Shown: positions 1 through 64,000 of the stretch, in pieces
Layout: each line of letters opens with the position of its first letter
How positions within the stretch are numbered: position 1 is the stretch's first letter
NCBI GenBank assembly: GCA_049302815.1
Contig: JBAQMM010000252.1
Span: 957 to 64,956, forward strand
Direction of reading: 5' to 3'
Length of the DNA: 64,000 nt
Source of the DNA: Anaerolineaceae bacterium
GTDB taxonomy: Bacteria > Chloroflexota > Anaerolineae > Anaerolineales > Anaerolineaceae
Translations under genes and position numbers: made by a program
The notes under the pieces: model-generated
The model's input: the letters and a program-made list of their open reading frames with translations, nothing else
Databases searched by the model: none
What the model was told of the DNA's origin: nothing

Positions 1-366
1 GCGTTTTTCAAATTCCTTACGCCCCAGGTCAGTTTTCTTGAGTCCTTCTAATGCCAGTTGTTTTTCCACCTGCAATTGGGTGGCGATGCCGGCATGGTCT
101 GTCCCGGGAATCCACAGGGTGGGTTCGCCTTTCATGCGGTGATAGCGGATCATCAGATCTTCAGTGGAAACAAACAAAGGATGCCCCAAATGGAGTGCAC
201 CGGTCACATTTGGGGGCGGGATGACAATGACAAAGGGCTTGATTGAGGGGTCAAACCCAGGTTTGTTCGGATCATTGCTCGGTTTAAAATAGCCGTGCTC
301 CTCCCAGGATTGATAGATTTTTTGTTCATATTCCTTGAAATCATAAGCCTTCGGCAGTTCTGTCAT
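1..366 (-). CDS. valS: Valyl-tRNA synthetase, N-terminal part (gene runs off the left edge)
   Basis: Reverse translation from ATG at 366-364 gives MTELPKAYDFKEYEQKIYQSWEE...VIPPPNVTGALHLGH...GTDHAGIATQ. These are the class I HIGH region and the ValRS-specific PPPNVTG and GTDHAGIATQ blocks. The frame stays open to position 1. Confidence 0.9.
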   Translation of the reverse strand, partial: MTELPKAYDFKEYEQKIYQSWEEHGYFKPSNDPNKPGFDPSIKPFVIVIPPPNVTGALHLGHPLFVSTEDLMIRYHRMKGEPTLWIPGTDHAGIATQLQVEKQLALEGLKKTDLGRKEFEKR

Positions 367-384
367 CTCACACCATCCTCAGTA

Positions 385-545
385 ATTAAAATAAAAACTT
401 TCGCGCTTTGAGGGCGAAAGTTCGTTTCCGCGGTACCACCTCAATTCACTGACCTTGGTCAATGCACTTGGGTTGAGCTATACCGGGCTCTCCCGGACTG
501 GTCTAATCCCCCGTGTGGGGTTTCTTCAGTCCAAATTGTGGTGAC
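385..545 (-). promoter_or_regulatory. T-box leader (tRNA-sensing riboswitch) with intrinsic terminator, upstream of valS
   Basis: The minus-strand reading contains UUGAGG-UGGUACC-GCG...CGC-CCUCAA. This is the classic antiterminator with the 7-nt UGGN bulge, and the T-box core GGUGGUACCGCG is the reverse complement of 429-441. It overlaps a competing terminator hairpin ACUUUCGC/GCGAAAGU (397-421) followed by a U-run (388-396). The 5' boundary is approximate. Confidence 0.8.
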
Positions 546-657
546 TTCAATCCGAGAGTTTGCCGGGGATTATCTCAGCTATCCAATCCGTCTCTGTCAG
601 CTATGTCGGATTTACTCCTCCACAAGATTTATTTTATCATACCTGCAACCAAACAGG

Positions 658-1728
658 TTATTTGTCCATACTAATGACCTGGTGTTCCCAACGATGCCAG
701 CCATTAAATTTCTCATCAATGATGCGTTTTCCCTCACCCGGCTTATCCAGTCCGAGCAATTCCAGGTCAGCATCCACCATGATGCGGACGAGCTCATGGA
801 AGCGCACCTTGGGTTCCCAGCCTAATTTTTGTCTCGCCTTGGAAGGGTCACACAAAAGAAAGTCCACTTCGGTCGGGCGGTAATAACGCGGGTCGATTTC
901 GACATATTTATGCCAATCCATGTCCACGTATCCGAAGGCTTCATCCAGAAAATCCCGCACAGAATGGGCTTCACCGGTACCGATCACAAAGTCATCCGGT
1001 TCCTCCTGCTGCAGGAGCAGATGCATGGCTTCCAGAAATTCAGGGGCATATCCCCAGTCCCGTTTTGCGTCCAGGTTGCCCAGGTAAAGTTTGTGTTGCA
1101 GCCCGGCTCGAATTGAGGCTAATGCCCGTGTAATCTTGCGGGTGACGAAAGTCTCTCCGCGCCGGGGGGACTCATGATTGAACAGGATGCCATTGACGGT
1201 ATACATGCCGTAACCTTCCCGGTAGTTGTGCGTCATCCAGTAGGAGTATAGCTTGGCAGCAGCGTAAGGGCTGCGCGGCTGGAAGGGGGTGTTCTCATTT
1301 TGGGGCGGCTTGGCATCGCCGAAAAGCTCGCTGGAAGAAGCCTGATAAAAGCGGGATTTTGAACCACTCTTGCGAATGGCTTCCAGGATGCGCGTGGTGC
1401 CCAGACCGGTAATATCACCGGTATATTCAGGCATGTCAAAGCTCACCCGGACATGGCTTTGGGCAGCCAGATGATAGATTTCGTCCGGCTTGGTGGTATA
1501 GATCACGTCCAGCAGCGTGTCAGTCGCGCCCATGTCGCCATAGTGTAGGTAAAGTTTTACCTGCTCGCCATTGCCATGGGGGTCCCTGTAAAGATGGTCA
1601 ATCCGCCGGGTGTTGAATGTGCTCGACCTTCGGATCAGCCCGTGTACTTCATAGCCTTCACTCAACAACAGTTCCGCCAAGTAAGAGCCATCCTGTCCTG
1701 TAATTCCTGTAATTAATGCAGTTTTCAT
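658..1728 (-). CDS. gmd: GDP-mannose 4,6-dehydratase
   Basis: 356 aa. It has the N-terminal Rossmann motif [17 protein letters not shown] and full-length SDR-extended GMD-like sequence (YAAAKLY catalytic YxxxK). Confidence 0.94.
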
Positions 1729-1759
1729 TCAATACCTCTTATTCACCTCTCGGAAGGGT

Positions 1760-1787
1760 AGTATACCATTCCACTTAAGGCTGTCAA
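1760..1787 (-). promoter_or_regulatory. Candidate sigma70-type promoter for gmd
   Basis: The minus strand reads TTGACA (1787-1782), a 16 nt spacer, then TATACT (1765-1760). This lies about 30 nt upstream of the gmd ATG, with GAGGTG/AAGAGG Shine-Dalgarno-like sequence between them. Confidence 0.45.
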
Positions 1788-1935
1788 TCAGCCCAAAAGC
1801 CTGCCCTGGTAGGTTGTCTCCATTTTCGACCCTTCCAATTGACGACGCCCGGACAACCAGAATTGAAGAACCCTAATTCTGTGTTCCTACGCACTCAGAA
1901 AAAGGTCAGCCCGATCAAATTCTGTTCAGCATCGA

Positions 1936-2964
1936 TTACCATAAACGGAATTCGCTGCCGTTTTCGGAAAAGACCTTTTTATCCAATACATGCGTGGTCG
2001 GAACAAAGTTCATGTAATTGTTGGAGACCACCAGGCTGTGGGTTTTGGCGCCCCCCGGGAAGAAGCTGACCCCTTCCAACACCGCCTTGGTGGTGGTGAG
2101 GATGGGGGTCACAGCTGTTGCGCTGAAAATGATCTGCGTACCAGGAGCCAGACTTTCTGGGGTGTAAACCTCATCCAGATGTATGCCCATCTTTATCAGC
2201 CGCTCCCGGTCTGCCTCATTCTTGGGTTTAAAGACCGCCTGCATTCCCCCGCCCAACAACTTGATGGCGGCAGAGGAGATCACACCCTCCGGTGCTGCGC
2301 CGATACCCATCACGACATGAACGCCGGCTCCCTTAAAACAGGTGAAGATACATGGCATCAAGTCCCCATCCGTGATCAGGTTCACCCTGGCACCAGTGGA
2401 GCGTACCCTCCTGATCAGTTCTTCATTGCGTGGGCGGTCAAGGACGGTCACGGTCAGTTGAGAGATGTCTTTCCGTTTCAATGCATTAGCGATCCGATAG
2501 ATATTCTCTTCTGGGGAGAGTCGAATATCAATCACCGGTGCTGCTTCCTTGCCGACGCACAATTTATCCATATAGGTATCGGAAGCCTGGATCAATCCGC
2601 CGGAAGTGGAGGCTGCCAAAACACACACAGCGCCAGGTTTTAAGTCAGCGGTCGCGTTGGTGTTTTCCAGAGGATCCACAGCAATATCAATGCTTATCTC
2701 CCCGTGCCCAAGCTTCTCACCGATGAAAAGCATGGGGGCATCGTCCCGCTCACCTTCACCAATTTTGATGTTGGTCGAAAAGCCTTTGATATTGTTTAAT
2801 GTGGTTCGCATGGCATCCACCGCAGCCTGGTCTGCCAGTTCCTTATTCCCCTGACCGGCTGCCCTGGCAGCGGCAATGGCTGCGTTCTCAGTGACCTCCA
2901 GCAACTGCCATGAAAGGTGGTTGAAAGCCTTATGCATTCTCTCGTCTGTTTCTTCAAGCGCCAT
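1936..2964 (-). CDS. glpX: Class II fructose-1,6-bisphosphatase (GlpX type)
   Basis: 342 aa. It is collinear with GlpX: VTENAAIAAA..., IGEGERDDAPMLFIGEKLG, DIAVDPLENT, GIGAAPEGV. Confidence 0.92.
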   Translation of the reverse strand: MALEETDERMHKAFNHLSWQLLEVTENAAIAAARAAGQGNKELADQAAVDAMRTTLNNIKGFSTNIKIGEGERDDAPMLFIGEKLGHGEISIDIAVDPLENTNATADLKPGAVCVLAASTSGGLIQASDTYMDKLCVGKEAAPVIDIRLSPEENIYRIANALKRKDISQLTVTVLDRPRNEELIRRVRSTGARVNLITDGDLMPCIFTCFKGAGVHVVMGIGAAPEGVISSAAIKLLGGGMQAVFKPKNEADRERLIKMGIHLDEVYTPESLAPGTQIIFSATAVTPILTTTKAVLEGVSFFPGGAKTHSLVVSNNYMNFVPTTHVLDKKVFSENGSEFRLW

Positions 2965-3433
2965 TTTGTCTCCTTTTTAACCTAGGTCAAATTGACATGG
3001 AAATTAAACGTCTGATACAAAAACACCCGGAATTTTTCCAAGATGAATGGCAACCACTTTGGGTGGGGGTAAATTTGCAGGTTTTGAGGGACATGAAAGA
3101 TCTGCATACCTGGCACTAATACTCCTTCACGATGAAATTTTTCGTAGATCTTAAGTCCCATTGGGATGTGTCTCAGCAAAAAACAGGTCAAAACAGACCA
3201 TCCTACTGGAATAAATTATATCAGTCTATCCCTTATTTGGAGAAAAACGTAGTGCTTTACAAAACAACCGGTCAACTTACTCAGCACCATTTTCCGACTG
3301 GAAAAGGTCAAACAGGCAGGATTCTTGTTCTAAAACCAATTCTGTCAGGTATGAGTGCGTTATAATTCTTAAAGCTTTTTCAACACAGAATTCAAGCTCA
3401 GATGAATCGGTACGTTTTCGCTAAAGGAGAAAA

Positions 3434-4756
3434 ATGAAGAAATTTCAGATTCTTACTGCACTGTTGTTAGTTTCCATGTTGGTCCTCAGCTCCTGCAGTA
3501 GCACGCCGGAATCCACTCAAACGGTGATCCCTGAGAGTGAGACAACCACTTTGGTAGTTTGGGATCAGTTCTATCGGGATATCGAAAGCCAGGTGATGGA
3601 CACCCTCAATACAGAATTTGAAGCATCTCATCCCGGTGTAAAGATCGAACGCGTCGTGAAAACCCTGGACGATCTTAAAGTCACTCTGAAATTAGCCCTT
3701 TCAGAAGAGGACGGCCCGGATATAGCTCAGGTTAACCAGGGTCGAAGCGACATGGGCGCCATGGTCGAAGCCGGGCTGCTGCTCCCCCTAGATCCTTACC
3801 TTGAGAAGTACGGCTGGGGAAATATCTTCTCGACTTCCGTTGCCAGCCGAAACAGTTTCACCGCGGATGGCAAAACCTTTGGGCAGGGAAACCTCTACGG
3901 GGTCAGTCCTACCGCTGAAGTTGTCGGGGTCTTCTACAATAAAGGCATTTTCAAGCAAAATGGCTGGGAAGTTCCCGCCACCTTCGAAGAATTTGAAGCT
4001 TTGCTGGCAGAGATTAAAGATGCAGGTGTTACGCCCATTTCTTTCGGCAGCTTGGACGGTTGGAATGCCATTCATGAGTTTAGCGCCATTCAGCACCTTC
4101 TGGTTAGCTCTGATTACATCAACAACCTCACTTACGGCGTCAACAATGTATCCTTTGACACACCGGAAAATCTGAAGGCTGCGGAAATTCTTCAGAACTG
4201 GGCCAAATCAGGTTACTTTAGCGAAGGTTATGCCGGCATTGGTTACGATGACAGCAACTTGTTGTTCAAATCGGGCAACGGCGCCATGACCATCACCGGT
4301 TCCTGGCAGGCTGGCGAACTGGTCAACGATACCGATCAGGAATTTGGTTTCTTCCTGCTTCCGCCCTATGAGGGCAAGACTTCCATGGCTATTGGCGGTG
4401 TGGGCATCCCGTTCGCCATTCGAAAGACCACCGCTAAAGCTGATCTGGCGGCCGAGTACCTGAATTGGATGATCAGCCCCCGCGCAGCCACGCTCTGGGC
4501 TCAAGCCGGCATGCTGCCAGCTATGTCCCTGCCGGAGGATGCCGAAATTGAAACTGATAATCTCTTTGGCGATACGCTGAAAGCCTGGGACACCATCAAT
4601 AAGGGCAATGCTGTTGGTCACTATATTGACTGGGCTACCCCAACCTTTTACGATACCCTCGTCGCAGAATTGCAGAAACTGCTGGGAAGCATCAGCACTC
4701 CTGCGGATTTCACCGCGGCAGTCCAGCTGGATTACGCGGCTTTTCTAAGTAAATAG
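3434..4756 (+). CDS. Sugar ABC transporter substrate-binding lipoprotein (solute-binding family 1)
   Basis: 440 aa. It has a signal peptide with lipobox LVLSSC and a GGAG Shine-Dalgarno sequence upstream. It is followed by two MalF/MalG-type permease genes. Confidence 0.85.
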   Translation: MKKFQILTALLLVSMLVLSSCSSTPESTQTVIPESETTTLVVWDQFYRDIESQVMDTLNTEFEASHPGVKIERVVKTLDDLKVTLKLALSEEDGPDIAQVNQGRSDMGAMVEAGLLLPLDPYLEKYGWGNIFSTSVASRNSFTADGKTFGQGNLYGVSPTAEVVGVFYNKGIFKQNGWEVPATFEEFEALLAEIKDAGVTPISFGSLDGWNAIHEFSAIQHLLVSSDYINNLTYGVNNVSFDTPENLKAAEILQNWAKSGYFSEGYAGIGYDDSNLLFKSGNGAMTITGSWQAGELVNDTDQEFGFFLLPPYEGKTSMAIGGVGIPFAIRKTTAKADLAAEYLNWMISPRAATLWAQAGMLPAMSLPEDAEIETDNLFGDTLKAWDTINKGNAVGHYIDWATPTFYDTLVAELQKLLGSISTPADFTAAVQLDYAAFLSK

Positions 4757-4770
4757 CCTCAAAGGACACT

Positions 4771-4806
4771 AACCGACGCTCCCCTGGGGGGCGTCGGTTG
4801 TTTTTT
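4771..4806 (+). terminator. Intrinsic terminator/attenuator hairpin between the binding-protein and permease genes
   Basis: AACCGACGC (4771-4779) pairs perfectly with GCGTCGGTT (4791-4799), and the hairpin is followed by TTTTTT. Confidence 0.7.
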
Positions 4807-4817
4807 GATCGATCACC

Positions 4818-5720
4818 ATGCATCAAAATAACGCATACCCGGGAGAGTCACGTTGGAAGGGTTGGCTGTACCTGCTGCCCGGTCTGCTGATTTACTTGGT
4901 CTTTACCTTCTACCCCATCCTCGATACGGTCCGCACCAGTTTTTTCCAGTGGGATGGCTTTAGCAATCAGCGTATTTTTATTGGCTTCGAAAATTACAAA
5001 ACCCTCTTCTCCGATCAGCAATTCACCAATGCTTTTTTGCACAACCTGGTATTCATCATTTTCTATTGCATCATTCCGATATTCATCGGTCTGCTATTAG
5101 CCTCGCTTCTCAGCCGCAACAAACTCCCGGGATTTACGTTTTTCAGAACAGTCTTGTTTTTACCCCAAGTGTTGAGCATGGTAGTGGTGGGCGTGATCTG
5201 GCGCTGGATCTTCAATCCCACTTTCGGTCCATTAAATGTGACCCTCAGCGCCCTGGGATTGAGTCACCTGACCAGAGCCTGGTTGGGAGATTTTTCCCTG
5301 GCGTTGCCAGCGGTAGGCTCCATTGGAACTTGGGTTGAATACGGCTTTTGCATGATCCTTTTCCTGGCTGGCATGCAGCATATCCCTGAAGAATATTATG
5401 AAGCCTCCAGCCTGGATGGCGCCAACGCCTTTCAGCAGCTCATTCATATCACCATTCCAGGGCTTCGATCGGAAATAGGTGTGGCGTTGGTCACCACGAT
5501 TATAGCTGCGCTGCGTGTGTTCGATCTGGTTTATGTCACCACCCGCGGGGGACCCGGAAACGCTACCCTGGTCACCGGTTTTCTGATTTACCGCTCAGCC
5601 TTTCTGCAGAACAAAATTGGCTACGCTGCCACCATCGCAACCGTTCTGATGCTGGTTATCCTGACCATTTCGCTACTCATCCGCAAGTATCAAGGTAAAA
5701 ATGAGGAAGACGGGGCATGA
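4818..5720 (+). CDS. Sugar ABC transporter permease (MalF/UgpA-like)
   Basis: 300 aa with multiple TM segments and an EAA-loop-like EASSLDGANAFQQLIHITIPGL. Confidence 0.88.
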   Translation: MHQNNAYPGESRWKGWLYLLPGLLIYLVFTFYPILDTVRTSFFQWDGFSNQRIFIGFENYKTLFSDQQFTNAFLHNLVFIIFYCIIPIFIGLLLASLLSRNKLPGFTFFRTVLFLPQVLSMVVVGVIWRWIFNPTFGPLNVTLSALGLSHLTRAWLGDFSLALPAVGSIGTWVEYGFCMILFLAGMQHIPEEYYEASSLDGANAFQQLIHITIPGLRSEIGVALVTTIIAALRVFDLVYVTTRGGPGNATLVTGFLIYRSAFLQNKIGYAATIATVLMLVILTISLLIRKYQGKNEEDGA

Positions 5721-6544
5721 AATACCACTGGAAATCCTTGCTTCCCCGTTACCTGGTATTGACTGTTTTCATGTTGCTGGTGCTCGTCCCAATCTCAGGG
5801 ATCATATTAAGTGCTTTCAAAACCGATACCCAGGTGATTCAGGGACCTTTCAGCCTGCCTACGACTTGGAACATCGAAAACTTTGTGCGAGCCTGGTCGG
5901 TCGGCCGTTTTAACATCTTCTTTAAAAACAGCGTCATCGTCACCACCGCAGTGGTGGCAGCCAGTGTTTTTCTATCCATCCTGACCGGTTACGCCTTTGG
6001 ATTACTGCCGATGCCCGGTAAAAAGTTCCTGTTCCCTTTGATGCTCCTGGGATATATGGTTCCATTTGAAGCTGTGATCATTCCCCTCTACAACTTCATG
6101 GACCTGCTGCATCTGCGGGATACCTACTGGGCTTTGATCCTCCCCCAAGTGGGCTTAAGTGTTTCCTTTGGCACACTCTGGATGACTTCTTTCTTTGAAA
6201 ACGTCCCCAGGGAATTGGTGGACGCCGCCACCATGGACGGCTGTACCCGCTGGCAGACCCTCTGGAGAGTCTTGTGGCCACTTTCCAAACCTGCCACGAC
6301 CACCCTGATCGTGTTGATCTTCATGTGGACCTGGAATGAATTCCTGCTCGCGCTAGTCATGGTGCAGGATGAAGCCATGCGCACCTTGCCGGTGGGGCTG
6401 GCATTTTTCCAGGGGAAATATTCAGCCAATATTCCCCTCCTGGCAGCCGGGGCTCTGATAGTCGCCATCCCAACCGTGATTGTCTATATCATCTTCCAAC
6501 GGTTTTTCATCAGGGGCATGCTGGGTGGCGCCGTAAAGGGATAG
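5717..6544 (+). CDS. Sugar ABC transporter permease (MalG/UgpE-like)
   Basis: 275 aa with EAA-loop DAATMDGCTRWQTLWRVLWPL. It overlaps the previous permease gene by 4 nt (ATGA). Confidence 0.88.
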   Translation: MKYHWKSLLPRYLVLTVFMLLVLVPISGIILSAFKTDTQVIQGPFSLPTTWNIENFVRAWSVGRFNIFFKNSVIVTTAVVAASVFLSILTGYAFGLLPMPGKKFLFPLMLLGYMVPFEAVIIPLYNFMDLLHLRDTYWALILPQVGLSVSFGTLWMTSFFENVPRELVDAATMDGCTRWQTLWRVLWPLSKPATTTLIVLIFMWTWNEFLLALVMVQDEAMRTLPVGLAFFQGKYSANIPLLAAGALIVAIPTVIVYIIFQRFFIRGMLGGAVKG

Positions 6545-6894
6545 AACAGTGGTATCTTGTCCACATGTAACGAGAGAGTTCTCCCATCGCCCCTTTGACA
6601 CAACAGTAGAATCACATGACGGGCTCAATCAATGCAATTGGAGAATATACCCAAGCTTGCTGCCCAAACGCCTTATTATGTGCTTCTTTCATGTTATATT
6701 GCGGGTAAAATGTCTTCCTGAAACAAAATTTTGGGTAATCTTCCGAAAGGACTATTTCAAGCTTACTTGAGCCGTCGAAAGTGCGCCTTCAATAAACACA
6801 ACCAGTGCCACAATAATTCCCAATATCCAGGAATTCGTAAATGTTGCCAGACTCATTACAAACAAATACCAGAATTCTGCGGGATCTGAACGGC

Positions 6895-7468
6895 TTAAGC
6901 GTTCCGCTCCAATCTGGTAAACCACAACCCCGTGACCAACATTCCCACCAACGAGATCCCATAAATCAGCATGGCAGCAGCGCTGCTGGGTAAGTCCCCG
7001 ACACTGAGATTTACCCCCCGGCAGGTTTTGGTCAGCAACGGAATAAAAGCGACTTCCTCACCCAGGTAAACTCGCACCAGGATATATTTCCCAGTGATCA
7101 AATTGTTTGCGTTAATGTCCCGGCTGAAAGTAAAACTCTCACCAGGCTCCAACTCCATCGTCTTTTCCCTCTTGACAAACCCATATGACTTCTCAGGATA
7201 TTATGGTCCGTAAAATCCGTACGGCTGTTTCATCAGAGGTATTGGAAGCTTTGGCGGTAACGATTTTGGTTTCACCTGAGCTAATGAAAACCGGGCAGGG
7301 CATTAAGGTCAATTTAGCCTCTATATTTTCAGAACGCCCCATGCTTCCAACATTTGGGGACCCCAGAATGCCATGATCTCATGGGAGGAATAGAGACAAA
7401 AGGTATTACTGACCAATAAGATGACGGCCAGTAGGATAAACAGGGAAGGTAAGATGATTTTTAACGAT
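6895..7468 (-). pseudogene. Possible frameshifted gene for a bitopic membrane/surface protein (only 6895-7158 is an intact ORF)
   Basis: Three consecutive minus-strand reading-frame pieces read like one protein. The first is a TM-like KIILPSLFILLAVILLV. The second is GETKIVTAKASNTSDETAVRILRTIIS. The third is EKSYGFVKREKTMELEPGESFTFSRDIN...GKYILVRVYL... with a C-terminal TM. Stops and frame changes separate the pieces. Confidence 0.3.
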
Positions 7469-7580
7469 TGGGCTTTGTTTCAAGGAAAAACCTCTACCTT
7501 AGAATTATGCATAGGATCATAGCGCTTGGAGCTGTTAAGTTCTTGTGTAATTTTTTGCCCGGGCTTATGTGCTGTTTACC

Positions 7581-7760
7581 CCAGCAATTCCCAATATGAA
7601 TTTGTCAAAATCCATCCAAAGTAATTTTCGTAAATCAAGTGACACACCCTATATGTTTTGATTCTCACAGGGTGTGCACTGGTTTGTGCACACCAGAAAG
7701 GCATGTTGAGGCAATGCTTGCCAGAATCACCAAAGAGCTTCTCCATATTGAGAATTGCGG
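7581..7760 (+). mobile_element. MITE-like non-autonomous element, copy 1 (180 bp)
   Basis: Perfect 8 bp direct repeats TGTTTACC lie at 7573-7580 and 7761-7768. The terminal inverted repeats are ccaGCAATTCcCAATATGa (left) and the reverse complement of the right end, ccGCAATTCTCAATATGGa. There is no ORF. The element shares a 60 nt left module (57/60) and a roughly 46 nt right module with the copy at 38421-38614. Confidence 0.7.
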
Positions 7761-7821
7761 TGTTTACCTGGACCGACCTGATTTGATGCTAAAATTGGAT
7801 CATCAATTTATGGAGGTTCTT

Positions 7822-8334
7822 ATGCCACAACAGCAATGGAAAACCGAACCAGCCTTGCAGCTGGACCCAGCCAAAAAGTACACCGCCATGTTTAAGACGG
7901 ATAAAGGTGATATCGGCGTCGGGCTTTACGCGGACAGGGTTCCCCACACCGTGAATAATTTTGTCTTCCTCGCGCGTCAGGGCTATTACGACAACACCAT
8001 CTTTCACCGGGTCATCAAAGACTTCATGGCTCAGGCCGGAGACCCAACCGGAACCGGTCGAGGAGGTCCTGGTTACCAGTTCAGAGATGAGTTTGACCCA
8101 AAACTTAAACACGACAAGGCAGGTGTGCTCTCCATGGCAAATGCCGGTCCGAATACCAACGGCTCCCAGTTTTTCATCACGCATGTGCCAACCCCCTGGT
8201 TGGATGGGAAGCACGCCATTTTTGGTCAGGTCATTTCCGGGTTGGATGTGCTGCTGTCCTTTCCTCCCCGTGACCCAATGCTGATCAATTCTCCGGCAGC
8301 AAAACTTCTGACAGTTGTCATCAATGAAGAATAA
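7822..8334 (+). CDS. ppiB: Cyclophilin-type peptidyl-prolyl cis-trans isomerase
   Basis: It has [32 protein letters not shown] and [12 protein letters not shown] 7822 is preceded by GGAGG at 7812-7816. The tracked GTG start at 7639 reads through the MITE and is unlikely. Confidence 0.9.
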
Positions 8335-8374
8335 TTGTCAAATTCCCAATCAAAACCATAAGGAGGCAACAATC

Positions 8375-9910
8375 TTGCGACAAATTGTGTTAGATGGGAA
8401 TTCACTTACGATCGAGGAGGTGCTCGAAGTCGCGCATCATCCGGAAACGGTAGTTAAGCTCTCCGACGCAGCCATAACAGGTATCCAGCGCTCTGCACAG
8501 GCGGTTGCCAGATTCGCTTCTGAAGGCAAAATTGCCTATGGGATCACCACCGGTTTCGGTGCTTTTAAGGATCACCTCATCTCCCCGGATCAAGTTGAAA
8601 AGTTGCAGGAAAACATCCTTTTAAGTCACGCGGTGGGTGTGGGGGAATATCTGGATGAGGTTGCCACCCGGGCGATGATGCTCATTCGGGCCAATACGCT
8701 TGCCCGAGGATATTCTGGCATTCGCCTCGAAACGCTCCAGCTTCTATTGGATTTGCTCAATCGCAACATCCTGCCGTTGATCCCGGAAAAAGGCTCACTG
8801 GGTGCCAGCGGAGATCTTGCCCCCCTGGCGCACATGGCTTTGCCGTTGATCGGTCAGGGGCAGGTGCGCTTTCAAGGGAAGAGCCTCCCCGCCCTGGAAG
8901 CTCTGACCAAAGCAGGTCTTGTTCCCATCCGCCTTTCAGCCAAGGAAGGCTTGGCGCTCACCAATGGCACCACCTTGATGACCGCCTTGGGTGTTTTGGC
9001 TGTAGACCAGGCTGAAAAATTAATGTCCACTGCCAACCTGGCAGCAGGATTGACTTTGGAAGCCCAAAACGGGACCTTGATGGCATTTGAAGATCCTATC
9101 CACAGCTTACGCCCCCAACCCTGGCAGCGCAAAACAGCTGCACAAATGCGCAGCATTCTGGAGGGCAGCCAACTCACCAGACCAGACGACCCCACCAATA
9201 TTCAGGATGCCTACACCCTGCGCTGCATTCCACAGGTGCACGGCGCCATCCATAGCGCCATCGACTACGCGAAAACCGTCATTATTATCGAGCTTAACTC
9301 TGTCACAGACAACCCATTGTTATTCCTGGATGAATACGAAGAAGCGCAGATTATCTCAGGCGGTAATTTCCACGGCGAACCTTTGGCTTTAGCGTTGGAC
9401 TTTCTCAACATCGCTATGACCGACCTCGGAAACATTTCCGAACGGCGGATTGCCAAGCTGGTGGACAACAAATCCGATTCGCATACTTATCCACCCTTTC
9501 TGACGGAATGCGGTGGTTTGAATTCCGGTTTCATGCTTTTACAGTACACCGCTGCTGCGTTAACCTCTGAGAATAAAACCCTTTCCCACCCTTCCAGCAC
9601 GGACAGCATCCCCTCTTCCGGCAACGTGGAAGACCATGTCAGCATGGGTCCCAATGCCGCCCTGCATTGCCGGGAAATCCTGAAGAATCTGTCCTCCATC
9701 CTTGCCATTGAACTGTTTTGTGGCGCCCAGGCGCTTGACTTCCGCCTGCAAAAAGACCCCAGCCAGAGAATGGGTAAAGGCACCAGCCAGGCATACCAGC
9801 TTGTGCGCTCCGCGGCACCCTTCATCCCGGCGGATACTTTGATGTATCCTTACCTTGAAAAGGTAACGGACATGGTTCGCGCTGGATTGTTTGCTTCAAT
9901 TTTGAGCTGA
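8375..9910 (+). CDS. hutH: Histidine ammonia-lyase
   Basis: It has the MIO-forming GSLGASGDLAPLAH, YGITTGFG, and LLSHAVGVG with the Ser-His pair typical of HAL rather than PAL/TAL. TTG 8375 lies 8 nt after AGGAGG. The in-frame ATG at 8315 is an alternative start. Confidence 0.9.
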   Translation: MRQIVLDGNSLTIEEVLEVAHHPETVVKLSDAAITGIQRSAQAVARFASEGKIAYGITTGFGAFKDHLISPDQVEKLQENILLSHAVGVGEYLDEVATRAMMLIRANTLARGYSGIRLETLQLLLDLLNRNILPLIPEKGSLGASGDLAPLAHMALPLIGQGQVRFQGKSLPALEALTKAGLVPIRLSAKEGLALTNGTTLMTALGVLAVDQAEKLMSTANLAAGLTLEAQNGTLMAFEDPIHSLRPQPWQRKTAAQMRSILEGSQLTRPDDPTNIQDAYTLRCIPQVHGAIHSAIDYAKTVIIIELNSVTDNPLLFLDEYEEAQIISGGNFHGEPLALALDFLNIAMTDLGNISERRIAKLVDNKSDSHTYPPFLTECGGLNSGFMLLQYTAAALTSENKTLSHPSSTDSIPSSGNVEDHVSMGPNAALHCREILKNLSSILAIELFCGAQALDFRLQKDPSQRMGKGTSQAYQLVRSAAPFIPADTLMYPYLEKVTDMVRAGLFASILS

Positions 9911-9955
9911 TATTTCGTCGAGGAGAACCCTGGCGCAGGATTGTTCTATTTCCGT

Positions 9956-10984
9956 TTACCTGCGACCAAGAGCAACCCCCGCGATCTTCCCACCGCAGAC
10001 CGGGCAGAGATTGTCTTCTCCCAGGCGATTCCGGGAAACACTCATGCCGTACCGTTCAATCAAACTCTCATGGCAAGTGGGGCAATATGTGTTGACTGAG
10101 CCGCGGATATTCCCGGCATAGGTGTACTTCAGACCAGCCTGCTGTCCAATTTCCAGGGCTTGTTCCATGATTTCCAGGGGTGTCGGATCCACCTGGTCGA
10201 ATTTGTATTGTGGAAAATAGCGGCTCACGTGCCAGGGAGTATCGGTTCCAAGTTGGTTGGCGATAAAGGCAGTCAATCCCTGCAGTTGTGTGGGGTCATC
10301 ATTAATTCCAGGGATCAACAAGGTGGTAATTTCCAACCATACGCCGGCTTGTTTGAGAGCCACACAAGCATCCAGGACCGGCTGCAAATGCGCCCCGATG
10401 TACTTCCGATAGACATCGTCAGAAAATGCTTTAATATCCACATTAGCCGCATCCAAAAATGGGGTATAGAGTTTCAGCATCCCCTGGCTCATGTAGCCAT
10501 TGGTCACATAGACGTTTTTCAACCCGTTTTCGCGCGCCAGTTTTGACACTTCAAGCGTGTATTCAAAGAAAACTGTCGGTTCTGTGTACGTGTAGGAGAT
10601 GCTTATGCAGCCCGATTTTTGTGCGTTCGCCACTATTCTTTGTGGCGGAGTAAATTCAATTGAGGCATAATCAAACTGGTCGGAAGGCTGCGAAATTTCC
10701 CAATTCTGGCACCATTGGCAGCAAAAATTGCATCCTGGGGAGGCAATTGAAAAGGACTTGCTGCCAGGGTAAAAATGAAAAAGGGGCTTCTTCTCAATCG
10801 GATCGACATGTGCGGCAATCAATTTACCGTAGTTTAGCGAGTAAAGTGTTCCAGCCCGGTTGAGCCTCACCTTGCACTTGCCGGTATGCTGGTCGCTGAT
10901 CAGGCAGCGATGGGCACACAACCCACAACGCACCCGTTGTTCGGGCAGTTTTTCATACAGCAAAGCTTCTTGATCTTTTAACAT
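9956..10984 (-). CDS. AmmeMemoRadiSam-system-type radical SAM enzyme
   Basis: 342 aa. It has the radical SAM cluster motif GCNFCCQWCQNWEISQ (Cx3Cx2C), an N-terminal CGLCAHRC...GKC cluster and a C-terminal CPTC...CPVCG. Confidence 0.8.
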   Translation of the reverse strand: MLKDQEALLYEKLPEQRVRCGLCAHRCLISDQHTGKCKVRLNRAGTLYSLNYGKLIAAHVDPIEKKPLFHFYPGSKSFSIASPGCNFCCQWCQNWEISQPSDQFDYASIEFTPPQRIVANAQKSGCISISYTYTEPTVFFEYTLEVSKLARENGLKNVYVTNGYMSQGMLKLYTPFLDAANVDIKAFSDDVYRKYIGAHLQPVLDACVALKQAGVWLEITTLLIPGINDDPTQLQGLTAFIANQLGTDTPWHVSRYFPQYKFDQVDPTPLEIMEQALEIGQQAGLKYTYAGNIRGSVNTYCPTCHESLIERYGMSVSRNRLGEDNLCPVCGGKIAGVALGRR

Positions 10985-11037
10985 AGGTACAAGTACACTT
11001 AGGTGAGTTTAAATCTATTTTAGCACCGGAGGTCATA

Positions 11038-11832
11038 ATGCGGGTCGGATTCTTGCAGTTCCAGCCGTTGCGGGGGGATGTAAACCAAAACATTGATGCC
11101 ATTCAGAGCCTCCTGGCAGGCAAGGAATTCGAACTCCTGGTGCTGCCTGAATTGTCTAATTCCGGTTACCTGTATGATAGCCGCGAGGAACTGGCTGGTT
11201 CCAGTGAGCCGGCCGATGGCAGCGGTCCTTTCCTCTCAGCGCTGATTTCCCTGGCGCGCAGGCACCATGCCTGCCTGGTCAGCGGTTTTTCGGAAAGCAC
11301 AGCGAATGGATTATACAATTCGGCAGTTGCCGTGGATGAAAATGGTGTCCTGGCGCACTATCGCAAAATCCACTTGTTCAATACCGAAAAAAACTTGTTT
11401 CTTCCCGGAGATTTAGGCTTTAAAGTGTTTCCCTATAAGGACACCCAAATCGGTGTGATGATTTGCTTTGACTGGGTCTTCCCGGAATCTACGCGCACGC
11501 TGGCACTGCGGGGAGCCCAAATCGTCTGCCATCCAGCCAACCTGGTGCTGCCCTACTGCCAGGCAGCCATGGTCACCCGCAGCCTGGAAAATGGCATATT
11601 CACCATTACAGCCAATCGCATTGGCGCAGAAACTGGTCAGGGACAATCCCTGCAGTTTACCGGGCACTCCCAAGTTCTAAGCAATAAAGGTCAGCTATTG
11701 CGCCAGGCGGATGAGAGCCAGACTTGTCTGAGTATGGTCGAGATTGAACCAAAAGACGCGTTGACCAAACTCTTCTCCCCACAAAATGATCTGTTTCAGG
11801 ATCGGAGACCCGAATTCTATCAACTTCGGTGA
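11038..11832 (+). CDS. Carbon-nitrogen hydrolase (nitrilase superfamily)
   Basis: 264 aa. The Glu-Lys-Cys triad context is present: LVLPEL, YRKIHLF, GVMICFD. Confidence 0.85.
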   Translation: MRVGFLQFQPLRGDVNQNIDAIQSLLAGKEFELLVLPELSNSGYLYDSREELAGSSEPADGSGPFLSALISLARRHHACLVSGFSESTANGLYNSAVAVDENGVLAHYRKIHLFNTEKNLFLPGDLGFKVFPYKDTQIGVMICFDWVFPESTRTLALRGAQIVCHPANLVLPYCQAAMVTRSLENGIFTITANRIGAETGQGQSLQFTGHSQVLSNKGQLLRQADESQTCLSMVEIEPKDALTKLFSPQNDLFQDRRPEFYQLR

Positions 11833-11935
11833 ACGGGATTATCCCGACTGTTTAAGAATTTAGAACGGCACTACATTGCAAAAACAAAGGCTGTCTTGAG
11901 TGGGCAGCCTATATATTTCACCAGTTTCGTATGAA

Positions 11936-13147
11936 TCAAGCGCCGTATTTTTCCAGCCGGCCGGCATGTGCCAGAGCGTAGGGCATCAGATCAGTCGCTT
12001 CAAAACGCGAGCCCAGACTGCCAGCAACACAAGCCCGTTCACCAAAAGATGCAATCCCGTCAGGACGGCAATCCTTTGAATATAGCAAAGCCGGAACGGG
12101 ATGCCAGGAATGGGAGCGTAGTTTGGCAGGGGTGGAGTGGTCCCCTGTGACGATCAAAACATCAGGATTGAGCGCCAAAATACGTGGAAGCAGCCGGTCC
12201 ACTTCTTCGATAATGCCCACCTTGGCGTCAAAATTGCCATCTTCACCATAGCTATCCGTCTTCTTGATATGGACAAAGAAGAAGTCGTACCTGCCCCAAT
12301 TTTGTTCCAACATGGTGATCTCTTCATCCATGGAAGCTGCCGGGGGCATTACCGCCATGCCAACCACCTTGGCAACGCCGCGATACATCGGGTACATGGC
12401 AATCGCCAGCGCGTTCACGCCCCAAACTTCACCGAATTTGGGCCACTTGGGCAGCTGCGCAAATCCCCGCAGTACAAAACTGTTGGCGGGATGTTCGGCT
12501 GCCAGGATGGCACTACCCTGTCGGACAAACTCGCGAATATACTCAGCCGTCTTTTCAGCCTCGGGCGTCACTGCCTGGGCGATATGAGGTTTTTTACCCA
12601 CTGCCTGGGGATCAGTATCGCTGACGTCACCGCTGAGCCCTTCACCCCGCAGGACAAACACAAAGCGGTATTCCTTTTCTGCCTTAAGGACGATTTCGAC
12701 ACCCGGAATATGGACTTTGTCCATTAACAGGCTGCACAGATGTTCACCAACTTCGGTGGGAATGCGGCCCGCACGCCGATCGGTGATGACGCCATCCTGA
12801 TCAACCGTGCAAAAATTACCGCGGGCAGGAACATCACCGGGGAGCAGGTCAAAATCCACACCCAAAGCTGAAAGGACACCCCGCCCGATTTCATACTTGA
12901 CGGGATCGTATCCAAACAGCCCCAAATGCGCCGGACCGCTGCCGGGTGTCAATCCAAAAGGCAGCGGATGATGCAAGCCCAATACAGACTTGGCTGCCAG
13001 GGCATCCATGTTGGGTTTATTGGCACTTTCAAGTTCGGTCTTGCCACCCTCAACGAGAGGTAATCCGCCCAATCCATCCATCACCAGCAGGACAATTTTG
13101 GATTTAGCGTCTTCTTTCAATAGTGGTTTTATGGTACTAAAATCCAT
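11936..13147 (-). CDS. apgM: Cofactor-independent phosphoglycerate mutase, archaeal-type
   Basis: 403 aa with LLVMDGLGG, HIKKTDSYGEDG and IVTGDHSTP, which are alkaline-phosphatase-superfamily metalloenzyme motifs of ApgM. Confidence 0.88.
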   Translation of the reverse strand: MDFSTIKPLLKEDAKSKIVLLVMDGLGGLPLVEGGKTELESANKPNMDALAAKSVLGLHHPLPFGLTPGSGPAHLGLFGYDPVKYEIGRGVLSALGVDFDLLPGDVPARGNFCTVDQDGVITDRRAGRIPTEVGEHLCSLLMDKVHIPGVEIVLKAEKEYRFVFVLRGEGLSGDVSDTDPQAVGKKPHIAQAVTPEAEKTAEYIREFVRQGSAILAAEHPANSFVLRGFAQLPKWPKFGEVWGVNALAIAMYPMYRGVAKVVGMAVMPPAASMDEEITMLEQNWGRYDFFFVHIKKTDSYGEDGNFDAKVGIIEEVDRLLPRILALNPDVLIVTGDHSTPAKLRSHSWHPVPALLYSKDCRPDGIASFGERACVAGSLGSRFEATDLMPYALAHAGRLEKYGA

Positions 13148-13266
13148 TGGTTTTCTCCTTGGTCAACTTGTGAAAATTTTCAATAATAGTTGCCGCTCAA
13201 TTATAGACCGTCCGTAAGGCTTTTTCAAACCTTTTCTCTATGGTCATGACGGATAACAGTGCTCTG

Positions 13267-14172
13267 TTAAGCCTCAACTGTTCGTAAATTCTCACCATTG
13301 AGAAGTTCAATCACTTTGATGATGGCGGAGTTATCCAGGTCACCCCATCCAATGGCACACAAGGAATTGTAGAGTTGACTGGAAAGTGCCGCACCGGGCA
13401 GTGAAATCTGGTGTTGCCTGGCTGTTTCCATCACGATTGCCATGTCCTTAGCTTGAAGCTGGGACCTGAAACCAGGCTGGCGGTTCCCCTGCAACAAGCG
13501 TTGCGGTTTGACGTCCAGAGTCCAGCATTGCGCCGCCCCGTCTTTAATGGCTTCGATCACCTTGCCTGGATCAGCCCCCGCTTTTTGGGAGAATATCATT
13601 AATTCGCTCATGGCGAGCATCTGCGCGGCTACCATGATCTGGTTGGCAGCCTTGGCGATCTGCCCCGCCCCCGCGTCGCCCACATGGGTGATCTTCCTGC
13701 CTAAGACCGACAAAATCGGCATGACCGCTTCCAGGGCATCAGCATCTCCGCCCACCATGATGGAAAGAGTACCCTGCTGCGCGCCAACATCCCCACCACT
13801 GACCGGCGCATCCAGACTCTTTACCCCCCGCGTCAACAGTTTTTCGTAAATCTCGCGGCTGGCGGCCGGCGCGATTGTGGAATTATCCACAAAAACCATG
13901 CCCGGGTGCGCCCCTTCCGCTACGCCATTTTCACCAAAGACGACTTCCAAGACATCCGGGGTATCCGGTAGATTGGTGAAAACGACATCCGACTTGACAG
14001 AAACTTCCCTGGGTGTTTGGGCAGCAGAGGCGCCCAGTGCGACCAGCTCCAATACATTACCCTTGGAACGGTTGTATATCGTGGTTGGGAATCCAGCCTT
14101 GAGTATGTTCTTTGCCATGGGCTTGCCCATTTTACCTAAACCAATATAACCAACGCGCAGTTCCGCCATCAA
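13267..14172 (-). CDS. NAD(P)-dependent oxidoreductase of the 3-hydroxyisobutyrate / 2-hydroxy-3-oxopropionate reductase family
   Basis: 301 aa with GYIGLGKMGKPMAKN dinucleotide fold, DAPVSGG and a KDM..A lysine region. Confidence 0.85.
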   Translation of the reverse strand: MMAELRVGYIGLGKMGKPMAKNILKAGFPTTIYNRSKGNVLELVALGASAAQTPREVSVKSDVVFTNLPDTPDVLEVVFGENGVAEGAHPGMVFVDNSTIAPAASREIYEKLLTRGVKSLDAPVSGGDVGAQQGTLSIMVGGDADALEAVMPILSVLGRKITHVGDAGAGQIAKAANQIMVAAQMLAMSELMIFSQKAGADPGKVIEAIKDGAAQCWTLDVKPQRLLQGNRQPGFRSQLQAKDMAIVMETARQHQISLPGAALSSQLYNSLCAIGWGDLDNSAIIKVIELLNGENLRTVEA

Positions 14173-14384
14173 GCACCTCCGGTTTTTTTAGTAAATTATA
14201 GCCTCGCAAGAGCCACGCAACTTGACTCGACGAACATCATTCTTCTTTCACTATGCGCAGTACAGCTTCAATTTGAGTATAGCCCGTCTATTCCTGGACT
14301 TATCCCTTCTCAAAGTTTTAAGCCCGAATTTTTTTCTTTAAGGTATACTTGGTTGTTGAAAAATTACACTTTACGGAGGAAAAT

Positions 14385-16493
14385 GTGGATCCTATCTTAA
14401 CCGGACTTCTTAAGCCAAAAAGCATCGCCATCATTGGAGCGTCAACGACTCCTGGGAAAATTGGTTACAAAGTTATTCTTAATCTTATTGAAAGTGGATA
14501 CAAAGGCGGGGTTTATCCTGTTAACCCGACCGCTACGGAGATTTTAGGGTTCAAGTGTTACCCGTCTGTCAATGATATTCCCTATGTGGTGGACGCGGCG
14601 GTGGTCACTGTTCCGGCCAAATTGGTCCTGGGCGTTACCAAACAGTGCGGTGAAAAAGGGGTCAAAGGCTTGATCATTATCACCTCAGGTTTTGCCGAGG
14701 TGGGTGACGTGGAAACCGAACACGAAATCGTCAGGGTAGCGAAGTCCTATGGAATGCGCGTTTTAGGTCCAAACATCGTCGGAACGCTTTCCAATAGCGA
14801 CCACATGAATGCGTCTTTTTCACCATTCCTCCCATTAGCCGGTAAGGCTTCCCTGGTGTCTCAAAGCGGCGCGCTGCTGATCGCCATGGATGCTGCCACT
14901 TACACCCGCCGGGTTGGCTTTGACAAAATGGTTTCGATTGGCAATATGTCGGATGTGAACTTCTCGGACATGATCTCGTACCTGAACGAAGACCCGGACA
15001 CCAACTGCATCACCTTGTACATGGAAGGGCTACGCGATGGCCCTCGTTTCATCGAAGAAGCCCGCAAAGCCACCAAGCCCATTGTGGTACTTAAGTCCGG
15101 CGTGTCAGCGCATGGTGCCGCCGCTGCGGCTTCCCATACCGGCTCACTGGCTGGTGCTGCCAAAGTCTACAGTGCTGCCTTCCAGCAGGCTGGCGTCACC
15201 CAGGCAACAGATCTCAATGACCTGTTTGACCGCACGCTGGCACTTTCTCTCCAGCCCCGCATGAAAGGTGACAACCTGTTGATTCTCACGAACGGTGGTG
15301 GCGTCGGTGTTTTGGCAACCGACTCGGCTGAAAAATTCGGTCTCCCTCTGCATTTTGCTCCAGCGGAAGTCCAGGAAGAACTTAAGAAACACATGCCGGA
15401 ATTTGGTTCAGCCAAAAACCCGGTGGATATGACCGGCATGGCCGGCAATGACTGGTTCTATCAAACCACCAAATTCTCCTATACGCACCCTTGGGTGGAT
15501 GGTCTGGTGGTCTTGTACTGTGAAACAGCCATCACCGTCCCAGAAGAAATTGCTGAGGCAATCTACCGCGGTATCAAAGATTCCGGCATCACTGACAAAC
15601 CCGTTACCGTTTCCTTTGTTGGCGGAGAACGCAGCGACAAAGCCATGGAATGGCTGGTAGAACAAGGAGTTCCAGCCTACGGCGCCCCCGACATTGCGGT
15701 AAAAGCCATGGCAACCCTACGCGACGATCAACGCATGAGTGAACGGAACAATGCGGCTGAGTACGTGCCTGAGAATATTAACTCCGCCAAAGCCCGCGAG
15801 ATCATCGCCAATGCCCGCGCCATTGGTCGCACCGCCCTGACAGAAATCGAAGCCAAACAAGTTTTCAGCCTTTACGGGCTGCCGGTTACGCCGACTGAGA
15901 TTGCCAAATCTGAAGAAGAAGCTGTCAAGTTTGCCGATAAGATCGGTTATCCGTTAGTCATGAAGATTGTCTCGCCTGATATCTTGCATAAGTCTGATGC
16001 CGGCGGCGTGAAAGTCAATATTAAGAACGCCACACAGGTCCTCGAAGCTTATCGTGCCATCCTGGAAAACGCCCACAACTACAAAGCCGATGCCTTCATT
16101 GACGGTATCGCTGTGCAGGAAATGGCACCCTGGGCCACCGAAGTCATCATTGGTTCAGTGAACGACAGCACCTTCGGACCAACTGTCATGTTTGGCCTGG
16201 GTGGTATCTTCGTGGAAGTTTTGAAGGACGTCACTTTCCGGGTCGCGCCCATTTCAGTCGAAGAAGCGTTAACCATGGAAGATGACATCCGCAGCGCTGC
16301 CATTCTTAACGGCACGCGCGGTGAACTTCCCCGCGACAAGCAGGCACTTGCCAAGGTGCTGGCTGGTTATGCTTATATGGTTTACGATCTCAAAGATGAA
16401 ATCGCCGAGTCTGATGCCAATCCGGTGATCGTCTATGAAACCGGCAAGGGCGTCAAGGTTGTGGATGCCCGCATTATTCTGACCAAAAAATAA
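14385..16493 (+). CDS. ADP-forming acetyl-CoA synthetase (fused alpha-beta, NDP-forming acyl-CoA synthetase family)
   Basis: It has the CoA-binding PKSIAIIGAS..PGKIG, phosphohistidine-loop SHTGSLAG and a C-terminal ATP-grasp domain. GTG 14385 lies 5 nt after GGAGG. TTG 14349 is in frame but sits directly on a TATACT -10-like hexamer. Confidence 0.88.
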   Translation: MDPILTGLLKPKSIAIIGASTTPGKIGYKVILNLIESGYKGGVYPVNPTATEILGFKCYPSVNDIPYVVDAAVVTVPAKLVLGVTKQCGEKGVKGLIIITSGFAEVGDVETEHEIVRVAKSYGMRVLGPNIVGTLSNSDHMNASFSPFLPLAGKASLVSQSGALLIAMDAATYTRRVGFDKMVSIGNMSDVNFSDMISYLNEDPDTNCITLYMEGLRDGPRFIEEARKATKPIVVLKSGVSAHGAAAAASHTGSLAGAAKVYSAAFQQAGVTQATDLNDLFDRTLALSLQPRMKGDNLLILTNGGGVGVLATDSAEKFGLPLHFAPAEVQEELKKHMPEFGSAKNPVDMTGMAGNDWFYQTTKFSYTHPWVDGLVVLYCETAITVPEEIAEAIYRGIKDSGITDKPVTVSFVGGERSDKAMEWLVEQGVPAYGAPDIAVKAMATLRDDQRMSERNNAAEYVPENINSAKAREIIANARAIGRTALTEIEAKQVFSLYGLPVTPTEIAKSEEEAVKFADKIGYPLVMKIVSPDILHKSDAGGVKVNIKNATQVLEAYRAILENAHNYKADAFIDGIAVQEMAPWATEVIIGSVNDSTFGPTVMFGLGGIFVEVLKDVTFRVAPISVEEALTMEDDIRSAAILNGTRGELPRDKQALAKVLAGYAYMVYDLKDEIAESDANPVIVYETGKGVKVVDARIILTKK

Positions 16494-16514
16494 AGCATTT
16501 TACTAAGTTAGTCA

Positions 16515-16556
16515 AAACAAGCCACTATTGGTAAAATCAATGGGGCTTGTTGTGTT
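16515..16556 (+). terminator. Possible terminator after the acs gene
   Basis: AAACAAGCC (16515-16523) pairs with GGCTTGTT (16544-16551), followed by GTGTTT. The U-tract is weak. Confidence 0.4.
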
Positions 16557-16597
16557 TAATGCCCAAGCAGGAATACCAAGTATTTATAGGAGACTTT

Positions 16598-17377
16598 ATG
16601 GTCAAAGAACGAAAAAACTTCTTGATCGACATGGATGGCGTACTCATTCAGGGATCAATTTTAATACCAGGAGCGGATAATTTCATCAACTTGTTGAAAC
16701 AGGATAAGCGCAAGTTCTTGATTCTCACCAATAACTCGCTCTATACCACCCGGGATTTAGCCCATCGGCTTCAATTGACCGGTCTGGAAATTCCGCAGGA
16801 AAAGATCTATACCTCAGCCCTGGCAACAGCGTCCTTCCTGGAAAAGCAGAGACCCAACGGCACTGCCTATGTTATTGGTGAGTTGGGGCTGAGTGAAGCC
16901 CTGCATGCCATCGGCTATGTGCAAACCATGGTAAATCCTGATTATGTTGTATTAGGAGAAACCTTTTCTTACAATATCGAACAAATCACCATAGCCATCC
17001 GGCTGATCAATGCGGGTGCCCGTTTCATCGCCACCAATCCGGACCCAGTCGGCAATTCCGAAAATGGCATCGTCCCGGCTTGCGGCGCGATGGCAGCCCT
17101 GATCGAAAAAGCCACCGGGATTTCACCTTTTTATGTAGGAAAACCAAACCCCTTGATGATGCGGTCCGCCTTGAACTACCTGGACGTCCATTCTGAAAAT
17201 ACCATCATGATCGGTGACCGCATGGACACTGACGTGCTTAGCGGCATTTCATCGGGTTTGGATACTGTTCTGGTCCTCTCAGGTGTAACCAACCGCGCAG
17301 AAATTGAAAAATTCTCTTACCACCCCGACCATATCTTTAATTCAGTCGCGGATATTATTCCCAAAGAACTCGACTGA
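16598..17377 (+). CDS. HAD-superfamily subfamily IIA phosphatase (NagD-like)
   Basis: It has FLIDMDGVL (DxDG nucleophile motif), LTNNS, GKPNP and GDRMDTD. ATG 16598 follows a GGAG. The upstream TTG extension is unlikely. Confidence 0.85.
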
Positions 17378-17397
17378 GCCCTTTATAATACCAAGAC

Positions 17398-18408
17398 ATG
17401 AAGGCAAAACTTACCCGCAGGGAATTTCTTAAATACGGACTGTTCGGACTTGGGGCGCTGGCTTTCCTGCCGAATCATACAGCCTCAGCGGGTGCCAAAG
17501 CCCCCCGTTACATGTTGGTGGGAAATAAAGATGGCACCAGTATTCACAAACTTCCAGATGAGTCCAGCGTGATCATGTACCAGCGCGCCTACAACGACAT
17601 CATCAATGTTTATGATGAGGTCGTCAGTGAAGCCGGGCCCATCTGGAATCCCGTCTGGTTCCGGGTCTGGGGCGGATATGCTTTCAGTGGAGATCTATAC
17701 GAAGTCAAGTACAAACTCAACCCCCTGCAAACTGAAATCCGTGAAACAGGCCAACTTGCAGAAGTCACCGTCCCATACACCAGATCCATGTTCTACAGCA
17801 GGTATGAAGGCTGGAAGCCGGAATATTTGTTGTATTACCGCTCTACCCATTGGGTCATGGATGTCCTCACCGGACCGGATGACAAACCCTGGTATAAGAT
17901 CAAGGATGAGAAGAATTCCGTAGAGCTGGCAGTTCCTTCGGAACACCTGCGGTTTGTTCCCGATGAGGAACTTGCGCCCATTCATCCTGACGTGCTGCTT
18001 GGAAAGAAACGGATCGAGGTATCCCTTCCGCTGCAGCGTCTGCAGGCGTATGAAGGGGATGAACTCATCTTTGAAACGAAAATATCCTCAGGATTTCCCA
18101 CGCCGGAAGGAACCTACAATATCCAGACTAAAATGGCTTCCAAACACATGGGATTGGGCAACGTCACCAGTAATGTCTATGCGCACGAATTGGTAGGTGT
18201 TCCCTGGAACTGTTTCTTCCAGATGAAGGATGGCATGGCAACACACGGCACTTTTTGGCACACTAATTTTGGCACCCCCATGAGTGGTGGATGCCTGAAC
18301 ATGTCCATGGATGATGCGAAATGGATCTACCTGTGGACCACCCCGATCCCAGCGCCGGAAGATTGGGCGAAACATGGCTATGGGACGCCAATTCACATTT
18401 CCAAGTAG
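17398..18408 (+). CDS. L,D-transpeptidase (YkuD domain) with Tat-type signal
   Basis: It has the twin-arginine-like TRREFLKYG signal and the catalytic region HGTFWHTNFGTPMSGGCLNM (H...SxGC). Confidence 0.85.
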   Translation: MKAKLTRREFLKYGLFGLGALAFLPNHTASAGAKAPRYMLVGNKDGTSIHKLPDESSVIMYQRAYNDIINVYDEVVSEAGPIWNPVWFRVWGGYAFSGDLYEVKYKLNPLQTEIRETGQLAEVTVPYTRSMFYSRYEGWKPEYLLYYRSTHWVMDVLTGPDDKPWYKIKDEKNSVELAVPSEHLRFVPDEELAPIHPDVLLGKKRIEVSLPLQRLQAYEGDELIFETKISSGFPTPEGTYNIQTKMASKHMGLGNVTSNVYAHELVGVPWNCFFQMKDGMATHGTFWHTNFGTPMSGGCLNMSMDDAKWIYLWTTPIPAPEDWAKHGYGTPIHISK

Positions 18409-19584
18409 CTAGACAAACTCCATAAATGCCTGGTTGCCCAGCATGATGCCCCGGTGGGTCAACCGCAGGTGTTCTCCATCCGGGAATGGCACCCATTCCA
18501 CCAACTGTTTTTTAAACAGGCGATTTATCTCTTGATCAAAGACCCCTTTTAACTCTTGTTGGTACCGCTCCTGGAAGGCGCTGCAGGAAACGCCCTCGCG
18601 TACCAGCCGCAGACCAAGCAGCATGGTCTCCTGAGCGGAGGTTATTTCATCCAGTTGGATGTGATTGATGTTGGCATTGGTAAACGGGTAAGGGCGGCAG
18701 TTGTTCTGGTCCTGGATGCGACCTATATAGGTTGGAATGTCCCCGACATTTTCAGTTCGATACCCACCGGCACAGCCATGCGCCCCAGCACCAATCCCCA
18801 GATATGGCCAATTTTTCCAGTAGGTTTTGTTGTGCCGCGATTCCCTGGCTTCCGAGGCTGCCCAATTGGAGATCTCGTAATGGTCATAGCCCTGGCTGCG
18901 CAAATACTCCATGGCGAGTTCAAACATATCCGCAGCCAAGTCATCATCGGGCAGTTCAATCAGCTCCTGCTGGACGCGCATTGCCAGGGGCGTTCCCTGC
19001 TCAAGGGTTAAGCTGTAGAGCGACAGATGCTCCGGACTGAGTTTCACCGCCTGAGCCAGATTATTCTCCCAACCCTCCAACGTCTGCCCGGGAATCCCAA
19101 AGATCAGGTCAAGGTTGAGGTTGCCAAAACCAGCTGAACGGGCGGCTTCAATGCTGGTATATGCGTCCTCCACGGTGTGGATCCTGCCAAGGATGTTCAA
19201 TTCCTCTGGAACGAATGACTGTACGCCCAGACTAAGCCGGTTGATTCCAGCCATTCGAATTTCACGGAAAAACCCAGGCTGAATGGTTCCAGGATTGGCT
19301 TCCAGGGTGATTTCTGCGTCTTGATCCAGGTTAAAACCACTTCGGATCGCATCCAGGCAGGCAGCAACCTGGGCAGGAGTAAACAAAGAAGGCGTCCCTC
19401 CGCCGAAATAAACCGTTTCGACTGTATCTTTCTCATCCCTGTGAGCAGCCCCCAAAGATCGTATTTCTGCAATTACAGCATCAGCATACTGCGGGATCAA
19501 ATCTTGTCTGCCGGCATAAGTGATAAAATCACAATAGGAACATCTTTGAATACAAAACGGAATATGAATATACACGCTGAGCAT
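18409..19584 (-). CDS. hemW: Radical SAM heme chaperone HemW (HemN-like, oxygen-independent coproporphyrinogen oxidase family)
   Basis: 391 aa with YIHIPFCIQRCSYCDF (Cx3Cx2C) and GGGTPS. Confidence 0.9.
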   Translation of the reverse strand: MLSVYIHIPFCIQRCSYCDFITYAGRQDLIPQYADAVIAEIRSLGAAHRDEKDTVETVYFGGGTPSLFTPAQVAACLDAIRSGFNLDQDAEITLEANPGTIQPGFFREIRMAGINRLSLGVQSFVPEELNILGRIHTVEDAYTSIEAARSAGFGNLNLDLIFGIPGQTLEGWENNLAQAVKLSPEHLSLYSLTLEQGTPLAMRVQQELIELPDDDLAADMFELAMEYLRSQGYDHYEISNWAASEARESRHNKTYWKNWPYLGIGAGAHGCAGGYRTENVGDIPTYIGRIQDQNNCRPYPFTNANINHIQLDEITSAQETMLLGLRLVREGVSCSAFQERYQQELKGVFDQEINRLFKKQLVEWVPFPDGEHLRLTHRGIMLGNQAFMEFV

Positions 19585-19650
19585 GGCGTTTATTGTAACA
19601 GGGCTTGATTTTTCAGGGCATTTGCCTGGCTTGCAGGTTTCCCTTACCCT

Positions 19651-20829
19651 GTGTATACTAACCCACTGGAAATGAAAAATATGAATCAGGAAAAAAACTC
19701 CAAGAACACCAAGATTTGTCCGGTATGTGGGACGAGATTAAGTGAAAGTGCCACCCGTTGCCTGGTTTGTGGAACGCAGCTCAGTGCCACAGCCGAAGCA
19801 AAAAAGGGTTCGGGCATGCAGCCGAAACGCCTACCTGAAGTCAGGTTGAACTTACCAGTCGCGATCGGATTGGGGCTGGTCTTTCTGGCTGTGGTGGGCT
19901 TGCTGATCTATTTTATCGTACGACCCCCTGAATCTACGGAGGTGGTGGGCACACAGACAGAAACCACCGCCACACTCACCCCCACCGCCACCCTGACGCC
20001 TACCATGACGCTTACAGCCACCCCCGTCCCCACCTGGACGCCACTCCCTCCGATTGCATATACGGTCAAGGGCACGGATTATTGTTCCACCATTGCGGGT
20101 TTGTTCGGGGTTTCCATCCAAAGCATCATCCGGGAAAACAACTTAGACAGCAACTGCACCATCAAAGAGGGCGACGTCCTGATGATCCCACAGCCGACGG
20201 CCACCCCTTCACCTCAGCCAACGGCCACAACAGTGGTCTCGCAATCGACCGAGTCTGATTGTCAGACCGTTACCATTACAGTTGAAGCAGGGTGGACCCT
20301 CAGCAGTATTGCCTTGAACTACAACGTTACCATGTTATCCATCCGTGAATACAACAAAATGCCCAACGAAATAGTGTACGAAGGCATGCCGCTGATCATT
20401 CCTCTGTGTGAACGCAAGCCGACCGCTGGACCAACCCCCACTGCCACCCCGGCGCCACCCTATCCCGCCCCGAATCTGCTGCTCCCCAGTTCCGGCGTTG
20501 CTTTTACCGCTGAAAACGATGCCATCACCTTGCAATGGGCATCCGTAGCCGACTTGCGCTCCAACGAACTCTATCGCGTGACGGTTGAAGACCTGACTGC
20601 CGAGGAAGGTAGAATTCTGGTGGAATACGTATCGGATACCAAGTTTATCCTGCCAACCAGTTTTAGACCCATCGATATGACCCCACACATCATCCAATGG
20701 TCAGTAACAGTGGCACGGCAGATCAACCAGGGTGAAACCAACCCGATTTACGAAGAAGCAGGTTTGGTAAGCGAAAAACGCGTGTTCAGCTGGACAGGTA
20801 CGGGAATTCAGCTGACACCGACCCCGTGA
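19651..20829 (+). CDS. Zinc-ribbon / TM / Thr-Pro-rich linker / LysM-domain protein
   Basis: It has CPVCGTRL...CLVCGT, one TM segment, TATLTPTATLTPTMTLTATP low-complexity linkers and LysM-like segments (YTVKGTDYCSTIAGLFGVS..., GWTLSSIALNYNV...). The start could be ATG 19672 or 19681. Confidence 0.7.
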   Translation: MYTNPLEMKNMNQEKNSKNTKICPVCGTRLSESATRCLVCGTQLSATAEAKKGSGMQPKRLPEVRLNLPVAIGLGLVFLAVVGLLIYFIVRPPESTEVVGTQTETTATLTPTATLTPTMTLTATPVPTWTPLPPIAYTVKGTDYCSTIAGLFGVSIQSIIRENNLDSNCTIKEGDVLMIPQPTATPSPQPTATTVVSQSTESDCQTVTITVEAGWTLSSIALNYNVTMLSIREYNKMPNEIVYEGMPLIIPLCERKPTAGPTPTATPAPPYPAPNLLLPSSGVAFTAENDAITLQWASVADLRSNELYRVTVEDLTAEEGRILVEYVSDTKFILPTSFRPIDMTPHIIQWSVTVARQINQGETNPIYEEAGLVSEKRVFSWTGTGIQLTPTP

Positions 20830-20844
20830 CCGCTGATAGTAAGG

Positions 20845-21795
20845 TTAGCTTTCCTGAGATTCCAGGTAACGAATTGCCTGGATGGCAGCGGCTGCCCCCA
20901 TGCCGGCTGAGGTGATTACCTGCCGGTAGTTTGGGTCTGCAATCTCGCCCGCCGCGAAAACGCCCGGTACGTTTGTCTCCATCAGTGTATTGATGCGAAC
21001 GTAACCGTTCGGTTCAAGCGCCACCCGACCTTCAAGGATTTCGGCGTTAGGTTTGTGCCCGATGAAGATGAACACTCCATTGCTGGCAATTTCTCTGATT
21101 TCCCCGGTCTTCACATTCTGAATGGACAAACCGGACACGGATTCTTCGCCCCGGATTTCACTAACCACCGTATCCCACAGGAAATGGATCCTGGGGGTGG
21201 CTTTAGCCCGGTTCTCGAGGATCGCGCCCGCCCTAAGCTGGTCTCGCCGGTGGATAACTGTAACGCTCCTGGCAAAGCGGGTTAGGAACAGGCTTTCTTC
21301 CAAAGCGCTATCACCACCTCCCACCACATGAATGTCCTTCTCTTTATAGAACCAGCCGTCGCAGGTAGCACAGTACGACACTCCCCGCCCGGAAAGTTCC
21401 TTTTCACCCGGCACACCCAGTTTTCTCGCCTCAGCTCCCATCGCCAGGATAATCGCATCAACGCTCAGGTTTTTGCTGTATGTCTTCAGCTCGAAAGGTC
21501 TTCTGGATAAGTCGAGTGATTCAACCGGCTCATACTCCACTTTTCCCCCGAATCTGACAGCCTGCTCTTCAAAGAGCTGCCCCAGTTCCATCCCGCCAAT
21601 TCCCTTGGGAAATCCCGGGTAATTCTCAATGGTATGCGTCAGGGAGACCTGACCGTAAAGCAGCATGCCGGAAAAAATGAGCGGCTTCAGATCCGCGCGG
21701 GCGGCATAGATTCCGGCGGCAAGTCCTGCGGGTCCAGACCCAAGAATAACCAGTTTTTGGTGATCAAGTGATTTCATAACCCATCTCTGGAGCAA
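20845..21795 (-). CDS. trxB: Thioredoxin-disulfide reductase
   Basis: It has GSGPAGLAAGIYAAR, the redox-active CATCDG, and the GGGDSALEE NADPH site. The start is TTG 21795 or ATG 21777. Confidence 0.93.
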   Translation of the reverse strand: MLQRWVMKSLDHQKLVILGSGPAGLAAGIYAARADLKPLIFSGMLLYGQVSLTHTIENYPGFPKGIGGMELGQLFEEQAVRFGGKVEYEPVESLDLSRRPFELKTYSKNLSVDAIILAMGAEARKLGVPGEKELSGRGVSYCATCDGWFYKEKDIHVVGGGDSALEESLFLTRFARSVTVIHRRDQLRAGAILENRAKATPRIHFLWDTVVSEIRGEESVSGLSIQNVKTGEIREIASNGVFIFIGHKPNAEILEGRVALEPNGYVRINTLMETNVPGVFAAGEIADPNYRQVITSAGMGAAAAIQAIRYLESQES

Positions 21796-23151
21796 TTATT
21801 GGGTTTTTCCCGATGCTAGATCTACATCTGCCAACGTCAGAGCAGAATCAATGACATCAATGCCTTCTTTGAGCTGTTCATCAGTGATGATCAGCGGGGG
21901 CATGACCAGGAGCATATGGAAAGTGTTATACATAAACACCCCATGCCCGGCGATGTAATCTTTGACCTTCTTCATCGTGGTTCCCAACGGCCTGCCGGGT
22001 TCGGTCAGAGGTTCCTTGGTGCCGCGATCCTTTACTAACTCGATCGCAGCGAACAGACCAATCGAACGAACTTCCCCCACGCAGGGATGCTTCGCCATCA
22101 ATTCTGCCAGCAATTTTTTCAATGTTTCACCCCGAAGTGTGGCGTTTTCAAGCAGTCTTTCGTTTTCAATCACCTCGATATTGGCAATCGCGGCTGCCAG
22201 GGAAACCGGGTGACCGTTGTATGTCAGCCCGCCAAAATACATCTGGTTGTTGTAGTGCGCCGCGATTTCCCTTTTCATTGCCACCGCTCCCAGGGGGGCA
22301 TAAGCGGAAGTAAGCCCTTTTGCCATGGTGATGATGTCCGGAACGATGCCCCAATGCTCGAAAGCAAACCACTTGCCAGTTCGTCCGAAACCACACATGA
22401 CTTCGTCGGTGATCATCAGGATGTTGTATTTGTCACATAAAGCCCGGACACCCTGCAAATATCCATCCGGGGGAATGATGATACCGTTCGTACCGGTCAC
22501 CGTTTCCAAAAGGATGGCGGCTATAGTCTCAGCACCTTCGTAACGGATGATTTCCTCCAGGTGGTCAAGATACGCCCGGCAAAATTGAGCCTCGCTCACA
22601 TCCGGCCGGCCATGGAAGAAGACTGAGCGGTAACGAGAAGGGTCAAGAAAATGCACCACTCCAGGCATGGTGTTTGGTTCCCAGTGCAGCCGGCGATAAT
22701 CGCCGGTCAGAGCCATGGCACCCATGGTTGCTCCATGATAGGAACGATAACGGGTCAGGATCTTGAACTTCCCCGTGAAGTCCCTGGCAAGTTTTATGGC
22801 GTTCTCATTGGCATCGGAACCGCCTAATGTGTACAGGAAATGATCCAAGCCAGGGGGCGTCAGGGATGCCAGCTTCTGACCCAGCAGTGCCCGCGGCTTG
22901 GTCACCATGTGCGGTCCTGCGAAGGTCAATTCGCGGATCTGTTCAATCATGGCTTCCTGCACATGCTCATTCCCATGACCAATATTCACACACATCACCG
23001 TTGAATTGAAATCCAGGTATCTTTTTCCGTCTGCATCCCAAAAGTAAACCCCCTTTGCTTTATTGATGTGAATGATTGAGGGATTTTGTTGGGCAGACCA
23101 GGTCCAAAAATTATGTTTCATGGAGAGGGATAACATTTCGTCCTCTGGCAT
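21796..23151 (-). CDS. Class III (omega) aminotransferase
   Basis: 451 aa with SYHG, ITDEVMCGFGRTG and a MAKGLTS PLP-lysine context. Confidence 0.87.
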   Translation of the reverse strand: MPEDEMLSLSMKHNFWTWSAQQNPSIIHINKAKGVYFWDADGKRYLDFNSTVMCVNIGHGNEHVQEAMIEQIRELTFAGPHMVTKPRALLGQKLASLTPPGLDHFLYTLGGSDANENAIKLARDFTGKFKILTRYRSYHGATMGAMALTGDYRRLHWEPNTMPGVVHFLDPSRYRSVFFHGRPDVSEAQFCRAYLDHLEEIIRYEGAETIAAILLETVTGTNGIIIPPDGYLQGVRALCDKYNILMITDEVMCGFGRTGKWFAFEHWGIVPDIITMAKGLTSAYAPLGAVAMKREIAAHYNNQMYFGGLTYNGHPVSLAAAIANIEVIENERLLENATLRGETLKKLLAELMAKHPCVGEVRSIGLFAAIELVKDRGTKEPLTEPGRPLGTTMKKVKDYIAGHGVFMYNTFHMLLVMPPLIITDEQLKEGIDVIDSALTLADVDLASGKTQ

Positions 23152-23249
23152 TTTCCGCTCCTTGTGTAATCGAGTGATACGTCAATGCTAACACAATTCA
23201 GGGATTAATCGCATATAATCAACGGAAGTTTTAAGCACAAGGATAATTC

Positions 23250-24620
23250 ATGCAAAACACTCAAAAAGCCCTTCAGTACTTTAATGACCATTACGAAAAT
23301 TACCTGGAGACCTATAAGGATTTCCTGCGCATTCCCTCTATTTCCACAGATCCGGCCTGCAAAGAGCACATGCTCTCAGCCTGCAACTTTCTTGTGGATC
23401 AACTCCGGAAAATGGGAGTCGAAACCATCCAGATTTTTCCCACAGGATTGCACCCGATACTCTTCGCAGAGAAGCGAAGCTCCAGTCCGGACGCTCCCAC
23501 ATTGCTGGTTTATGGTCATTATGATGTCCAACCCCCCAACCCGTTGGACGAATGGCTGACTCCGCCTTTCGAACCTACCCTCCGCGGCGAAAATTTGTAC
23601 GCCCGTGGTGCTTCGGATATGAAAGGGCAGGTGATGGTCACCTTGACTGCGCTTGACAGCGTGTTGAAGAACACGGAGCTGCCCCTCAATGTCAAATTCC
23701 TGTTTGAGGGCGAAGAGGAAGTTGGCTCCCCTTCCCTCGACCCATTTATCGAGTCCCACCAGGATCTCTTGAAGTGCGATATGGTCCTGAATCCCGATTC
23801 AGGCATGGTAGGAGCCGATCTACCCACGTTGGTCTACGGCTTGCGTGGGCTGCTCTACTTTGAAGTTCGCATCGATGGACCGAAGGCAGATCTCCATTCT
23901 GGTTTGTTCGGAGGTGTGGTTGCCAACCCTGCCATTGTTCTTTCCGAGATCATCGCCAAACTGCATCATCCCGATGGCTCCATCGCGATTCCCGGCTTCT
24001 ATGATCAGGTCATTCCGCTCACGCCAGAGGACCGGCTTAAGATTGCCGCGCTGCCAACCAGCGAGGATGATTACTTAAAAATATCCGGCGTCCCGGCTCT
24101 TTTCGGTGAGGTAGGCTACACCCCGCTCGAACGCTCCAGTGCGAGACCAACCCTCGATGTGAACGGTTTCTATTCCGGCTTCATCAGTGAGGGCAGCAAG
24201 ACGATCATTCCAGCCTATGCCAAAGCCAAGATATCCTGCCGCCTGGTGCCGAACCAGGATCCGGATAAAATTTACAGGTTGACAAAACAGTACATCGAAA
24301 GTCTGGTGCCTTCAACGGTTCACGCTACGATTTTTAAGCATTCGGGCGCGCCGGCTTACCTGGCAGAGAATGCCCCCGGACTTTCCAATTTGACCAATGC
24401 TCTGACTGAAACCTGGAACAAGCCTGTTTTACTCAAACGGGAAGGCGGCAGTATTCCAGTAGCAACCACCATGTTGAATTTCCTGGGCGTCAAATCGCTC
24501 CTGACCGGCTTCGGCTTACCTGACGATAATATCCATTCTCCCAATGAACATCAACACCTGCCCACCTGGAAGAAAGGCGTTGAGACTTTGATCCGCTTTT
24601 ACACGAGTTTTGCAAAATGA
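23250..24620 (+). CDS. M20-family metallopeptidase/dipeptidase
   Basis: 456 aa with GHYDVQP, ARGASDMKG, EGEEEVGS and a C-terminal HSPNE. Confidence 0.85.
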   Translation: MQNTQKALQYFNDHYENYLETYKDFLRIPSISTDPACKEHMLSACNFLVDQLRKMGVETIQIFPTGLHPILFAEKRSSSPDAPTLLVYGHYDVQPPNPLDEWLTPPFEPTLRGENLYARGASDMKGQVMVTLTALDSVLKNTELPLNVKFLFEGEEEVGSPSLDPFIESHQDLLKCDMVLNPDSGMVGADLPTLVYGLRGLLYFEVRIDGPKADLHSGLFGGVVANPAIVLSEIIAKLHHPDGSIAIPGFYDQVIPLTPEDRLKIAALPTSEDDYLKISGVPALFGEVGYTPLERSSARPTLDVNGFYSGFISEGSKTIIPAYAKAKISCRLVPNQDPDKIYRLTKQYIESLVPSTVHATIFKHSGAPAYLAENAPGLSNLTNALTETWNKPVLLKREGGSIPVATTMLNFLGVKSLLTGFGLPDDNIHSPNEHQHLPTWKKGVETLIRFYTSFAK

Positions 24621-25537
24621 CCAATTCACCCGATACTGCATTGAGAATGCCAGCTTATGGTGGTCAGGCAGTCATGGAAGGGGTCATGATGCGCGGCAAG
24701 AAAAATGTTGCCATGGCTGTGCGTGCCCCCAATGGCGAGATAGTTACTTTTGAAGAGCAACTGCCCTCTTTCTATCAATCCAAATGGGCGAAAATGCCCT
24801 TTGTACGCGGTCTGATCAGCCTGTGGGATTCACTTGGGCTTGGAATGCGCTACTTAACCAAATCAGCCAACGTGCAGACTGGCGAGGATGAAAAACTGGA
24901 AGGCACCACTTTATTCCTGACTATCCTGGTCGCCATCGTCATAGGGGTCGGGATGTTTTTCCTGCTCCCCGCTCTGGTGGCTGGATGGCTGGACGGCCTG
25001 TTCAAGCTTGGTCCGTGGTGGAGCAACCTGCTGGAAGGGCTTCTCCGCCTGATCATTTTGGTCATTTACTTGGCTGCCGTTGGCAAAATGCCTGAGATCA
25101 AACGGACTTTTATGTACCATGGTGCTGAGCATAAAACCATAAACGCTTTCGAAGCCGGTGTGGAATTAACCCCTGAAAATGTGGCCAAACAGACCAAAGT
25201 GCACCCCCGCTGTGGAACCTCCTTTATTTTAACCCTCGTGCTAATTTCAGTGCTGTTTTTCTCGCTATTGGGTCCGTTGCCGCTCGGATGGCGGTTGGTT
25301 TCCAGGATTTTAATGCTGCCCATCGTGGCTGGCATAGCCTACGAATACATACGCTGGGCAGCTCGAGCAATGGAAACCTCCGCGGTGGTGAGATTCTTGA
25401 TCAAACCAAATTTGCTCCTGCAAAAGTTGAGCACCCGGGAACCCTCATTGGATATGCTTGAAGTATCCATCAAAGCTTTTCAAACCATGTATGCCATGGA
25501 AATAAGGGATTCGCAAGCTGCGCCTGGGGCGGTATGA
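24617..25537 (+). CDS. DUF1385-family membrane protein
   Basis: 306 aa with YGGQAVMEGVMMRG, YHGAEHK and several TM segments. It overlaps the preceding gene by 4 nt. Confidence 0.8.
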   Translation: MTNSPDTALRMPAYGGQAVMEGVMMRGKKNVAMAVRAPNGEIVTFEEQLPSFYQSKWAKMPFVRGLISLWDSLGLGMRYLTKSANVQTGEDEKLEGTTLFLTILVAIVIGVGMFFLLPALVAGWLDGLFKLGPWWSNLLEGLLRLIILVIYLAAVGKMPEIKRTFMYHGAEHKTINAFEAGVELTPENVAKQTKVHPRCGTSFILTLVLISVLFFSLLGPLPLGWRLVSRILMLPIVAGIAYEYIRWAARAMETSAVVRFLIKPNLLLQKLSTREPSLDMLEVSIKAFQTMYAMEIRDSQAAPGAV

Positions 25538-26124
25538 AACCCTGGCAGACCATTCTGATAACCATTCTTTGTACGATCCTGGTTATCGGAGTGATTTTCC
25601 TTTTCTTTTTGCCCCAGCGCGGCGAACCAATCCAGCTGGTCACAGTCACACCCGATTTGACCCCCCACCCATCGCCTACTGTCGTGCTTATCCAGGTGCA
25701 TGTGGCCGGAGCAGTCAGCCAGCCCGGCGTTTATTCCTTTCCGCCAGGTGCACGTAACCAGGATGCCATCAATGCTGCCGGCGGATCCACGGCTGATGCA
25801 GATCTTGAGCGCTTGAACCTGTCCGCTTTCCTTACTGACGGGGAACGGCTGTACATCCCGATCAAGGGTCAGCCAATTCCAACGGATGAAACCTCCAGGA
25901 GTTCCACTGTTGACCAGAGCGCTACCGGTCTGGTTAATATCAATACCGCCAATGTCAATGAACTGATGACCCTGCCCGGCATTGGCAGTTCCAAAGCCGA
26001 CGCAATCCTGATCTACAGAACTGATCATGGTCCTTTCACGCAAATCGAAGAGCTCTTGGATGTCCCAGGTATTGGTTCAGCAATTCTGGAAGACATCAGA
26101 CCATTGATCACACTGGGTCCATAA
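25534..26124 (+). CDS. comEA: ComEA-family DNA-binding protein (SLBB + helix-hairpin-helix)
   Basis: It has an N-terminal TM, VHVAGAV..PGVY and INTANVNELMTLPGIGSSKADAIL..R...GPF..IEEL..V.GIG. Confidence 0.85.
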   Translation: MKPWQTILITILCTILVIGVIFLFFLPQRGEPIQLVTVTPDLTPHPSPTVVLIQVHVAGAVSQPGVYSFPPGARNQDAINAAGGSTADADLERLNLSAFLTDGERLYIPIKGQPIPTDETSRSSTVDQSATGLVNINTANVNELMTLPGIGSSKADAILIYRTDHGPFTQIEELLDVPGIGSAILEDIRPLITLGP

Positions 26125-26173
26125 CGCCAGTTTCAGGGATAGAGGGTGCGGTCGGGCAGAGACGGGTATAATT

Positions 26174-26632
26174 ATGCCCATGGATTACAACTCGATACTT
26201 CAAGATCATTTGCATAAAGCCATGAAGGAAAATGATGTCCTTCTAAAACGTGTCATCCGATTACTGATGTCTTCCATCCAGCTGGCTGAAGTGGCGAAAG
26301 GTTCCTCCCTTGACCAATCAGAGTTCATCGCTATCGTCCAAAAGGAAATAAAGACTAAAAATGACACGATCGCCGATGCCAAAAAAGCCAATCGACCTGA
26401 GATGGTGGCAGAATCCGAGCAGGAAATCAGGGCACTCGAAGCTTACCTGCCTCAACAACTCTCAGAAAATGAACTTATTCAAATGGCTGGGGAAATCATT
26501 CGTGAAACCAATGCCACCTCGGTAAAAGATATGGGAAAGGTCTTAAAGGTCCTCATTCCCAAGTTGGCAGGTCGTGCGACTAATCAAGACGCCAGTCGTA
26601 TTGTGAAGGATTGCCTTTCAAAACTTTCTTGA
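26174..26632 (+). CDS. GatB/YqeY-domain protein
   Basis: 152 aa. It matches the typical YqeY pattern L...L..AMK..D......R.L.S.I...E... Confidence 0.82.
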   Translation: MPMDYNSILQDHLHKAMKENDVLLKRVIRLLMSSIQLAEVAKGSSLDQSEFIAIVQKEIKTKNDTIADAKKANRPEMVAESEQEIRALEAYLPQQLSENELIQMAGEIIRETNATSVKDMGKVLKVLIPKLAGRATNQDASRIVKDCLSKLS

Positions 26633-26638
26633 CTTGAC

Positions 26639-28783
26639 ATGGTAACCAGGAAAGAAAACGAAAAAAAGCTGGGTGTGTTCACTCAGGGCGTGCTTAAAAC
26701 CCTTGTCCTGATCGTCACGTGTGTGCTCGTGTACGCGGCGTTGGTGCTGCCTGATGTCGTCCAGAATTCCAACGTGCCGGCCGGGGTTGGCGAAGTGGCC
26801 GGGCAGGAAATACTTGCCCCCTATTCGGTCACATATGAGAGCAAGGTGTTTACCGAGCGAGCCCGCAAGGAAGCGGCTGCGGCAGTCGAACCAGTTCATC
26901 TGCCTGCTGACCCCAGCATAGCCAGGCACCAGCTTGAAAACCTGAACAGCATCCTTTATTACATATCAACGGTGCGAAAAGACACCTTTGCCACCAGAGA
27001 TCAAAAACTGTCTGATATCGCCTCACTCTCAGAAGTCAGACTGAGCGCGTCTGTTGCCAATCAAATCCTGGATTTGGACGAGCAGTCCTGGCAGGATATT
27101 GAAAACGAATCCAATCGAGTCCTGGAACAGGTCCTGCGGGACACCATTCGCAATGATACTGTTGGTCAGGTACGCGGCAATTTACCTGCTGTCATTGATT
27201 TTTCATTTCCGACAGATGAAAGTCAAATCATCATTGCTTTAATCTCCCCCTTGATTGTTCCTACCAGTCTGTTCAGCGAGGAACAAACCAACGTTGCCAG
27301 GGAACAGGCCAGGGTGACCATAGAACCGATTTCCCGCCAGATCATCGCGGGAGAGGTTTTAGTCCGCCGCGGGCAGATCATACGTGAAGAAGATTATGAA
27401 GCCCTCAATGCCTTCGGCTTAGCCAAACCGGTCAATCAAACCGTCCAATATATCACAAGTGCTGTGTTCGTCGGGATCATAGGGATTCTGACCGCGTTGT
27501 ATTACAAAAAACGCCACGATCAAGCGTTTGCTTCGTTAAGAGCAATCATTGTTGTAGCATCGACCTTCCTGTTCTTTCTGATATTGGGCCGCTTTTTAGT
27601 TATTGACCGCACCGTCGTTCCGTATCTCTATCCAATAGCTGCATTTGGATTGACCATTTCCATTGTTTTCAACCTCGAACTGGGCGTCATTCTCAGCTTT
27701 TTCTTGAGCATCCTAACCGTTTTTGGCAACAGCAGGGAAGCTGAATTGGGACTTTTCTATATGCTCCCCACTCTAGTTGGAATGTTAACGATCGGTCATG
27801 CGCGCAGAATTGGATCATTTATAGGTTCCGGTTTTGTGATTGGCTTAGTTGGAATGGGTATCGTGGTAACCTTTCGCCTGGGCGACACCTACACCGATTT
27901 GCTTGGCTTGACTTCGCTACTCGCCGTATCCTTGATCAACGGGCTTGCCTCCGGCAGCCTGGCTTTGCTGCTGCAATATATCTACTCCCAGTTATTGGAT
28001 ACTCCCACAGCGCTCCAACTGGTGGATATCGCCAGACCGGATCATCCTCTGCTTCAATACATATTACGGAATGCGCCTGGCTCTTATCAGCACAGCCTGC
28101 TGGTATCCAATCTCGGAGAACAAGCCGCTGAAGCCATTGGTGCCGACCGCATGCTTGTGCGGGTGGGGACGCTTTTCCATGATTGCGGCAAGGCGAATAA
28201 TCCCCAGTTCTTCATTGAAAATCAGATAAAGGACAAGATAGATTCCCATGACGACCTGGACCCCGCCGCCTCTGCTGCCACGATCATCCAACACGTCACT
28301 GATGGTGTGGCATTGGCGAAAAAATACCGGCTGCCTTCCCGCGTTGTGGACTTCATCAAAGAACATCACGGCACCATGGTAACCTGGTACCAATATTCCC
28401 AGGCGCTTGCCGCCGCGGAAAATCCGGAAGATGTGGATAAATCCCTCTTCACCTACCCGGGTCCCAAACCGCAATCGCGGGAAACTGCCATCCTTATGCT
28501 CGCGGATGGCACAGAAGCGCGGACGAGGGCGGAATCCCCCAAAACGGAAGAGGAATTGCGCACGCTCATTCAGAAATCCATCGATAAGTATAAAAATGAA
28601 GGTCAACTGGATGATACCGATCTGACCCTGAACGACCTGAAAACCATCGCGGCTTCATTCTATGAGACTTTGCAAAGGTCCTACCATCCCCGCATCCAGT
28701 ATCCCGAGTTAAAAAACAGCAGGACAGAGCCAGTCAAGGTCACCTTGCCCTCCGATACCAACCATCAAGTCGGAAAGGAGTGA
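26639..28783 (+). CDS. 7TM-HD membrane phosphohydrolase (PgpH/YqfF-like HDIG protein)
   Basis: 714 aa with an extracellular N-domain, a 7-TM block, and an HD domain (HSLLVSNL...LFHDCGK...HHG). Confidence 0.85.
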   Translation: MVTRKENEKKLGVFTQGVLKTLVLIVTCVLVYAALVLPDVVQNSNVPAGVGEVAGQEILAPYSVTYESKVFTERARKEAAAAVEPVHLPADPSIARHQLENLNSILYYISTVRKDTFATRDQKLSDIASLSEVRLSASVANQILDLDEQSWQDIENESNRVLEQVLRDTIRNDTVGQVRGNLPAVIDFSFPTDESQIIIALISPLIVPTSLFSEEQTNVAREQARVTIEPISRQIIAGEVLVRRGQIIREEDYEALNAFGLAKPVNQTVQYITSAVFVGIIGILTALYYKKRHDQAFASLRAIIVVASTFLFFLILGRFLVIDRTVVPYLYPIAAFGLTISIVFNLELGVILSFFLSILTVFGNSREAELGLFYMLPTLVGMLTIGHARRIGSFIGSGFVIGLVGMGIVVTFRLGDTYTDLLGLTSLLAVSLINGLASGSLALLLQYIYSQLLDTPTALQLVDIARPDHPLLQYILRNAPGSYQHSLLVSNLGEQAAEAIGADRMLVRVGTLFHDCGKANNPQFFIENQIKDKIDSHDDLDPAASAATIIQHVTDGVALAKKYRLPSRVVDFIKEHHGTMVTWYQYSQALAAAENPEDVDKSLFTYPGPKPQSRETAILMLADGTEARTRAESPKTEEELRTLIQKSIDKYKNEGQLDDTDLTLNDLKTIAASFYETLQRSYHPRIQYPELKNSRTEPVKVTLPSDTNHQVGKE

Positions 28784-28786
28784 AAA

Positions 28787-29251
28787 TTGATTGACTTTTC
28801 CATACCCCAAAAATACCGTTCCACCACCGATACGAAGCGCCTCAATCTGGCATTGGAGACAACTCTCCACCAATTGGGAATCAACCATGATGAGGCAATT
28901 ACTCTAAAAATTACGGATAATAAATCCATCCAAAAATTGAATCGCCTCTATCGCCAATTCGATGAACCTACCGATGTTTTATCCTTTGAAAATGATTATG
29001 TGGATCTCGAGACCGGGATTCATTTTCTCGGAGACATTGTAATTTCCTACGAAAAAGCCCTGATGCAGGCTCAATCGCAGAATCATCTGTTCCAGCAGGA
29101 GCTGGAGATGCTACTCATCCATGGTATTCTGCATCTTTGTGGATACGATCATCTGGATGAAGATGAATTTCTTGAGATGAGCCAACAGCAGGACGCGATT
29201 CTCTCCGCCATCAATAACCCACTCTTGAAAAGCATCTACCATGATGAGTAG
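28787..29251 (+). CDS. ybeY: rRNA maturation endoribonuclease YbeY
   Basis: It has HGILHLCGYDH, the zinc-binding H3 motif. The start is TTG, preceded by AAGGAG. Confidence 0.92.
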   Translation: MIDFSIPQKYRSTTDTKRLNLALETTLHQLGINHDEAITLKITDNKSIQKLNRLYRQFDEPTDVLSFENDYVDLETGIHFLGDIVISYEKALMQAQSQNHLFQQELEMLLIHGILHLCGYDHLDEDEFLEMSQQQDAILSAINNPLLKSIYHDE

Positions 29252-30134
29252 CAACCGACCTTCGTCCAGAGCGCGCGGCGTGATGACGATCGTCCTCAGT
29301 CTGATCGGAATGGCATTCGCTCTCGTCCTGGGAATAACCCTTCTGCTAATCCGGCCGAACCTGGTAACCCAATCCAAGTCCATGGTTGGATCGGTTTCTC
29401 AGACGCTGACTACCACCCAGTCCGGTCTCAGCCTCATACAGGGCTCTCTGGATGAAGTTGAGACCAGCTCGGAGAAATTGGAAGAGTCACTCGATACTCT
29501 GAATACTTCCGTCCGAAACCTTTCTCCTCTGGTCTCGGATGTCAGTGAACTGGTCGGCACGGATATGGTAAATATTGCTACTGATGGTCAAACAACTCTG
29601 GAGTCCGCTGCTGAGAGTTCCAAACTGATCGATTCAACCCTCGAATTACTGGCTAAAATACCCCTTCTGCGTCTGGATTACGTCCCGGATGTTCCCCTAC
29701 ACACCACCTTGAAGAATGTCGCTGGCAATTTTGCCACCCTTCCCGAAGTATTAACTTCCATCAAGACCAACCTTGATCAAACATCGGTAGATGTCCAGTC
29801 TTTGGGATCAGATATTGCTGCGCTCTCTGTACAAATGGGGGTGATTAAGACCAGCCTGGGTGATGCCCGACCTATTTTCGAGAGTTATCAGGAAACCCTG
29901 ACCGGCATCCAAGCGTCCACCGCTGAGGCTGAACTTTCCCTGCCCCATTGGATCAACAGCATTACCATCGGCTTGGTGGTCCTTTTTGCCTGGGCGTTCT
30001 TATCGCAATTAATGAGGTTTCTTGAGGGTTTGGACTACCTAAAGTCTGGTACAATCCCGTCAGAGCCTGCCCTAAAATCATCCGACCCGGGTAGTGCCAG
30101 CGAGTCACAACACAGTATCAAAGGAGATTTGTAA
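29241..30134 (+). CDS. Hypothetical two-TM protein with long Ser/Thr/Leu-rich helical ectodomain
   Basis: 297 aa with TM segments near both ends. It overlaps the ybeY stop by 11 nt. I recognise no family motif. Confidence 0.55.
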
Positions 30135-30142
30135 GAGAGCGT

Positions 30143-31069
30143 ATGCAAAAAGATTTTCTCGACATCATTGATTACACCCCAGAGGAGCTGCAATCGTTAT
30201 TGGATCTGGCAGTTGGGCTAAAAGCGGAATACCAGCATGGCGGAAACCAACCCGTCCTCAAAGGAAAAGTGCTGGCAATGATTTTTCAAAAGCCTTCCCT
30301 ACGCACCCGGGTCAGTTTTGATATGGCCATGCGCCATCTGGGAGGCGATGCCCTGTATCTTTCTCCCAGCGAAATTGGCTTGGGAAAACGCGAATCGATC
30401 GCGGACATTGCTCGGGTGCTGGCAGGCTATGTGCATGGCATCATGGCAAGAGTGTTTGCTCATGACCATGTGCTTAAATTAGCCCAATGGGCGAATATCC
30501 CGGTTATTAACGGACTGAGCGATTACAGCCATCCCTGCCAGGCAATGGCAGACGCATTAACCATTTATGAGAATTTTGGTCGTCTCAAAGGCGTTAATGT
30601 CACTTATGTCGGCGATGGAAACAACGTAGCGGTTTCACTGATGCAAATTTGCGCCAAGCTTGGTTCAAACTTTACCATTGCCAATCCGGAAGGCTATGGA
30701 ATGCCTTCGCAGGCAACCACCACAGCGCAAGGAATCGCTGATCAAAGCGGCTCCAAGCTCACTTTCTTGCGTGATCCTCACCAAGCTGTAGAGTATGCTG
30801 ATGTGATCTATACCGACACCTGGACGAGCATGGGTCAGGAAGAGGAAACCGCCAAGCGGGAGAAAATCTTCCCACCCTACCAGGTGAATGACCAACTGGT
30901 ATCTGAAGCCAATCCGGATGTGATCGTCATGCATTGTCTGCCGGCGCATCGCAACCAGGAACTGACCGATTCCGTCGCGGACGGTCCTCACTCAAGGATT
31001 TTCCCGCAGGCACACAACCGTCTCCATGCCCAAAAAGCCATACTCTACGCACTGATGAAAGGTGACTAA
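30143..31069 (+). CDS. argF: Ornithine carbamoyltransferase
   Basis: It has SLRTRVSF (STRTR-type carbamoyl-phosphate site), HPCQ, DTWTSMG and HCLP. Confidence 0.93.
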
Positions 31070-32267
31070 CTTGAACTCCCAGTATTACATTGATCTTGAA
31101 GATAAATACGGCGCCCACAATTACAAACCCCTCGATGTAGTCCTCACCAAAGGTCAAGGCGTATGGGTGGAAGACGTGGACGGAAAACGTTACCTGGATT
31201 GCCTCAGCGCCTATTCCGCCCTCAACCAAGGTCATTGCCATCCCAAGATTGTCAAGGCAATGACCGATCAGATCCAGAATATTGCCCTGACCTCGCGGGC
31301 ATTCCGCAACGACAAACTTGGCTTGTTTTACAAAAAACTCTCCGACATGACCGGTTACCAGATGAGCCTGCCCATGAACAGCGGCGCTGAAGCGGTTGAA
31401 ACAGCCATCAAGGTCGCTCGCAAATGGGCATACGTCATCAAGAAGGTTCCCAAGTACGAAGCGGAGATCATCGTAGCCTCAGGGAACTTCCACGGTCGGA
31501 CGGTGACGATCGTCTCATTCTCAACTGAACCTCTGTATAAGGATGCCTTTGGTCCCTTCACCCCTGGGTTTAAGACTGTCCCCTATGGCGATTTGGAGGC
31601 AATTAAGGCAGCCATCACTCCCAACACCGCCGCTGTCATGCTTGAGCCAATTCAAGGTGAGAATGGCGTCATTATTCCTCCGGATGGATACCTTAAAGGT
31701 GTTTCCGAAGTGTGTAAAGAAAACGACATCCTTTTCATCGCTGACGAAATTCAAACCGGTCTCTGCCGTACCGGTAAGTTGTTTGCCGCGCAATATGAAA
31801 ATGTCCGTCCGGACATGACCATCATCGGCAAAGCCTTATCCGGCGGCATGTATCCCATTTCCGCTGTCCTGGCAGATGAACCGATCCTGGGATTGATCGT
31901 GCCCTCCGAACACGGCTCCACCTTCGGGGGAAGTCCGCTCGCCTGCGCAGTCGGTCTGGCCGCTTTGGAAGTCCTGGAAGAGGAAAAACTGGCTGATCGG
32001 GCTTACGAGCTGGGCAATTACTTCATTGAGCAATTGCGCCTGATTAACAGCCCCCATATTAAGGAAGTTCGCGGTCGCGGCTTGTTGATTGGTGTGGAAT
32101 TGACACCTGAAGCCGGCGGGGCAAGGAAGTATTGTGAAGCCCTGCAGGCAGAAGGTATCCTTGCCAAGGAAACCCATGAGCATGTGATCCGGTTCGCCCC
32201 GCCCTTGGTAATCGATCAAGCCACGCTGGATTGGGCGATCCCACGCATTGCCAAAGTGTTAAGTTAA
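31062..32267 (+). CDS. rocD: Ornithine--oxo-acid aminotransferase
   Basis: It has [39 protein letters not shown] and HGSTFGG. The start is GTG 31062 or TTG 31071. Confidence 0.9.
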
Positions 32268-32286
32268 GCTTGAAAGGCAAATCACC

Positions 32287-33729
32287 ATGAACAGGTTCGC
32301 AAAAATTGTCGCAACGTTAGGTCCAAGCAGCGCGGATGAAGCAAAAATCCGTGAGTTGGTGGAAGCCGGTATGGATGTTGCCCGGCTCAACTTTTCCCAC
32401 GGCTCCCACGAAGATCATGCTGAGAAGGTGCAGATTCTCCGCAAACTTTCTGCCGAACTTGGCAAACCCCTGGCAATTTTGATGGACCTGCAAGGTCCAA
32501 AGCTGCGCATTGGCGATCTTCACGCGGATCACCTGAACTTGAAATCCGGGGAGGAAGTCGCCTTGAGCTCTTCTGAAAATCCTGGGAACGTCAGGGATGG
32601 TACGGTTTTCATCCCCTTTGACGTTCCCAAGCTCCACGAAGCCCTCAGCCCGGGCAATCACATCCTGATGGACGACGGGCAATTGGAGTTTGAAGTCACC
32701 GAGCTCGATGGAGAGACTATTTACGCCAAAGTCATCCTGGGCGGAAAATTAAAATCCCATAAAGGCGTCAACCTGCCCGGATCCAATCTCGATATACCCT
32801 GTCTCACGCCCAAAGACCTGGAAGACCTGGAGTTTGGCTTGTCACTGGGTGTTGACCTGGTAGCCATTTCGTTTGTCAAGCAGGCAGCGGATATTTTGAC
32901 CGTGCGCGAGACCATGCGTAGAATGACCCATGCCAAATTCCTGCCTCCCATTGTTGCCAAGTTGGAACGACCTGAAGCGATTGCGAACCTGGATTCCATT
33001 ATAGAAGCCACGGATGGGGTCATGGTCGCACGAGGGGACCTTGGTGTAGAGATGTCCCCCGCCGTGGTACCTTCAGCACAAAAAGCCATCATCAAGGCAG
33101 CTAATCTGCGGGGTAAGTTCGTCATCACTGCCACCCAAATGCTCGAATCCATGATCAACAACCCCAGACCAACGCGCGCTGAGGCGGCTGACGTCGCCAA
33201 TGCCATTTTTGATGGCACTGACGCAGTCATGCTATCGGCGGAATCTGCGGCAGGTAAATTCCCTGTGCAGAGCGTAAAAATGATGGACTCGATCATTAGG
33301 GAGTCCGAAAAACATTTGGATGAATGGGGTAACCTGGACAGCCTGGTCAACACCACAAAAATTGATGATGTGATTTCGATTTCCCGTGCTGCCAAAGAAT
33401 TGACCGAAGGTGGCAAAGTTTCCGCCATTGTCGTTTTCACCATTTCTGGCATGAGCGCCTTGTGGATGTCCAAGACCAAACCGCCCGTCCCTATCTATGC
33501 ATTCACGCCCGAAATTACCACCTACCATTGGCTGGGAATTGCCTGGGGTGTTACTCCGCTGTTGGTTCCCCACGCGGATACGCTCGAGACTATGATCAAG
33601 CACGTGGAGACTGCCATCACGTCCTCCACGCCCTTAAGCGCCGGCGATCAGGTAGTGGTGATCACAGGCTTCCCCGTTGGCGAGTTCGGCAAACCCAACC
33701 TGATTTTGCTCTACACCATCAGGGGATAA
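32287..33729 (+). CDS. pyk: Pyruvate kinase
   Basis: It has KIVATLGPSS, NFSHG, MVARGDLGVE and ATQMLESM. Confidence 0.95.
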   Translation: MNRFAKIVATLGPSSADEAKIRELVEAGMDVARLNFSHGSHEDHAEKVQILRKLSAELGKPLAILMDLQGPKLRIGDLHADHLNLKSGEEVALSSSENPGNVRDGTVFIPFDVPKLHEALSPGNHILMDDGQLEFEVTELDGETIYAKVILGGKLKSHKGVNLPGSNLDIPCLTPKDLEDLEFGLSLGVDLVAISFVKQAADILTVRETMRRMTHAKFLPPIVAKLERPEAIANLDSIIEATDGVMVARGDLGVEMSPAVVPSAQKAIIKAANLRGKFVITATQMLESMINNPRPTRAEAADVANAIFDGTDAVMLSAESAAGKFPVQSVKMMDSIIRESEKHLDEWGNLDSLVNTTKIDDVISISRAAKELTEGGKVSAIVVFTISGMSALWMSKTKPPVPIYAFTPEITTYHWLGIAWGVTPLLVPHADTLETMIKHVETAITSSTPLSAGDQVVVITGFPVGEFGKPNLILLYTIRG

Positions 33730-34039
33730 CCTACCCCCAACAAGAGCGACAAAAAAGACCGGCAGTTCAAAGGTAGTGGCTATTACTATAAAAAATTCCG
33801 TCAGAATTGGTTTCACAGCCGTTTACTTCTGTTATGCCGCAGCGATCAGGCTCCTCTGGTAATACTTCAAGGCTCTGCATCGTTTTCACAATGAAACTTG
33901 AGGATGAAGTATCAAATCGCATTATTGAGGAATTAAATCCAGCAATACACTTTTAAGGATTAAATCTTAATATTTGTTAATTTCCAACTTATTTTCAATT
34001 GACGATAAACGGCTTCTTTTTCTATCCAATTTTGAAAGA

Positions 34040-34112
34040 AAGTGTAAATAGAGCGTATCTAGATTAACACTTACTGCAAAATATGTAAATAAGCTCTGTT
34101 GTATTTACACTT
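34040..34112. repeat. 11 bp perfect inverted repeat AAGTGTAAATA / TATTTACACTT separated by 51 bp, inside a very AT-rich gap
   Basis: The left arm is 34040-34050 and the right arm is 34102-34112. A third related copy, TATGTAAATAAGCTC, lies at about 34082. Flanking GAGC/GCTC extend the symmetry imperfectly. Confidence 0.5.
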
Positions 34113-34238
34113 GATGTAATTCTTACCTGGTATCCATGTGTAAGAAAAAATGACCTACCTCGTGCGTTTGCGATACACAGGCGTAGTGGGTACTTTGAGT
34201 TAGATTATAGCGCTTCTCACCTATCAAAGAGATTGCAT

Positions 34239-34759
34239 TCAGGATAATAAAGGCATGATTTGAAATGACACCACCGCAATTAATAATAGTGACAAACCGG
34301 GTATTTTATGCAAAACAAACCGAACTTTCGTAACCAAAAAACAAATTGCCAGCCTTATGGTTGCAATCACATGGACAATCAAGAAAGCAAATAAACAGGT
34401 CAACCCAAGGTAAATTAAAATTAATGCCATAGCGACAACCACATTCGCCCCGCCCCACTACTTTACCTCCCAAGCAGCCCAAAAGCCAAGGAGCACAAGA
34501 GCTGCAAATGGTAAGACTTGACTTGAATTGAAAGATATGCACCCAAAAATAACAATGGGAACCACGTGATCATTCGACCGATCTTTTCCCGTCCAAATAT
34601 CTGAGATGTTCTTTCTCGCTCACTAACAACTGCAATCAAACCTGCGGGCAGTACCAATGGCCGCTCACCCTGGATTACTCTAAATGTTCCAGCTCTGAGA
34701 GATGGAATAATTCTTATGGCGCGTTGCCGGCCTTTTTGATTTTTTATGCTGGCGATCAT
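34239..34759 (-). pseudogene. Hypothetical membrane protein, apparently interrupted (three overlapping minus-strand ORF pieces in different frames)
   Basis: ORFs 34463-34759, 34306-34542 and 34239-34442 each carry hydrophobic TM-like stretches and tile the region in different frames directly downstream of korB. The N-terminal piece starts 5 nt after the korB stop. Confidence 0.3.
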
Positions 34760-34764
34760 CAGAA

Positions 34765-35808
34765 TCAGTGAAGCGCTTCGTTAATCCGATCCAGCGCAGC
34801 GGCGTTTGGACGAATCCGGTCAGAACTTAGCCGGTTCAGGGGCTCTTCCACCAGGTCAAACAAATCATGCACGGTGGTGTTGGAAGGTTCGATGTAAATC
34901 AAGCCGGTGGCGAAATAATGGTTCTTATATGACTCGGTCAAAAGGTCGAGCGCCGTATTTTTGTCGGTCGGATCGTAATCGCGTTGGATTTTCTTGAGCA
35001 GGATCGTGGATCCATCATGCAGTTTCACTTCCTTGATGCTACCGTCATCAGATTGCTCTAGTATGATTGGCTCGCGGCGTGGAATGAAGGTAATGTCTTG
35101 GATGGGTGCTTCATTTTCACGTCCCCAGGTATACGATTGCAATGCGTCATCGCGATTGTTGAAGGTAACGCAGGGACTGATCACATCGATCACCGCGATC
35201 CCATCGTACATGATTGCCGCTTTGATCAGTTCCTTCATCTGCTTGATATCCCCCGAAAAAGCGCGCGCCACAAATTTGGCGCCGCTGATGAGGGCTTCCA
35301 TGCACAAATCCAGCGGCGGCAGGTAATTTTTTCCCTGATGCCTGAGTTCCAATCCCAGATCGGACGTGGCGGAAAACTGTCCCTTGGTTAGACCATAAAC
35401 ACCGTTATTCTCGATCAGGTAGACCATGGGAACATTGCGCCGGATGAGGTGTTTGAAATGCCCCAAGCCGATGCTGGCAGTATCACCATCTCCTGAAATG
35501 CCCAGGATTTTGATGCGGGTATCGGCAAACGAAGCGCCGGTCGCCACGGGGGGCATCCGGCCATGCAGACCGTTGAATCCGAACGACCGCTGCAAAAAGT
35601 AATTCAAACTCTTGCTGGAGCAGCCAATGCCGCTAAACTTAGCCACCATCTCAGGCATCAGTCCAAGTTCATACACGGCGGTTTGCACCTGATTTGAAAC
35701 AGTATTGTGCCCGCAACCGGGGCACAAGGTGGATGGTTTGCCGCGGTAATCAATCGGTGATAAGCCGACCAAGTTTCGTTCCACCTTTTGTGCTTGTACG
35801 TTATCCAT
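34765..35808 (-). CDS. korB: 2-oxoacid:ferredoxin oxidoreductase beta subunit (TPP-binding)
   Basis: It has CPGCGH and the GDGD...IENNGVYGLTKGQ TPP motif. ATG 35808 is 1 nt after the korA stop. The tracked start at 35829 is an alternative. Confidence 0.9.
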   Translation of the reverse strand: MDNVQAQKVERNLVGLSPIDYRGKPSTLCPGCGHNTVSNQVQTAVYELGLMPEMVAKFSGIGCSSKSLNYFLQRSFGFNGLHGRMPPVATGASFADTRIKILGISGDGDTASIGLGHFKHLIRRNVPMVYLIENNGVYGLTKGQFSATSDLGLELRHQGKNYLPPLDLCMEALISGAKFVARAFSGDIKQMKELIKAAIMYDGIAVIDVISPCVTFNNRDDALQSYTWGRENEAPIQDITFIPRREPIILEQSDDGSIKEVKLHDGSTILLKKIQRDYDPTDKNTALDLLTESYKNHYFATGLIYIEPSNTTVHDLFDLVEEPLNRLSSDRIRPNAAALDRINEALH

Positions 35809-35809
35809 T

Positions 35810-37657
35810 TTACCTCTGCTCCCTGGCAAGAATTTGATCCTTGGCCCAAATGGCGGTCATCGGCAGACCGCCAATCTCCGTGATGGAGATCAGCTTCTCG
35901 TAATGTTGTGAATCTTCCAATTTCAAGATCGAACACAGTTGACCGTCGCGGTTTAATTCCAGGACATAACAGCGTTCGTGACTGCCAATAAAGCCATGCA
36001 CCTGATCGTTACTCGGCAGCGAGCGGATGCGCAAGTAATCCACTGGCAAGCCCGCCTCCGCCAGCATATCTTGAGCTTCGCTCATTGCCGGCTCGGTGGA
36101 GCCCATGCCGATCAGCCCAATCCTGGCACCTTCTTTTTCCCTGATTACCGGTGCAGGCAGGTCTTTCACCACATTTTGTAGCTTCTTCTTTATTCTGAGC
36201 AGCATATCTGTCCAGTTTTTGGGATCCTCGCTGTAATTGCCATAGACATCATGACCGGTACCCCGGGTGAAATACGGCGCGGCCGGGTTTTGATTGCCCA
36301 TGACCGTGCGGTAAGGAATCCCATCCCCATCAAAGTCAAGGTAGCGCCCCCATTTGCCTTCAAACCTGGCCATGTCTTCCTCCCAGATGATTTTCCCCCG
36401 GTCAATCGGTCGGTCTGGATAGTCGAATTTTTTGGTGATCCATTGGTTCATCCCCAGGTCCAGGTCACTCAAAACGAAAATGGGGGTCTGGTAATGCTCA
36501 GCCAGATCGAAAGCCTTCCAACCGAATTCAAAACATTCATTAACGCTCCCCGGGATAAGGATAACGTGGCTGACGTCCCCGTGTCCCAGATAATAAACCA
36601 TGGAAAGATCTCCCTGGGCGGTTCGGGTGGGCAAACCCGTGCTCGGACCAACCCGCTGGACATCCCAGATTACAACTGGTGTTTCGGTAAAGTATGCCAG
36701 ACCAACGTTTTCCGTCATCAGGCTGAGCCCCGGACCGGAGGTGGAAGTCATCGCCCTAAGCCCCGCCCAACCAGCGCCAATGGCAGCACCTATAGCCGCC
36801 AATTCATCTTCCACCTGTAAAATCGCGCAGGTGTTCTTACCAGATATGGGATCTTTGCGCAGATTTGGATTGTGAACGATCATGTCCTCCACCATGCTTG
36901 AGGCTGGCGTGATGGGGTACCAGGAGCAAAACTCCACCCCACCAAAAAGCGATCCCAAGGCTCCGGCATTGTTGCCGTCCGTCAGGATGCAATCATCGAG
37001 AGGAGGAAGTTGCCGCACATAAAAACGATCCCGCTTCTCAAGATTGGCAGCCGCCCACTCATATCCAAGCTTTACCATGTTCAAGTTCGATTCGGCCGCG
37101 GCAGGCTTGGAAGCAAAGTGTTTGCCTAAAGCATAGGCAATACTCTCCAGAGTGATGCCAAGCACTTGACCCACGATGCCAACATAAGTCATGTTCTCCA
37201 TATAATCGCGCATGTTGCGGGGAACACCCGCCTGTTTGACCAGGGATCGGATGGGCATGGGATAAAAGATCAGGTCACTTCTGGCATCTGCAGGTTTCTG
37301 GATATGATCCGCGTAAAAAATCACCCCTCCTTCAGGAAGATAAGTGAGATCCTCCAGGAAGGTTTCCTGATTCATCGCAACAATAATGTCATCGTAGGGT
37401 ACCCTGCCGATGTAACCCTTTTCTGATGCCCGGATCACGAACCAGGTCGGCAGCCCCTTGATATTGGAGGGAAAGATGTTTTTTCCTGAAGTAGGAATCC
37501 CCATTTTGAATAAGGCACCATACAGGGTACTGTTAGCAGTCGCACTGCCGGAGCCGTTTACGGTACAAATCGTCATGCAAAAATCATTGACGATCGGTGC
37601 CAATCCATCCTGAGATTTTGTGTCAGCCATAATCATTGCAAATTCTCTCCTCTTCAT
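35810..37657 (-). CDS. korA: 2-oxoacid:ferredoxin oxidoreductase alpha subunit (fused gamma-alpha type)
   Basis: 615 aa with an N-terminal gamma-like domain (TICTVNGSGSATAN) and a pyrimidine-binding domain (YPITPAS...). Confidence 0.9.
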   Translation of the reverse strand: MKRREFAMIMADTKSQDGLAPIVNDFCMTICTVNGSGSATANSTLYGALFKMGIPTSGKNIFPSNIKGLPTWFVIRASEKGYIGRVPYDDIIVAMNQETFLEDLTYLPEGGVIFYADHIQKPADARSDLIFYPMPIRSLVKQAGVPRNMRDYMENMTYVGIVGQVLGITLESIAYALGKHFASKPAAAESNLNMVKLGYEWAAANLEKRDRFYVRQLPPLDDCILTDGNNAGALGSLFGGVEFCSWYPITPASSMVEDMIVHNPNLRKDPISGKNTCAILQVEDELAAIGAAIGAGWAGLRAMTSTSGPGLSLMTENVGLAYFTETPVVIWDVQRVGPSTGLPTRTAQGDLSMVYYLGHGDVSHVILIPGSVNECFEFGWKAFDLAEHYQTPIFVLSDLDLGMNQWITKKFDYPDRPIDRGKIIWEEDMARFEGKWGRYLDFDGDGIPYRTVMGNQNPAAPYFTRGTGHDVYGNYSEDPKNWTDMLLRIKKKLQNVVKDLPAPVIREKEGARIGLIGMGSTEPAMSEAQDMLAEAGLPVDYLRIRSLPSNDQVHGFIGSHERCYVLELNRDGQLCSILKLEDSQHYEKLISITEIGGLPMTAIWAKDQILAREQR

Positions 37658-38337
37658 TCGAATCGCTGCTGTAATTCCGCCTTTTTGCGCTGTTTGAATA
37701 AGTCCATATGGGCTGTCAGTGCCTGAAATCCTTTTTCAAATTCACGCGCTTCCAACGCGTCAACAATGCGTTGATGGTAATTCCAGACTGTTTCCAGATA
37801 GTTTTGATCCAGGTAGTAGTTGACTTCCGCCTGTGCGTACAATTCCCAATAAGTCTCCAATATGCTGAGAACAACCGGATTGTTCAATCGCTGAAAGATG
37901 GTCAGGTGAAAAGCGCGATGTTCCGACTCGGGCACCTGGATCGGTTGCTCATGAATTTTCTGGGTGGCAGTCTTAACCAGCTGGTTAAGACTGGCGATAT
38001 CAGGTCTGTTGAGCAGCGCAGCCGCTTCGTACCAGTAACTTGTTTCAACATGTTTCCGCAGATCACCGTAAGACTCAAATAGGTGGGGCTGCACTTTGAT
38101 GCCATAACGCATGCCAAGTTCTAGGGGTTGGGTCAGGGAAAAAGCACGGGTTTGAATTCCCACCTTTGGTTTCACATCCACAAAACCAAGGCTCCTCGCC
38201 ACTTCCAATTGTTCCCGGACGCTTGAAACACTGATCCCCAGTTCCTGGCTCAACTCAGGAATACTTGGAATTTTGGCATGCTTCTTGGAAGCTTCAGCCA
38301 GATATTCAAGTAGATCAACTTTGATTTTTGGGTTCAT
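37654..38337 (-). CDS. GntR/FadR-family transcriptional regulator
   Basis: 227 aa with an N-terminal winged HTH (IPSIPELSQELGISVSSVREQLEVARSLGFV) and a FadR-type all-helical C-domain. It overlaps korA by 4 nt. Confidence 0.87.
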   Translation of the reverse strand: MNPKIKVDLLEYLAEASKKHAKIPSIPELSQELGISVSSVREQLEVARSLGFVDVKPKVGIQTRAFSLTQPLELGMRYGIKVQPHLFESYGDLRKHVETSYWYEAAALLNRPDIASLNQLVKTATQKIHEQPIQVPESEHRAFHLTIFQRLNNPVVLSILETYWELYAQAEVNYYLDQNYLETVWNYHQRIVDALEAREFEKGFQALTAHMDLFKQRKKAELQQRFE

Positions 38338-38420
38338 TGTGATTAATCTGATTAATCGTATTATTGATCTGGATTATACTTCTGTCTCATCGAATCAGTC
38401 AAGTTGTACAAGCATCTGGC

Positions 38421-38614
38421 GGCAATTCTCACTATGGATTTGTCAAAATCCATCCAAAGTAATTTTCGTAAATCAAGTGACCACTGACGAGGCTTATTTC
38501 ATCTAAACGAACAAACCGCTTGAAACACGCTTCGTCTGGACGAAAGTGATAGGAATATTGAGGTAATGTTGCCAGAATCCCCAAAGAGCTTTTCCATATT
38601 GAGAATTGCTGAGT
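38421..38614 (+). mobile_element. MITE-like non-autonomous element, copy 2 (194 bp)
   Basis: ATCTGGC direct repeats lie at 38414-38420 and 38615-38621. The terminal inverted repeats are gGCAATTCTCAcTATGGa (left) and the reverse complement of the right end, actcaGCAATTCTCAATATGGa. It shares a 44 nt perfect block (ATTTGTCAAAATCCATCCAAAGTAATTTTCGTAAATCAAGTGAC) with copy 1. Confidence 0.7.
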
Positions 38615-38782
38615 ATCTGGCCATTTTGTGAGATATATCGTTAAGACTCAGCCATTGGTCCCCTTGTCTGGCTCAATCAGGGTCAATTTGTCTGTATTTG
38701 ATGCGTTTCCTGTCGTTAAGCGCGTCTGTACGGTAAAATCTAAGTTCTTATTGCCATTATTGAGGCGTGTCATCATCTGTCT

Positions 38783-40537
38783 ATGAGTATTAGCGAATTT
38801 TCAATTCCATTCCGGTATAAAACCAACCGCTCCACTCCATTCACTTGGATCTGGTCTCATACGCTTCATCATTGGGCAATCTTCGTGGTTGCCATGATTG
38901 GTGCCATTGGCAATGCTGCCCTCGCGTCTGTTCCAGCAGTTCAATTTGGCACCGTTTTTACCAACCTCACCAGTGGCTCGCCCGCCATGCCCACCATCGT
39001 GCGCTCCGCTGTGATCATCGGGTTATCCCAGGTTGCCCGCGGTGTGTTCCAATTCCTGCGCAACTATGGCTTTGAGGTCACCGCTCAGCGAATCGAGAGG
39101 GATGTGCGGGAGGAGTTTTACATCAGTCTGCTTGGCAAGAGTATGACTTTTCATTCCCTGCAATCCATCGGAGACCTGATGGCGCGGGCGACTAATGATA
39201 TTCGGGAGGTCAATTTCCTCTTCAGCCCCGGCATCAATATGGTCTTCGGTTCCATCAATTTTCTTTTCATCCCGCTGATCATTGGACCTCAAATTCATCC
39301 CGCCTTGATTCTGACCCCATTGCTTTTCATCATTGCCTACTTCATTTCGATCGTTCACTACTTGAGAATTCTCAAACCCATCACGGATCGGGTTCGATCC
39401 AGTTTTGGATTGATGAACAGCCGTCTGGCGGAAGCCATTGACGGCATCGAGACTGTCAAAGCCGCCGCCCAGGAAGACTCTGAGATCAAGCTGTTTGAGA
39501 AAAATATCAAATCCTACCGGGATGCCAGTGTTGAACAGGGTGATGTGGAAGCCAAATTCCTTCCGTTGCTCCTGCTTGCCATGGCGATGGGTTTCGGTTT
39601 GCTGCACGCTTTGCTGCTCTTCCAAAAAGGTGAAATTCCTTTGGGAGGGGTCATTTCTTATTTCAGCGCCCTGTCCCTGCTGGGGTTCCCCACCAATACC
39701 TCCATTCACTCGTACTCACAGATTTCTCTGGGTATTGCCGGTGCTCGCAGGTTATTGAGCGTCATGAACCTGGAGAACAACCTGGATCAGAACGATGCCG
39801 GCTACAACCAGCCCATGCACGGAGAGGTCGTCTTCAATAATGTCAACTTTTCCTACAATCAAAAAAAGACTATCCTGGAGCATATCAATTTTCAAGTATC
39901 CCCGGGTCAGACGGTTGCCATTGTGGGTCAAACCGGCTCTGGAAAAACCAGCCTGGTGCGCCTGATCAACCGAACTTATGACCCTGATCAAGGTCAGGTT
40001 TTGATCGATAACCACGATTTGCGGGAATGGAAGTTGGACAGCCTGCGCAGTCAGATTTCCATTATCGAACAGGATATTTTCCTTTTTTCGAAATCCATTC
40101 ACGAGAATATTGCCTTCGGAAAGCCCGATGCGACCCGAACAGAGGTCGAAGAGGCCGCCAAAAAAGCCCAGGCACATGAGTTTATTAGCACCATGCCAGA
40201 TGGCTATGACACGGTGATTGGCGAGCGCGGGGTAACCCTATCCGGCGGTCAGCGCCAAAGGATCGCTCTTGCTCGGGCATTTTTGACCGACCCAAAAATT
40301 CTCATCCTGGATGATTCAACCAGTGCGATCGACAGCAAAACCGAAGATGAAATTCAAAAAGCCATCCAAACCGCCTCGGAAGGACGGACAACTTTCATTA
40401 TTACCCATCGGCTTTCACAAATCCGTTGGGCTGATCAGATCATCGTCATGCGTCAGGGAACGGTGTCAGACATCGGAACTCATGCTGAATTGATGCGCTC
40501 CTCCAGGTCGTATCGCAATATTTTCACGGAAGCTTAG
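38783..40537 (+). CDS. ABC exporter, fused permease/ATPase (heterodimer partner 1)
   Basis: 584 aa with a 6-TM domain, Walker A GQTGSGKTS, signature LSGGQRQR and Walker B ILILDD. Confidence 0.9.
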   Translation: MSISEFSIPFRYKTNRSTPFTWIWSHTLHHWAIFVVAMIGAIGNAALASVPAVQFGTVFTNLTSGSPAMPTIVRSAVIIGLSQVARGVFQFLRNYGFEVTAQRIERDVREEFYISLLGKSMTFHSLQSIGDLMARATNDIREVNFLFSPGINMVFGSINFLFIPLIIGPQIHPALILTPLLFIIAYFISIVHYLRILKPITDRVRSSFGLMNSRLAEAIDGIETVKAAAQEDSEIKLFEKNIKSYRDASVEQGDVEAKFLPLLLLAMAMGFGLLHALLLFQKGEIPLGGVISYFSALSLLGFPTNTSIHSYSQISLGIAGARRLLSVMNLENNLDQNDAGYNQPMHGEVVFNNVNFSYNQKKTILEHINFQVSPGQTVAIVGQTGSGKTSLVRLINRTYDPDQGQVLIDNHDLREWKLDSLRSQISIIEQDIFLFSKSIHENIAFGKPDATRTEVEEAAKKAQAHEFISTMPDGYDTVIGERGVTLSGGQRQRIALARAFLTDPKILILDDSTSAIDSKTEDEIQKAIQTASEGRTTFIITHRLSQIRWADQIIVMRQGTVSDIGTHAELMRSSRSYRNIFTEA

Positions 40538-40544
40538 GAAAATT

Positions 40545-42401
40545 ATGGGATTTGCTTCTGGATTGGCAAGTGAAACCTACGACAGGCAGTACAGCAACAA
40601 AACATTGCTTGGTCGTATTTGGGCTTATGCCAAACCCCACCGTAAGAAAATCATCCTCATTGTGATCGCGGTGATTTTACAAGGGACTTTGGGAGCCCTG
40701 CCGCCTGTGCTTGTCTCCAAAGTCCTGGATGAAGGCATCGCCGGCATACCTGATCAAGCTGCGTTTTTCGCGCTGACAACAGCTGTGATCATCATTGAAG
40801 TCCTGGGATTTGTGCTTTACTACGTCAACCACCGGCTGCTTGCCCGCGTGATTGCTGATATTGACCGGAGCCTCTCCACCGATGCCTTCGCAGCATCTAT
40901 GCACCAGGATATGGCTTTTCACGATGTTTATTCCTCCGGCAGAATTGTCTCCAGGATCACGACCGACACGAGGGATTTTTCCACCCTCATCACCCTCACC
41001 ATGGATGTAGCCAACAGTGCTATGCAATCCCTGGTGACTGCCATCATTCTTCTGACCACCGAATGGCGCCTGGCAATGGGCTTGTTTCTTATCATCCCCG
41101 TCATCATAACCATTGTCTCAGTCTATCGTAATCTTGCCCGCAAGGTCACCCGGCAGGGGATGCGTGCCATGGCGAGCGTAAACGCCACCATCAAAGAGAC
41201 CATCAGTGGAATTGCCGTGGCAAAGAATTTCCGGCAGGAGGAGAGCATATACAAAGACTTCCAGTCCTCAAACGAAACTTCATACAAAATGAATGTTAAA
41301 CGCGGATTGGTGCTTTCGATCGTCTTTCCCACCACAAGAACCCTGGGTGGATTGGCAATTGCCCTACTGGTGTACTACGGGGCGCTTTCCGTGATCCAAG
41401 GCTTGATCACAGCCGGCGCCTGGTATATGTTTGTGCTCAGCACAGACCGCTTCCTGATGCCAATCCTCAGCATCACCTCCTATTGGACGCAGGTTCAAAC
41501 CGGACTTTCTGCCGCAGAGCGCATTTTTGCCTTGATCGATGCTGAACATACAGTGATCCAAACGGGAAGTTACGTGCCCACCCACTTCAAAGGCAAAATA
41601 GATTTCAATCATCTCAATTTTCATTATGGCAATGGCACTGAGGTGCTTAGGGATTTTGACCTGCACATCCAGGAAGGGGAGAACGTCGCCATCGTCGGTC
41701 ATACCGGCGCGGGCAAATCCTCCATCGCCCGCCTGATTGCCAGGTTTTATGAGTTCCAGGGCGGTGAATTGCTGATAGACGATCGGGATATCCGCTCTTA
41801 TGACCTGCAGGGCTTACGGCAGCACATGGGTCTGGTGACACAGGTTCCATTTTTATTTGAAGGCTCCGTCGAAGAGAATATCCGCTTCTCCCAACTTGGT
41901 ATCACCAAGGATGAGATCCTGGCGCTGGCTCACCAGATCGGGGATGGGGAGTGGCTTGAAACGTTTTCGAAAGGGCTCGAAACAGGCGTGGGAGAACGTG
42001 GTTCTCAAATCTCCATGGGTCAGCGTCAATTGGTAGCCCTGATGCGCGTGCTGGCCCAACAACCGTCAGTGTTCATCCTGGATGAAGCCACTGCCAGCAT
42101 TGACCCCTTTACTGAAAAGCAGATTCAAAGTGCGCTTAACCTGATCCTGAAACAGTCCACCAGTGTCTTGATAGCTCATCGCTTATCGACCGTTCAATCC
42201 GCGGACCGGATCATTGTGTTGCGTGAAGGCGTTATCATTGAAGAAGGCAACCACAAGCAGTTATTGCTTCAAGGCGGGCATTATTCCGAGCTCTATAATA
42301 CGTATTTCAGGCATCAAAGTTTGGACTATGTAGAAAAAGTGGGTCAGCAATTTGGTGGGCATCGGCCCAAAACCATCCGAGACGGGCCTTCTCAGATTTG
42401 A
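40545..42401 (+). CDS. ABC exporter, fused permease/ATPase (heterodimer partner 2)
   Basis: 618 aa with Walker A GHTGAGKSS, a degenerate signature ISMGQRQL and Walker B FILDEA. Confidence 0.9.
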   Translation: MGFASGLASETYDRQYSNKTLLGRIWAYAKPHRKKIILIVIAVILQGTLGALPPVLVSKVLDEGIAGIPDQAAFFALTTAVIIIEVLGFVLYYVNHRLLARVIADIDRSLSTDAFAASMHQDMAFHDVYSSGRIVSRITTDTRDFSTLITLTMDVANSAMQSLVTAIILLTTEWRLAMGLFLIIPVIITIVSVYRNLARKVTRQGMRAMASVNATIKETISGIAVAKNFRQEESIYKDFQSSNETSYKMNVKRGLVLSIVFPTTRTLGGLAIALLVYYGALSVIQGLITAGAWYMFVLSTDRFLMPILSITSYWTQVQTGLSAAERIFALIDAEHTVIQTGSYVPTHFKGKIDFNHLNFHYGNGTEVLRDFDLHIQEGENVAIVGHTGAGKSSIARLIARFYEFQGGELLIDDRDIRSYDLQGLRQHMGLVTQVPFLFEGSVEENIRFSQLGITKDEILALAHQIGDGEWLETFSKGLETGVGERGSQISMGQRQLVALMRVLAQQPSVFILDEATASIDPFTEKQIQSALNLILKQSTSVLIAHRLSTVQSADRIIVLREGVIIEEGNHKQLLLQGGHYSELYNTYFRHQSLDYVEKVGQQFGGHRPKTIRDGPSQI

Positions 42402-42581
42402 CTTTTTAGCTTTCGACTTTTACCAACCGGCATGATGATACAATTTTCCACAATTACCCGTTCAATGGATTTTTCGATTTCCGGGAACGAATTGACCATT
42501 GCATTCATCATTCTTGTGTGGGAAGGTAATATAAACCATTACTATACAACAGACCCTATGATCTGTTTAGGAGTGAATTAA

Positions 42582-43640
42582 GTGACAAAAATAGTTGTCG
42601 CACTTAGCGGAGGAGTGGATAGTTCAGTCGCAGCAGCCCTTTTAGTGGAGCAAGGTTTTGATGTTACAGGGGTAACCATGCGCCTGTGGAGCGAACCGGG
42701 ATGTGAGCAGGAAAATCGTTGCTGTACCCCCGAGACCAGACAAATTGCGAAACAGGTGGCAGATAAACTGAATATTCCGTTCAAAGTCCTTGACGCTGAA
42801 GAAGTCTTCCGCAAACAGGTCGTTCAATCATTCCTGGATGGGTATCAACGCGGGGAAACTCCCAATCCCTGCATCTTCTGCAACCGTTATGTCAAGTGGG
42901 GATTCTTGCTCTCTTTTGCGGAGAGTATTGGGGCTCCGTATATTGCAACCGGTCATTATGCCCGGGTGACACGTGCGGAAAATGGTCTTTACGAACTTTG
43001 GAAGGGCGTAGACCCGTCGAAGGATCAGGCCTATATGTTGAGTATGCTCAATCAGGAACTCCTTTCACATTCCATCTTCCCATTGGGAAATTATTACAAA
43101 ACGCAAATCCGGCAACTTGCCAGGGAACTGGATTTGCCTGCTGCGGATCAACCCGAAAGCCAGGACCTTTGTTTTTTAGGAAAAAGTGATTATCGGGTTT
43201 TTCTACGGAAATATGTTCCTCAAGTTGCCCAACCTGGTCTGATTGAAAACCAGGAGGGAATGGTTTTGGGAGAACATCAAGGGCTTGCCTTTTACACGAT
43301 TGGTCAACGAAAAGGGCTGCCATCTTCCACTCGACCACTGTATGTTTTGGAAAAAAAGTTGTCTGACAACGTGTTAATTGTGGGCTTTGAGGAAGAATTA
43401 GGAAAGGAAGTGTTTGAAGCGTACCCAGTCAATTGGATTGCGGGTGAAATCCCATCGGCACCCATGCACTTGGAAGTAAAAATACGTTTTAAGGCACAGC
43501 CCGCACCGGCTTTGGTTACGCCAAAGGAAGACGGAAGCATTCATGTGCAGTTAAGCACTCCACTACGCGATATTTCAGCAGGACAGATGGCAGTGTTGTA
43601 TCGTGGGGAGCAAGTAACAGGTGGAGGGTTGATCCGTTGA
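42582..43640 (+). CDS. mnmA: tRNA 2-thiouridine(34) synthase
   Basis: It has the PP-loop VALSGGVDSSV, NPCIFCN, and DQAYML/KDQSY-type motifs. The start is GTG, preceded by GGAG. Confidence 0.93.
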   Translation: MTKIVVALSGGVDSSVAAALLVEQGFDVTGVTMRLWSEPGCEQENRCCTPETRQIAKQVADKLNIPFKVLDAEEVFRKQVVQSFLDGYQRGETPNPCIFCNRYVKWGFLLSFAESIGAPYIATGHYARVTRAENGLYELWKGVDPSKDQAYMLSMLNQELLSHSIFPLGNYYKTQIRQLARELDLPAADQPESQDLCFLGKSDYRVFLRKYVPQVAQPGLIENQEGMVLGEHQGLAFYTIGQRKGLPSSTRPLYVLEKKLSDNVLIVGFEEELGKEVFEAYPVNWIAGEIPSAPMHLEVKIRFKAQPAPALVTPKEDGSIHVQLSTPLRDISAGQMAVLYRGEQVTGGGLIR

Positions 43641-43794
43641 TCACAATTTCCTTACCCTAATCCTGAGTTTTCGTACAAAACCAAAAGCACATACCAATCT
43701 AACAGAAATTCATAAACACCAGAAGTAAAGCCGTCAAGTTCTGCCGGATTCTTTCTGGTGATATGGAAAAAGCTGAAACACAAATTATCGTTAA

Positions 43795-43992
43795 GCAGGC
43801 TGTCTCACTCTGATCGCAGACGGTAAGGTATGGATGGATAAGCTTTGTACACCCAATCAGGTAGACTGTCTGGCTGTCGGCTTCTTGTTTAGTGAAGGTC
43901 TGATCCAATCAAAAGAGTCGCTGACCAATTTTCATGTGGTGAAAGCGGTGAATATATTGAAATCAGGACGTACAAAGGCTTTCCAAGCCTGA
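43795..43992 (+). pseudogene. Remnant of an FdhD-like (formate dehydrogenase accessory sulfurtransferase) gene, N-terminal fragment only
   Basis: The frame between stops reads ...LIADGKVWMDKLCTPNQVDCLAVGFLFSEGLIQSKESL... This matches the conserved FdhD block (vNG....lmcTP.d...LA.GFL.sEG.I). Only about 65 codons are open, whereas FdhD is about 260-280 aa. Confidence 0.4.
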
Positions 43993-44109
43993 CGACTGGC
44001 GGAAAGCCGCATGGGTCGAACAATCCACTTAGTTATTGGCAGGAAACATAATCTCCTCAAAATCGAAATGATGGCTTAACCAGTTTCGGAAGAATTCTCT
44101 TCAGAATGC

Positions 44110-44137
44110 TTGACTTAAAACCTCATCCGGCTAAAAT
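44110..44137 (+). promoter_or_regulatory. Candidate sigma70-type promoter for the riboswitch-gcv transcript
   Basis: TTGACT (44110-44115), a 16 nt spacer, then TAAAAT (44132-44137). This lies about 15 nt upstream of the riboswitch P1. Confidence 0.5.
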
Positions 44138-44149
44138 AATCTTAAGATT

Positions 44150-44312
44150 ACTTGGTTGGGAAGAGCCCTGCCCTCAGGCACCGAAGGGGCAAACCTGCAA
44201 ACAACAGGTGAAACTCTCAGGTAAACAGACCCAATCAATGGCTCCTCTGAAGTTGCCAAAATCAAGACGTGAATGACAGAGGCACATGTATCCATGTGCT
44301 TCTTTTAATTTT
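44150..44312 (+). promoter_or_regulatory. Glycine riboswitch (single aptamer) with terminator expression platform
   Basis: The aptamer at 44154-44234 is closed by UUGGG/CCCAA and contains GGGAAGAG, CACCGAAGGGGCAA and CUCUCAGGUAAACAGAC. The terminator is GCACATG-tatc-CATGTGC (44282-44299) plus TTCTTTTAATTTT. It is directly upstream of gcvH. Confidence 0.85.
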
Positions 44313-44333
44313 CAAAAATACAAGGAGTGAAAA

Positions 44334-44720
44334 ATGATTTTCCCAAAAGATTTGAAGTACACAAAAACTGATGAGTGGGTAAAAGTTGAAGGTGGAATCG
44401 CCACCATTGGAATTTCCGATTATGCCCAATCCTCCCTCTCGGACGTGGTCTACCTCGAATATGCCATGGAACCTGGTGATGTTGTCAAAGCTGGAGACAA
44501 CCTGGGAACGGTCGAATCGGTCAAAGCCGCATCTGACGTGAGCATCCCGGTCAGTGGTACGGTGACTGAAATCAACGAAGCACTCCCTGACACTCCAGAA
44601 GTGCTGAACAAGGACCCCTACCAGGCTGGTTGGTTGATCAAACTCAAGCTGAACGACCCTGATGAGCTTCAGACGCTGATGGATTCGGAAGCCTATGAAG
44701 CTTACTGCCAGGAACGTTAA
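44334..44720 (+). CDS. gcvH: Glycine cleavage system H protein
   Basis: 128 aa with the lipoyl-lysine motif VESVKAASD. Confidence 0.95.
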   Translation: MIFPKDLKYTKTDEWVKVEGGIATIGISDYAQSSLSDVVYLEYAMEPGDVVKAGDNLGTVESVKAASDVSIPVSGTVTEINEALPDTPEVLNKDPYQAGWLIKLKLNDPDELQTLMDSEAYEAYCQER

Positions 44721-44724
44721 GCCT

Positions 44725-46080
44725 ATGTATACACCTCACACGCCAAGAGATGTGGGGGTAATGCTCAAATCCATCGGAATCGAGAAGGTCGAGGATCTGT
44801 TTACGGAAATCCCCGAAAAATATCGCTTTCCCGATTTGAAGCTACCCCCGGCACTGACAGAACCCGAAGTCCGCGGCGAACTCGAATCCATCGCCACTGC
44901 CAATGGCAACACCAAGGACATGCTTTGCTTTCTCGGAGCAGGGGCTTACGACCACTATACTCCAGCGGCTGTGGATATGCTCCTGCAGCGGGGTGAGTTT
45001 TATACCGCCTACACGCCCTACCAGCCGGAAATATCCCAGGGGACGCTGCAGGCAATCTTTGAGTACCAGAGCCTGATCTGCAATCTTACCGGGATGGATG
45101 TCTGCAACGCCTCCCATTACGACGGCGCAACCGCTGCCGCGGAGGCAGTCATCTTGGCTTACCACCACTTCAAAGGCAAACGCAATAAAGTGCTGCTCTC
45201 CCGTGCTGTCAATCCCCAATACCGACAGGTAATCCGTACCTATATGCGCGGAGATGCCGACCTGCAAATCGTCGGCGACGACCCTGAAACCGGCCTCGAT
45301 GCCGATATGGCGAACCTGATCGCCCAGATAGACGCGGATACAGCCCTGGTACTCGTGCAATACCCGGATTTCTTTGGTCGCGTCATCGATTACACACCGC
45401 TGATCGAAACCGCTCATGCGCAAGGCGCGTTGGTCGCTGTTGCGGTCAACCCAACCGCGCTCGGGGTTCTGACCCCACCCGGCGAGATCGGTGCCGATAT
45501 TGTCCTGGGTGAAGGGCAGCCCCTGGGTATCCCGCTTTCTTTCGGCGGTCCTTACCTGGGTATTTTCGCGGTAAAAAATTCTCTTCTGCGCAAAATTTCC
45601 GGGCGTTTGGTCGGCCGGACGGTGGACGTCAACGAACAACTCGCCTACGTGCTCACCCTCACCGCTCGTGAACAACATATCCGCCGGGAAAAAGCCACTT
45701 CCAATATCTGCAGCAACCAAGGCCTGATGGCGCTTGCTTCCACCATTTATATGAGCCTGCTTGGTAAGCGCGGTTTTGAAGCCGTCTCCAACTTGTGTTA
45801 TCAAAAAGCTCATTATGCTGCCACGCAGGTTTCCAGCATCCAAGGTTACCAACAGGTCTTTCCCGAAATACCCTTCTTCCATGAATTTGTCATCCATTGC
45901 CCTGAGCCAGCCGAGCACTTGCTTGAAGATCTGCGTGCCTATGACATCTTGGGCGGTTACGACTTGAGTAAGGATTACCCGGAATTGGAAGGCTGCCTGT
46001 TGATGGCAGTGACCGAGAAGATCAATAAAGACGATATTGATTTGCTGCATGACGCTCTCATCGAGGTGACCCATGACTGA
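44725..46080 (+). CDS. gcvPA: Glycine dehydrogenase (decarboxylating) subunit 1
   Basis: MYTPHTPRD... is the typical GcvPA N-terminus, followed by YTPYQPEISQG. ATG 44725 is 5 nt after the gcvH stop. The tracked start at 44695 overlaps gcvH and is unlikely. Confidence 0.93.
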   Translation: MYTPHTPRDVGVMLKSIGIEKVEDLFTEIPEKYRFPDLKLPPALTEPEVRGELESIATANGNTKDMLCFLGAGAYDHYTPAAVDMLLQRGEFYTAYTPYQPEISQGTLQAIFEYQSLICNLTGMDVCNASHYDGATAAAEAVILAYHHFKGKRNKVLLSRAVNPQYRQVIRTYMRGDADLQIVGDDPETGLDADMANLIAQIDADTALVLVQYPDFFGRVIDYTPLIETAHAQGALVAVAVNPTALGVLTPPGEIGADIVLGEGQPLGIPLSFGGPYLGIFAVKNSLLRKISGRLVGRTVDVNEQLAYVLTLTAREQHIRREKATSNICSNQGLMALASTIYMSLLGKRGFEAVSNLCYQKAHYAATQVSSIQGYQQVFPEIPFFHEFVIHCPEPAEHLLEDLRAYDILGGYDLSKDYPELEGCLLMAVTEKINKDDIDLLHDALIEVTHD

Positions 46081-47542
46081 ACCTAACGTTTACGAATTAT
46101 CTTCGTCTGGTCGTTTGGGTTTCCAATTCCCCGAATCGGACGTGCCCGTGACGGAAGTGCCCGCAGCCTTCCGCCGAAAAGACCTGCCATTGCCGGAAAT
46201 GTCTGAAGTGGACGTCGTGCGCCATTTTACCCGCCTATCCCAAAAAAACTATGCGATTGACCTTGGTTTTTATCCGCTCGGTTCCTGCACCATGAAGTAC
46301 AACCCCAAGATCAATGAGGTCACTGCGCGCCTGCCCGGATTCGTTTTCACCCACCCGCTTCAACCCGCTGATACCGTGCAGGGCAACCTTTACCTAATGT
46401 ACACCCTACAGGAATGGCTGAAAGAGATCAGTGGTTTTGCTGGCGTTACGCTTCAGCCGGCAGCCGGAGCCCAGGGGGAGCTTACTGGAGCCTTGATCAT
46501 CCAAAAATACCATCAGGATCGCGGCGACCTTAATCGCAAGCGCATCCTGATCCCTGATTCCGCCCATGGCACCAACCCAGCCACTTCGGCGATGAGCGGT
46601 TTTGAAGTGGTATCCCTGCCCTCCGACAGCCGTGGAAACGTTGACCTGGAAGCACTCAAGAGTCTTTGTGACGAAACCCTGGCTGGCTTGATGTTCACCA
46701 ACCCCAACACCCTGGGCCTTTTTGATGAGCACGTGGTGGATGTGATCAACCTGGTCCATCAAGCCGGCGGGCTGGTCTATGGAGATGGTGCCAACTTGAA
46801 TGCCCTCTTGGGCATCGTCAGACCTGGCGATCTGGGCTTCGACATCATGCACTTCAACCTGCACAAGACCTTCGCCACCCCCCACGGTGGCGGCGGACCC
46901 GGCTCAGGGCCAGTAGCGGTCAGCCAGAACCTGGTGGATTACCTGCCGGATCCGGTGATTGAAATCGTTGAACCGGGTGAGGGTGACACCCCGCCTCTTT
47001 ATGGCTATGCGCAACCCACGAAAACCATCGGCAGGATGAAGTCCTTCCATGGGCATTTCGGCGTGCTGGTGCGGGCTTACACTTATATTGCCATGCTCGG
47101 CAAGGATGGGCTGCGCAACGTCTCCGAAATGGCAGTTCTAAACGCCAACTATCTGCTGCACAAACTTAAGGGCACCTATACCCTGCCCTATGATCGCTCA
47201 TGCATGCACGAATTTGTGCTGGAGGGAATGTGGAAGGACCTGCCGGATATTCGCGCCCTGGATATTGCCAAGCGCCTGATGGATTACGATTTCCATCCAC
47301 CCACAAATTACTTCCCGTTGATCGTGCATGAGGCTTTGATGATCGAACCGACCGAAACCGAATCGCTTGAGACGTTAGACACCTTTGCGGACGCCATGCT
47401 CAAAATTGCTGATGAGGCTCGCACCAATCCCGAACTCCTGCATGAAGCTCCCCACCATACGCCTGTGCGCCGCTGCGACGAACTCAAAGCCGCCCGCGAC
47501 CTGGTTCTGCGTTGTGATCCGGTAAAACCACAGGAAAACTAA
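46073..47542 (+). CDS. gcvPB: Glycine dehydrogenase (decarboxylating) subunit 2
   Basis: It has the NLHKTF PLP-lysine motif and GSCTMKYNP. It overlaps gcvPA by 8 nt. Confidence 0.95.
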   Translation: MTEPNVYELSSSGRLGFQFPESDVPVTEVPAAFRRKDLPLPEMSEVDVVRHFTRLSQKNYAIDLGFYPLGSCTMKYNPKINEVTARLPGFVFTHPLQPADTVQGNLYLMYTLQEWLKEISGFAGVTLQPAAGAQGELTGALIIQKYHQDRGDLNRKRILIPDSAHGTNPATSAMSGFEVVSLPSDSRGNVDLEALKSLCDETLAGLMFTNPNTLGLFDEHVVDVINLVHQAGGLVYGDGANLNALLGIVRPGDLGFDIMHFNLHKTFATPHGGGGPGSGPVAVSQNLVDYLPDPVIEIVEPGEGDTPPLYGYAQPTKTIGRMKSFHGHFGVLVRAYTYIAMLGKDGLRNVSEMAVLNANYLLHKLKGTYTLPYDRSCMHEFVLEGMWKDLPDIRALDIAKRLMDYDFHPPTNYFPLIVHEALMIEPTETESLETLDTFADAMLKIADEARTNPELLHEAPHHTPVRRCDELKAARDLVLRCDPVKPQEN

Positions 47543-47554
47543 ACAAGTTATAGC

Positions 47555-47590
47555 AAAAGCCAGAGGGACTATCTTCCGGCTTTTTGGTTT
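47555..47590. terminator. Probable bidirectional terminator between convergent gcvPB and xth
   Basis: AAAAGCCAGAGGG...CTTCCGGCTTTTT forms a hairpin with one mismatch. A T-run follows on the plus strand, and an A-run (a T-run on the minus strand) precedes it. Confidence 0.55.
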
Positions 47591-47598
47591 AAGCATGA

Positions 47599-48360
47599 TC
47601 AATTGATGATAAGAGTCACCGGGCAGTGATCCGAACCCATGACCTCATCATGGAGGACCACGTCCTGAGCTTTTGGCACCAGCGCCTCGCTGATTAGGAA
47701 ATAATCCAAACGCCAGCCGATGTTCTTGGCGCGCGCATTCATGCGGTAGGTCCACCAGGTGTAGCCGGCTCTGGTCGGGTAAAGATGCCGGTAAATATCG
47801 ACAAAACCATGCTCCAGGAACTTATCAATCCATACGCGTTCTTCTGGAAGAAAACCGGTGTTTTTTTCATTGTCCTTGGGTCTGGCAAGATCAATCTCAT
47901 TGTGGGCGGTATTGAAATCACCAGTGATGATGACCTGCTCCCTTCTGGCATGGTGCTGGTCACAAATGTCCAGCAGGTGGGCATAAAAATCCAACTTAAA
48001 GGGGACCCGAAGGTTTTCCTCCCCGCCGTTCGGAAAGTAAATGTTGTATAAGTAGAAGTCAGGGTACTTCAATCGAATCACGCGACCTTCGCTGTCGAAT
48101 TCTGGAAAACCCAACCCGGTGGAGATGCTCTCAGGTGCAACGCGGCAGAAGACAGCCGTCCCGCTGTATCCCATCCTTTCAGCTGGATTCCACACGGAGG
48201 AAAAACCCTTTATTTCCCGCAGTTCCTCAGCCAACTGTTCCGGTTTGACCTTGATTTCCTGCAGACACAGGATATCCGGTTGATGCTCCTCCAGCCATTC
48301 GAAACCATTCTTGTTCAATACAGCCCGGTATCCATTGACATTCCAAGTTGTGATCTTCAT
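47599..48360 (-). CDS. xth: Exodeoxyribonuclease III
   Basis: MKITTWNVNG... is the canonical N-terminus, with CLQE, GDFN and SDHCPV. ATG 48360 is preferred over the 27-codon upstream extension. Confidence 0.92.
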   Translation of the reverse strand: MKITTWNVNGYRAVLNKNGFEWLEEHQPDILCLQEIKVKPEQLAEELREIKGFSSVWNPAERMGYSGTAVFCRVAPESISTGLGFPEFDSEGRVIRLKYPDFYLYNIYFPNGGEENLRVPFKLDFYAHLLDICDQHHARREQVIITGDFNTAHNEIDLARPKDNEKNTGFLPEERVWIDKFLEHGFVDIYRHLYPTRAGYTWWTYRMNARAKNIGWRLDYFLISEALVPKAQDVVLHDEVMGSDHCPVTLIIN

Positions 48361-48414
48361 CTGTACCAACCTTTTATGACCTTTCAAGCCTATGGTAAAC
48401 TTATCGGTTGAAAT

Positions 48415-49842
48415 ATGATTATGCTTACCAGGAAACAACATAAATGCAATTTGCGCAAGGTGCTCTACGCTCTTTTAATACTGCCAATTATACTGGCATC
48501 GGCCGGACAGGCACCTGCTAAAGCACAAAGCGAGACTTTGCCGGAGTACGTGGTTCAATCTGGTGATTCGCTATATGCCATCGCCTTGCAGTTCTATACT
48601 ACCATCGACGAAATCATGCGGGTGAATGGGCTTACCGATTCCAACGTCTTGAACATCGGCGACCACCTCAAAATCCCAGGATTGGAAGGCTTGCAAGGCA
48701 CACTGACCTCTGACTATGTTCCTTTGGGTGCTAATCTACGCAGTTTGAGCCGGCGTACTCAATCAGACACTGCCAGCCTGATCAGGCTTAATAAGTTCAC
48801 CAGCCCCTCGGAGTTGTTCATTGGCCGCAAGATCATCATCACGACCTCCGAAGCGACCCAGTCCATGGAGACCTTGCCGTCCTTGCTGCCAGGTCAGTCA
48901 TGGATGGAACTCGCCATTTTGAAAGGGCAAAACCCCTGGTCTTTGGCTCGTGTGAATAACCTGGCTTCCCCGACCAGCAGTCTTCCCATGGATACTTACT
49001 ATGCCCAGTCGGCGACGGATTCGCCCAACAATCTCGCCATTCCTGGCATAAAATCCATGGTGATCGATAACCTGCCACTGATTCAAGGAAGCACCTTCGT
49101 TATCAAGGTGGATAGCGAGGAACCGGTGCAGCTTTCTGCCAATCTGGCAGGAACTGAACCAGTTTTCTTCCCGACCGACGATGGTGGACAGATTGCTTTT
49201 GGCGGGATCAAGGCTTTATTGGAACCAGGCGCTTATCCCCTCACCATCGAAGTAAAGACCTCCGATGAGGTGAATTACCGCTTCGATCAATGGGTCTTGG
49301 TGGATTCAGGCAACTTTGAAACCGATGCGACCCTTCAGGTCGACCCGAGCACTATCGAATCGGATAATGTCAAAGCGGAAGACGCAGTTTTCCAGGAGAT
49401 TGTGAGTAAAGCCACCCCCATTCAACAATGGGAAGGCATGTTCCTTTATCCTGTCGAAGGATCGGATTGTGTCCGCTCCAATTTTGGCAGCCGCCGCACC
49501 TACAATAACGACAACAAAATTTATTATCACACCGGACTGGACATAGGGTATTGCAATGGCATTGATGTGTTTGCTCCAGCTAAAGGGACGGTGGTGGCTG
49601 CCCTCCCTGAACAAATCGTCAGGGGAAATGTGATCGTGGTTGATCACGGCTTGGGTGTTTTTTCCATTTATATGCACTTGAAAGAGATGCTCGTCCAGGT
49701 AGGTGATGTGGTTGAACCAGGTCAATTAATCGGTTACATTGGCACCACCGGGAGGTCCATTGGACCGCACTTGCATTTTGAGGTTGATATTAATGGTATC
49801 CCGGTCAATCCGGTTGCCTGGTTGAATCGGACTTTTCCGTAA
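48415..49842 (+). CDS. Secreted LysM-domain M23B metallopeptidase
   Basis: It has a signal peptide, a LysM segment (YVVQSGDSLYAIALQF...LKIP) and M23 motifs HTGLDIG (HxxxD) and GPHLHFEV (HxH). Confidence 0.88.
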   Translation: MIMLTRKQHKCNLRKVLYALLILPIILASAGQAPAKAQSETLPEYVVQSGDSLYAIALQFYTTIDEIMRVNGLTDSNVLNIGDHLKIPGLEGLQGTLTSDYVPLGANLRSLSRRTQSDTASLIRLNKFTSPSELFIGRKIIITTSEATQSMETLPSLLPGQSWMELAILKGQNPWSLARVNNLASPTSSLPMDTYYAQSATDSPNNLAIPGIKSMVIDNLPLIQGSTFVIKVDSEEPVQLSANLAGTEPVFFPTDDGGQIAFGGIKALLEPGAYPLTIEVKTSDEVNYRFDQWVLVDSGNFETDATLQVDPSTIESDNVKAEDAVFQEIVSKATPIQQWEGMFLYPVEGSDCVRSNFGSRRTYNNDNKIYYHTGLDIGYCNGIDVFAPAKGTVVAALPEQIVRGNVIVVDHGLGVFSIYMHLKEMLVQVGDVVEPGQLIGYIGTTGRSIGPHLHFEVDINGIPVNPVAWLNRTFP

Positions 49843-49873
49843 AAGAAAAGCAGACAAAAGATTGTCTGCATGA

Positions 49874-49955
49874 TGCGCTGGGGGGGATTTGAACCCCCAC
49901 GCCTTGCGGCACATGGCCCTCAACCATGCCTGTCTGCCAGTTCCAGCACCAGCGC
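49874..49955 (-). tRNA. tRNA-Leu (anticodon GAG), no encoded CCA
   Basis: The 82 nt sequence GCGCTGG-TG-CTG-GAACTGGCAGA-CAG-G-CATGG-TTGAGGG-CCATG-T-GCCGCAAGGCGT-GGGGG-TTCAAAT-CCCCC-CCAGCGC-A folds as a cloverleaf with a long variable arm. It has a 7 bp acceptor stem, T-loop TTCAAAT and anticodon loop UU-GAG-GG. Confidence 0.93.
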
Positions 49956-50018
49956 GTGGATAGAAATTATATCTGGAGTACCTTGATTGTCAAGCAGGTC
50001 CTACGAAATGAGGAATGA

Positions 50019-51032
50019 TTGAAAACAACCATTGTTTTAGACGCGATGGGCAGTGATAACCGCCCGGGACCCGAATTGGAGGCGGCCGTGCAAAGCTCCA
50101 ACGAATTCGGGATCAAAGTCATCTTGGTTGGCGATGAAAAGGCCCTGAATGAAGGCTTGGCTGAGCAGCCAGGTGACAAATCCCACGTCCGCATCGTGCA
50201 CGCTTCAGAAGCACTGGAAATGAGCGACCATATCCAGGAAGCCAGGGCAAAAAAGAACAACACCATGCAGGTCGGTATGAACCTGGTGAAAGCGGGGGAA
50301 GCCCAGGCTTTTGTCACCGCGGGAAACACCGGTATGGCTATGTTTTTCGGTGCCAGAACATTCGGCCTGATCCCCGGCGTGATCCGCCCCTGCTTGTGTG
50401 CCACCTTCCCGGTTAAAGGCGGCAAATGTGTCATCGTGGATATCGGCGCCAACGCGGAATGCCGCCCGGAATTCCTGGTGCAGTTTGCCCAAATGGGCTC
50501 GGTCTATTCCAATCTGATGATCAAGATTCCCAATCCGCGTGTCGGCCTGCTTTCCAATGGCGAAGAAGAGGGCAAAGGCAATGAGCTGGTCAAAGCCACC
50601 GGACCCCTCATGTGGACGGCAGTGCCGGGTTTCGTGGGCAACATCGAAGGCAAGGAGCTCTTTGCTGGTCAGGTCGATGTGGCAGTGACAGACGGATTTA
50701 CCGGAAATATTTTACTAAAGTCCACAGAAGCTGTCTCCAAATTGATTCTCGAGACGCTTAAATCCGAGTTGATGAGTTCCACCCGCACGAAAATCGGTGC
50801 CATGTTGTCCAAACCGGCCTTTGCCTCAGTTAAAAAGATGCTCGACCCATCAGAAACAGGCGCCGCTCCTCTTTTAGGAATTGACGCGCTGATATTTGTC
50901 GGGCACGGTCGTTCGGATGCCCGGGCGATGGTCAACGCCGTAAATCAAGCCAAGATGGCGGTTGAATCAAATTTGCTCAATTCCCTGCGAAATGCCATAA
51001 AAATAATCCCTCAAGGAGATATCAGTAAATGA
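50019..51032 (+). CDS. plsX: Phosphate acyltransferase
   Basis: It has IVLDAMGSD, AFVTAGNTGA-like AFVTAGNTGM and HGRS. The start is TTG, after GAGGA. Confidence 0.92.
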   Translation: MKTTIVLDAMGSDNRPGPELEAAVQSSNEFGIKVILVGDEKALNEGLAEQPGDKSHVRIVHASEALEMSDHIQEARAKKNNTMQVGMNLVKAGEAQAFVTAGNTGMAMFFGARTFGLIPGVIRPCLCATFPVKGGKCVIVDIGANAECRPEFLVQFAQMGSVYSNLMIKIPNPRVGLLSNGEEEGKGNELVKATGPLMWTAVPGFVGNIEGKELFAGQVDVAVTDGFTGNILLKSTEAVSKLILETLKSELMSSTRTKIGAMLSKPAFASVKKMLDPSETGAAPLLGIDALIFVGHGRSDARAMVNAVNQAKMAVESNLLNSLRNAIKIIPQGDISK

Positions 51033-51748
51033 AACTTATTATCAATGAACCACTGATCAAGAAAAACAAGACCATCGGACAGGTGGCGACCTTTGCAAGC
51101 CTGGCGGTTCTGGTTTTGGGCTTGGTGTTTGCCTTTGGCAAGGACATGACCAAGATTCTGTGGTCCTATGCTGCATTAATTGTTGGCTTTGTCCTTTCCC
51201 AGGTAGGTATGTTTTTCACCAATCGTTATGGCAGGACTCCGCGATTTGACGAGATTTTTGCCAGTGCCTTTGAAAAACTCCGCCATGACTACAGTTTTTA
51301 TGTATTCTCCAGTCCAGTCCCGATGGTGCTGCTAGGTCCTTGTGGGTTCTGGGTGCCGGTTCCGATTGTTGCGGGCGGCAAGATTTCCTACCAAAAAAAC
51401 AAATGGCGGCAGGAAGGCGGCAATTTCATGATGAAGTTTGTGGGTCAGGAAGGGATCGGCAAGCCTGATCAGGACGCCAAAGCTGACGTAGAAGCTCTGC
51501 AAAAATACCTGGCAGACAAAGGAATTCCCATTGATCAACAGCCGCCCATCAGGCATATTTTGGTCATTCTGATGAAAAATACTGAACTTGGCGATGTTTC
51601 TCAAGCGCCTATCCCTGTGGTTGAACTTCAGGATCTCAAGCGCTATATCCGCCGCGTTGATCGTGAGGAATGCACCACCCCCATCAGCGAAGAAGAGTTG
51701 GTAAGATTAAACTCTGTGATGGAAGAATTCGGAAAAAAGAACTCCTGA
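51029..51748 (+). CDS. Hypothetical membrane-anchored protein, weakly NERD-domain-like
   Basis: 239 aa with two N-terminal TM segments. The segment VPMVLLGPCGFWVPVPIVAGGKISY loosely resembles the NERD core (h.l.gp.G.fv.e.K...G.i). It overlaps plsX by 4 nt. Confidence 0.5.
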   Translation: MKLIINEPLIKKNKTIGQVATFASLAVLVLGLVFAFGKDMTKILWSYAALIVGFVLSQVGMFFTNRYGRTPRFDEIFASAFEKLRHDYSFYVFSSPVPMVLLGPCGFWVPVPIVAGGKISYQKNKWRQEGGNFMMKFVGQEGIGKPDQDAKADVEALQKYLADKGIPIDQQPPIRHILVILMKNTELGDVSQAPIPVVELQDLKRYIRRVDREECTTPISEEELVRLNSVMEEFGKKNS

Positions 51749-51749
51749 A

Positions 51750-52487
51750 TCAGGGGGTCTTTTCATCCAGGCCTACATACTTTCGTAAAAGATTGACCTC
51801 TTTTGGGGTGAGATGCCGCCATTCACCGGTCCGGAGTGATCCGAGTTTGAGCGTGCCTATGCGCACCCGCTTTATTTGACCAACCGGCAGACCAATCCTG
51901 GCGCCGGTTTTGCGAATCTGCCTTTTTTTGCCTTCGCGCATAATGATCCGCAGCCAGGTTCCATTGTTGGCATTGCTAATGACTTCCACCTTGGCAGGCA
52001 GGGTGCGGTAACCATCTTCCAGCACAACTCCGCGCCTCCAAATTTGTAATTGCTCGTCATCAGGCTGGGTGATCACAAACACTTCGTATTCTTTTTCGTG
52101 TTCATAGCGTGGATGTGTCAGACGATTTGCCAACTCGCCATCGTTGGTCATTAAAATTAAACCTTCGCTGTCCAGATCCAACCGCCCCACAGCAAACAAC
52201 TGCTCAGGGATGTCAATCAAATCATTGACGGTCGGCTTGGGATGGGTATCGTCAATATCCGATAAATATCCTTTGGGTTTATTCAAGGCAATGTAAATCT
52301 TCTTTTGCTGGGATCGGACCAACTTGCCGTCCACCATAATGCTGTCGTTTTCAGGATCGGCTTTATCTCCCAAGTGGATGACCTTTCCATTAACTTTTAC
52401 CCGCCCGGCATCAATAATGGTTTCACAAGCCCGGCGTGAGCCAAATCCCGCCGCTGCCAAAATCTTTTGTACACGTTCTTCTGTCAT
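51750..52487 (-). CDS. rluB: rRNA pseudouridine synthase (RsuA/RluB family)
   Basis: It has an N-terminal S4 domain (RVQKILAAAGFGSRRACE...GRVKVNG) and the catalytic GRLDLDSEGL. Confidence 0.88.
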   Translation of the reverse strand: MTEERVQKILAAAGFGSRRACETIIDAGRVKVNGKVIHLGDKADPENDSIMVDGKLVRSQQKKIYIALNKPKGYLSDIDDTHPKPTVNDLIDIPEQLFAVGRLDLDSEGLILMTNDGELANRLTHPRYEHEKEYEVFVITQPDDEQLQIWRRGVVLEDGYRTLPAKVEVISNANNGTWLRIIMREGKKRQIRKTGARIGLPVGQIKRVRIGTLKLGSLRTGEWRHLTPKEVNLLRKYVGLDEKTP

Positions 52488-53077
52488 CAGTCTTTCAATA
52501 TCCTCTGTTCAGTAATTGCTTTTGCTGGTTGACCAGGTTTCAAACCCTCCAGATCAACCTTCGGCAGTTGATCAAGTGACTCCAATCCAAAGTACAGTAA
52601 AAAGTCTGGTGTTACGCCGTAGAGTATGGGGCGCCCTGGAGCCTCAGACCGACCTAATTCTTCAATCAGACCTTTGGATAATAGGCTTCTCACCACAGTA
52701 TCGCTATTCACCCCACGAATACTGTCAATTTCCGGGCGGGTCGCAGGCTGTTTATACGCAATAATCGCCAACACCTCCAATGCGGGTTGGGAAAGGCGGG
52801 AGATCACTTCCAGTCCCAAAAATTTCTCAATCAGGTTGGCATGTTCGGCTGCTGTCACCAATTGGAACTGATTCTTAACCCGTTGAATTCTGATTCCATG
52901 CATGGCTTCATAGTGACTGCCAAGGAATTCCATCAATCGCACGACCTCTTGCTTTGAGACTCCTATACCTTGCGCCAACTGGTCGGTCGAACTCAACCCT
53001 GGTGCGGCAAACAACAATGCTTCCAGCTTACTCAGGTTAGCCTCATCAATTGGGGATAATTCGGGATAGTCGCTCAT
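52487..53077 (-). CDS. scpB: Segregation and condensation protein B
   Basis: 196 aa with LEALLFAA and a tandem winged helix (LAIIAYKQPATRPEIDSIRGV). Its stop abuts the rluB start. Confidence 0.9.
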   Translation of the reverse strand: MSDYPELSPIDEANLSKLEALLFAAPGLSSTDQLAQGIGVSKQEVVRLMEFLGSHYEAMHGIRIQRVKNQFQLVTAAEHANLIEKFLGLEVISRLSQPALEVLAIIAYKQPATRPEIDSIRGVNSDTVVRSLLSKGLIEELGRSEAPGRPILYGVTPDFLLYFGLESLDQLPKVDLEGLKPGQPAKAITEQRILKD

Positions 53078-53154
53078 GCTATAATTATTTCTTGTCTGGA
53101 GTCTAGTGATTATACCCTACTTAAGACAAGAAAATATACTTACAGGATTTACTC

Positions 53155-54108
53155 ATGCGCATACTTTTAACTGGTGTGGCGGGCTTTCTGGGTTCTCACC
53201 TTGCTGATCGACTGATTCAGGAAGGACACCAGATTCTTGGTCTGGATAATTTCATCACAGGAGATGAGGCGAACCTGCTGCATCTTTTTGGCAACCCGGA
53301 TTTCAAGCTGATTCGGCAGGACGTTTCCACTTATATTGATATACCCGAAGAGCTGGATTATGTCATGCATTTTGCCTCCCCTGCCAGCCCCAATCCGGCC
53401 TCCCCGCTCGGTTACCCCAACCTCCCCATTCAAACCCTGAAAGCCGGCGCCTTGGGGACGTTAAATACCCTCGGCTTGGCTAAAGCCCACAAAGCCAAAT
53501 ACCTGCTCGCCTCAACCAGCGAAGTTTATGGGGATCCACAGGTTCACCCCCAACCGGAAACCTACTGGGGCAACTGTGACCCGATCGGTCCCAGATCCGT
53601 GTATGATGAAGCCAAACGCTTTGCCGAAGCACTTACTATGGCATATCATCGTTTCCATGGGCTTGACACCCATATTGTCCGTATTTTCAACACTTTTGGT
53701 CCCCGCATGCGCCTGGATGATGGAAGGGTTGTTCCCAACTTTATCCGCCAGGCATTAAGCAGGCAGCCGCTCACCATTTATGGAAACGGTCAGCAGACCC
53801 GCAGTTTTTGTTACGTGAGCGATCTAATCGAAGGGATCTACCAATTAATGTGGACTGATGAACACGAACCGGTCAACATAGGTAATCCCAACGAAACCAC
53901 CATCAAGGAGTTCGCCATTTTGATTAACGAACTCACCGAGAACCCATCCGGGCTGATTACCCGCTTTGCGGATGGTTTGGGTGATGATCCCCAACGCCGC
54001 CGACCGGATATCCGTAAGGCTCAGGAATTATTACACTGGGAACCGAAAGTTGACATCACGACAGGCTTGATTAAAACCATCGATTATTTCCGCCAAAGAT
54101 CGGGCTAA
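53155..54108 (+). CDS. UDP-glucuronate decarboxylase (UDP-xylose synthase)
   Basis: It has [26 protein letters not shown] and the [10 protein letters not shown] pattern typical of UXS. Confidence 0.9.
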
Positions 54109-54109
54109 T

Positions 54110-54589
54110 ATGACCACCAGCCAACCCAAAGAGTCTGCCCGTTTTGGAAAGTTTTTTCTTGTCGGCATACTGAACACCCTGATTGACTTCGGGTTGATGA
54201 ACCTGTTCACTGTGGTGTTCAAACTCCCGCTGGTGCTTGCCCAGGCTCTATCGTTCATCCTGGCAGTATTAAATAGTTTTATTCTTAATCGCAAGTGGAT
54301 CTACCCGGATTCTACGGGCAACTCCATCGCAGGTCAGTTTTCAAAATTCCTGCTAATCAACCTGGTTGGACTTGCCATCCGCACCATCACCATTCCGTTA
54401 TTCGACCGGTGGTTTATTCAGCTCATCCAGACGGGCTCGCTCAGGAATTGGTCTGTCGATGCCACTGTGCTCAGTCACAACGCGGCCCTGGCTGTGATCC
54501 TCCCCATCACCCTGACCCTGAATTTCCTGGCAAACCGCTATTGGACCTTTGGAGATGTAGGTCGGTCGCATCCGACAGCATCCAACTAA
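54110..54589 (+). CDS. GtrA-family membrane protein
   Basis: 159 aa with four TM segments, FGKFFLVGILNTLIDF and NRYWTF, the GtrA hallmarks. Confidence 0.85.
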   Translation: MTTSQPKESARFGKFFLVGILNTLIDFGLMNLFTVVFKLPLVLAQALSFILAVLNSFILNRKWIYPDSTGNSIAGQFSKFLLINLVGLAIRTITIPLFDRWFIQLIQTGSLRNWSVDATVLSHNAALAVILPITLTLNFLANRYWTFGDVGRSHPTASN

Positions 54590-54618
54590 CCTCATCCGGG
54601 CGGTACAAGGACGGAAGC

Positions 54619-55191
54619 ATGGGAGCACTAAGAGTCATTTCAGGATCAGCCAAAGGTCTGCGCCTTAAATCGGTGCCAGGAGATACCACCCGCCCCATCA
54701 CCGACAAGGTCAAGGAAGCCTTGTTCAACATTCTCGGGGACGAAATTCAAGATGCCAGAATTCTCGACCTTTTTGGTGGCACCGGCGCTGTCGGTATCGA
54801 AGCTTTGAGCCGGGGTGCGCTCTTTGCCACCTTTCTGGATAAAAGCGCGCAAGCGGTCAAAACCATTCAACAGAATCTTGAGACCACCCATTTATCCCCA
54901 TCCGCCAAAGTGATCAGGACGGATGCCTTCATCTTTCTGTCCTATCCGCAATCCCAGGATTACGATTTGATTTACGTCGCACCCCCGCAATACAAGGAGA
55001 TGTGGCAAAAAGCCATGGATCTCTTGGATCAACATCCCGGATTGTTGAGCGAAAAAGGTCAGATCATTGTGCAGATCAACCCTATCGAATGGGTTGACAG
55101 ACCCTATACGCACTTCACCATGTTTGATTTGCGGAAATATGGGGACACTTTATTGGTTTTCTTTGAAAAAATCAATCTGAAAATTGCATGA
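54619..55191 (+). CDS. rsmD: 16S rRNA (guanine966-N2)-methyltransferase
   Basis: MGALRVISGSAKGLRLKSVPGDTTRPITDKVKEALFNIL, LDLFGGTGAVGIEALSRGA. The tracked ORF start at 54295 is an out-of-frame overlap with gtrA and is rejected. Confidence 0.9.
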   Translation: MGALRVISGSAKGLRLKSVPGDTTRPITDKVKEALFNILGDEIQDARILDLFGGTGAVGIEALSRGALFATFLDKSAQAVKTIQQNLETTHLSPSAKVIRTDAFIFLSYPQSQDYDLIYVAPPQYKEMWQKAMDLLDQHPGLLSEKGQIIVQINPIEWVDRPYTHFTMFDLRKYGDTLLVFFEKINLKIA

Positions 55192-55708
55192 CCAGTTGAC
55201 CCGACGGATCATAGCGATAAACACCCCAAAAGGGACGATCGTCCTGCCTGAAATCCATAACCCTGCGGATCAGGAAGTGCAAGTCCTCCACCAAAGGTAA
55301 TTCCAACGCTTCTGATGTTTCCAACCAGCTCAGTTCCCCTTCAGCGGATTCCACCAAGTTTCCGGCAATTTCCAAGGCTTTGAAAATGAAGAAAGCAATC
55401 CCGGGAGAACTGTTGGTATCCACCATCACCTGACCACAAAAAATCCAGTTTTGGCAGGTCAGACCTGTCTCCTCGAGAAGTTCCCTTTTTGCGGCATACA
55501 GGATGCTCTCCCCCGCTTCCACGTGCCCCCCAATGCCGTTCCAAAGCCCTGGCCAGATTTTTTTGGTCCCGGCGCCCTTGAGCAGCAAGACTTCCCCATC
55601 TTCCGCGAACGGGAAGATCAATACTCTTGGAATGACATTGTATCGGTCGGGTGAGGCACCTTGTTCGATAATACTCATTTTTGCCTCAAATCGAACCACA
55701 GCTCGCAA
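55172..55708 (-). CDS. NUDIX hydrolase
   Basis: It has the Nudix box GGHVEAGESILYAAKRELLEETGL. It overlaps rsmD convergently by 20 nt. Confidence 0.82.
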   Translation of the reverse strand: MRAVVRFEAKMSIIEQGASPDRYNVIPRVLIFPFAEDGEVLLLKGAGTKKIWPGLWNGIGGHVEAGESILYAAKRELLEETGLTCQNWIFCGQVMVDTNSSPGIAFFIFKALEIAGNLVESAEGELSWLETSEALELPLVEDLHFLIRRVMDFRQDDRPFWGVYRYDPSGQLVMQFSD

Positions 55709-55749
55709 GACCGGTGGATTTTATGAGCTGTGTGGTATCTGCTCCCAAC

Positions 55750-56922
55750 TTAGACCAGGAACATAGGTAAACCATAGATATCTTTAATCTTGGGGCGGTA
55801 AGTTTCCTTGTCATAATATTTTTCAACATCTACGTGCCGTTTTTTGGTAATAACAGTCTCAATCGGAACGGCATCATAAATGCCATCATTAATAGCCATC
55901 ATCTTTCCGAATTCGCCTTTTTTGGTCAATTGCATTGCCATGGTGCCATAGTTCATCGCTACCATCCGGTCAAGCATGTCTGCCGGACCGCTGCGCACTA
56001 AATAAGCCAACTTTTGGAACATGATGTGTTGGTCGGTCAGTATCTTGATTTGATCGCCGAGGATTTCCCCAATGCCGCCCAATTTCTTGTGGCCATAAGC
56101 GTCTTCCTCTCCCGATTCCACGATCATACCGCCATCGGAGACCGCGCCTTCAGAGATGACCACAAGGGAATAATTGGAGGGGTTATTGTGTTTGTCTTCC
56201 ACAAGGAGATTGGCAAGCTTTTCAAAATTGAACGGTACTTCGCAGATGATTGTGCGGTCCGCAAAGCTGAGATAGCCAGTGATCAGGCTGGTTTCTCCCG
56301 AGTTACGGCCAAAAAGCTCCACAATTCCGATCCGTTCGTGAGAACCAACCGAAGAGCGGAAATTGGTAATTAAGGATACTGCCTGGGAAATGGATGTGGA
56401 GAACCCGATACAATATTCGGTTCCGTTGACGTCATTATCCATCGTCTTGGGTATGGCAACGAGAGGGAAACCTTCCCTGTACAGCCTGGCAGAATAGCTC
56501 AGGGTGTCATCGCCACCGATGGTGATAAGGGAATCAATCCCTAAATGCGAAAGCACCCGCAGGATATGGTCTGTGAAATCCCTGGTACCATCTGGTTTTA
56601 ACTCTTTGCCGTATGAGCTATTAAGCAGAAACTCAGGAGTGTCTTTGGGTCGCACGTTGCTGGGGTTGGTGCGGGAAGTGTGCAAAAAAGTGCCCCCAGT
56701 CCGATCCACTATTCGAACAGCATTTGGATTTAATGGGCAAACGAGATCTTCCTGTGCGCTAGGATCATCAATGTTATAACGGAGCAAACCGCCCCATCCC
56801 AGTCTGATTCCAACCACTTCATAATCTTCTTCAACCGCATTTAATACTACTGACTTGATTGCCAGATTTAAACCAGGAACATCTCCTCCTCCAGTCATTA
56901 CTGCAATTCGTTTCTTAGCCAT
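55750..56922 (-). CDS. pfp: 6-phosphofructokinase, probably pyrophosphate-dependent
   Basis: It has MTGGGDVPGLN, TIGGDDT (Asp instead of Gly) and IPKTMDND (Lys instead of Gly). This residue pair is classically associated with PPi rather than ATP use. Confidence 0.85.
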   Translation of the reverse strand: MAKKRIAVMTGGGDVPGLNLAIKSVVLNAVEEDYEVVGIRLGWGGLLRYNIDDPSAQEDLVCPLNPNAVRIVDRTGGTFLHTSRTNPSNVRPKDTPEFLLNSSYGKELKPDGTRDFTDHILRVLSHLGIDSLITIGGDDTLSYSARLYREGFPLVAIPKTMDNDVNGTEYCIGFSTSISQAVSLITNFRSSVGSHERIGIVELFGRNSGETSLITGYLSFADRTIICEVPFNFEKLANLLVEDKHNNPSNYSLVVISEGAVSDGGMIVESGEEDAYGHKKLGGIGEILGDQIKILTDQHIMFQKLAYLVRSGPADMLDRMVAMNYGTMAMQLTKKGEFGKMMAINDGIYDAVPIETVITKKRHVDVEKYYDKETYRPKIKDIYGLPMFLV

Positions 56923-56946
56923 ACTAAACTCCTTAAAAAAGAATAA

Positions 56947-58173
56947 TTACCTATGGTCCATTAATGGTTTGGGGCTATCCAGCGCCCACCACCTGGTCCA
57001 TTGCAATCCGATCAATGCCAAAGCGGGTAATAATACTACAACTGACGTAGGTTCTATTTCTGACCAGTTCTGTGTGTTTTGGAAGATGGTCCAGTAATCA
57101 TAAACTAGTGCAATTAAAATTGCCCAACGAATGATTTTACCAGAAATCTTCCATTTTTCCTCTATAAAGCTAAAAAAGAGAAACAAACCCGGCCAAACAA
57201 ACAAGAAATAGGCACCGGAAGCTGTGGGGTTTACAAAATAAAGTAAGCTTAATGTCAGCAGAATTTTCCATTGAATCTGCCGCTGCCCTTTTCCAACGAT
57301 CCCATACCATTCCACCAGCATCACAAACAAAACCAGGACGTGCAAAAAGATTGCGATTGGATCCTTGGCGCCCGGAAAAAAAGATGCTACCCGCATCAGT
57401 GGTGTGTCCAACCAGGAGAAATCAGCGTGAACGGAGATTGCGTTCGCGAACCAATCGGGGATCCATTGCGGAAACAGGAGAAGAGAGGATACGAGCAGAA
57501 ACGCGACCCCCGCCAGATAAATCGGAGGGAGGGAATTGTCACGTCTGGATCCGCGCCAAATCATAAAAAAAATGGCCACAAACACACTGGCAGGCACCAT
57601 GCCAATGCACAAAAACAGTAAAATTCCTGCGGTTGTGCTTTTTCCTTGCATCGCTGAATGACAAGCCAGCAGAACCAGAAAGATAAACAAGGGCAGCACG
57701 CTCGCGCTCAAAATGACCTTAAAAGTAGGGTAGCAGAGCGTAACAAGCAGAATCAGCAGGATGCTTTCAAGAGCGTTGATTTTTAATCCAGCCAGTTTCA
57801 AACTTATCCAGCCGCCCGCTATACAGGATAATTCAATGATCGTCATCCAGATCGCGCGGGCAACTGGATAATCAAGGAAACTGAAAGGAATATATAGGTA
57901 CAGATAAAAGACCGGATCCAAAAAGTGACCTTGACTGAAGTCTCCGGCGGTAAAACCCTGCTCAGAGAGTAAATCCTGGGTCTCCTGGTAAACCTCATCG
58001 GAATAAGGGGATGAACCATCGCGCATCCAAGCCCTGGCTGCCACCCAGCGGGGCGCAAATTCATCCTGATGTTTGAATTGTTCCGACAGGCGCAAATTGA
58101 GAAAAGTTAAGCCTACGACGGCAATCGTAATCAGGAAAGGTATCGCATAACGGGCGGTTTTCTTAAGTAGCAA
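56947..58173 (-). CDS. Polytopic integral membrane protein (possibly DUF2029/GT87-like glycosyltransferase)
   Basis: 408 aa with at least 10 predicted TM segments. No soluble-domain motifs are recognisable, and the family assignment is tentative. Confidence 0.55.
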   Translation of the reverse strand: MLLKKTARYAIPFLITIAVVGLTFLNLRLSEQFKHQDEFAPRWVAARAWMRDGSSPYSDEVYQETQDLLSEQGFTAGDFSQGHFLDPVFYLYLYIPFSFLDYPVARAIWMTIIELSCIAGGWISLKLAGLKINALESILLILLVTLCYPTFKVILSASVLPLFIFLVLLACHSAMQGKSTTAGILLFLCIGMVPASVFVAIFFMIWRGSRRDNSLPPIYLAGVAFLLVSSLLLFPQWIPDWFANAISVHADFSWLDTPLMRVASFFPGAKDPIAIFLHVLVLFVMLVEWYGIVGKGQRQIQWKILLTLSLLYFVNPTASGAYFLFVWPGLFLFFSFIEEKWKISGKIIRWAILIALVYDYWTIFQNTQNWSEIEPTSVVVLLPALALIGLQWTRWWALDSPKPLMDHR

Positions 58174-58427
58174 CTCAGATTCCTCTATTTGAACAAAAGT
58201 TAGCGAATTCTACCCGTTCCAATTTAATCGGTCAAACCTGGAAACAAGATGTAATCAAGCAGAACATCATCTTCTGCTGACCAGATTAGCGGATATAATA
58301 GTCCTTTTGAAATCGCATTCATATGAATTGTATTAACCGAAATGAATCTACTTGAATTTCGGTTAAAAATATTGTACCCTATTGATGAAGTGCGATGATA
58401 CAAAATAGAAAAGGTTAAAATCACTGA

Positions 58428-59621
58428 ATGGCAAGAATAAATAACGGCAATCAAGTCCTCGATGATGATCACGAATCCTCCGCTCTGGAACGTTTGCTCG
58501 ATTTTGGACGAAAAAAGACCTATGTAACCTACGATGACATTCTACAATTCTTTCCGGATGCAGAACAAGATTTGGATCAACTCGAAGAGGCTTACACTGC
58601 TCTTCTGGGCGCAGGAATCAACTATACCGAAGAATCCAACATCCGCGAGGAGCCCAGTGATGATGAGCTCACTGAAGATGCTGGACCGCTGGATGACTTG
58701 GCGAATATTGACACAGACGATACTATTGGTCTTTACCTGAAGGAAGTTAGCCGGGTTCCTTTACTCAATGACATTGAGGAGGAAAAGAAATTAGCCCAGA
58801 GAATTGAGAAAGGTAAAATAGCTCGGGAAGAATTGGCAAAGGGGAACATTAGCCCCAAAAAACGGTTGGAACTGCGCCAGCAAATTGAAGATGGTTGGAA
58901 TGCCCGTGAGCACCTGATTACCGCCAATTCCCGCCTGGTTATCAGCGTGGCAAAAAAATATATGGGGCGCGGCGTTCCTTTCCTTGACCTGATCCAGGAA
59001 GGCAATATTGGTCTCATCCGCGCCACTAAAAAATTTGAATACCAGCGCGGACACAAATTCAGCACTTATGCCACCTGGTGGATCCGGCAGGCGGTTACCA
59101 GGGCAATTGCCGATCAGGGTCGTACGATCCGCGTGCCGGTTCACATGGGTGATCAAATCAACAAGTTGTTGCGCGTACAGCACCAATTGACCCAAAAATT
59201 AGGACGCGATCCCAGTGTGGAGGAATTAGCCGAAGCGCTGGAAGTACCGCCAAAAAAGGTGGAAAACATGATCCAGGTTGCCAGGCGTCCCTTATCCCTG
59301 GAAACACCAACTGATGATGAGGAAGATTCAGTCTTGGGTGATTTCATCGAAGATGACGAAGCTCCCCCGCCGGATGATACCGCCACGTACAACCTCCTTA
59401 GAGAGCATTTGGACGAAGTTTTGGATACCCTTCCCCCCCGTGAGGTGCGTATTTTGCAGTTGCGCTACGGCTTGCTGGATGGTCAGGCTTATACGCTGGA
59501 AGAAGTCGGGCGCAAGATGGGTGTCACGCGCGAACGGGTGCGTCAAATTGAAGCCCAGGCGCTCACCCGTCTGCGTCATCCCAGCGTCCGCCGTAAATTA
59601 AGGGATTATCTGGGAGATTGA
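58428..59621 (+). CDS. rpoD: Primary RNA polymerase sigma factor
   Basis: It has region 1.2 IGLYLKEV, region 2 [27 protein letters not shown]....[14 protein letters not shown], and region 4 LREVL..L..RE..IL.LRYGL. Confidence 0.95.
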
Positions 59622-59697
59622 CGCCCACATCACAGCCGGGATATTTTCCTGGTAGTAATAAGAATTGTCCATTGCCTCGAAAAGGAATTGACCAATC

Positions 59698-60669
59698 GTG
59701 ACAGATCAAAATAATACGTCCCATCCAGCGGAATCAAAAACTCCTCAAAGTTCTGCAGCCAACCTCAGCCTCGGCAAGACCGAACCTGATCAGGTTACCC
59801 AACCGGTGCAGGTAAAGGCTGCTACACCAGGCAGCCTTCCGCAGCTAGATTCGATACCTGCCACTGGAGTGGACAACACTTCTGCTGCCCCCTTCGCGGA
59901 AGAGCCTGAAAGATCAACCCCTCAAACTGCCAGGATGAACGAGGATACCAGACCGGTTATGGTTTCAACGCAGCCTGCCGAACGATCCTTAGCTCAGGCG
60001 AGCCAACCTGATAGCTTGCGTGGGGAAACTGTTGACCTGCCAGAATGGCTGATAACCTTTGCCAGTCAGGACGAGACTTTCGCACCCCCGAACACCTTTA
60101 CTGAACAAACCCAGAAAGTTACTGCGGTTCAGCCCCTGATAGAAACTGGTACGGAAACTACCAAACCTCAGCCAGTTTCAGAAGAAGCCATCTTTCCAGT
60201 TAAGGTTGGAGACTGGGCCCACGAAGAAGAACTCACCGAAAAGACTTCAGATCTGGTCGAGGGCGAGATGCATTCTCAGAGCGAAGAAACCCAGGAAAAC
60301 ATTCTTAGGGCAGCCCCAAGCGCAATGCCGGCCGTCCCAATCCCCGCGGTTGATGATACCCCTTCCGCCGGGAACATTAACGAAGTGTTTCTTACAGAAT
60401 TTCAACAGAAGTTGGAGCTTGGGCAATATCACGAGGCAGCAGATTTGATCAGGCAGCATGTCGATGATCAGGTAATTCGGGACTTTGCCATCCAATCCAT
60501 GAGGCAGCACTTAAATCTACAGCCTGCAAGCCAACCGCTCTGGGATCTTTTCGCAGAACTGAACGCCAAAGAAAATCAACCCAAACTGGCCGTCCAGGCA
60601 CTGGAGACTGCCAGGCAAATCAACATGATTCACGGAGAAAGCAATGGAACGCTCACTGGTATTGGTTAA
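59698..60669 (+). CDS. Hypothetical acidic, Pro/Thr/Glu/Gln-rich protein with helical C-terminus
   Basis: 323 aa with a GTG start. The N-terminal two thirds are low complexity, and the C-terminal roughly 100 aa are helical-repeat-like. It overlaps the ndk start by 26 nt. Confidence 0.5.
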   Translation: MTDQNNTSHPAESKTPQSSAANLSLGKTEPDQVTQPVQVKAATPGSLPQLDSIPATGVDNTSAAPFAEEPERSTPQTARMNEDTRPVMVSTQPAERSLAQASQPDSLRGETVDLPEWLITFASQDETFAPPNTFTEQTQKVTAVQPLIETGTETTKPQPVSEEAIFPVKVGDWAHEEELTEKTSDLVEGEMHSQSEETQENILRAAPSAMPAVPIPAVDDTPSAGNINEVFLTEFQQKLELGQYHEAADLIRQHVDDQVIRDFAIQSMRQHLNLQPASQPLWDLFAELNAKENQPKLAVQALETARQINMIHGESNGTLTGIG

Positions 60670-61105
60670 ACCCGATGGGGTGCAACGAGGGCTGATCGGC
60701 AAAGTAATTACTACGTTGGAAGACCGCGGTTTACGCCTGGTGGCTGCCCGCTTCCAAATTGTCAGCCCGGAACTCGCCCAAGCGCATTACGCCGTTCATG
60801 TCGGTAAACCATTCTATGAGCCTTTGATCCAATTCATCACTTCCTCACCGGTCATGGCAATGGTATGGGAAGGTCCAGATGCCATCGCGGCTATCCGCCA
60901 GACCATGGGAAAAACCCGCGGCACGGAAGCTGCCCCCGGTACCATCCGGCATGATTATGCCCTGCAAGCCCGGTACAACCTCACCCATGCTTCTGATTCA
61001 CCCGAAACTGCCGAAGCTGAAATTGCTCTATGGTTCAAACCCGAGGAACTGGTCGAATGGAAACGGGACATCGAAGATTGGATTTACGAATGTGAACAAC
61101 GATAA
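60644..61105 (+). CDS. ndk: Nucleoside diphosphate kinase
   Basis: It has MERSLVLVKPDGVQRGLIG, and NLTHASDS contains the catalytic His. Confidence 0.95.
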   Translation: MERSLVLVKPDGVQRGLIGKVITTLEDRGLRLVAARFQIVSPELAQAHYAVHVGKPFYEPLIQFITSSPVMAMVWEGPDAIAAIRQTMGKTRGTEAAPGTIRHDYALQARYNLTHASDSPETAEAEIALWFKPEELVEWKRDIEDWIYECEQR

Positions 61106-61835
61106 TTTGGATGATCTTGTCTTGATTTACCTTGCAAAAGGTCGTTTTGCTGGGGAGATGGTCAAATCTTTCCTGGAAGCGCAAGGGATATCTGTGATGT
61201 TGAGCCAGGAAGCAGCCGGAGGCGTTTACGGTCTGACTGTCGGAGACCTGGGAGCTGCCGAAATTTTTGTGCATGCCAAAGATGAGGAAAAGGCAAAAGA
61301 CCTGTTGCAGGCCATGGAAGATGGTGAGTTCTCAGATGAACATCTGGTGGAAAAACTGGGTCAGAAAGAGTCCTTGGGACCCCAATCCAGATCTGAAGAA
61401 CAAGATCTGCAGGACCGCAAACGAGTTTTGATCCTGTGCACAGGCAATTCCGCCCGCAGCCAGATGGCAGAAGCCGTGGTTAACCATGACTGTTGGGACA
61501 AATGGGTGGCCTTTAGCGCGGGGACAAAGCCCGCAGGTTTTGTCCATCCCTATGCCCAGGCGGTTCTAAAAGAAGCCGGCATTTTCCATCAGGGCGAATC
61601 AAAGTCCGTGGATGTATTCAAAGGGCAGACCTTTGATTTGATCATCACGGTCTGCGACAACGCCCGAGAAACCTGCCCTATATGGCTTGGCAAAGGCAAC
61701 CGGATCCACGTCGGTTTTGAGGATCCTGCCGCGGTAACAGGCTCCGAAATGGAAAAAATGGCGGCGTTTCGGAAGACACTTGTACTCATCAGAGCCACCA
61801 TACCTCCAATCTTAAATCAATACGCAAGCGAATAA
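61092..61835 (+). CDS. arsC: DUF2007-like N-domain fused to thioredoxin-coupled (LMW-PTP-type) arsenate reductase
   Basis: The C-terminal half has the P-loop CTGNSARS (CX5R-S) and the VCDNARETCP Cys-x6-Cys pair. The N-terminal roughly 75 aa (LVLIYLAKGRFAGEMVKSFLEAQGI...FVHAKDEEKAKDLL) resemble DUF2007. The start is GTG 61092 or TTG 61107. The tracked start at 60879 overlaps ndk and is rejected. Confidence 0.78.
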   Translation: MNNDNLDDLVLIYLAKGRFAGEMVKSFLEAQGISVMLSQEAAGGVYGLTVGDLGAAEIFVHAKDEEKAKDLLQAMEDGEFSDEHLVEKLGQKESLGPQSRSEEQDLQDRKRVLILCTGNSARSQMAEAVVNHDCWDKWVAFSAGTKPAGFVHPYAQAVLKEAGIFHQGESKSVDVFKGQTFDLIITVCDNARETCPIWLGKGNRIHVGFEDPAAVTGSEMEKMAAFRKTLVLIRATIPPILNQYASE

Positions 61836-62121
61836 ATTAAAACTATGTAATTATTCAACTGTGTGGCAAATAATCCCTGTTCTTATCACAGTCAAGTGTC
61901 AATCATATGTAATGAACTTAACGCGAATTTAACATGCATTCGTGTATATTGTTTTTAGATCGATTGATTAAGTACTAAATCTTTCATACCTAGGCACACC
62001 TTGCTAAGCAAACTGACTTTGGTAAGTGATTGGGCAGGCAGCTAATGTAATGACTAAGTAGTTTGTGTTCATAAAAGAACTCATTACTGTCTCATGAGTA
62101 AACCGATTAGAGAGGTGAACA

Positions 62122-62856
62122 ATGAAAAATATGCTACGAGTTTTAAAGAGAATGGGGGAGGCTGGGATAATGACTTTGTTATTACCGTTTAGCGCTTCAA
62201 CGTACCATGATGTTACGAATCGAAAAAACGATTTTCTAATTCTCTCGCACAATCAAGAAGTTCCAAAAGACTCTCTCCCTTTTATATTACCAACGTTCCA
62301 AAGTATTCCTCAAAAGGAAGTGACAGTTGATAAACCTTCCCGGGATATGCGTGCTGAAACAAATTTCTATTCAAGTATTGAAGAATTAAAATCAGTAACT
62401 ACACTTCCACTGTATACCTTTGATTCGGACAGTATTCGAAGTAGATACGCTGGGGCGTTTGTCACAAGTTTCTTGAAAGACGGGAAAGTATGGCTTGTCC
62501 GGCAAGTCTATTCAAATGATCAAAGCGAAGAATTAACGATAGATACTATTCCTATTATTTCTCGACCAGTTCCTGTCTCTCCAGCTTTAGTTTCCAAAAG
62601 TCTGGGGGAACAAAATTTATATACTCATGATGATGATTATCTATGGGTTAATCCTGAATACACAACAGAAACGCCAAATCCTGGCATTATTCAAAAGTAT
62701 GATATTGGTTTCTGCATTATGTGGATTGAAAAAGATGTTCTATACGTGATCAATAATATGCAGAATTCTAGTTCTTTTGGTCCAGGAGTTCTACTGAAGC
62801 TTTTAATAAAACTATACGAGGAACCAGATGACAATCCTGACAGTGTATGTTTATAG
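62122..62856 (+). CDS. Hypothetical secreted protein (cassette ORF A)
   Basis: 244 aa with an AGAGGTG Shine-Dalgarno 5 nt upstream and a Sec-type signal (MKNMLRVLKRMGEAGIMTLLLPFSAS). It is AT-rich. I recognise no family motif. Confidence 0.6.
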   Translation: MKNMLRVLKRMGEAGIMTLLLPFSASTYHDVTNRKNDFLILSHNQEVPKDSLPFILPTFQSIPQKEVTVDKPSRDMRAETNFYSSIEELKSVTTLPLYTFDSDSIRSRYAGAFVTSFLKDGKVWLVRQVYSNDQSEELTIDTIPIISRPVPVSPALVSKSLGEQNLYTHDDDYLWVNPEYTTETPNPGIIQKYDIGFCIMWIEKDVLYVINNMQNSSSFGPGVLLKLLIKLYEEPDDNPDSVCL

Positions 62857-63397
62857 CCCGCTTGCCGGGTGGATAAGTGGCCGCGATTATTATTGTGGGG
62901 CAACATCAGTATGTAATGGTGATGGTGGCATCCATGGTTCCTGTGGAGGAGGACAAAACCGAGTGGACGTCGCCGGATCAGGAACTCTTTACTTTCGAGC
63001 AACAAATATTAGAAGCCTATACCTCTCTTATGGAACATGCGGTAGCGGATGCTCTACAGATATCATGCGAACTCTGAAGATAAGTCTATATGGTAAACCA
63101 GATGGATTTTGCCCAGTCGGTTCCGTTCTCTATGCACATGTTGGTCAACCATTGTTACCCTCAGGTCTACAAAACTATAGTGGTGGTTTATTGGCGATAG
63201 GATCGACACCTTCAGGGACATGTGGTGATTTCTACACCGGTGCACACTCGCACATGGAAAGATTTGGGGGCACCGTGGTTGCACCTTGTTGTTATGCGAA
63301 TGTCACAACAGGCACTGCAATCTATAAGTTCACTTGGGATGATAGCATCATCTGCCCAGGGATTTCGGAATTGGATTTTGAAGGTCCGTCACAGTGA
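62828..63397 (+). CDS. Cys-rich protein with M23A (LasA/beta-lytic protease)-like metallopeptidase motifs (cassette ORF B)
   Basis: 189 aa with 10 Cys. It has H36-x10-D47 (IHGSCGGGQNRVDVAG), YAH104 and TCGDFYTGAH140SH142MERF. This parallels the M23 pattern H..D / YxH / C.GG.STGPHLHF. It has no signal peptide and overlaps ORF A by 29 nt in the +1 frame. Confidence 0.55.
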   Translation: MTILTVYVYSPLAGWISGRDYYCGATSVCNGDGGIHGSCGGGQNRVDVAGSGTLYFRATNIRSLYLSYGTCGSGCSTDIMRTLKISLYGKPDGFCPVGSVLYAHVGQPLLPSGLQNYSGGLLAIGSTPSGTCGDFYTGAHSHMERFGGTVVAPCCYANVTTGTAIYKFTWDDSIICPGISELDFEGPSQ

Positions 63398-63915
63398 ATA
63401 AAAGACACATAAGTATTTGCCTAGTATTATTACTGCTTGTTTCTTGCTCTGTCGATAATGATGAAACCGCGCGCCCTACTGAAATTGCACCAACTGGTGG
63501 AATAACGACACCAAAAATCCTGACTTATAAGGCACCAGGAATTTCCTTTTCGGCGTTTGAAATCGATTATGATCCTGAAGCTTGGCAAGAGCAGAAGGTA
63601 GAAGGCAGTACTTTACGTTACCTAGAGTCTGTCCAACAGCCTGGATGTATTTTTCAAGACTTATTAGGAAGTGGAAACGGTCCTTATGGAGAAGAATTCC
63701 ATTTTACGATTGATGGAAGGAAATTTACATATTACCTAAATACACCTGATGATTATCCAGTAGAAAAAGCACATCAATCGCTCCTTATATACTATAAAGA
63801 CCCAAAACCTGATTCTTTAGAAAGTTGGGGTTTTCAAGTATTTGCTGATTCTCGGATGTTTGACCAATGCTTTGATCTTGTAAAAGAGCTTCTCAAGAAT
63901 CTGAGATTAGACTGA
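63394..63915 (+). CDS. Hypothetical lipoprotein (cassette ORF C)
   Basis: 173 aa with a signal peptide and lipobox LLVSC. It overlaps ORF B by 4 nt (GTGA). I recognise no family motif. Confidence 0.6.
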   Translation: MNKRHISICLVLLLLVSCSVDNDETARPTEIAPTGGITTPKILTYKAPGISFSAFEIDYDPEAWQEQKVEGSTLRYLESVQQPGCIFQDLLGSGNGPYGEEFHFTIDGRKFTYYLNTPDDYPVEKAHQSLLIYYKDPKPDSLESWGFQVFADSRMFDQCFDLVKELLKNLRLD

Positions 63916-64000
63916 GTTGTCCATCAATTCCAGCTTATCATGGGTCATCAGCTCTTTACCCAACCTTTGCTAGTTGATCCCAAGGGACCTATCCCCGCAA

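Follow-up and report, generated by a model that had tools for sequence, protein, structure and literature searches.

What is the short sequence with repeated ends that lies directly upstream of the ppiB-like gene and hutH in an uncultured Anaerolineaceae bacterium? In the 64,000-nucleotide stretch of contig JBAQMM010000252.1 analysed here (the window), the octamer TGTTTACC occurs at 7573–7580 and again at 7761–7768, and only two further occurrences were found in the 64 kb on both strands. An earlier note on this DNA had read the octamers as a perfect 8 bp target site duplication (TSD) around a 180 bp MITE (miniature inverted-repeat transposable element). We conclude that the segment now bounded at 7582–7760 is very probably a prokaryotic MITE, a DNA transposon of the non-autonomous kind. 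It is small and without a transposase gene, has terminal inverted repeats (TIRs) and is flanked by a TSD of constant length, 9 bp, which are the features by which MITEs are recognised. The reading is carried by this anatomy, by a second copy in the window, by the absence of the element from the corresponding spacer in relatives and by the presence of the same TIR in elements elsewhere that have perfect 9 bp TSDs.

The octamer is indeed found on both sides and the inverted-repeat ends are real, but the boundaries had to be revised. When the related copies described below were used as a template, copy A was found to occupy 7582–7760 (179 bp), elements of this family having the ends 5'-CAGCAATTCYCAATATGRA...TG-3' and a 19 bp TIR. 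The TSD is 9 bp with 8/9 bases identical, rather than a perfect 8 bp. The 1 nt indel that had been proposed between the two ends (cca versus cc-) disappears because the related copies have CA...TG ends and a 9 bp TSD. The region around copy A is made up as follows.

7573–7581, no strand: left TSD of copy A, TGTTTACCC, matching 7761–7769 at 8/9 positions with the first 8 identical.
7582–7760, plus strand: probable MITE, copy A, 179 bp, 41% G+C against 50% for the window, bounded by CA...GG where the family consensus is CA...TG.
7582–7600, plus strand: left TIR, CAGCAATTCCCAATATGAA, identical at 16/19 positions to the right TIR when the latter is read as its reverse complement.
7601–7643, plus strand: left arm inside the TIR, common to copy B (repeat family D1, 95% over 60 nt).
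7644–7699, plus strand: centre peculiar to copy A, containing two perfect hairpins that overlap, not alignable with the centre of copy B.
7700–7741, plus strand: right arm inside the TIR, common to copy B (repeat family D3, 91% over 46 nt).
7742–7760, minus strand: right TIR, reverse complement CCGCAATTCTCAATATGGA, with the terminal dinucleotide mutated (GG for TG).
7761–7769, no strand: right TSD of copy A, TGTTTACCT.
7783–7795, plus strand: conserved box TTGATGCTAAAAT, a putative extended -10 promoter of ppiB, kept in relatives L002, L013, L014, L016 and L017.
7822–8334, plus strand: cyclophilin-type PPIase gene (ppiB-like), PF00160 at E = 2e-47, start ATG 7822.

Within the TIRs, the 15-mer GCAATTCCCAATATG is found at 7584–7598 on the plus strand and its counterpart GCAATTCTCAATATG at 7744–7758 on the minus strand. 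When up to two mismatches were allowed, GCAATTCCCAATATG was matched six times in the window where 0.42 matches would be expected, a number reached in none of 100 shuffles, and four of the six are the ends of copies A and B. The other two, weak TIR-like half-sites at 17052 and 37839, which are single and within long ORFs, were taken as chance. The left arm of copy A includes the small hairpin-forming sequence ATTTGTCAAAAT. The two hairpins that the earlier note had placed in the centre are present, one formed by ACACCCT/AGGGTGT (7644–7650 and 7669–7675) and the other by GGTGTGCAC/GTGCACACC (7671–7679 and 7686–7694). Besides the TIR, a short direct repeat, AATCC(AT/C)CCAAAG, is common to the left and right arms, at 7611–7624 and 7725–7737 in copy A and at 38449–38462 and 38576–38588 in copy B. 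It may be a binding site in a subterminal position, or due to chance.

The second copy that had been claimed within the window was recovered 31 kb away, where 38422–38609 matches copy A in a BLASTN comparison (E = 4e-26). Its features are as follows.

38411–38419, no strand: left TSD of copy B, AGCATCTGG, matching 38612–38620 at 8/9 positions.
38420–38611, plus strand: probable MITE, copy B, 192 bp, TIRs matching at 17/19 positions, left dinucleotide mutated (CG for CA).
38612–38620, no strand: right TSD of copy B, AGTATCTGG.

Copy B lies in a separate intergenic region, with neighbours unrelated to those of copy A, between a divergent gene for a GntR/FCD regulator (37654–38337, minus strand) and an ABC exporter gene (38783–40537, plus strand). 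It is 18 nt upstream of TTGACT-18-TATAAT, a promoter-like site for the regulator gene. Two copies are thus documented within the 64 kb window, at unrelated loci, both with a G+C content of 0.40–0.41 against 0.50 for the window, and the same 19 bp end is found at all four termini. Of the direct repeats that occur twice in the window, the two arms (families D1 and D3) are the longest. On the left approximately 62 bp are shared between the copies (58/62 identical) and on the right approximately 57 bp (91% identity over the 46 nt of D3), while the centres, 56 bp long in copy A and 73 bp in copy B, bear no relation to each other. Distinct centres of this sort are unlike the product of a simple burst from one master copy. 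The pattern may have arisen by two independent internal deletions of one parent IS with differing breakpoints, leaving either remnants or two MITE subfamilies, or by replacement of the interior. Each copy has one mutated terminal dinucleotide, 2–3 TIR mismatches and one TSD substitution, and both are therefore probably old, decayed fossils that can no longer be mobilised.

The position of copy A was compared with the corresponding region in relatives, using 80 loci retrieved with the PPIase (1.37 Mb in total). The order ABC permease-PPIase-HutH is kept in the best-matching relatives compared. The spacer between the permease gene and ppiB is 1,237 bp in the window, approximately 270 bp in L002, the closest relative (83% PpiB identity), and approximately 114 bp in three Mesolinea-like MAGs; among the best-matching relatives examined it ranges from 114–270 bp (L002, L006, L008, L011) up to several kb (L013, L023, L025, L034). 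The 1.37 Mb of the 80 loci contain no occurrence of the element or of its TIR (3 mismatches in 17 allowed), and homology to the relatives picks up again at 7780, just to the right of the element. The spacer upstream of ppiB in L002 cannot be aligned to that in the window, and no precise empty site was found among the relatives. In a collection of 15 billion proteins, PpiB and the permease have no counterpart with an identity of 90% or more, and their 90% clusters have one member each. Exact-protein look-ups for a strain-level empty site yielded only two short Logan contigs, neither covering the element, and no exact-protein record was found for the GntR regulator or the ABC exporter. A reconstructed empty site would read ...GGGCTTATGTGCTGTTTACC[C/T]GGACCGACCTGATTTGATGC...

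The two Logan contigs belong to the same population (SRR28062806 and SRR28062805). L098 corresponds to window positions 4867–7364 (99.76%) and L001 to 7785–9408 (100%), so that the first stops 218 nt to the left of the element and the second restarts 25 nt to its right, with the 420 nt between them, including the element, unassembled. The break points do not coincide with the ends of the element, and the gap may reflect low coverage or other strain variation rather than the repeat. The element may nevertheless help to explain why the short-read contigs do not span 7365–7784. The permease-ppiB spacer as a whole is marked as a variable region. It includes approximately 1 kb of extra DNA (6545–7572) between the stop codon of the ABC permease gene and the element, which is missing at this position in the relatives. 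Two minus-strand ORFs within it, at 7342–7193 (49 aa) and 7158–6895 (87 aa), correspond to one continuous frame in L006 (6449–6027; 52% and 48% identity). As they are in different frames here, they may represent a frameshifted small gene; the pair has no match to a Pfam family, and the 87 aa ORF is called as a gene on L098.

The insertion bears on how ppiB is annotated. In a longest-ORF reading, the gene acquires a 61-codon N-terminal extension from GTG 7639, which the earlier note had judged spurious, placing the start most probably at ATG 7822. Our comparison supports this. In the relatives the gene begins at the orthologous ATG, and in-frame stops are found 18–36 nt upstream of it in 6/9 examined and 87–120 nt upstream in L002 and L009; GGAGG is found at 7812–7816, 6 nt before ATG 7822; and the NCBI model (MFZ3071456.1), on a 65.7 kb MAG contig, is 170 aa long. 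A 231 aa version starting at GTG 7639 was on record nowhere in an exact-protein look-up. The true start of ppiB is thus ATG 7822, and the extension is an artefact that the insertion explains.

The only upstream sequence conserved across the Anaerolineaceae relatives is a box, TTGATGCTA(A/C)AAT, found approximately 30 nt upstream of the PPIase ATG. In the window this box (7783–7795) reads as an extended -10 element (TGn-TAnAAT), and we infer from the motif that it functions as a promoter. The right TSD of copy A ends 13 nt upstream of the box, which would place the insertion at about the -35 position of this putative promoter, and a modest effect of the element on transcription of ppiB-hutH is therefore possible. 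Consensus scans of the element copies detected no outward or internal promoters and no terminators.

Elements with the same TIR were found in other organisms. A metagenome scan with a gapped pattern, consisting of two 15-mers 130–160 nt apart with nothing else specified, recovered five contigs representing three distinct elements of 174–194 bp. Short BLAST searches of plasmids with the element end identified an unannotated 131 bp element in two plasmids of Oscillatoria acuminata PCC 6304 and in plasmids of Phormidium yuhuli AB48 and Anabaena cylindrica PCC 7122. Its four occurrences are as follows.

NC_019700.1, 44692–44822: unannotated 131 bp element (locus L087).
NC_019694.1, 2566–2696: unannotated 131 bp element (locus L088).
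NZ_CP098612.1, 20910–21040: unannotated 131 bp element (locus L089).
NC_020157.1, 13323–13453: unannotated 131 bp element (locus L099).

The cyanobacterial elements are 70–98% identical to one another, a unit kept across three genera, and this conservation of the 131 bp form indicates that miniatures of this TIR family do spread. In all, eight related copies representing six distinct insertions were found. All of the related elements begin with CAGCAATTC and end with GAATTGCTG, and their interiors are unrelated to that of the window element. A perfect 9 bp TSD (AATATTTGA, CGCACACCC, CCTTAAAGC or GTGAGGCAT) flanks four of the six distinct insertions (L083/L086, L084, L088 and L099), compared with 8/9 for the window copies. 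As neither the CA/TG ends nor a 9 bp TSD formed part of the search patterns, both provide independent confirmation. One metagenomic element, at 584–776 of L082 (contig Ga0123336_10228658), is AT-rich, 193 bp long and has a TIR of approximately 28 bp with no TSD (3/9), and L087 and L089 are likewise without one. The missing TSDs could be due to recombination between copies or to the age of these insertions.

An exact 26-mer of the conserved arm had no matches in the GTDB representative genomes and none in the JGI metagenomes, and the TIR string was absent from the searchable literature but for unrelated primers. No described element has sequence in common with it, and it constitutes a new family of an already familiar type.

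The coding capacity of the element is negligible, as the earlier note had also observed. The longest ORF inside it is 56 aa (7576–7746, minus strand), and its ORFs have no Pfam match and no homologue among 5.8 billion protein clusters. A minus-strand translation beginning MEKLFGDSG (14 further residues not shown) resembled fused N- and C-termini and was considered as a relic of a transposase gene; it was rejected, having no Pfam match and no protein sharing three 5-mers with it in the 5.8 billion clusters. Seven other stop-free frames of the arms, compared with the same clusters, also gave nothing.

Three other explanations of the locus were weighed against a MITE. Coincidence of inverted and direct repeats has in its favour that isolated 15/17 inverted repeats 100–300 bp apart arise by chance 0.55 times per shuffled window. 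However, an inverted repeat accompanied by a flanking repeat of at least 8/9 was seen in 0/40 Markov shuffles of the window, the arms of the two copies match at E = 4e-26, and the 19 bp end is present at four termini within the window and again in six distinct elements from other sources, of which four have perfect 9 bp TSDs. These recurrences refute chance, to which we give practically no credence. A structured cis-regulatory RNA or a small-RNA gene serving ppiB-hutH, with the flanking repeats coincidental, would account for the strong interior hairpins, for the minus-strand folding z-scores of -3.9 in copy A (-1.9 on the plus strand) and -2.9 in copy B, and for a location immediately upstream of the promoter and start of ppiB. 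The comparative evidence speaks against it. The earlier note had held that conservation at the orthologous position with compensatory changes would point to such an RNA, and neither of these hallmarks of a riboswitch or cis-regulatory RNA was found: the element is absent at that position from the 80 relatives' loci, and the TIR mismatches (C opposite A, A opposite C) are uncompensated. Moreover, copy B is upstream of unrelated genes, the centre carrying the hairpins is the very part not conserved between the copies, 9 bp flanking duplications accompany both copies and relatives in other phyla, and an Rfam search of both copies produced nothing credible even at E = 1. We consider an RNA origin very improbable.

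The strongest rival is that a full-length IS lost its interior in place after each insertion, leaving the two copies as remnants that never moved as miniatures. Two independent internal deletions of one parent, with different breakpoints, predict exactly what is seen, namely approximately 62 bp shared on the left and 57 bp on the right around unrelated centres of 56 and 73 bp, with copy A keeping more of the left end of the parent and copy B more of the right. On the other hand, the parent IS was not found in the window, the relatives' loci, the plasmid DNA examined or IMG/VR, and the subterminal sequences contain no transposase N- or C-terminus recognisable from Pfam or the 5.8 billion protein clusters. 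Related elements elsewhere are likewise 131–194 bp and non-coding, including the 131 bp unit found across three cyanobacterial genera. Remnants formed in place are hence improbable, though less so than an RNA, and a MITE remains the preferred reading.

If the element is a MITE, an autonomous relative should carry the same ends. A fuzzy TIR search detected no autonomous IS with CAGCAATTCTCA-type ends in the window or in the 1.37 Mb from relatives. The same type of search revealed only MITEs in pOSCIL6304.01 (1–50,000), nearly all of pOSCIL6304.02, pANACY.02 (1–150,000) and a 6 kb stretch of the Phormidium plasmid. An IS5-family transposase gene on pOSCIL6304.01 was considered as the parent and rejected, as it is without such ends, and no IS4 transposase is listed in pSYSX 1–50,000. 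Two TIR scans of IMG/VR produced 6 and 30 single matches, numbers close to the chance estimate, and those examined were within phage structural or other genes.

The nature of the ends offers a lead to the transposase. Transposases of the IS4 family are DDE enzymes with a YREK motif. Members of the ISAs1 family have CAGGG ends and direct repeats of 8–10 bp. The IS4Sa subgroup of the IS4 family has ends of the form CA------T and also direct repeats of 8–10 bp (PMC2266710, Table 1), though no matching end was found in the supplements to that paper. The window element resembles both groups in its 5'-CA termini, its TIR of approximately 19 bp and its 9 bp duplication. It differs from IS4Sa in having C at end position 9 in every copy, where the consensus is T, and it shares only CAG of the CAGGG of ISAs1. 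Our guess would be a parent from the IS4 family (IS4Sa) or an ISAs1-like IS, offered from the end sequences as a lead and not as membership.

Among known systems, the closest likeness is to the prokaryotic type II MITEs, in which conservation with other elements is confined to the TIRs (reviewed in PMC10969869). The window element is like them in being less than 200 bp long, with imperfect TIRs, a TSD of fixed length and no gene, in its intergenic location near promoters and in a G+C content below that of the host. The type II category fits because only the TIR is common across the wider family. The element departs from typical members in that only two copies are documented in the window and no autonomous partner was found in the searches. 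In sharing arms of approximately 60 bp but not their centres, copies A and B show a pattern intermediate between the two types, I and II. MITEAba12 of Acinetobacter baumannii, a 113 bp element with 16 bp imperfect TIRs, a 9 bp TSD and no CDS, for which ISAba12 is the proposed parent, has been caught transposing into hns (PMC6382973). It is comparable in architecture, in TSD length, in occurring beside or within host genes and in having few copies per genome. There is, however, no sequence similarity between the two, the window copies look decayed, and the hosts belong to Chloroflexota and Pseudomonadota, respectively. The 131 bp elements of cyanobacterial plasmids share the terminal 12–19 nt (CAGCAATTCTCAWTWTG) and the 9 bp TSD, perfect in 2/4, but are shorter, have unrelated interiors and belong to another phylum (Cyanobacteriota). 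The Correia elements duplicate TA and have TIRs of approximately 26 bp. In Neisseria these elements (Correia/CREE) are small, bounded by TIRs and found just upstream of genes, to which they supply promoters or IHF sites (PMC10969869). The window element is also a small TIR element just upstream of genes, but it has a 9 bp TSD, a 19 bp TIR and no internal promoter-like site in consensus scans.

On the MITE reading, a DDE-type transposase encoded elsewhere would have bound the 19 bp TIRs (5'-CAGCAATTCTCAATATGGA) and moved the element by cut-and-paste or replicative transposition; both mobilisation in trans and the type of transposase are inferred from the form of the element. Insertion would have been into a 9 bp staggered cut, the repair of which would generate the flanking duplication TGTTTACC(C/T). 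The element would have landed in the divergent promoter region that lies upstream of ppiB-hutH, and the in-frame extension of the ppiB ORF from GTG 7639 would be a by-product. The sister copy at 38420–38611 would have been inserted likewise, just upstream of the promoter-like site of the GntR/FCD regulator gene.

The CAGCAATTCTCAWTWTGRA-type end is now known from Chloroflexota, Cyanobacteriota and unassigned metagenome contigs. A more far-reaching proposal, which we think unlikely, is that this 19 bp end defines a superfamily of miniature elements spanning phyla, in which any short DNA so bracketed is mobilised by a lineage of transposases that has escaped description or recognition. New interiors would then have been acquired repeatedly, in a manner like that of 'pack-MITEs', and the hairpin-rich centres would be selected cargo, such as regulatory modules beside promoters. 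The occurrence of one 19 bp end with unrelated interiors in two phyla, its autonomous partner not found where searched, is mildly unusual. It leaves the current understanding of bacterial mobile elements unchallenged, and the practical value of the finding lies mainly in annotation and bookkeeping. The end sequence together with the 9 bp duplication forms a compact signature that could serve for cataloguing an unannotated family of MITEs in Anaerolineaceae and cyanobacteria, and for tracing the transposase of that family.

The only Rfam match in the window is at a distance from both copies. A glycine riboswitch aptamer (RF00504) was detected at 44148–44242 on the plus strand (61.9 bits, E = 2e-10), and the first of a series of long ORFs on the same strand begins approximately 450 nt further downstream, at 44695.

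Follow-up and report, generated by a model that had tools for sequence, protein, structure and literature searches.

Here, we identify a small mobile element in the intergenic region between the divergent gntR-korAB and ABC-exporter operons of an uncultured Anaerolineaceae bacterium, within a 64-kb stretch of DNA that we analysed as a whole (the window). We consider it very probable that this element is a gene-less MITE of about 190 bp. It is the second copy of an element that also occupies positions 7582-7760. The copy at the gntR/exporter locus (copy 2) spans 192 bp at 38420-38611 on the plus strand, has a GC content of 40%, and reads in order left TIR, left module, a middle segment (mid2), right module and right TIR. 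Copy 1 is 179 bp long with 41% GC and also lies on the plus strand, in the same orientation as copy 2; the two copies are 31 kb apart, and both are poorer in GC than the window (49.7%). A previous reading, made from the letters of this DNA alone (the sequence-only reading), had proposed a small mobile element copy with inverted ends and a target duplication in this divergent intergenic region. That core claim holds, with changes to the element's extent and to its proposed regulatory role that we describe below.

Both copies are bounded by the same imperfect inverted ends. The TIR has a 17-nt core with the consensus GCAATTCTCAATATGGA, or 19 nt with a C-N extension, and its two versions agree at 16 of 17 positions inside each copy. 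The left TIR of copy 2 lies at 38420-38438 on the plus strand (CGGCAATTCTCACTATGGA), with its core at 38422-38438 (GCAATTCTCACTATGGA) carrying one mismatch to the consensus; the right TIR lies at 38593-38611 on the minus strand (CAGCAATTCTCAATATGGA), with its core at 38609-38593 (GCAATTCTCAATATGGA) carrying none. The ends first proposed, gGCAATTCTCAcTATGGa and, as the reverse complement, actcaGCAATTCTCAATATGGa, are both present in the sequence. A search of the 64 kb for the 17-mer with up to three mismatches returns four matches where 0.28 are expected, and all four are element ends, so that no matching TIR exists elsewhere in the window. All four ends have a C at the second base outward from the GCAATT core, and the best-fitting end model, derived like the termini from the two DNA copies, is C-N-GCAATTC...GAATTGC-N-G.

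This end model leaves both copies directly abutted by 9-bp repeats that match at eight of nine positions. For copy 2 these are AGCATCTGG at 38411-38419 and AGTATCTGG at 38612-38620, and for copy 1 TGTTTACCC at 7573-7581 and TGTTTACCT at 7761-7769, with one mismatch in each pair. Exact repeats alone give inconsistent offsets, the TIR core being 1 and 5 nt away from ATCTGGC and 3 and 2 nt away from the 8-mer TGTTTACC. The heptamer ATCTGGC had been taken to bracket 194 bp, and it is indeed found at 38414-38420 and 38615-38621, but the extent it implied is replaced by 192 bp flanked by an imperfect 9-bp duplication; the C at 38420, earlier placed in the heptamer flank, is the element's first base on this model. 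The sequence-only reading would have failed if the flanking repeat belonged to a longer conserved sequence, and we find that it extends only to the imperfect 9-mer. Site pairs drawn at random from the window show an adjacent 9-mer of this kind, allowing every symmetric offset from 0 to 5, at a frequency of 9e-4 per site; 1.4% of random sites have an exact repeat of 7 nt or more in their 20-nt flanks, and 0.3% have one of 8 nt or more. Since two unrelated targets are each duplicated equally far from the same inverted ends, we interpret the repeats as the mark left by a transposition event that staggers its cuts by 9 bp. A test for TA duplication was negative: the flanks, AGYATCTGG and TGTTTACCY, have no TA directly at the ends, which excludes the TA-duplicating MITEs derived from IS630/Tc1 (Correia, RUP and Nezha type).

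Between their ends, the two copies share conserved outer modules and differ in the middle. The left module of copy 2 (38422-38481) is identical to 7584-7643 at 57 of 60 positions, with a perfect run of 44 nt at 38438-38481, figures given by the sequence-only reading and confirmed in a whole-window repeat search (95% family). The right module (38548-38592; GATAGGAATATTGAGGTAATGTTGCCAGAATCCCCAAAGAGCTTT) had been described as near-identical to that of copy 1, and the same repeat search bears this out, aligning 38569-38614 with 7718-7763 at 42 of 46 positions (91%); inside the element, the alignment shows two substitutions across the last 41 nt and a 1-nt indel further in. The middles, mid2 of about 66 nt (38482-38547) and mid1 of 52 nt (about 7644-7695), are unrelated by pairwise alignment, and the copies as wholes match at 74.6% over 189 nt in BLASTN (E 5e-26). 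Each middle contains a hairpin, with z-scores between -1.9 and -3.9 (for mid2, -2.6 on the plus strand and -2.8 on the minus strand), and the whole element folds modestly better than shuffled sequences, chiefly through pairing of the TIRs. No Rfam 15 family matches the element at its gathering threshold, and the only match at E<=1 is an 18.7-bit hit (E 0.61) to an unrelated family with a gathering score of 90. Two unrelated features of the window emerged from these surveys. Rfam identifies a glycine riboswitch aptamer (RF00504, 61.9 bits) at 44148-44242 on the plus strand, 5' of the gene for the glycine-cleavage H protein (44334-44720), and 32-nt direct repeats (GGTGTTTTGGC...GGCTGAAAAATT; 66-81% identical) occur inside three long ORFs at 8990-9021, 15306-15337 and 23081-23112, where they may reflect a shared protein motif or chance.

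Prokaryotic MITEs are defined as elements of less than 500 bp with TIRs of 4-30 bp and flanking direct repeats, AT-rich and intergenic, often forming a size gradient (PMC10969869). The copies described here, at 192 and 179 bp, fall below the length bound of roughly 500 bp, as does a longer form of about 320 bp inferred from the translated sequence P0122 (see below), and they share the remaining hallmarks listed in that work: TIRs, flanking direct repeats, absence of coding capacity, AT-richness and an intergenic position (PMC10969869). Both lie in gene-free DNA, copy 2 between divergent genes and copy 1 in a 1.28-kb gap that holds only fragmented minus-strand ORFs on its left side. That gap (6545-7821) is the largest gene-free interval of the window, and copy 1 sits in it between the ORFs at 6770-7510 and a cyclophilin gene. 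The former are several small ORFs on the minus strand, spread over different frames, that resemble pieces of one membrane-anchored protein, with an N-terminal hydrophobic stretch and beta-rich segments, and may represent a frameshifted gene, a pseudogene or assembly indels. The mechanically called cyclophilin ORF starts at GTG 7639 inside copy 1 and crosses its right half in frame (its 7639-7821 part, plus strand), while the likely true start is ATG 7822, which is preceded by GGAGG and is also the start of the Logan gene call.

Protein-level searches led us to further members of the family. The element has no match in Pfam, and an exhaustive phmmer search of 1.84e9 representative proteins gave as true matches only P0122 (81 aa, E 2.7e-5) and its cluster mate P0123; a hit to the repetitive, 907-aa P0121 is a low-complexity artefact. 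P0122 and P0123 are NCBI entries named 'hypothetical protein, partial [Anaerolineaceae bacterium]' from two different contigs of one MAG, and the annotation 'partial' points to contig ends, as expected of a repeat. By tblastn against the window, P0122 opens with the copy 1 right module (residues 1-26) and passes into the copy 1 middle in a different frame (residues 17-35); residues 42-68 correspond to the copy 2 right module and middle, and its final 13 residues to what is left of that middle, in a third frame. Together, tblastn and frame translations match mid2 to residues 47-81 of both proteins in two frames. The P0122 ORF and its contig both stop at the expected start of the left module. 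Because P0122 and P0123 switch frames relative to the window copies, conservation is at the level of DNA and not of protein, and we read the two entries as accidental translations of a longer form of the element. As known from these translations, the long form would carry both middles in series, with a TIR-less partial right module between them; its internal right-module repeat is of the copy 2 type (WEFWQHYLN) and its terminal repeat of the copy 1 type (GKHCLN). The family thus occupies at least two additional loci in another Anaerolineaceae MAG, where it interrupts assembly.

We propose a model for how the two window copies could have arisen. A transposase encoded elsewhere in the genome would bind the inverted ends, mobilising the element in trans, cut the target with a 9-bp stagger and insert the element, and repair of the gaps would then create the 9-bp duplication. 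The two copies would be alternative internal-deletion derivatives of the long form, whose parts we place in the order right end, mid1, truncated right module, mid2 and left end. Copy 2 would have arisen by recombination between the two right-module repeats of the long form, and copy 1 by loss of the inner repeat together with mid2. It is the distribution of repeat types, copy-2-type internally and copy-1-type terminally, that makes a recombinational deletion the simplest origin for copy 2 and loss of the inner repeat and mid2 the simplest for copy 1, as judged from the translations.

An alternative is that the element is an internally deleted IS, a 'type I' MITE, whose conserved modules would preserve the opening and closing codons of the parent's transposase gene. 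In this reading, which we consider unlikely, a minus-strand gene would start at an ATG in the right TIR (MEKLFGDSG...) and end in the left TIR. Several features of the sequence invite it: the ATG lies 14 nt inside the right end, it opens a 56-codon minus-strand ORF (7576-7746) that covers all of copy 1, both substitutions between the copies in the first nine codons are synonymous (GAG/GAA and GGT/GGG), and the left-module frame would stop in the left TIR if that TIR had the consensus sequence. Two synonymous changes, however, are too few to show selection, and the frame opened by this ATG closes after 32 codons in copy 2, where the C-terminal motif is in another frame. None of 5.8e9 proteins shares three 5-residue words with the ORF termini, which we searched as a chimeric N/C-terminal query, and a concatenated six-frame query built from both copies and P0122 found no protein. 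The phmmer search likewise gave only P0122 and P0123, short translations of the element that change frame, and a degenerate codon pattern for IYENYFGW had only chance matches among GTDB representatives and JGI metagenomes.

A parent for the gene-less MITE was also sought more broadly. Chimeric, six-frame and Pfam searches for a parent transposase were all empty, and the searches that we ran found no autonomous IS with matching ends (CNGCAATTCTCAATATGGA). Plasmid, phage and viral collections held no similarity to the element. The degenerate 24-mer ATHTAYGARAAYTAYTTYGGNTGG matched twice in GTDB species-representative genomes and five times in JGI metagenomes, and all seven matches are attributable to chance, with no similarity beyond the pattern itself. 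The source species is apparently absent from both collections, and an exact, non-degenerate core pattern might for this reason do no better.

Comparison with relatives shows that the insertion at the gntR/exporter locus is lineage-specific. Homologues of the regulator all come from Anaerolineaceae or Chloroflexota MAGs and metagenomes. The sequence-only reading called for a comparison of this locus in related genomes, and where GntR is 60-75% identical the element is absent 5' of the gntR orthologue; these relatives retain the gntR-korAB operon and its promoter. Among the relatives compared, none offers a clean empty site: the only near-identical sequence, contig L003, carries the element's end, and those with 60-75% identical GntR are too diverged for base-level alignment. 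L003, a Logan contig from SRR28062805, matches 38451-37154 of the window with one mismatch in 1298 nt (99.9% identity) and breaks off precisely 31 nt into the left end of the element, counted from 38421. The Logan assemblies use a k-mer length of 31, and the stop is suggestive of a de Bruijn assembler halting where unique flank meets a repeat, here one shared from 38422 onwards. We regard this break as suggestive because Logan assemblies also break for coverage, as evidently happened in contig L020 (SRR28062806), which is 100% identical to 7785-9408 and breaks 25 nt outside copy 1. As this break lies outside the element, L020 is uninformative as repeat-break evidence for copy 1.

The region upstream of gntR differs in two of these relatives. 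In the relative with a 75% identical GntR, all five contigs (L004-L006 and L008 from four ENA metagenome assemblies, and L007 from an NCBI MAG) end upstream of gntR, and the ends of L004 (1-170), L005, L006 and L008 fall within the C-terminal part of a transposase of the rve type (...YNHIRPHRALD...; Pfam match to rve_3 at E 6e-5, under the curated cut-off). This rve-type IS shares no sequence similarity with our element, and we reject it as the element's partner. With a different mobile element inserted in a relative at the corresponding place, the intergenic region 5' of gntR-korAB looks like a permissive or favoured landing zone. In L017 and L018, which we reached through a 60%-identical GntR homologue (P0016), a gene for a 247-aa ABC ATPase (L017:4175-4918) lies between the exporter pair and gntR. 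The orthologous exporters on these contigs are 73% and 68% identical to those of the window, and the gntR/exporter site of the window shows no trace of the ATPase gene.

Copy 2 interrupts neither a gene nor a recognisable promoter. Pfam bears out the identity proposed earlier for the flanking genes: an FCD/GntR regulator of the FadR type (37654-38337, minus strand), two POR-type 2-oxoacid:ferredoxin oxidoreductase subunits (korAB) that follow it on the same strand, and, on the plus strand, two exporters with ABC_membrane and ABC_tran domains (38783-40537 and 40545-42401). As first reported, the gntR start (38337) is 84 bp away and the exporter ATG (38783) 169 bp, and on the 192-bp model the exporter start lies 171 nt beyond the copy. 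The highest-scoring promoter-like site of the region, that of gntR-korAB (TTGACT-18-TATAAT, 11 of 12 in a promoter scan), occupies 38373-38402 on the minus strand, where it is intact, lies between the element and the gene, and is 17 nt from the element's left end. The same -35/-10 arrangement is found 5' of the gntR orthologues in L004-L008, L014-L016 and L019. Between the -10 element of this promoter and the start codon lies a direct repeat, GATTAATC-T-GATTAATC, at 38341-38357, which is kept in the form ATTAATC-NN-ATTAAT 5' of gntR in all of the relatives examined (L004-L008, L014-L016 and L019) and is probably an autoregulatory operator of the FadR-type regulator.

The sequence-only reading had further suggested that the element might alter or supply regulatory signals for either operon, a suggestion for which we find no positive support: scans reveal no promoter-like or terminator-like site within either copy, and the gntR promoter is intact. 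We also considered an outward or hybrid promoter and rejected it, as the minus-strand TTGACA at 38447-38442 (7609-7604 in copy 1) has no usable -10 element at 16-18 nt in either copy. With the insertion, the divergent intergenic region grows from about 244 to 445 bp, moving the operons 201 bp further apart. The sole plausible effects of the insertion are this added distance and the new DNA placed upstream of the gntR -35 element, and we think it most likely that copy 2 is carried here as a neutral, tolerated passenger. A more ambitious possibility, which we regard as a long shot, is that the hairpin-bearing mid1 and mid2 are functional cassettes of a modular MITE, with the long form as its master copy, and that the insertion rewires the control region of the FadR-type regulator or insulates it from the exporter operon. 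The cassettes might in that case deliver protein-binding or RNA-processing sites into divergent promoter regions.

More doubtful still is that the element is no transposon but a module that regulates in cis or as a small RNA, for instance as a structured 5' leader or as a binding platform near a promoter, and that is kept for the control of plus-strand genes. Both copies do share one orientation and lie 5' of plus-strand genes, as first reported and confirmed here, and the element and its middles fold somewhat better than shuffled sequences (z -1.9 to -3.9). A shared orientation of two copies, however, is a 50% chance event, and the downstream genes, for a cyclophilin and an ABC exporter, are unrelated. 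The copies differ in the central part, where a specific structure would be expected, the only Rfam match is the meaningless 18.7-bit one, and orthologous loci lack the element. Duplications of two unrelated targets are a footprint of transposition that is not expected of a regulatory element, and together these observations make the regulatory reading highly improbable. Weakest of all is a duplicated minus-strand gene for a small protein or type I toxin-like peptide: the 56-aa, ATG-initiated ORF of copy 1 (7576-7746) speaks for it, but the stop after 32 codons in copy 2, with the conserved C-terminal part in another frame, effectively refutes it, the long-form relatives keep the DNA and not the frame, Pfam has no match, and we give it next to no credence.

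The gene-less MITE that we favour matters mainly for annotation and assembly, and leaves the general understanding of MITEs unchanged. The family accounts for breaks between contigs in metagenome assemblies of Anaerolineaceae and for erroneous 'hypothetical protein, partial' entries, among them MFZ3070925.1 and MFZ3070851.1, which carry the locus tags WA110_07390 and WA110_07015. It also accounts for N-terminal extensions called in error, as when the cyclophilin gene is read from GTG 7639. A full-text literature search found no paper describing MITEs in Chloroflexi. To the known elements our analysis adds one MITE family and a tidy case of what would be deletion-derived subfamilies, and the element would mark recent transposase activity in an uncultured, little-studied and environmentally abundant lineage of the Chloroflexota.

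Among known systems, duplications of 8-10 bp are made by IS4, IS256, IS1, ISAs1 and some IS5 members, for example ISAba12 (ISfinder descriptions). By analogy, a 9-bp stagger combined with short TIRs that start with C would be compatible with IS4-, IS256-, IS1- or ISAs1-like enzymes or with some IS5-like enzymes, which provides a lead to the parent. Correia and RUP elements duplicate TA and are linked to other transposase types, and the ends of Correia elements carry promoter and IHF sites; in contrast, the element described here has a 9-bp duplication and contains no promoter-like site that we could find. Correia elements of Neisseria and ERIC/RUP MITEs are small intergenic elements with TIRs that often lie near promoters and may be co-transcribed with their neighbours (reviews PMC3184786, PMC10969869). 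Similar in kind are QMITE1 and QMITE2 of Coxiella burnetii, which likewise have TIRs and direct repeats, the latter of 7-9 bp, together with a core of 113-145 bp and differently sized, degenerate members within one genome (PMC10969869). Their TIRs are longer, at 23-29 nt compared with 17-19 nt here, their host and sequence are unrelated, and few members of our family are known.

The closest described analogue in architecture is MITEAba12 of Acinetobacter and other Moraxellaceae, a 113-bp element that has imperfect TIRs of some 16 bp, duplicates 9 bp of its target and has ISAba12 as its parent, and whose transposition has been observed experimentally (PMC6382973). MITEAba12 is present at low to moderate copy number per genome and is moved in trans by a DDE transposase resident in the same genome (PMC6382973). 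It has no sequence similarity to our element and resides in a different phylum; its core is highly conserved and its parent identified, whereas the element described here is larger (179-192 bp, with an inferred long form of about 320 bp), has a modular and variable core, and yielded no parent IS in our searches. The two nonetheless share a common design: each is short, gene-less and AT-rich, with short imperfect TIRs and a 9-bp target-site duplication.

Follow-up and report, generated by a model that had tools for sequence, protein, structure and literature searches.

The M23A metallopeptidases, which include LasA (staphylolysin, 3IT5), the beta-lytic protease (BLP, 8AF1) and a pseudoalterin-type elastinolytic protease (6IK4), are made as a single pre-pro-mature chain consisting of a Sec signal, a propeptide of about 170-200 residues and the mature domain. 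The mature domain contains two conserved disulfides, which in BLP are C66-C112 and C156-C169. Secretion of these enzymes depends on the propeptide and on thiol-disulfide oxidoreductases (PMC8715609). M23 enzymes bind zinc and cut peptidoglycan cross-bridges. Their active site is defined by an H(x)nD motif of zinc ligands, an HxH motif whose first His is catalytic and whose second is a zinc ligand, a further catalytic histidine about 30-40 residues ahead of HxH and an oxyanion-stabilising tyrosine (PMC9662197). In the M23B or LytM-type proteins (lysostaphin, LytM, ShyA, StM23, Csd1/2, SpoIIQ and phi29 gp13) the first motif is HxxxD, and these are Sec-exported or phage-borne multi-domain proteins which generally lack structural disulfides. 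Lysostaphin, LasA, beta-lytic protease and other M23 peptidases rank among the foremost enzybiotic candidates; for the M23A type, production is limited by the dependence on propeptide and disulfides.

An arrangement in which helper and enzyme are encoded by two cistrons, with the helper upstream, is found in the Tat hitchhikers, which include MelC1/MelC2 of Streptomyces, the small and large subunits of hydrogenases and PaoABC (PMC2758597, PMC4273604). MelC2 is a metalloenzyme without a signal which hitchhikes on the Tat-signal helper MelC1 and is exported only as part of the complex, and in the melD sub-lineage (MelD1/MelD2) the helper has lost the Tat motif and its enzyme stays inside the cell (PMC2758597). 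The enzymes exported in this manner are copper oxidases or redox enzymes. We know of no peptidoglycan hydrolase or M23 enzyme that uses Tat hitchhiking, and a literature search on hitchhiker export and M23 found no prior description.

The locus described here lies in a stretch of 64,000 nucleotides of Anaerolineaceae DNA that was analysed as a whole and is referred to as the window. It consists of three overlapping genes, A, B and C (Table 1), of which the first-pass annotation of this DNA had described A and B and overlooked C; all three are grouped in one unit here. The cassette has a GC content of 40.4%, compared with 50.1% for the remainder of the window, and is 80% identical over 1830 nt to positions 5267-7095 of a second locus, L008 (blastn). 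The likeness ends no more than 20 nt from the start of A and the stop of C, and the flanks of the two cassettes are unrelated. A third copy (L021) adjoins a DDE transposase. A-B-C apparently constitutes a compact, transferable three-gene module. A scan for promoters and terminators returned nothing above shuffled expectation. At the protein level the window and L008 copies are 54-55% identical in A, 75% in C and 91% in B; evolution is far more rapid in A and C than in B.

Table 1. Features of the A-B-C cassette, in coordinates of the window
Feature	Coordinates	Strand	Basis or remark
A-B-C cassette, discrete	62105..63922		low GC and blastn boundaries
Shine-Dalgarno-like GAGAGG for ORF A	62110..62115	+	read from sequence; 6 nt before ATG at 62122
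ORF A, 244 aa, putative partner protein: N-terminal signal/anchor and beta-rich domain	62122..62856	+	family, synteny, dN/dS, AF2 model
Degenerate Tat-type signal at residues 1-27 of A (MKNMLRVLKRMGEAGIMTLLLPFSAST)	62122..62202	+	alignment with homologues, h-region KD
TAC (Tyr) codon in A where L008 has the TAG stop of A	62815..62817	+	junction comparison
Shine-Dalgarno GAGGA for ORF B	62818..62822	+	5 nt before B ATG
ORF B, 189 aa, leaderless Cys-rich M23/LasA-like putative zinc metallopeptidase	62828..63397	+	family, AF2, Foldseek, hhalign, dN/dS
H36-x10-D47, putative first zinc-ligand motif H(x)nD	62933..62968	+	conservation; alignment with LasA H23/D36
H104, located 36 residues ahead of HxH, putative catalytic His	63137..63139	+	conservation; LasA H81; role from PMC9662197
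H140-S-H142, HxH motif	63245..63253	+	conservation; alignment with LasA H120/H122
Y166, putative oxyanion-stabilising Tyr	63323..63325	+	conservation; alignment with LasA Y151
ORF C, 173 aa, lipoprotein (MNKRHISICLVLLLLVS-C), GTG start	63394..63915	+	sequence; overlaps B TGA by 4 nt

The overlap of 29 nt between A and B had suggested that both might be parts of one pre-pro-mature M23A protease of the classical type, broken or recoded at some point within 62810-62856, whether by an indel introduced in sequencing, by a frameshift that pseudogenises the gene or by programmed +1 shifting. The coordinates on which this idea was built are correct, including the in-frame TAA that closes the B frame at 62807-62809, which is preceded by another at 62804-62806; the A frame is closed upstream by an in-frame TGA at 62116-62118. 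That A stops 29 nt within B and is roughly the size of a propeptide would fit a split gene. Against this, Logan contig L015, from a second assembly, matches the window base for base over 61578-62879, and A and B are separate genes, with A directly upstream of B, in all 19 Chloroflexota-type loci. Spacers of 14-45 nt lie between them in the other loci, and every B is preceded by a Shine-Dalgarno sequence of its own and has an N-terminus conserved from Met1; GGAGG, AGGAG or GAGGA was present at the Shine-Dalgarno position in 10/10 B homologues inspected. When 173 proteins of the B family and 81 of the A family (254 in total) were searched for single-ORF homologues, no A-B fusion was found, and both ORFs are under purifying selection as separate units. 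The overlap itself is accounted for by a change of the TAG stop of A to TAC relative to L008 (window 'cta tac gag gaa', L008 'tta tag gag gca'), which gives A an extension of 14 codons that overlaps B. Because a separate partner gene A precedes B in the relatives, the pair is a two-gene system that has been conserved, not a gene that has been broken. A and B are almost certainly separate genes, and the split-gene reading is scarcely credible. The data favour what the first-pass annotation had listed as an alternative, namely that A and B are coupled but distinct proteins, one of which serves the other in trans as propeptide or chaperone. It had also considered homologues that always keep separate genes with an export signal on B itself; in these loci the separate genes are found, and the export signal on B is not.

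ORF B belongs to an unannotated family of 197 representatives which has no hit in Pfam or NCBIfam. Related loci were searched for with a 15-sequence B alignment, and conservation was counted in an alignment of 118 divergent homologues, in which D47, H104, H140 and H142 are the sole invariant columns (each 118/118). H36 is kept in 113 and C71 in 115 of these homologues, and the column of Y166 contains 102 tyrosines and 12 phenylalanines. The metal ligands proposed in the first-pass annotation (H36, D47 and H142) are thus conserved, and the motifs it had read in B (Y102-A-H104 and C132-GDFYTGAH140-S-H142-MERF) and its count of exactly 10 cysteines hold as well. The Cys-rich loops are variable (5-26 Cys); the putative second disulfide partner is usually at column 135 (109/118), where the window protein has Phe. 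B of the window lineage keeps all 10 cysteines at a dN/dS of 0.05-0.18. The lack of a signal peptide is a trait of the family, since the domain begins within six residues of Met1 in 132 of the 137 representatives with an intact N-terminus (96% leaderless).

In sequence searches B is not recognised as an M23 protein. The window protein has no hit to Pfam Peptidase_M23 (PF01551) at E<=1 and so falls short of its gathering score, only 3/118 family members match this profile (best E 0.023), and B, both singly and as a 118-sequence profile, found nothing significant in Pfam, NCBIfam or PDB sequences, with no M23 sequence among the PDB matches of the profile. An SH3b hint in P0143/P0254 (E 0.011) lies below the Pfam threshold and is suggestive at most. 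In fold searches the confident AF2 model of B (pLDDT 89, pTM 0.87) comes closest to the M23 enzymes, as the first-pass annotation had supposed. Thirteen of the 16 top Foldseek matches in the PDB are M23/LytM-fold proteins with LasA in first position, at probabilities of up to 0.99; normalised to minimal M23 domains (9gy1, 2b13, 3uz0_B) the TM is 0.51-0.53. The top BFVD matches of the model are M23, Lysin A and 'M23ase core' proteins. Over both libraries the E-values are 0.01-0.5, with none below 1e-3, and the query-normalised TM is 0.3-0.42 (0.33 for the M23A type). Alignment of the B family with LasA/6IK4/8AF1 by hhalign, which is informative only in local or MAC-relaxed modes and meaningless in global mode, gave a score of 22.4 and an E-value of 0.008 at a probability below 5%, compared with scores of 12-14 and E-values of 0.2-0.4 for reversed and unrelated controls. 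This alignment pairs H36, D47, H104, H140, H142 and Y166 of B with H23, D36, H81, H120, H122 and Y151 of LasA, and C71, C132 and C176 with its disulfide cysteines C65, C111 and C170.

B shares with the M23A enzymes the size of the mature domain (189 and 182 aa, respectively), a long H(x)nD spacing (x10 in B, x12 in M23A), a third histidine 36-39 residues before HxH, and a TG(A/P)HxH segment with a preceding cysteine and an oxyanion tyrosine. It differs from them in its additional N-terminal strands and variable Cys-rich loops and in the lack of significant sequence similarity. With the M23B/LytM proteins it has HxH and the upstream catalytic histidine in common, and probably the beta-sheet core; it differs from them in having H-x10-D in place of HxxxD. 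Fold search, hhalign and conserved residues agree that B is a very distant M23 relative, closest to the LasA/beta-lytic M23A type, although all matches are statistically weak. On the strength of its sequence and model, B is probably an M23-type zinc peptidase domain. The main departure from M23A is the organisation of the genes: B starts at the mature domain and is nowhere fused to A, and its presumptive helper is a separate gene with a beta-rich, unrecognised fold. Both systems would depend on a helper region of about 200 aa and on disulfide-forming enzymes (PMC8715609 for the M23A type).

The A family comprises 81 clusters. The N-terminus of A in the window had been taken for a good Sec signal, a view that does not stand: the h-region is weakly hydrophobic (mean KD 1.72, within the range of Tat signals, compared with 3.11 for the lipoprotein signal of C) and the segment aligns with the twin-arginine signals of homologues, which start with M-L-S/N-R-R-D-F-L-K. 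Nearly all short-form A proteins begin M-L-S/N/T-R-R-x-F-L/I-K, and long-form proteins keep a GRRRLL internally, after a DCC-like domain of about 100 aa, where the RR segment resembles a membrane anchor more closely than it does a cleavable signal. The window protein reads MKNMLRVLKR and has lost the RR pair, as have the L008 and L021 copies; of the Tat motif only the second Arg and a basic residue downstream of it are kept, and this holds for all three compact cassettes. The source organism does use Tat, because the window ORF at 17398-18408 begins with MKAKLTRREFLK; neither tatA nor tatC is located within the 64-kb window. Since A has lost its RR pair there, use of Tat is doubtful in the sub-lineage of the window.

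The AF2 model of A has a pLDDT of 80, with 85-97 in the core. A fold search against the PDB gave no significant match, and an RseB/LolA-like reading was dropped because the best match, RseB, reached only E 0.17 and a probability of 0.18. Relationships of A to M23A mature domains (hhalign E 0.36) and to B (E 0.63) were likewise rejected. The invariant residues of A are purely structural. A frameshift splits its L008 copy; the idea of A as decaying debris was rejected in view of a dN/dS of 0.22-0.35 across the three cassettes.

ORF C is 75% identical to its L008 and 51% to its L021 counterpart with a dN/dS of 0.15-0.28, and is weakly related to a lipoprotein of about 205 aa in larger operons (profile E 0.033; 7.8e-5 for the L008 copy). 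Several of these operons (L001, L006, L009, L010, L011 and L019) encode MauE (E 8e-26, CGC motif), a DsbB-like disulfide-forming protein (bioRxiv 10.64898/2026.03.05.709764), accompanied by a small holin-like ORF with a single transmembrane segment. In L019 a gene for a thioredoxin-fold protein lies beside B, and genes for PD40 beta-propellers, one of them a lipoprotein, recur around B. The compact cassettes in the window, L008 and L021 have neither MauE nor other redox partners. No earlier description of MauE or DCC in Chloroflexi was found in the literature. One locus, L018, has no A, and its B carries a lipoprotein leader of its own and is flanked by an NlpC/P60-T9SS protein and a C39-like peptidase. 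Where A is present B is leaderless, and where A is absent B has its own leader.

It is proposed that A-B-C is a module in which a leaderless M23A-like B receives signal and propeptide functions in trans from A through co-export by Tat, a reading to which we give even chances. B would be encoded as the mature domain alone, lacking the signal peptide and the propeptide that form part of classical M23A chains, with a complete catalytic set in which H36, D47 and H142 may bind zinc and H104, H140 and Y166 may act in catalysis. A would be its separately encoded, obligate partner. B would fold and load zinc in the cytoplasm and bind to the beta-rich domain of A, and the pair would leave together by the Tat pathway in the manner of MelC1/MelC2, with A possibly also acting as foldase or as inhibitor until release. 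The cysteines of B would be oxidised outside the cell, where larger operons may supply MauE, a thioredoxin-like protein or a DCC domain. C would be a membrane-anchored lipoprotein that serves as partner, anchor or self-protection factor, and the likely target of B would be peptidoglycan or another extracellular peptide substrate.

The complementary distribution of A and of leaders on B is what the carrier model predicts. RR-type A and leaderless B resemble MelC1 and MelC2, with the passenger leaderless in 132/137 and the helper directly upstream in 19/19; the carrier feature, an RR signal, is present across most of the A family and absent in the window, much as the melD sub-lineage lost the Tat motif of its helper. 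The proteins are unrelated, with copper oxidases or redox enzymes there and a zinc-peptidase-like B here. That a protein in need of many disulfides should fold before Tat export is awkward, and the loss of RR from all three compact cassettes, the intracellular enzyme that goes with the RR-less helper in melD, the internal, anchor-like RR of the long-form A proteins, the frameshift in the L008 A, the absence of a known analogue for the fold of A and the Phe in place of Y166 in 12/118 homologues also count against the proposal as a whole. That A is the export or folding partner of B through Tat in the RR-bearing lineages is judged to be a little short of an even bet. The fullest version, in which A is a trans-encoded 'pre-pro' module that acts as Tat carrier and foldase, perhaps also as latency factor, for a leaderless, disulfide-rich, LasA-like lytic zinc peptidase, with MauE-type oxidation outside the cell and self-protection by the lipoprotein, the whole forming, in filamentous Chloroflexota, a mobile bacteriolytic cassette of small size, is tentative and on balance somewhat unlikely.

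Alternatively, A could act on B outside the cell, either neutralising it as an exported inhibitor or immunity protein or holding it in position as a membrane anchor; B would then leave by another route, such as an unrecognised non-classical pathway or lysis, and C would be a second protective or anchoring factor. Fast evolution is often seen in immunity or inhibitor partners, and the rapid divergence of A and C relative to B, the purely structural invariant residues of A, the anchor-like RR segment of the long forms and the holin-like ORF beside MauE would all suit such a role, as would a compact cassette that works without RR. It offers no export route to a protein that is leaderless in 96% of cases, however, the complementary pattern of A and leader is a prediction of the carrier model, and the RR kept in most A proteins would be needless for a simple Sec-exportable inhibitor; we regard this explanation as unlikely. 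For the RR-less sub-lineage of the window a cytoplasmic B, either non-functional or directed at a peptide substrate inside the cell, has a precedent in MelD1/MelD2 that fits the pattern, and the loss of RR in 3/3 compact cassettes, their lack of redox partners and the frameshifted L008 A point the same way. Against it, B of this lineage keeps all 10 cysteines and is under strong purifying selection; two of the three products (A with its signal-like N-terminus and the lipoprotein C) appear extracytoplasmic, the second Arg and flanking basic residue survive in every copy, and those family members that have leaders of their own show the domain to be functional outside the cell, which makes this reading distinctly improbable.

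A further departure from the carrier model would leave B with an M23-like beta-sheet fold and no peptidase role, for example as a metal-binding or Cys-rich structural or redox protein that is matured by MauE. The model here is the small methylamine dehydrogenase subunit, a Cys-rich, Tat-exported protein beside MauE (CGC) and MauD, for which the thioredoxin-fold neighbour in L019 and a propeller lipoprotein in the place of the large subunit would provide counterparts; the MauE, thioredoxin-like and PD40 genes around B are reminiscent of mau clusters, and every similarity to M23 is statistically weak. B is unrelated to MauA, however, and its invariant residues are the M23 catalytic set in order and spacing and not the Trp or Cys residues of a quinone cofactor, whereas non-catalytic LytM proteins typically lose such ligands. 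With propeller and MauE also absent from the window-type cassette, this possibility appears very slight.

For annotation, the overlapping A/B pair should not be 'repaired' into a single gene. A catalytic domain and helper on separate genes would mean a new, very divergent branch of the M23 fold that is missed by current profile libraries, and would provide a modular helper-plus-enzyme pair for expression work. If the proposed mechanism is true, B would be the first cell-wall hydrolase exported by hitchhiking, adding this class of enzyme to the few known Tat hitchhiker cargoes, and the first M23-type enzyme with its propeptide function on a separate gene. The MauE, DCC and thioredoxin partners of the larger operons bear on how Cys-rich exported proteins are handled in the Chloroflexota, a phylum about whose envelope biology little is known.

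Three genes of the window, ORF A, ORF B and ORF C, lie in a region that is AT-richer than its surroundings. The first-pass annotation, a model's reading of the sequence, had placed ORFs A and B correctly but left the lipoprotein gene ORF C unmentioned. Its description of ORF B holds as well, with 10 cysteines, the residues H36, D47, H104 and H140-S-H142, and a frame closed upstream by TAA TAA at 62804-62809. ORFs A and B have no match in Pfam or NCBIfam, the sole match of ORF C there is sub-threshold and due to chance, and a PDB sequence search found nothing.

Positions of the window genes, cassette copies and associated genes at related loci (L numbers)
Feature	Locus	Position	Strand	Remarks
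ORF A	window	62122-62856	+	244 aa
ORF B	window	62828-63397	+	189 aa
ORF C	window	63394-63915	+	173 aa; GTG start overlaps TGA stop of B
A-B-C cassette	window	62105-63922		
A-B-C cassette	L008	5267-7095		
A-B-C cassette	L021	526-2331		
Long-form A	L004	3664-4965		DCC/YuxK-like domain, internal RRRFL, hydrophobic stretch, A domain
Long-form A	L012	4940-5947		as L004
Long-form A	L017	2911-3960		as L004
Long-form A	L020	1103-2089		as L004
PD40/Tricorn-type beta-propeller	L004	5656-7974		directly after B; lipoprotein-type leader
PD40/Tricorn-type beta-propeller	L017	4762-6084		directly after B
PD40/Tricorn-type beta-propeller	L019	4735-6180		directly after B
Single-TM ORF (~55-70 aa)	L001	6224-6394		always after MauE, start/stop overlapping
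Single-TM ORF (~55-70 aa)	L006	5931-6092		as L001
Single-TM ORF (~55-70 aa)	L019	2971-3186		as L001

The B family comprises 17 close clusters and, by exhaustive profile search, 197 representatives at 50% identity, nearly all of 160-200 aa. When 118 full-length members are aligned (mean column identity 16%), only D47, H104, H140 and H142 are invariant; H36 is retained in 113 members, position 166 is Tyr in 102, and the cysteines at 23, 71, column 135 and 155 each occur in 102-115. The defining features of M23 peptidases are the H(x)nD and HxH motifs, an extra histidine some 30-40 residues ahead of HxH and an oxyanion tyrosine; in LasA these are H(x)12D, His81 and Tyr151 (PMC9662197). The AlphaFold2 model of ORF B is confident (pLDDT 89, pTM 0.87) and 13 of its 16 best Foldseek matches in the PDB are M23/LytM-fold proteins, led by LasA (3IT5) and followed by StM23, ShyA, NMB0315, LytM, SpoIIQ, Csd1/2 and phi29 gp13; M23 peptidases and M23-type Lysin A are also the best matches in a viral structure library. 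All of the similarity scores to M23 are weak: no Foldseek match reaches E <1e-3, query-normalised TM values are 0.3-0.42, and only 3 of the 118 members hit Pfam Peptidase_M23 (best E 0.023). Aligned by hhalign to three M23A sequences, namely mature LasA (identical to 3IT5_A) and two further ones found by searching with it, the family scores E 0.008, against 0.2-0.4 for controls with reversed sequence and unrelated families. With a relaxed alignment threshold, H36, D47, C71, H104, C132, H140/H142, Y166 and C176 of B fall in register with H23, D36, C65, H81, C111, H120/H122, Y151 and C170 of LasA. ORF B is probably a highly divergent M23-type, specifically LasA-like, zinc peptidase domain, as the motifs had been read initially, and this type of domain escapes current profile libraries. 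The B domain is duplicated in some organisms: the homologue P0026 (292 aa) has two partial domains in tandem, and the 23.5-kb Thermoflexus contig from which L013 derives (L013 6007-6570 and 11924-12091) has two A-B pairs, with P0184 and P0202 as the A paralogues.

The first-pass annotation took A and B for a split gene, which is wrong, as homologues keep them separate. An A-family gene lies directly upstream of B in 19/19 Chloroflexota-type loci with enough upstream sequence (10 plus three, and a further six that belong to a divergent B subgroup). The homologues are set apart by spacers, and a GGAGG-type Shine-Dalgarno site of its own lies 5-8 nt ahead of the ATG of each B, where the conserved N-terminal strand M-x-x-x-Y-V-Y-(A/S)-P-x-S-G begins. 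No A-B fusion occurs among 173 B-family and 81 A-family proteins. The A stop in L008, the closest relative, reads 'tta TAG gagg' versus 'cta TAC gagg' in the window, where A is therefore longer by 14 codons and overlaps B by 29 nt. All three genes are under purifying selection, with dN/dS of 0.22-0.35 for A, 0.05-0.18 for B and 0.15-0.28 for C. Together these observations rule out a frameshift, a pseudogene or recoding. Nor is there any sign of the indel suggested earlier, as the junction was assembled a second time in the Logan contig L015, which matches window 61578-62879 base for base. Best supported is the annotation's own alternative of two coupled but separate proteins with a propeptide acting in trans, refined here to a Tat-type carrier. 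The A gene of L008 itself consists of two overlapping ORFs (5284-5892 and 5805-5990, within 5284-5990), owing either to an assembly error or to a frameshift close to the C-terminus; its B and C are intact.

The A family consists of 81 clusters, and the only residue types invariant in it are Pro, Gly, Trp, Phe and Leu. The core of the ORF A model is confident (pLDDT 85-97), and a fold search found no structural analogue. Nearly all short forms (235-240 aa) begin with M-L-(S/N/T)-R-R-x-F-(L/I)-K, the twin-arginine consensus. Long forms (~300-336 aa), found in Thermoflexus and relatives, carry, from the N-terminus on, a DCC/YuxK-like DxxCxxC domain of the thiol-disulfide oxidoreductase type, an internal GRRRLL motif and a hydrophobic stretch; a paralogue in L020 (4454-5083) has the DCC domain and RR-TM segment without the A domain. 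In L001 (158-1394), L002 and L003, tatC and tatA are encoded on the strand opposite to the A-B operon, ~3 kb upstream of it, a proximity that may be coincidental.

Many B operons also encode a GerE-type regulator, a MauE/DoxX membrane protein (E 8e-26, CGC motif present), a ~55-aa single-TM ORF and a lipoprotein, and L019 additionally has MauE upstream and a thioredoxin-fold (TlpA/Redoxin-like) gene downstream. The single-TM ORF is conserved and has no family match beyond a weak one to DUF4389 (E 0.002); it would be an accessory subunit of MauE or a holin-like protein. The set of beta-propeller, MauE and TlpA/Redoxin-like genes recalls mau (methylamine dehydrogenase) clusters. MauE substitutes for DsbB in E. 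coli via a periplasm-facing CXC site (bioRxiv 10.64898/2026.03.05.709764), beta-lytic protease has two disulfides, and productive M23A secretion requires the propeptide and host thiol-disulfide oxidoreductases (PMC8715609). The MauE-type and redox partners are consistent with a Cys-rich B that is exported and folds oxidatively.

Only A-B-C is present in the window, L008 and L021. At the nucleotide level the window matches L008 over exactly 62105-63922, with 80% identity and unrelated flanks; the cassette has a GC content of 40.4% versus 50.1% in the rest of the window, and in L021 it adjoins a DDE_3 transposase, an HTH gene and a Maff2-family gene. The exact limits, low GC and adjoining transposase give it the look of a mobile module and suggest horizontal mobility. 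Upstream of the window cassette lie a nucleoside-diphosphate-kinase-like ORF (60644-61105) and, after it, an ORF (within 60644-61835) whose motif VLILCTGNSARS suggests a low-molecular-weight phosphatase or an ArsC-type enzyme; between these two and ORF A is an AT-rich spacer of 286 nt. The A copies of all three cassettes have lost the RR pair (L-R in the window and L021, Q-R in L008) but keep the second Arg and the basic residue after it. They also keep an h-region that is Tat-like and only weakly hydrophobic, with a mean KD value of 1.72 in the window versus 3.11 in the Sec-type lipoprotein signal of C. The 336-aa ORF at 17398-18408 (+) starts with MKAKLTRREFLK / MKAKLTRREFLKYGLFGLGALAFLP, a textbook twin-arginine signal, so the organism has Tat substrates although its A lacks RR.

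A would do in trans what the signal peptide and the pro-region do in classical M23A precursors. B would fold and take up zinc in the cytoplasm and bind A, the pair would cross the membrane by Tat hitchhiking, and disulfides would enter B outside the cell, with lipoprotein C as partner, anchor or self-protection factor; the A-B complex, its Tat dependence, and the zinc binding and lytic activity of B are what we infer. The closest mechanistic precedent is Streptomyces melC, with the helper gene upstream and a signal-less metalloenzyme downstream: MelC1 has a Tat signal and MelC2, which has none, is secreted in complex with it (PMC2758597).

Appreciable weight also falls on A being an inhibitor, immunity factor or anchor, and on B being retained inside the cell. 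Retention is favoured by the RR-less A of the window cassette and by the melD paralogues of melC, where a helper without a Tat motif accompanies an intracellular enzyme (PMC2758597), so that B may not be exported in the window organism. For the family, an N-terminal extension is absent from 132 of 137 B representatives and the rare exceptions bring their own leaders. In L018, the one exception with its gene context at hand, B has no A gene; a T9SS-tagged NlpC/P60 hydrolase is encoded on one side of it and a C39-like peptidase on the other. Leaderless B with A, or leader-bearing B without it, is the pattern expected from a carrier, and the leader-bearing B shows that the domain works outside the cytoplasm. 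The L018 cluster (302-2739; NlpC/P60 with Por_Secre_tail, B homologue with a lipoprotein-type leader, Peptidase_C39_2 lipoprotein) has a T9SS (Bacteroidota-like) setting and resembles a small secreted-hydrolase set without A. Both families are absent from Pfam and NCBIfam, and a literature search found no description of an M23-type enzyme that lacks a leader and is teamed with a partner bearing a Tat signal; the interest of the system would rise if hitchhiking and lytic activity were demonstrated.
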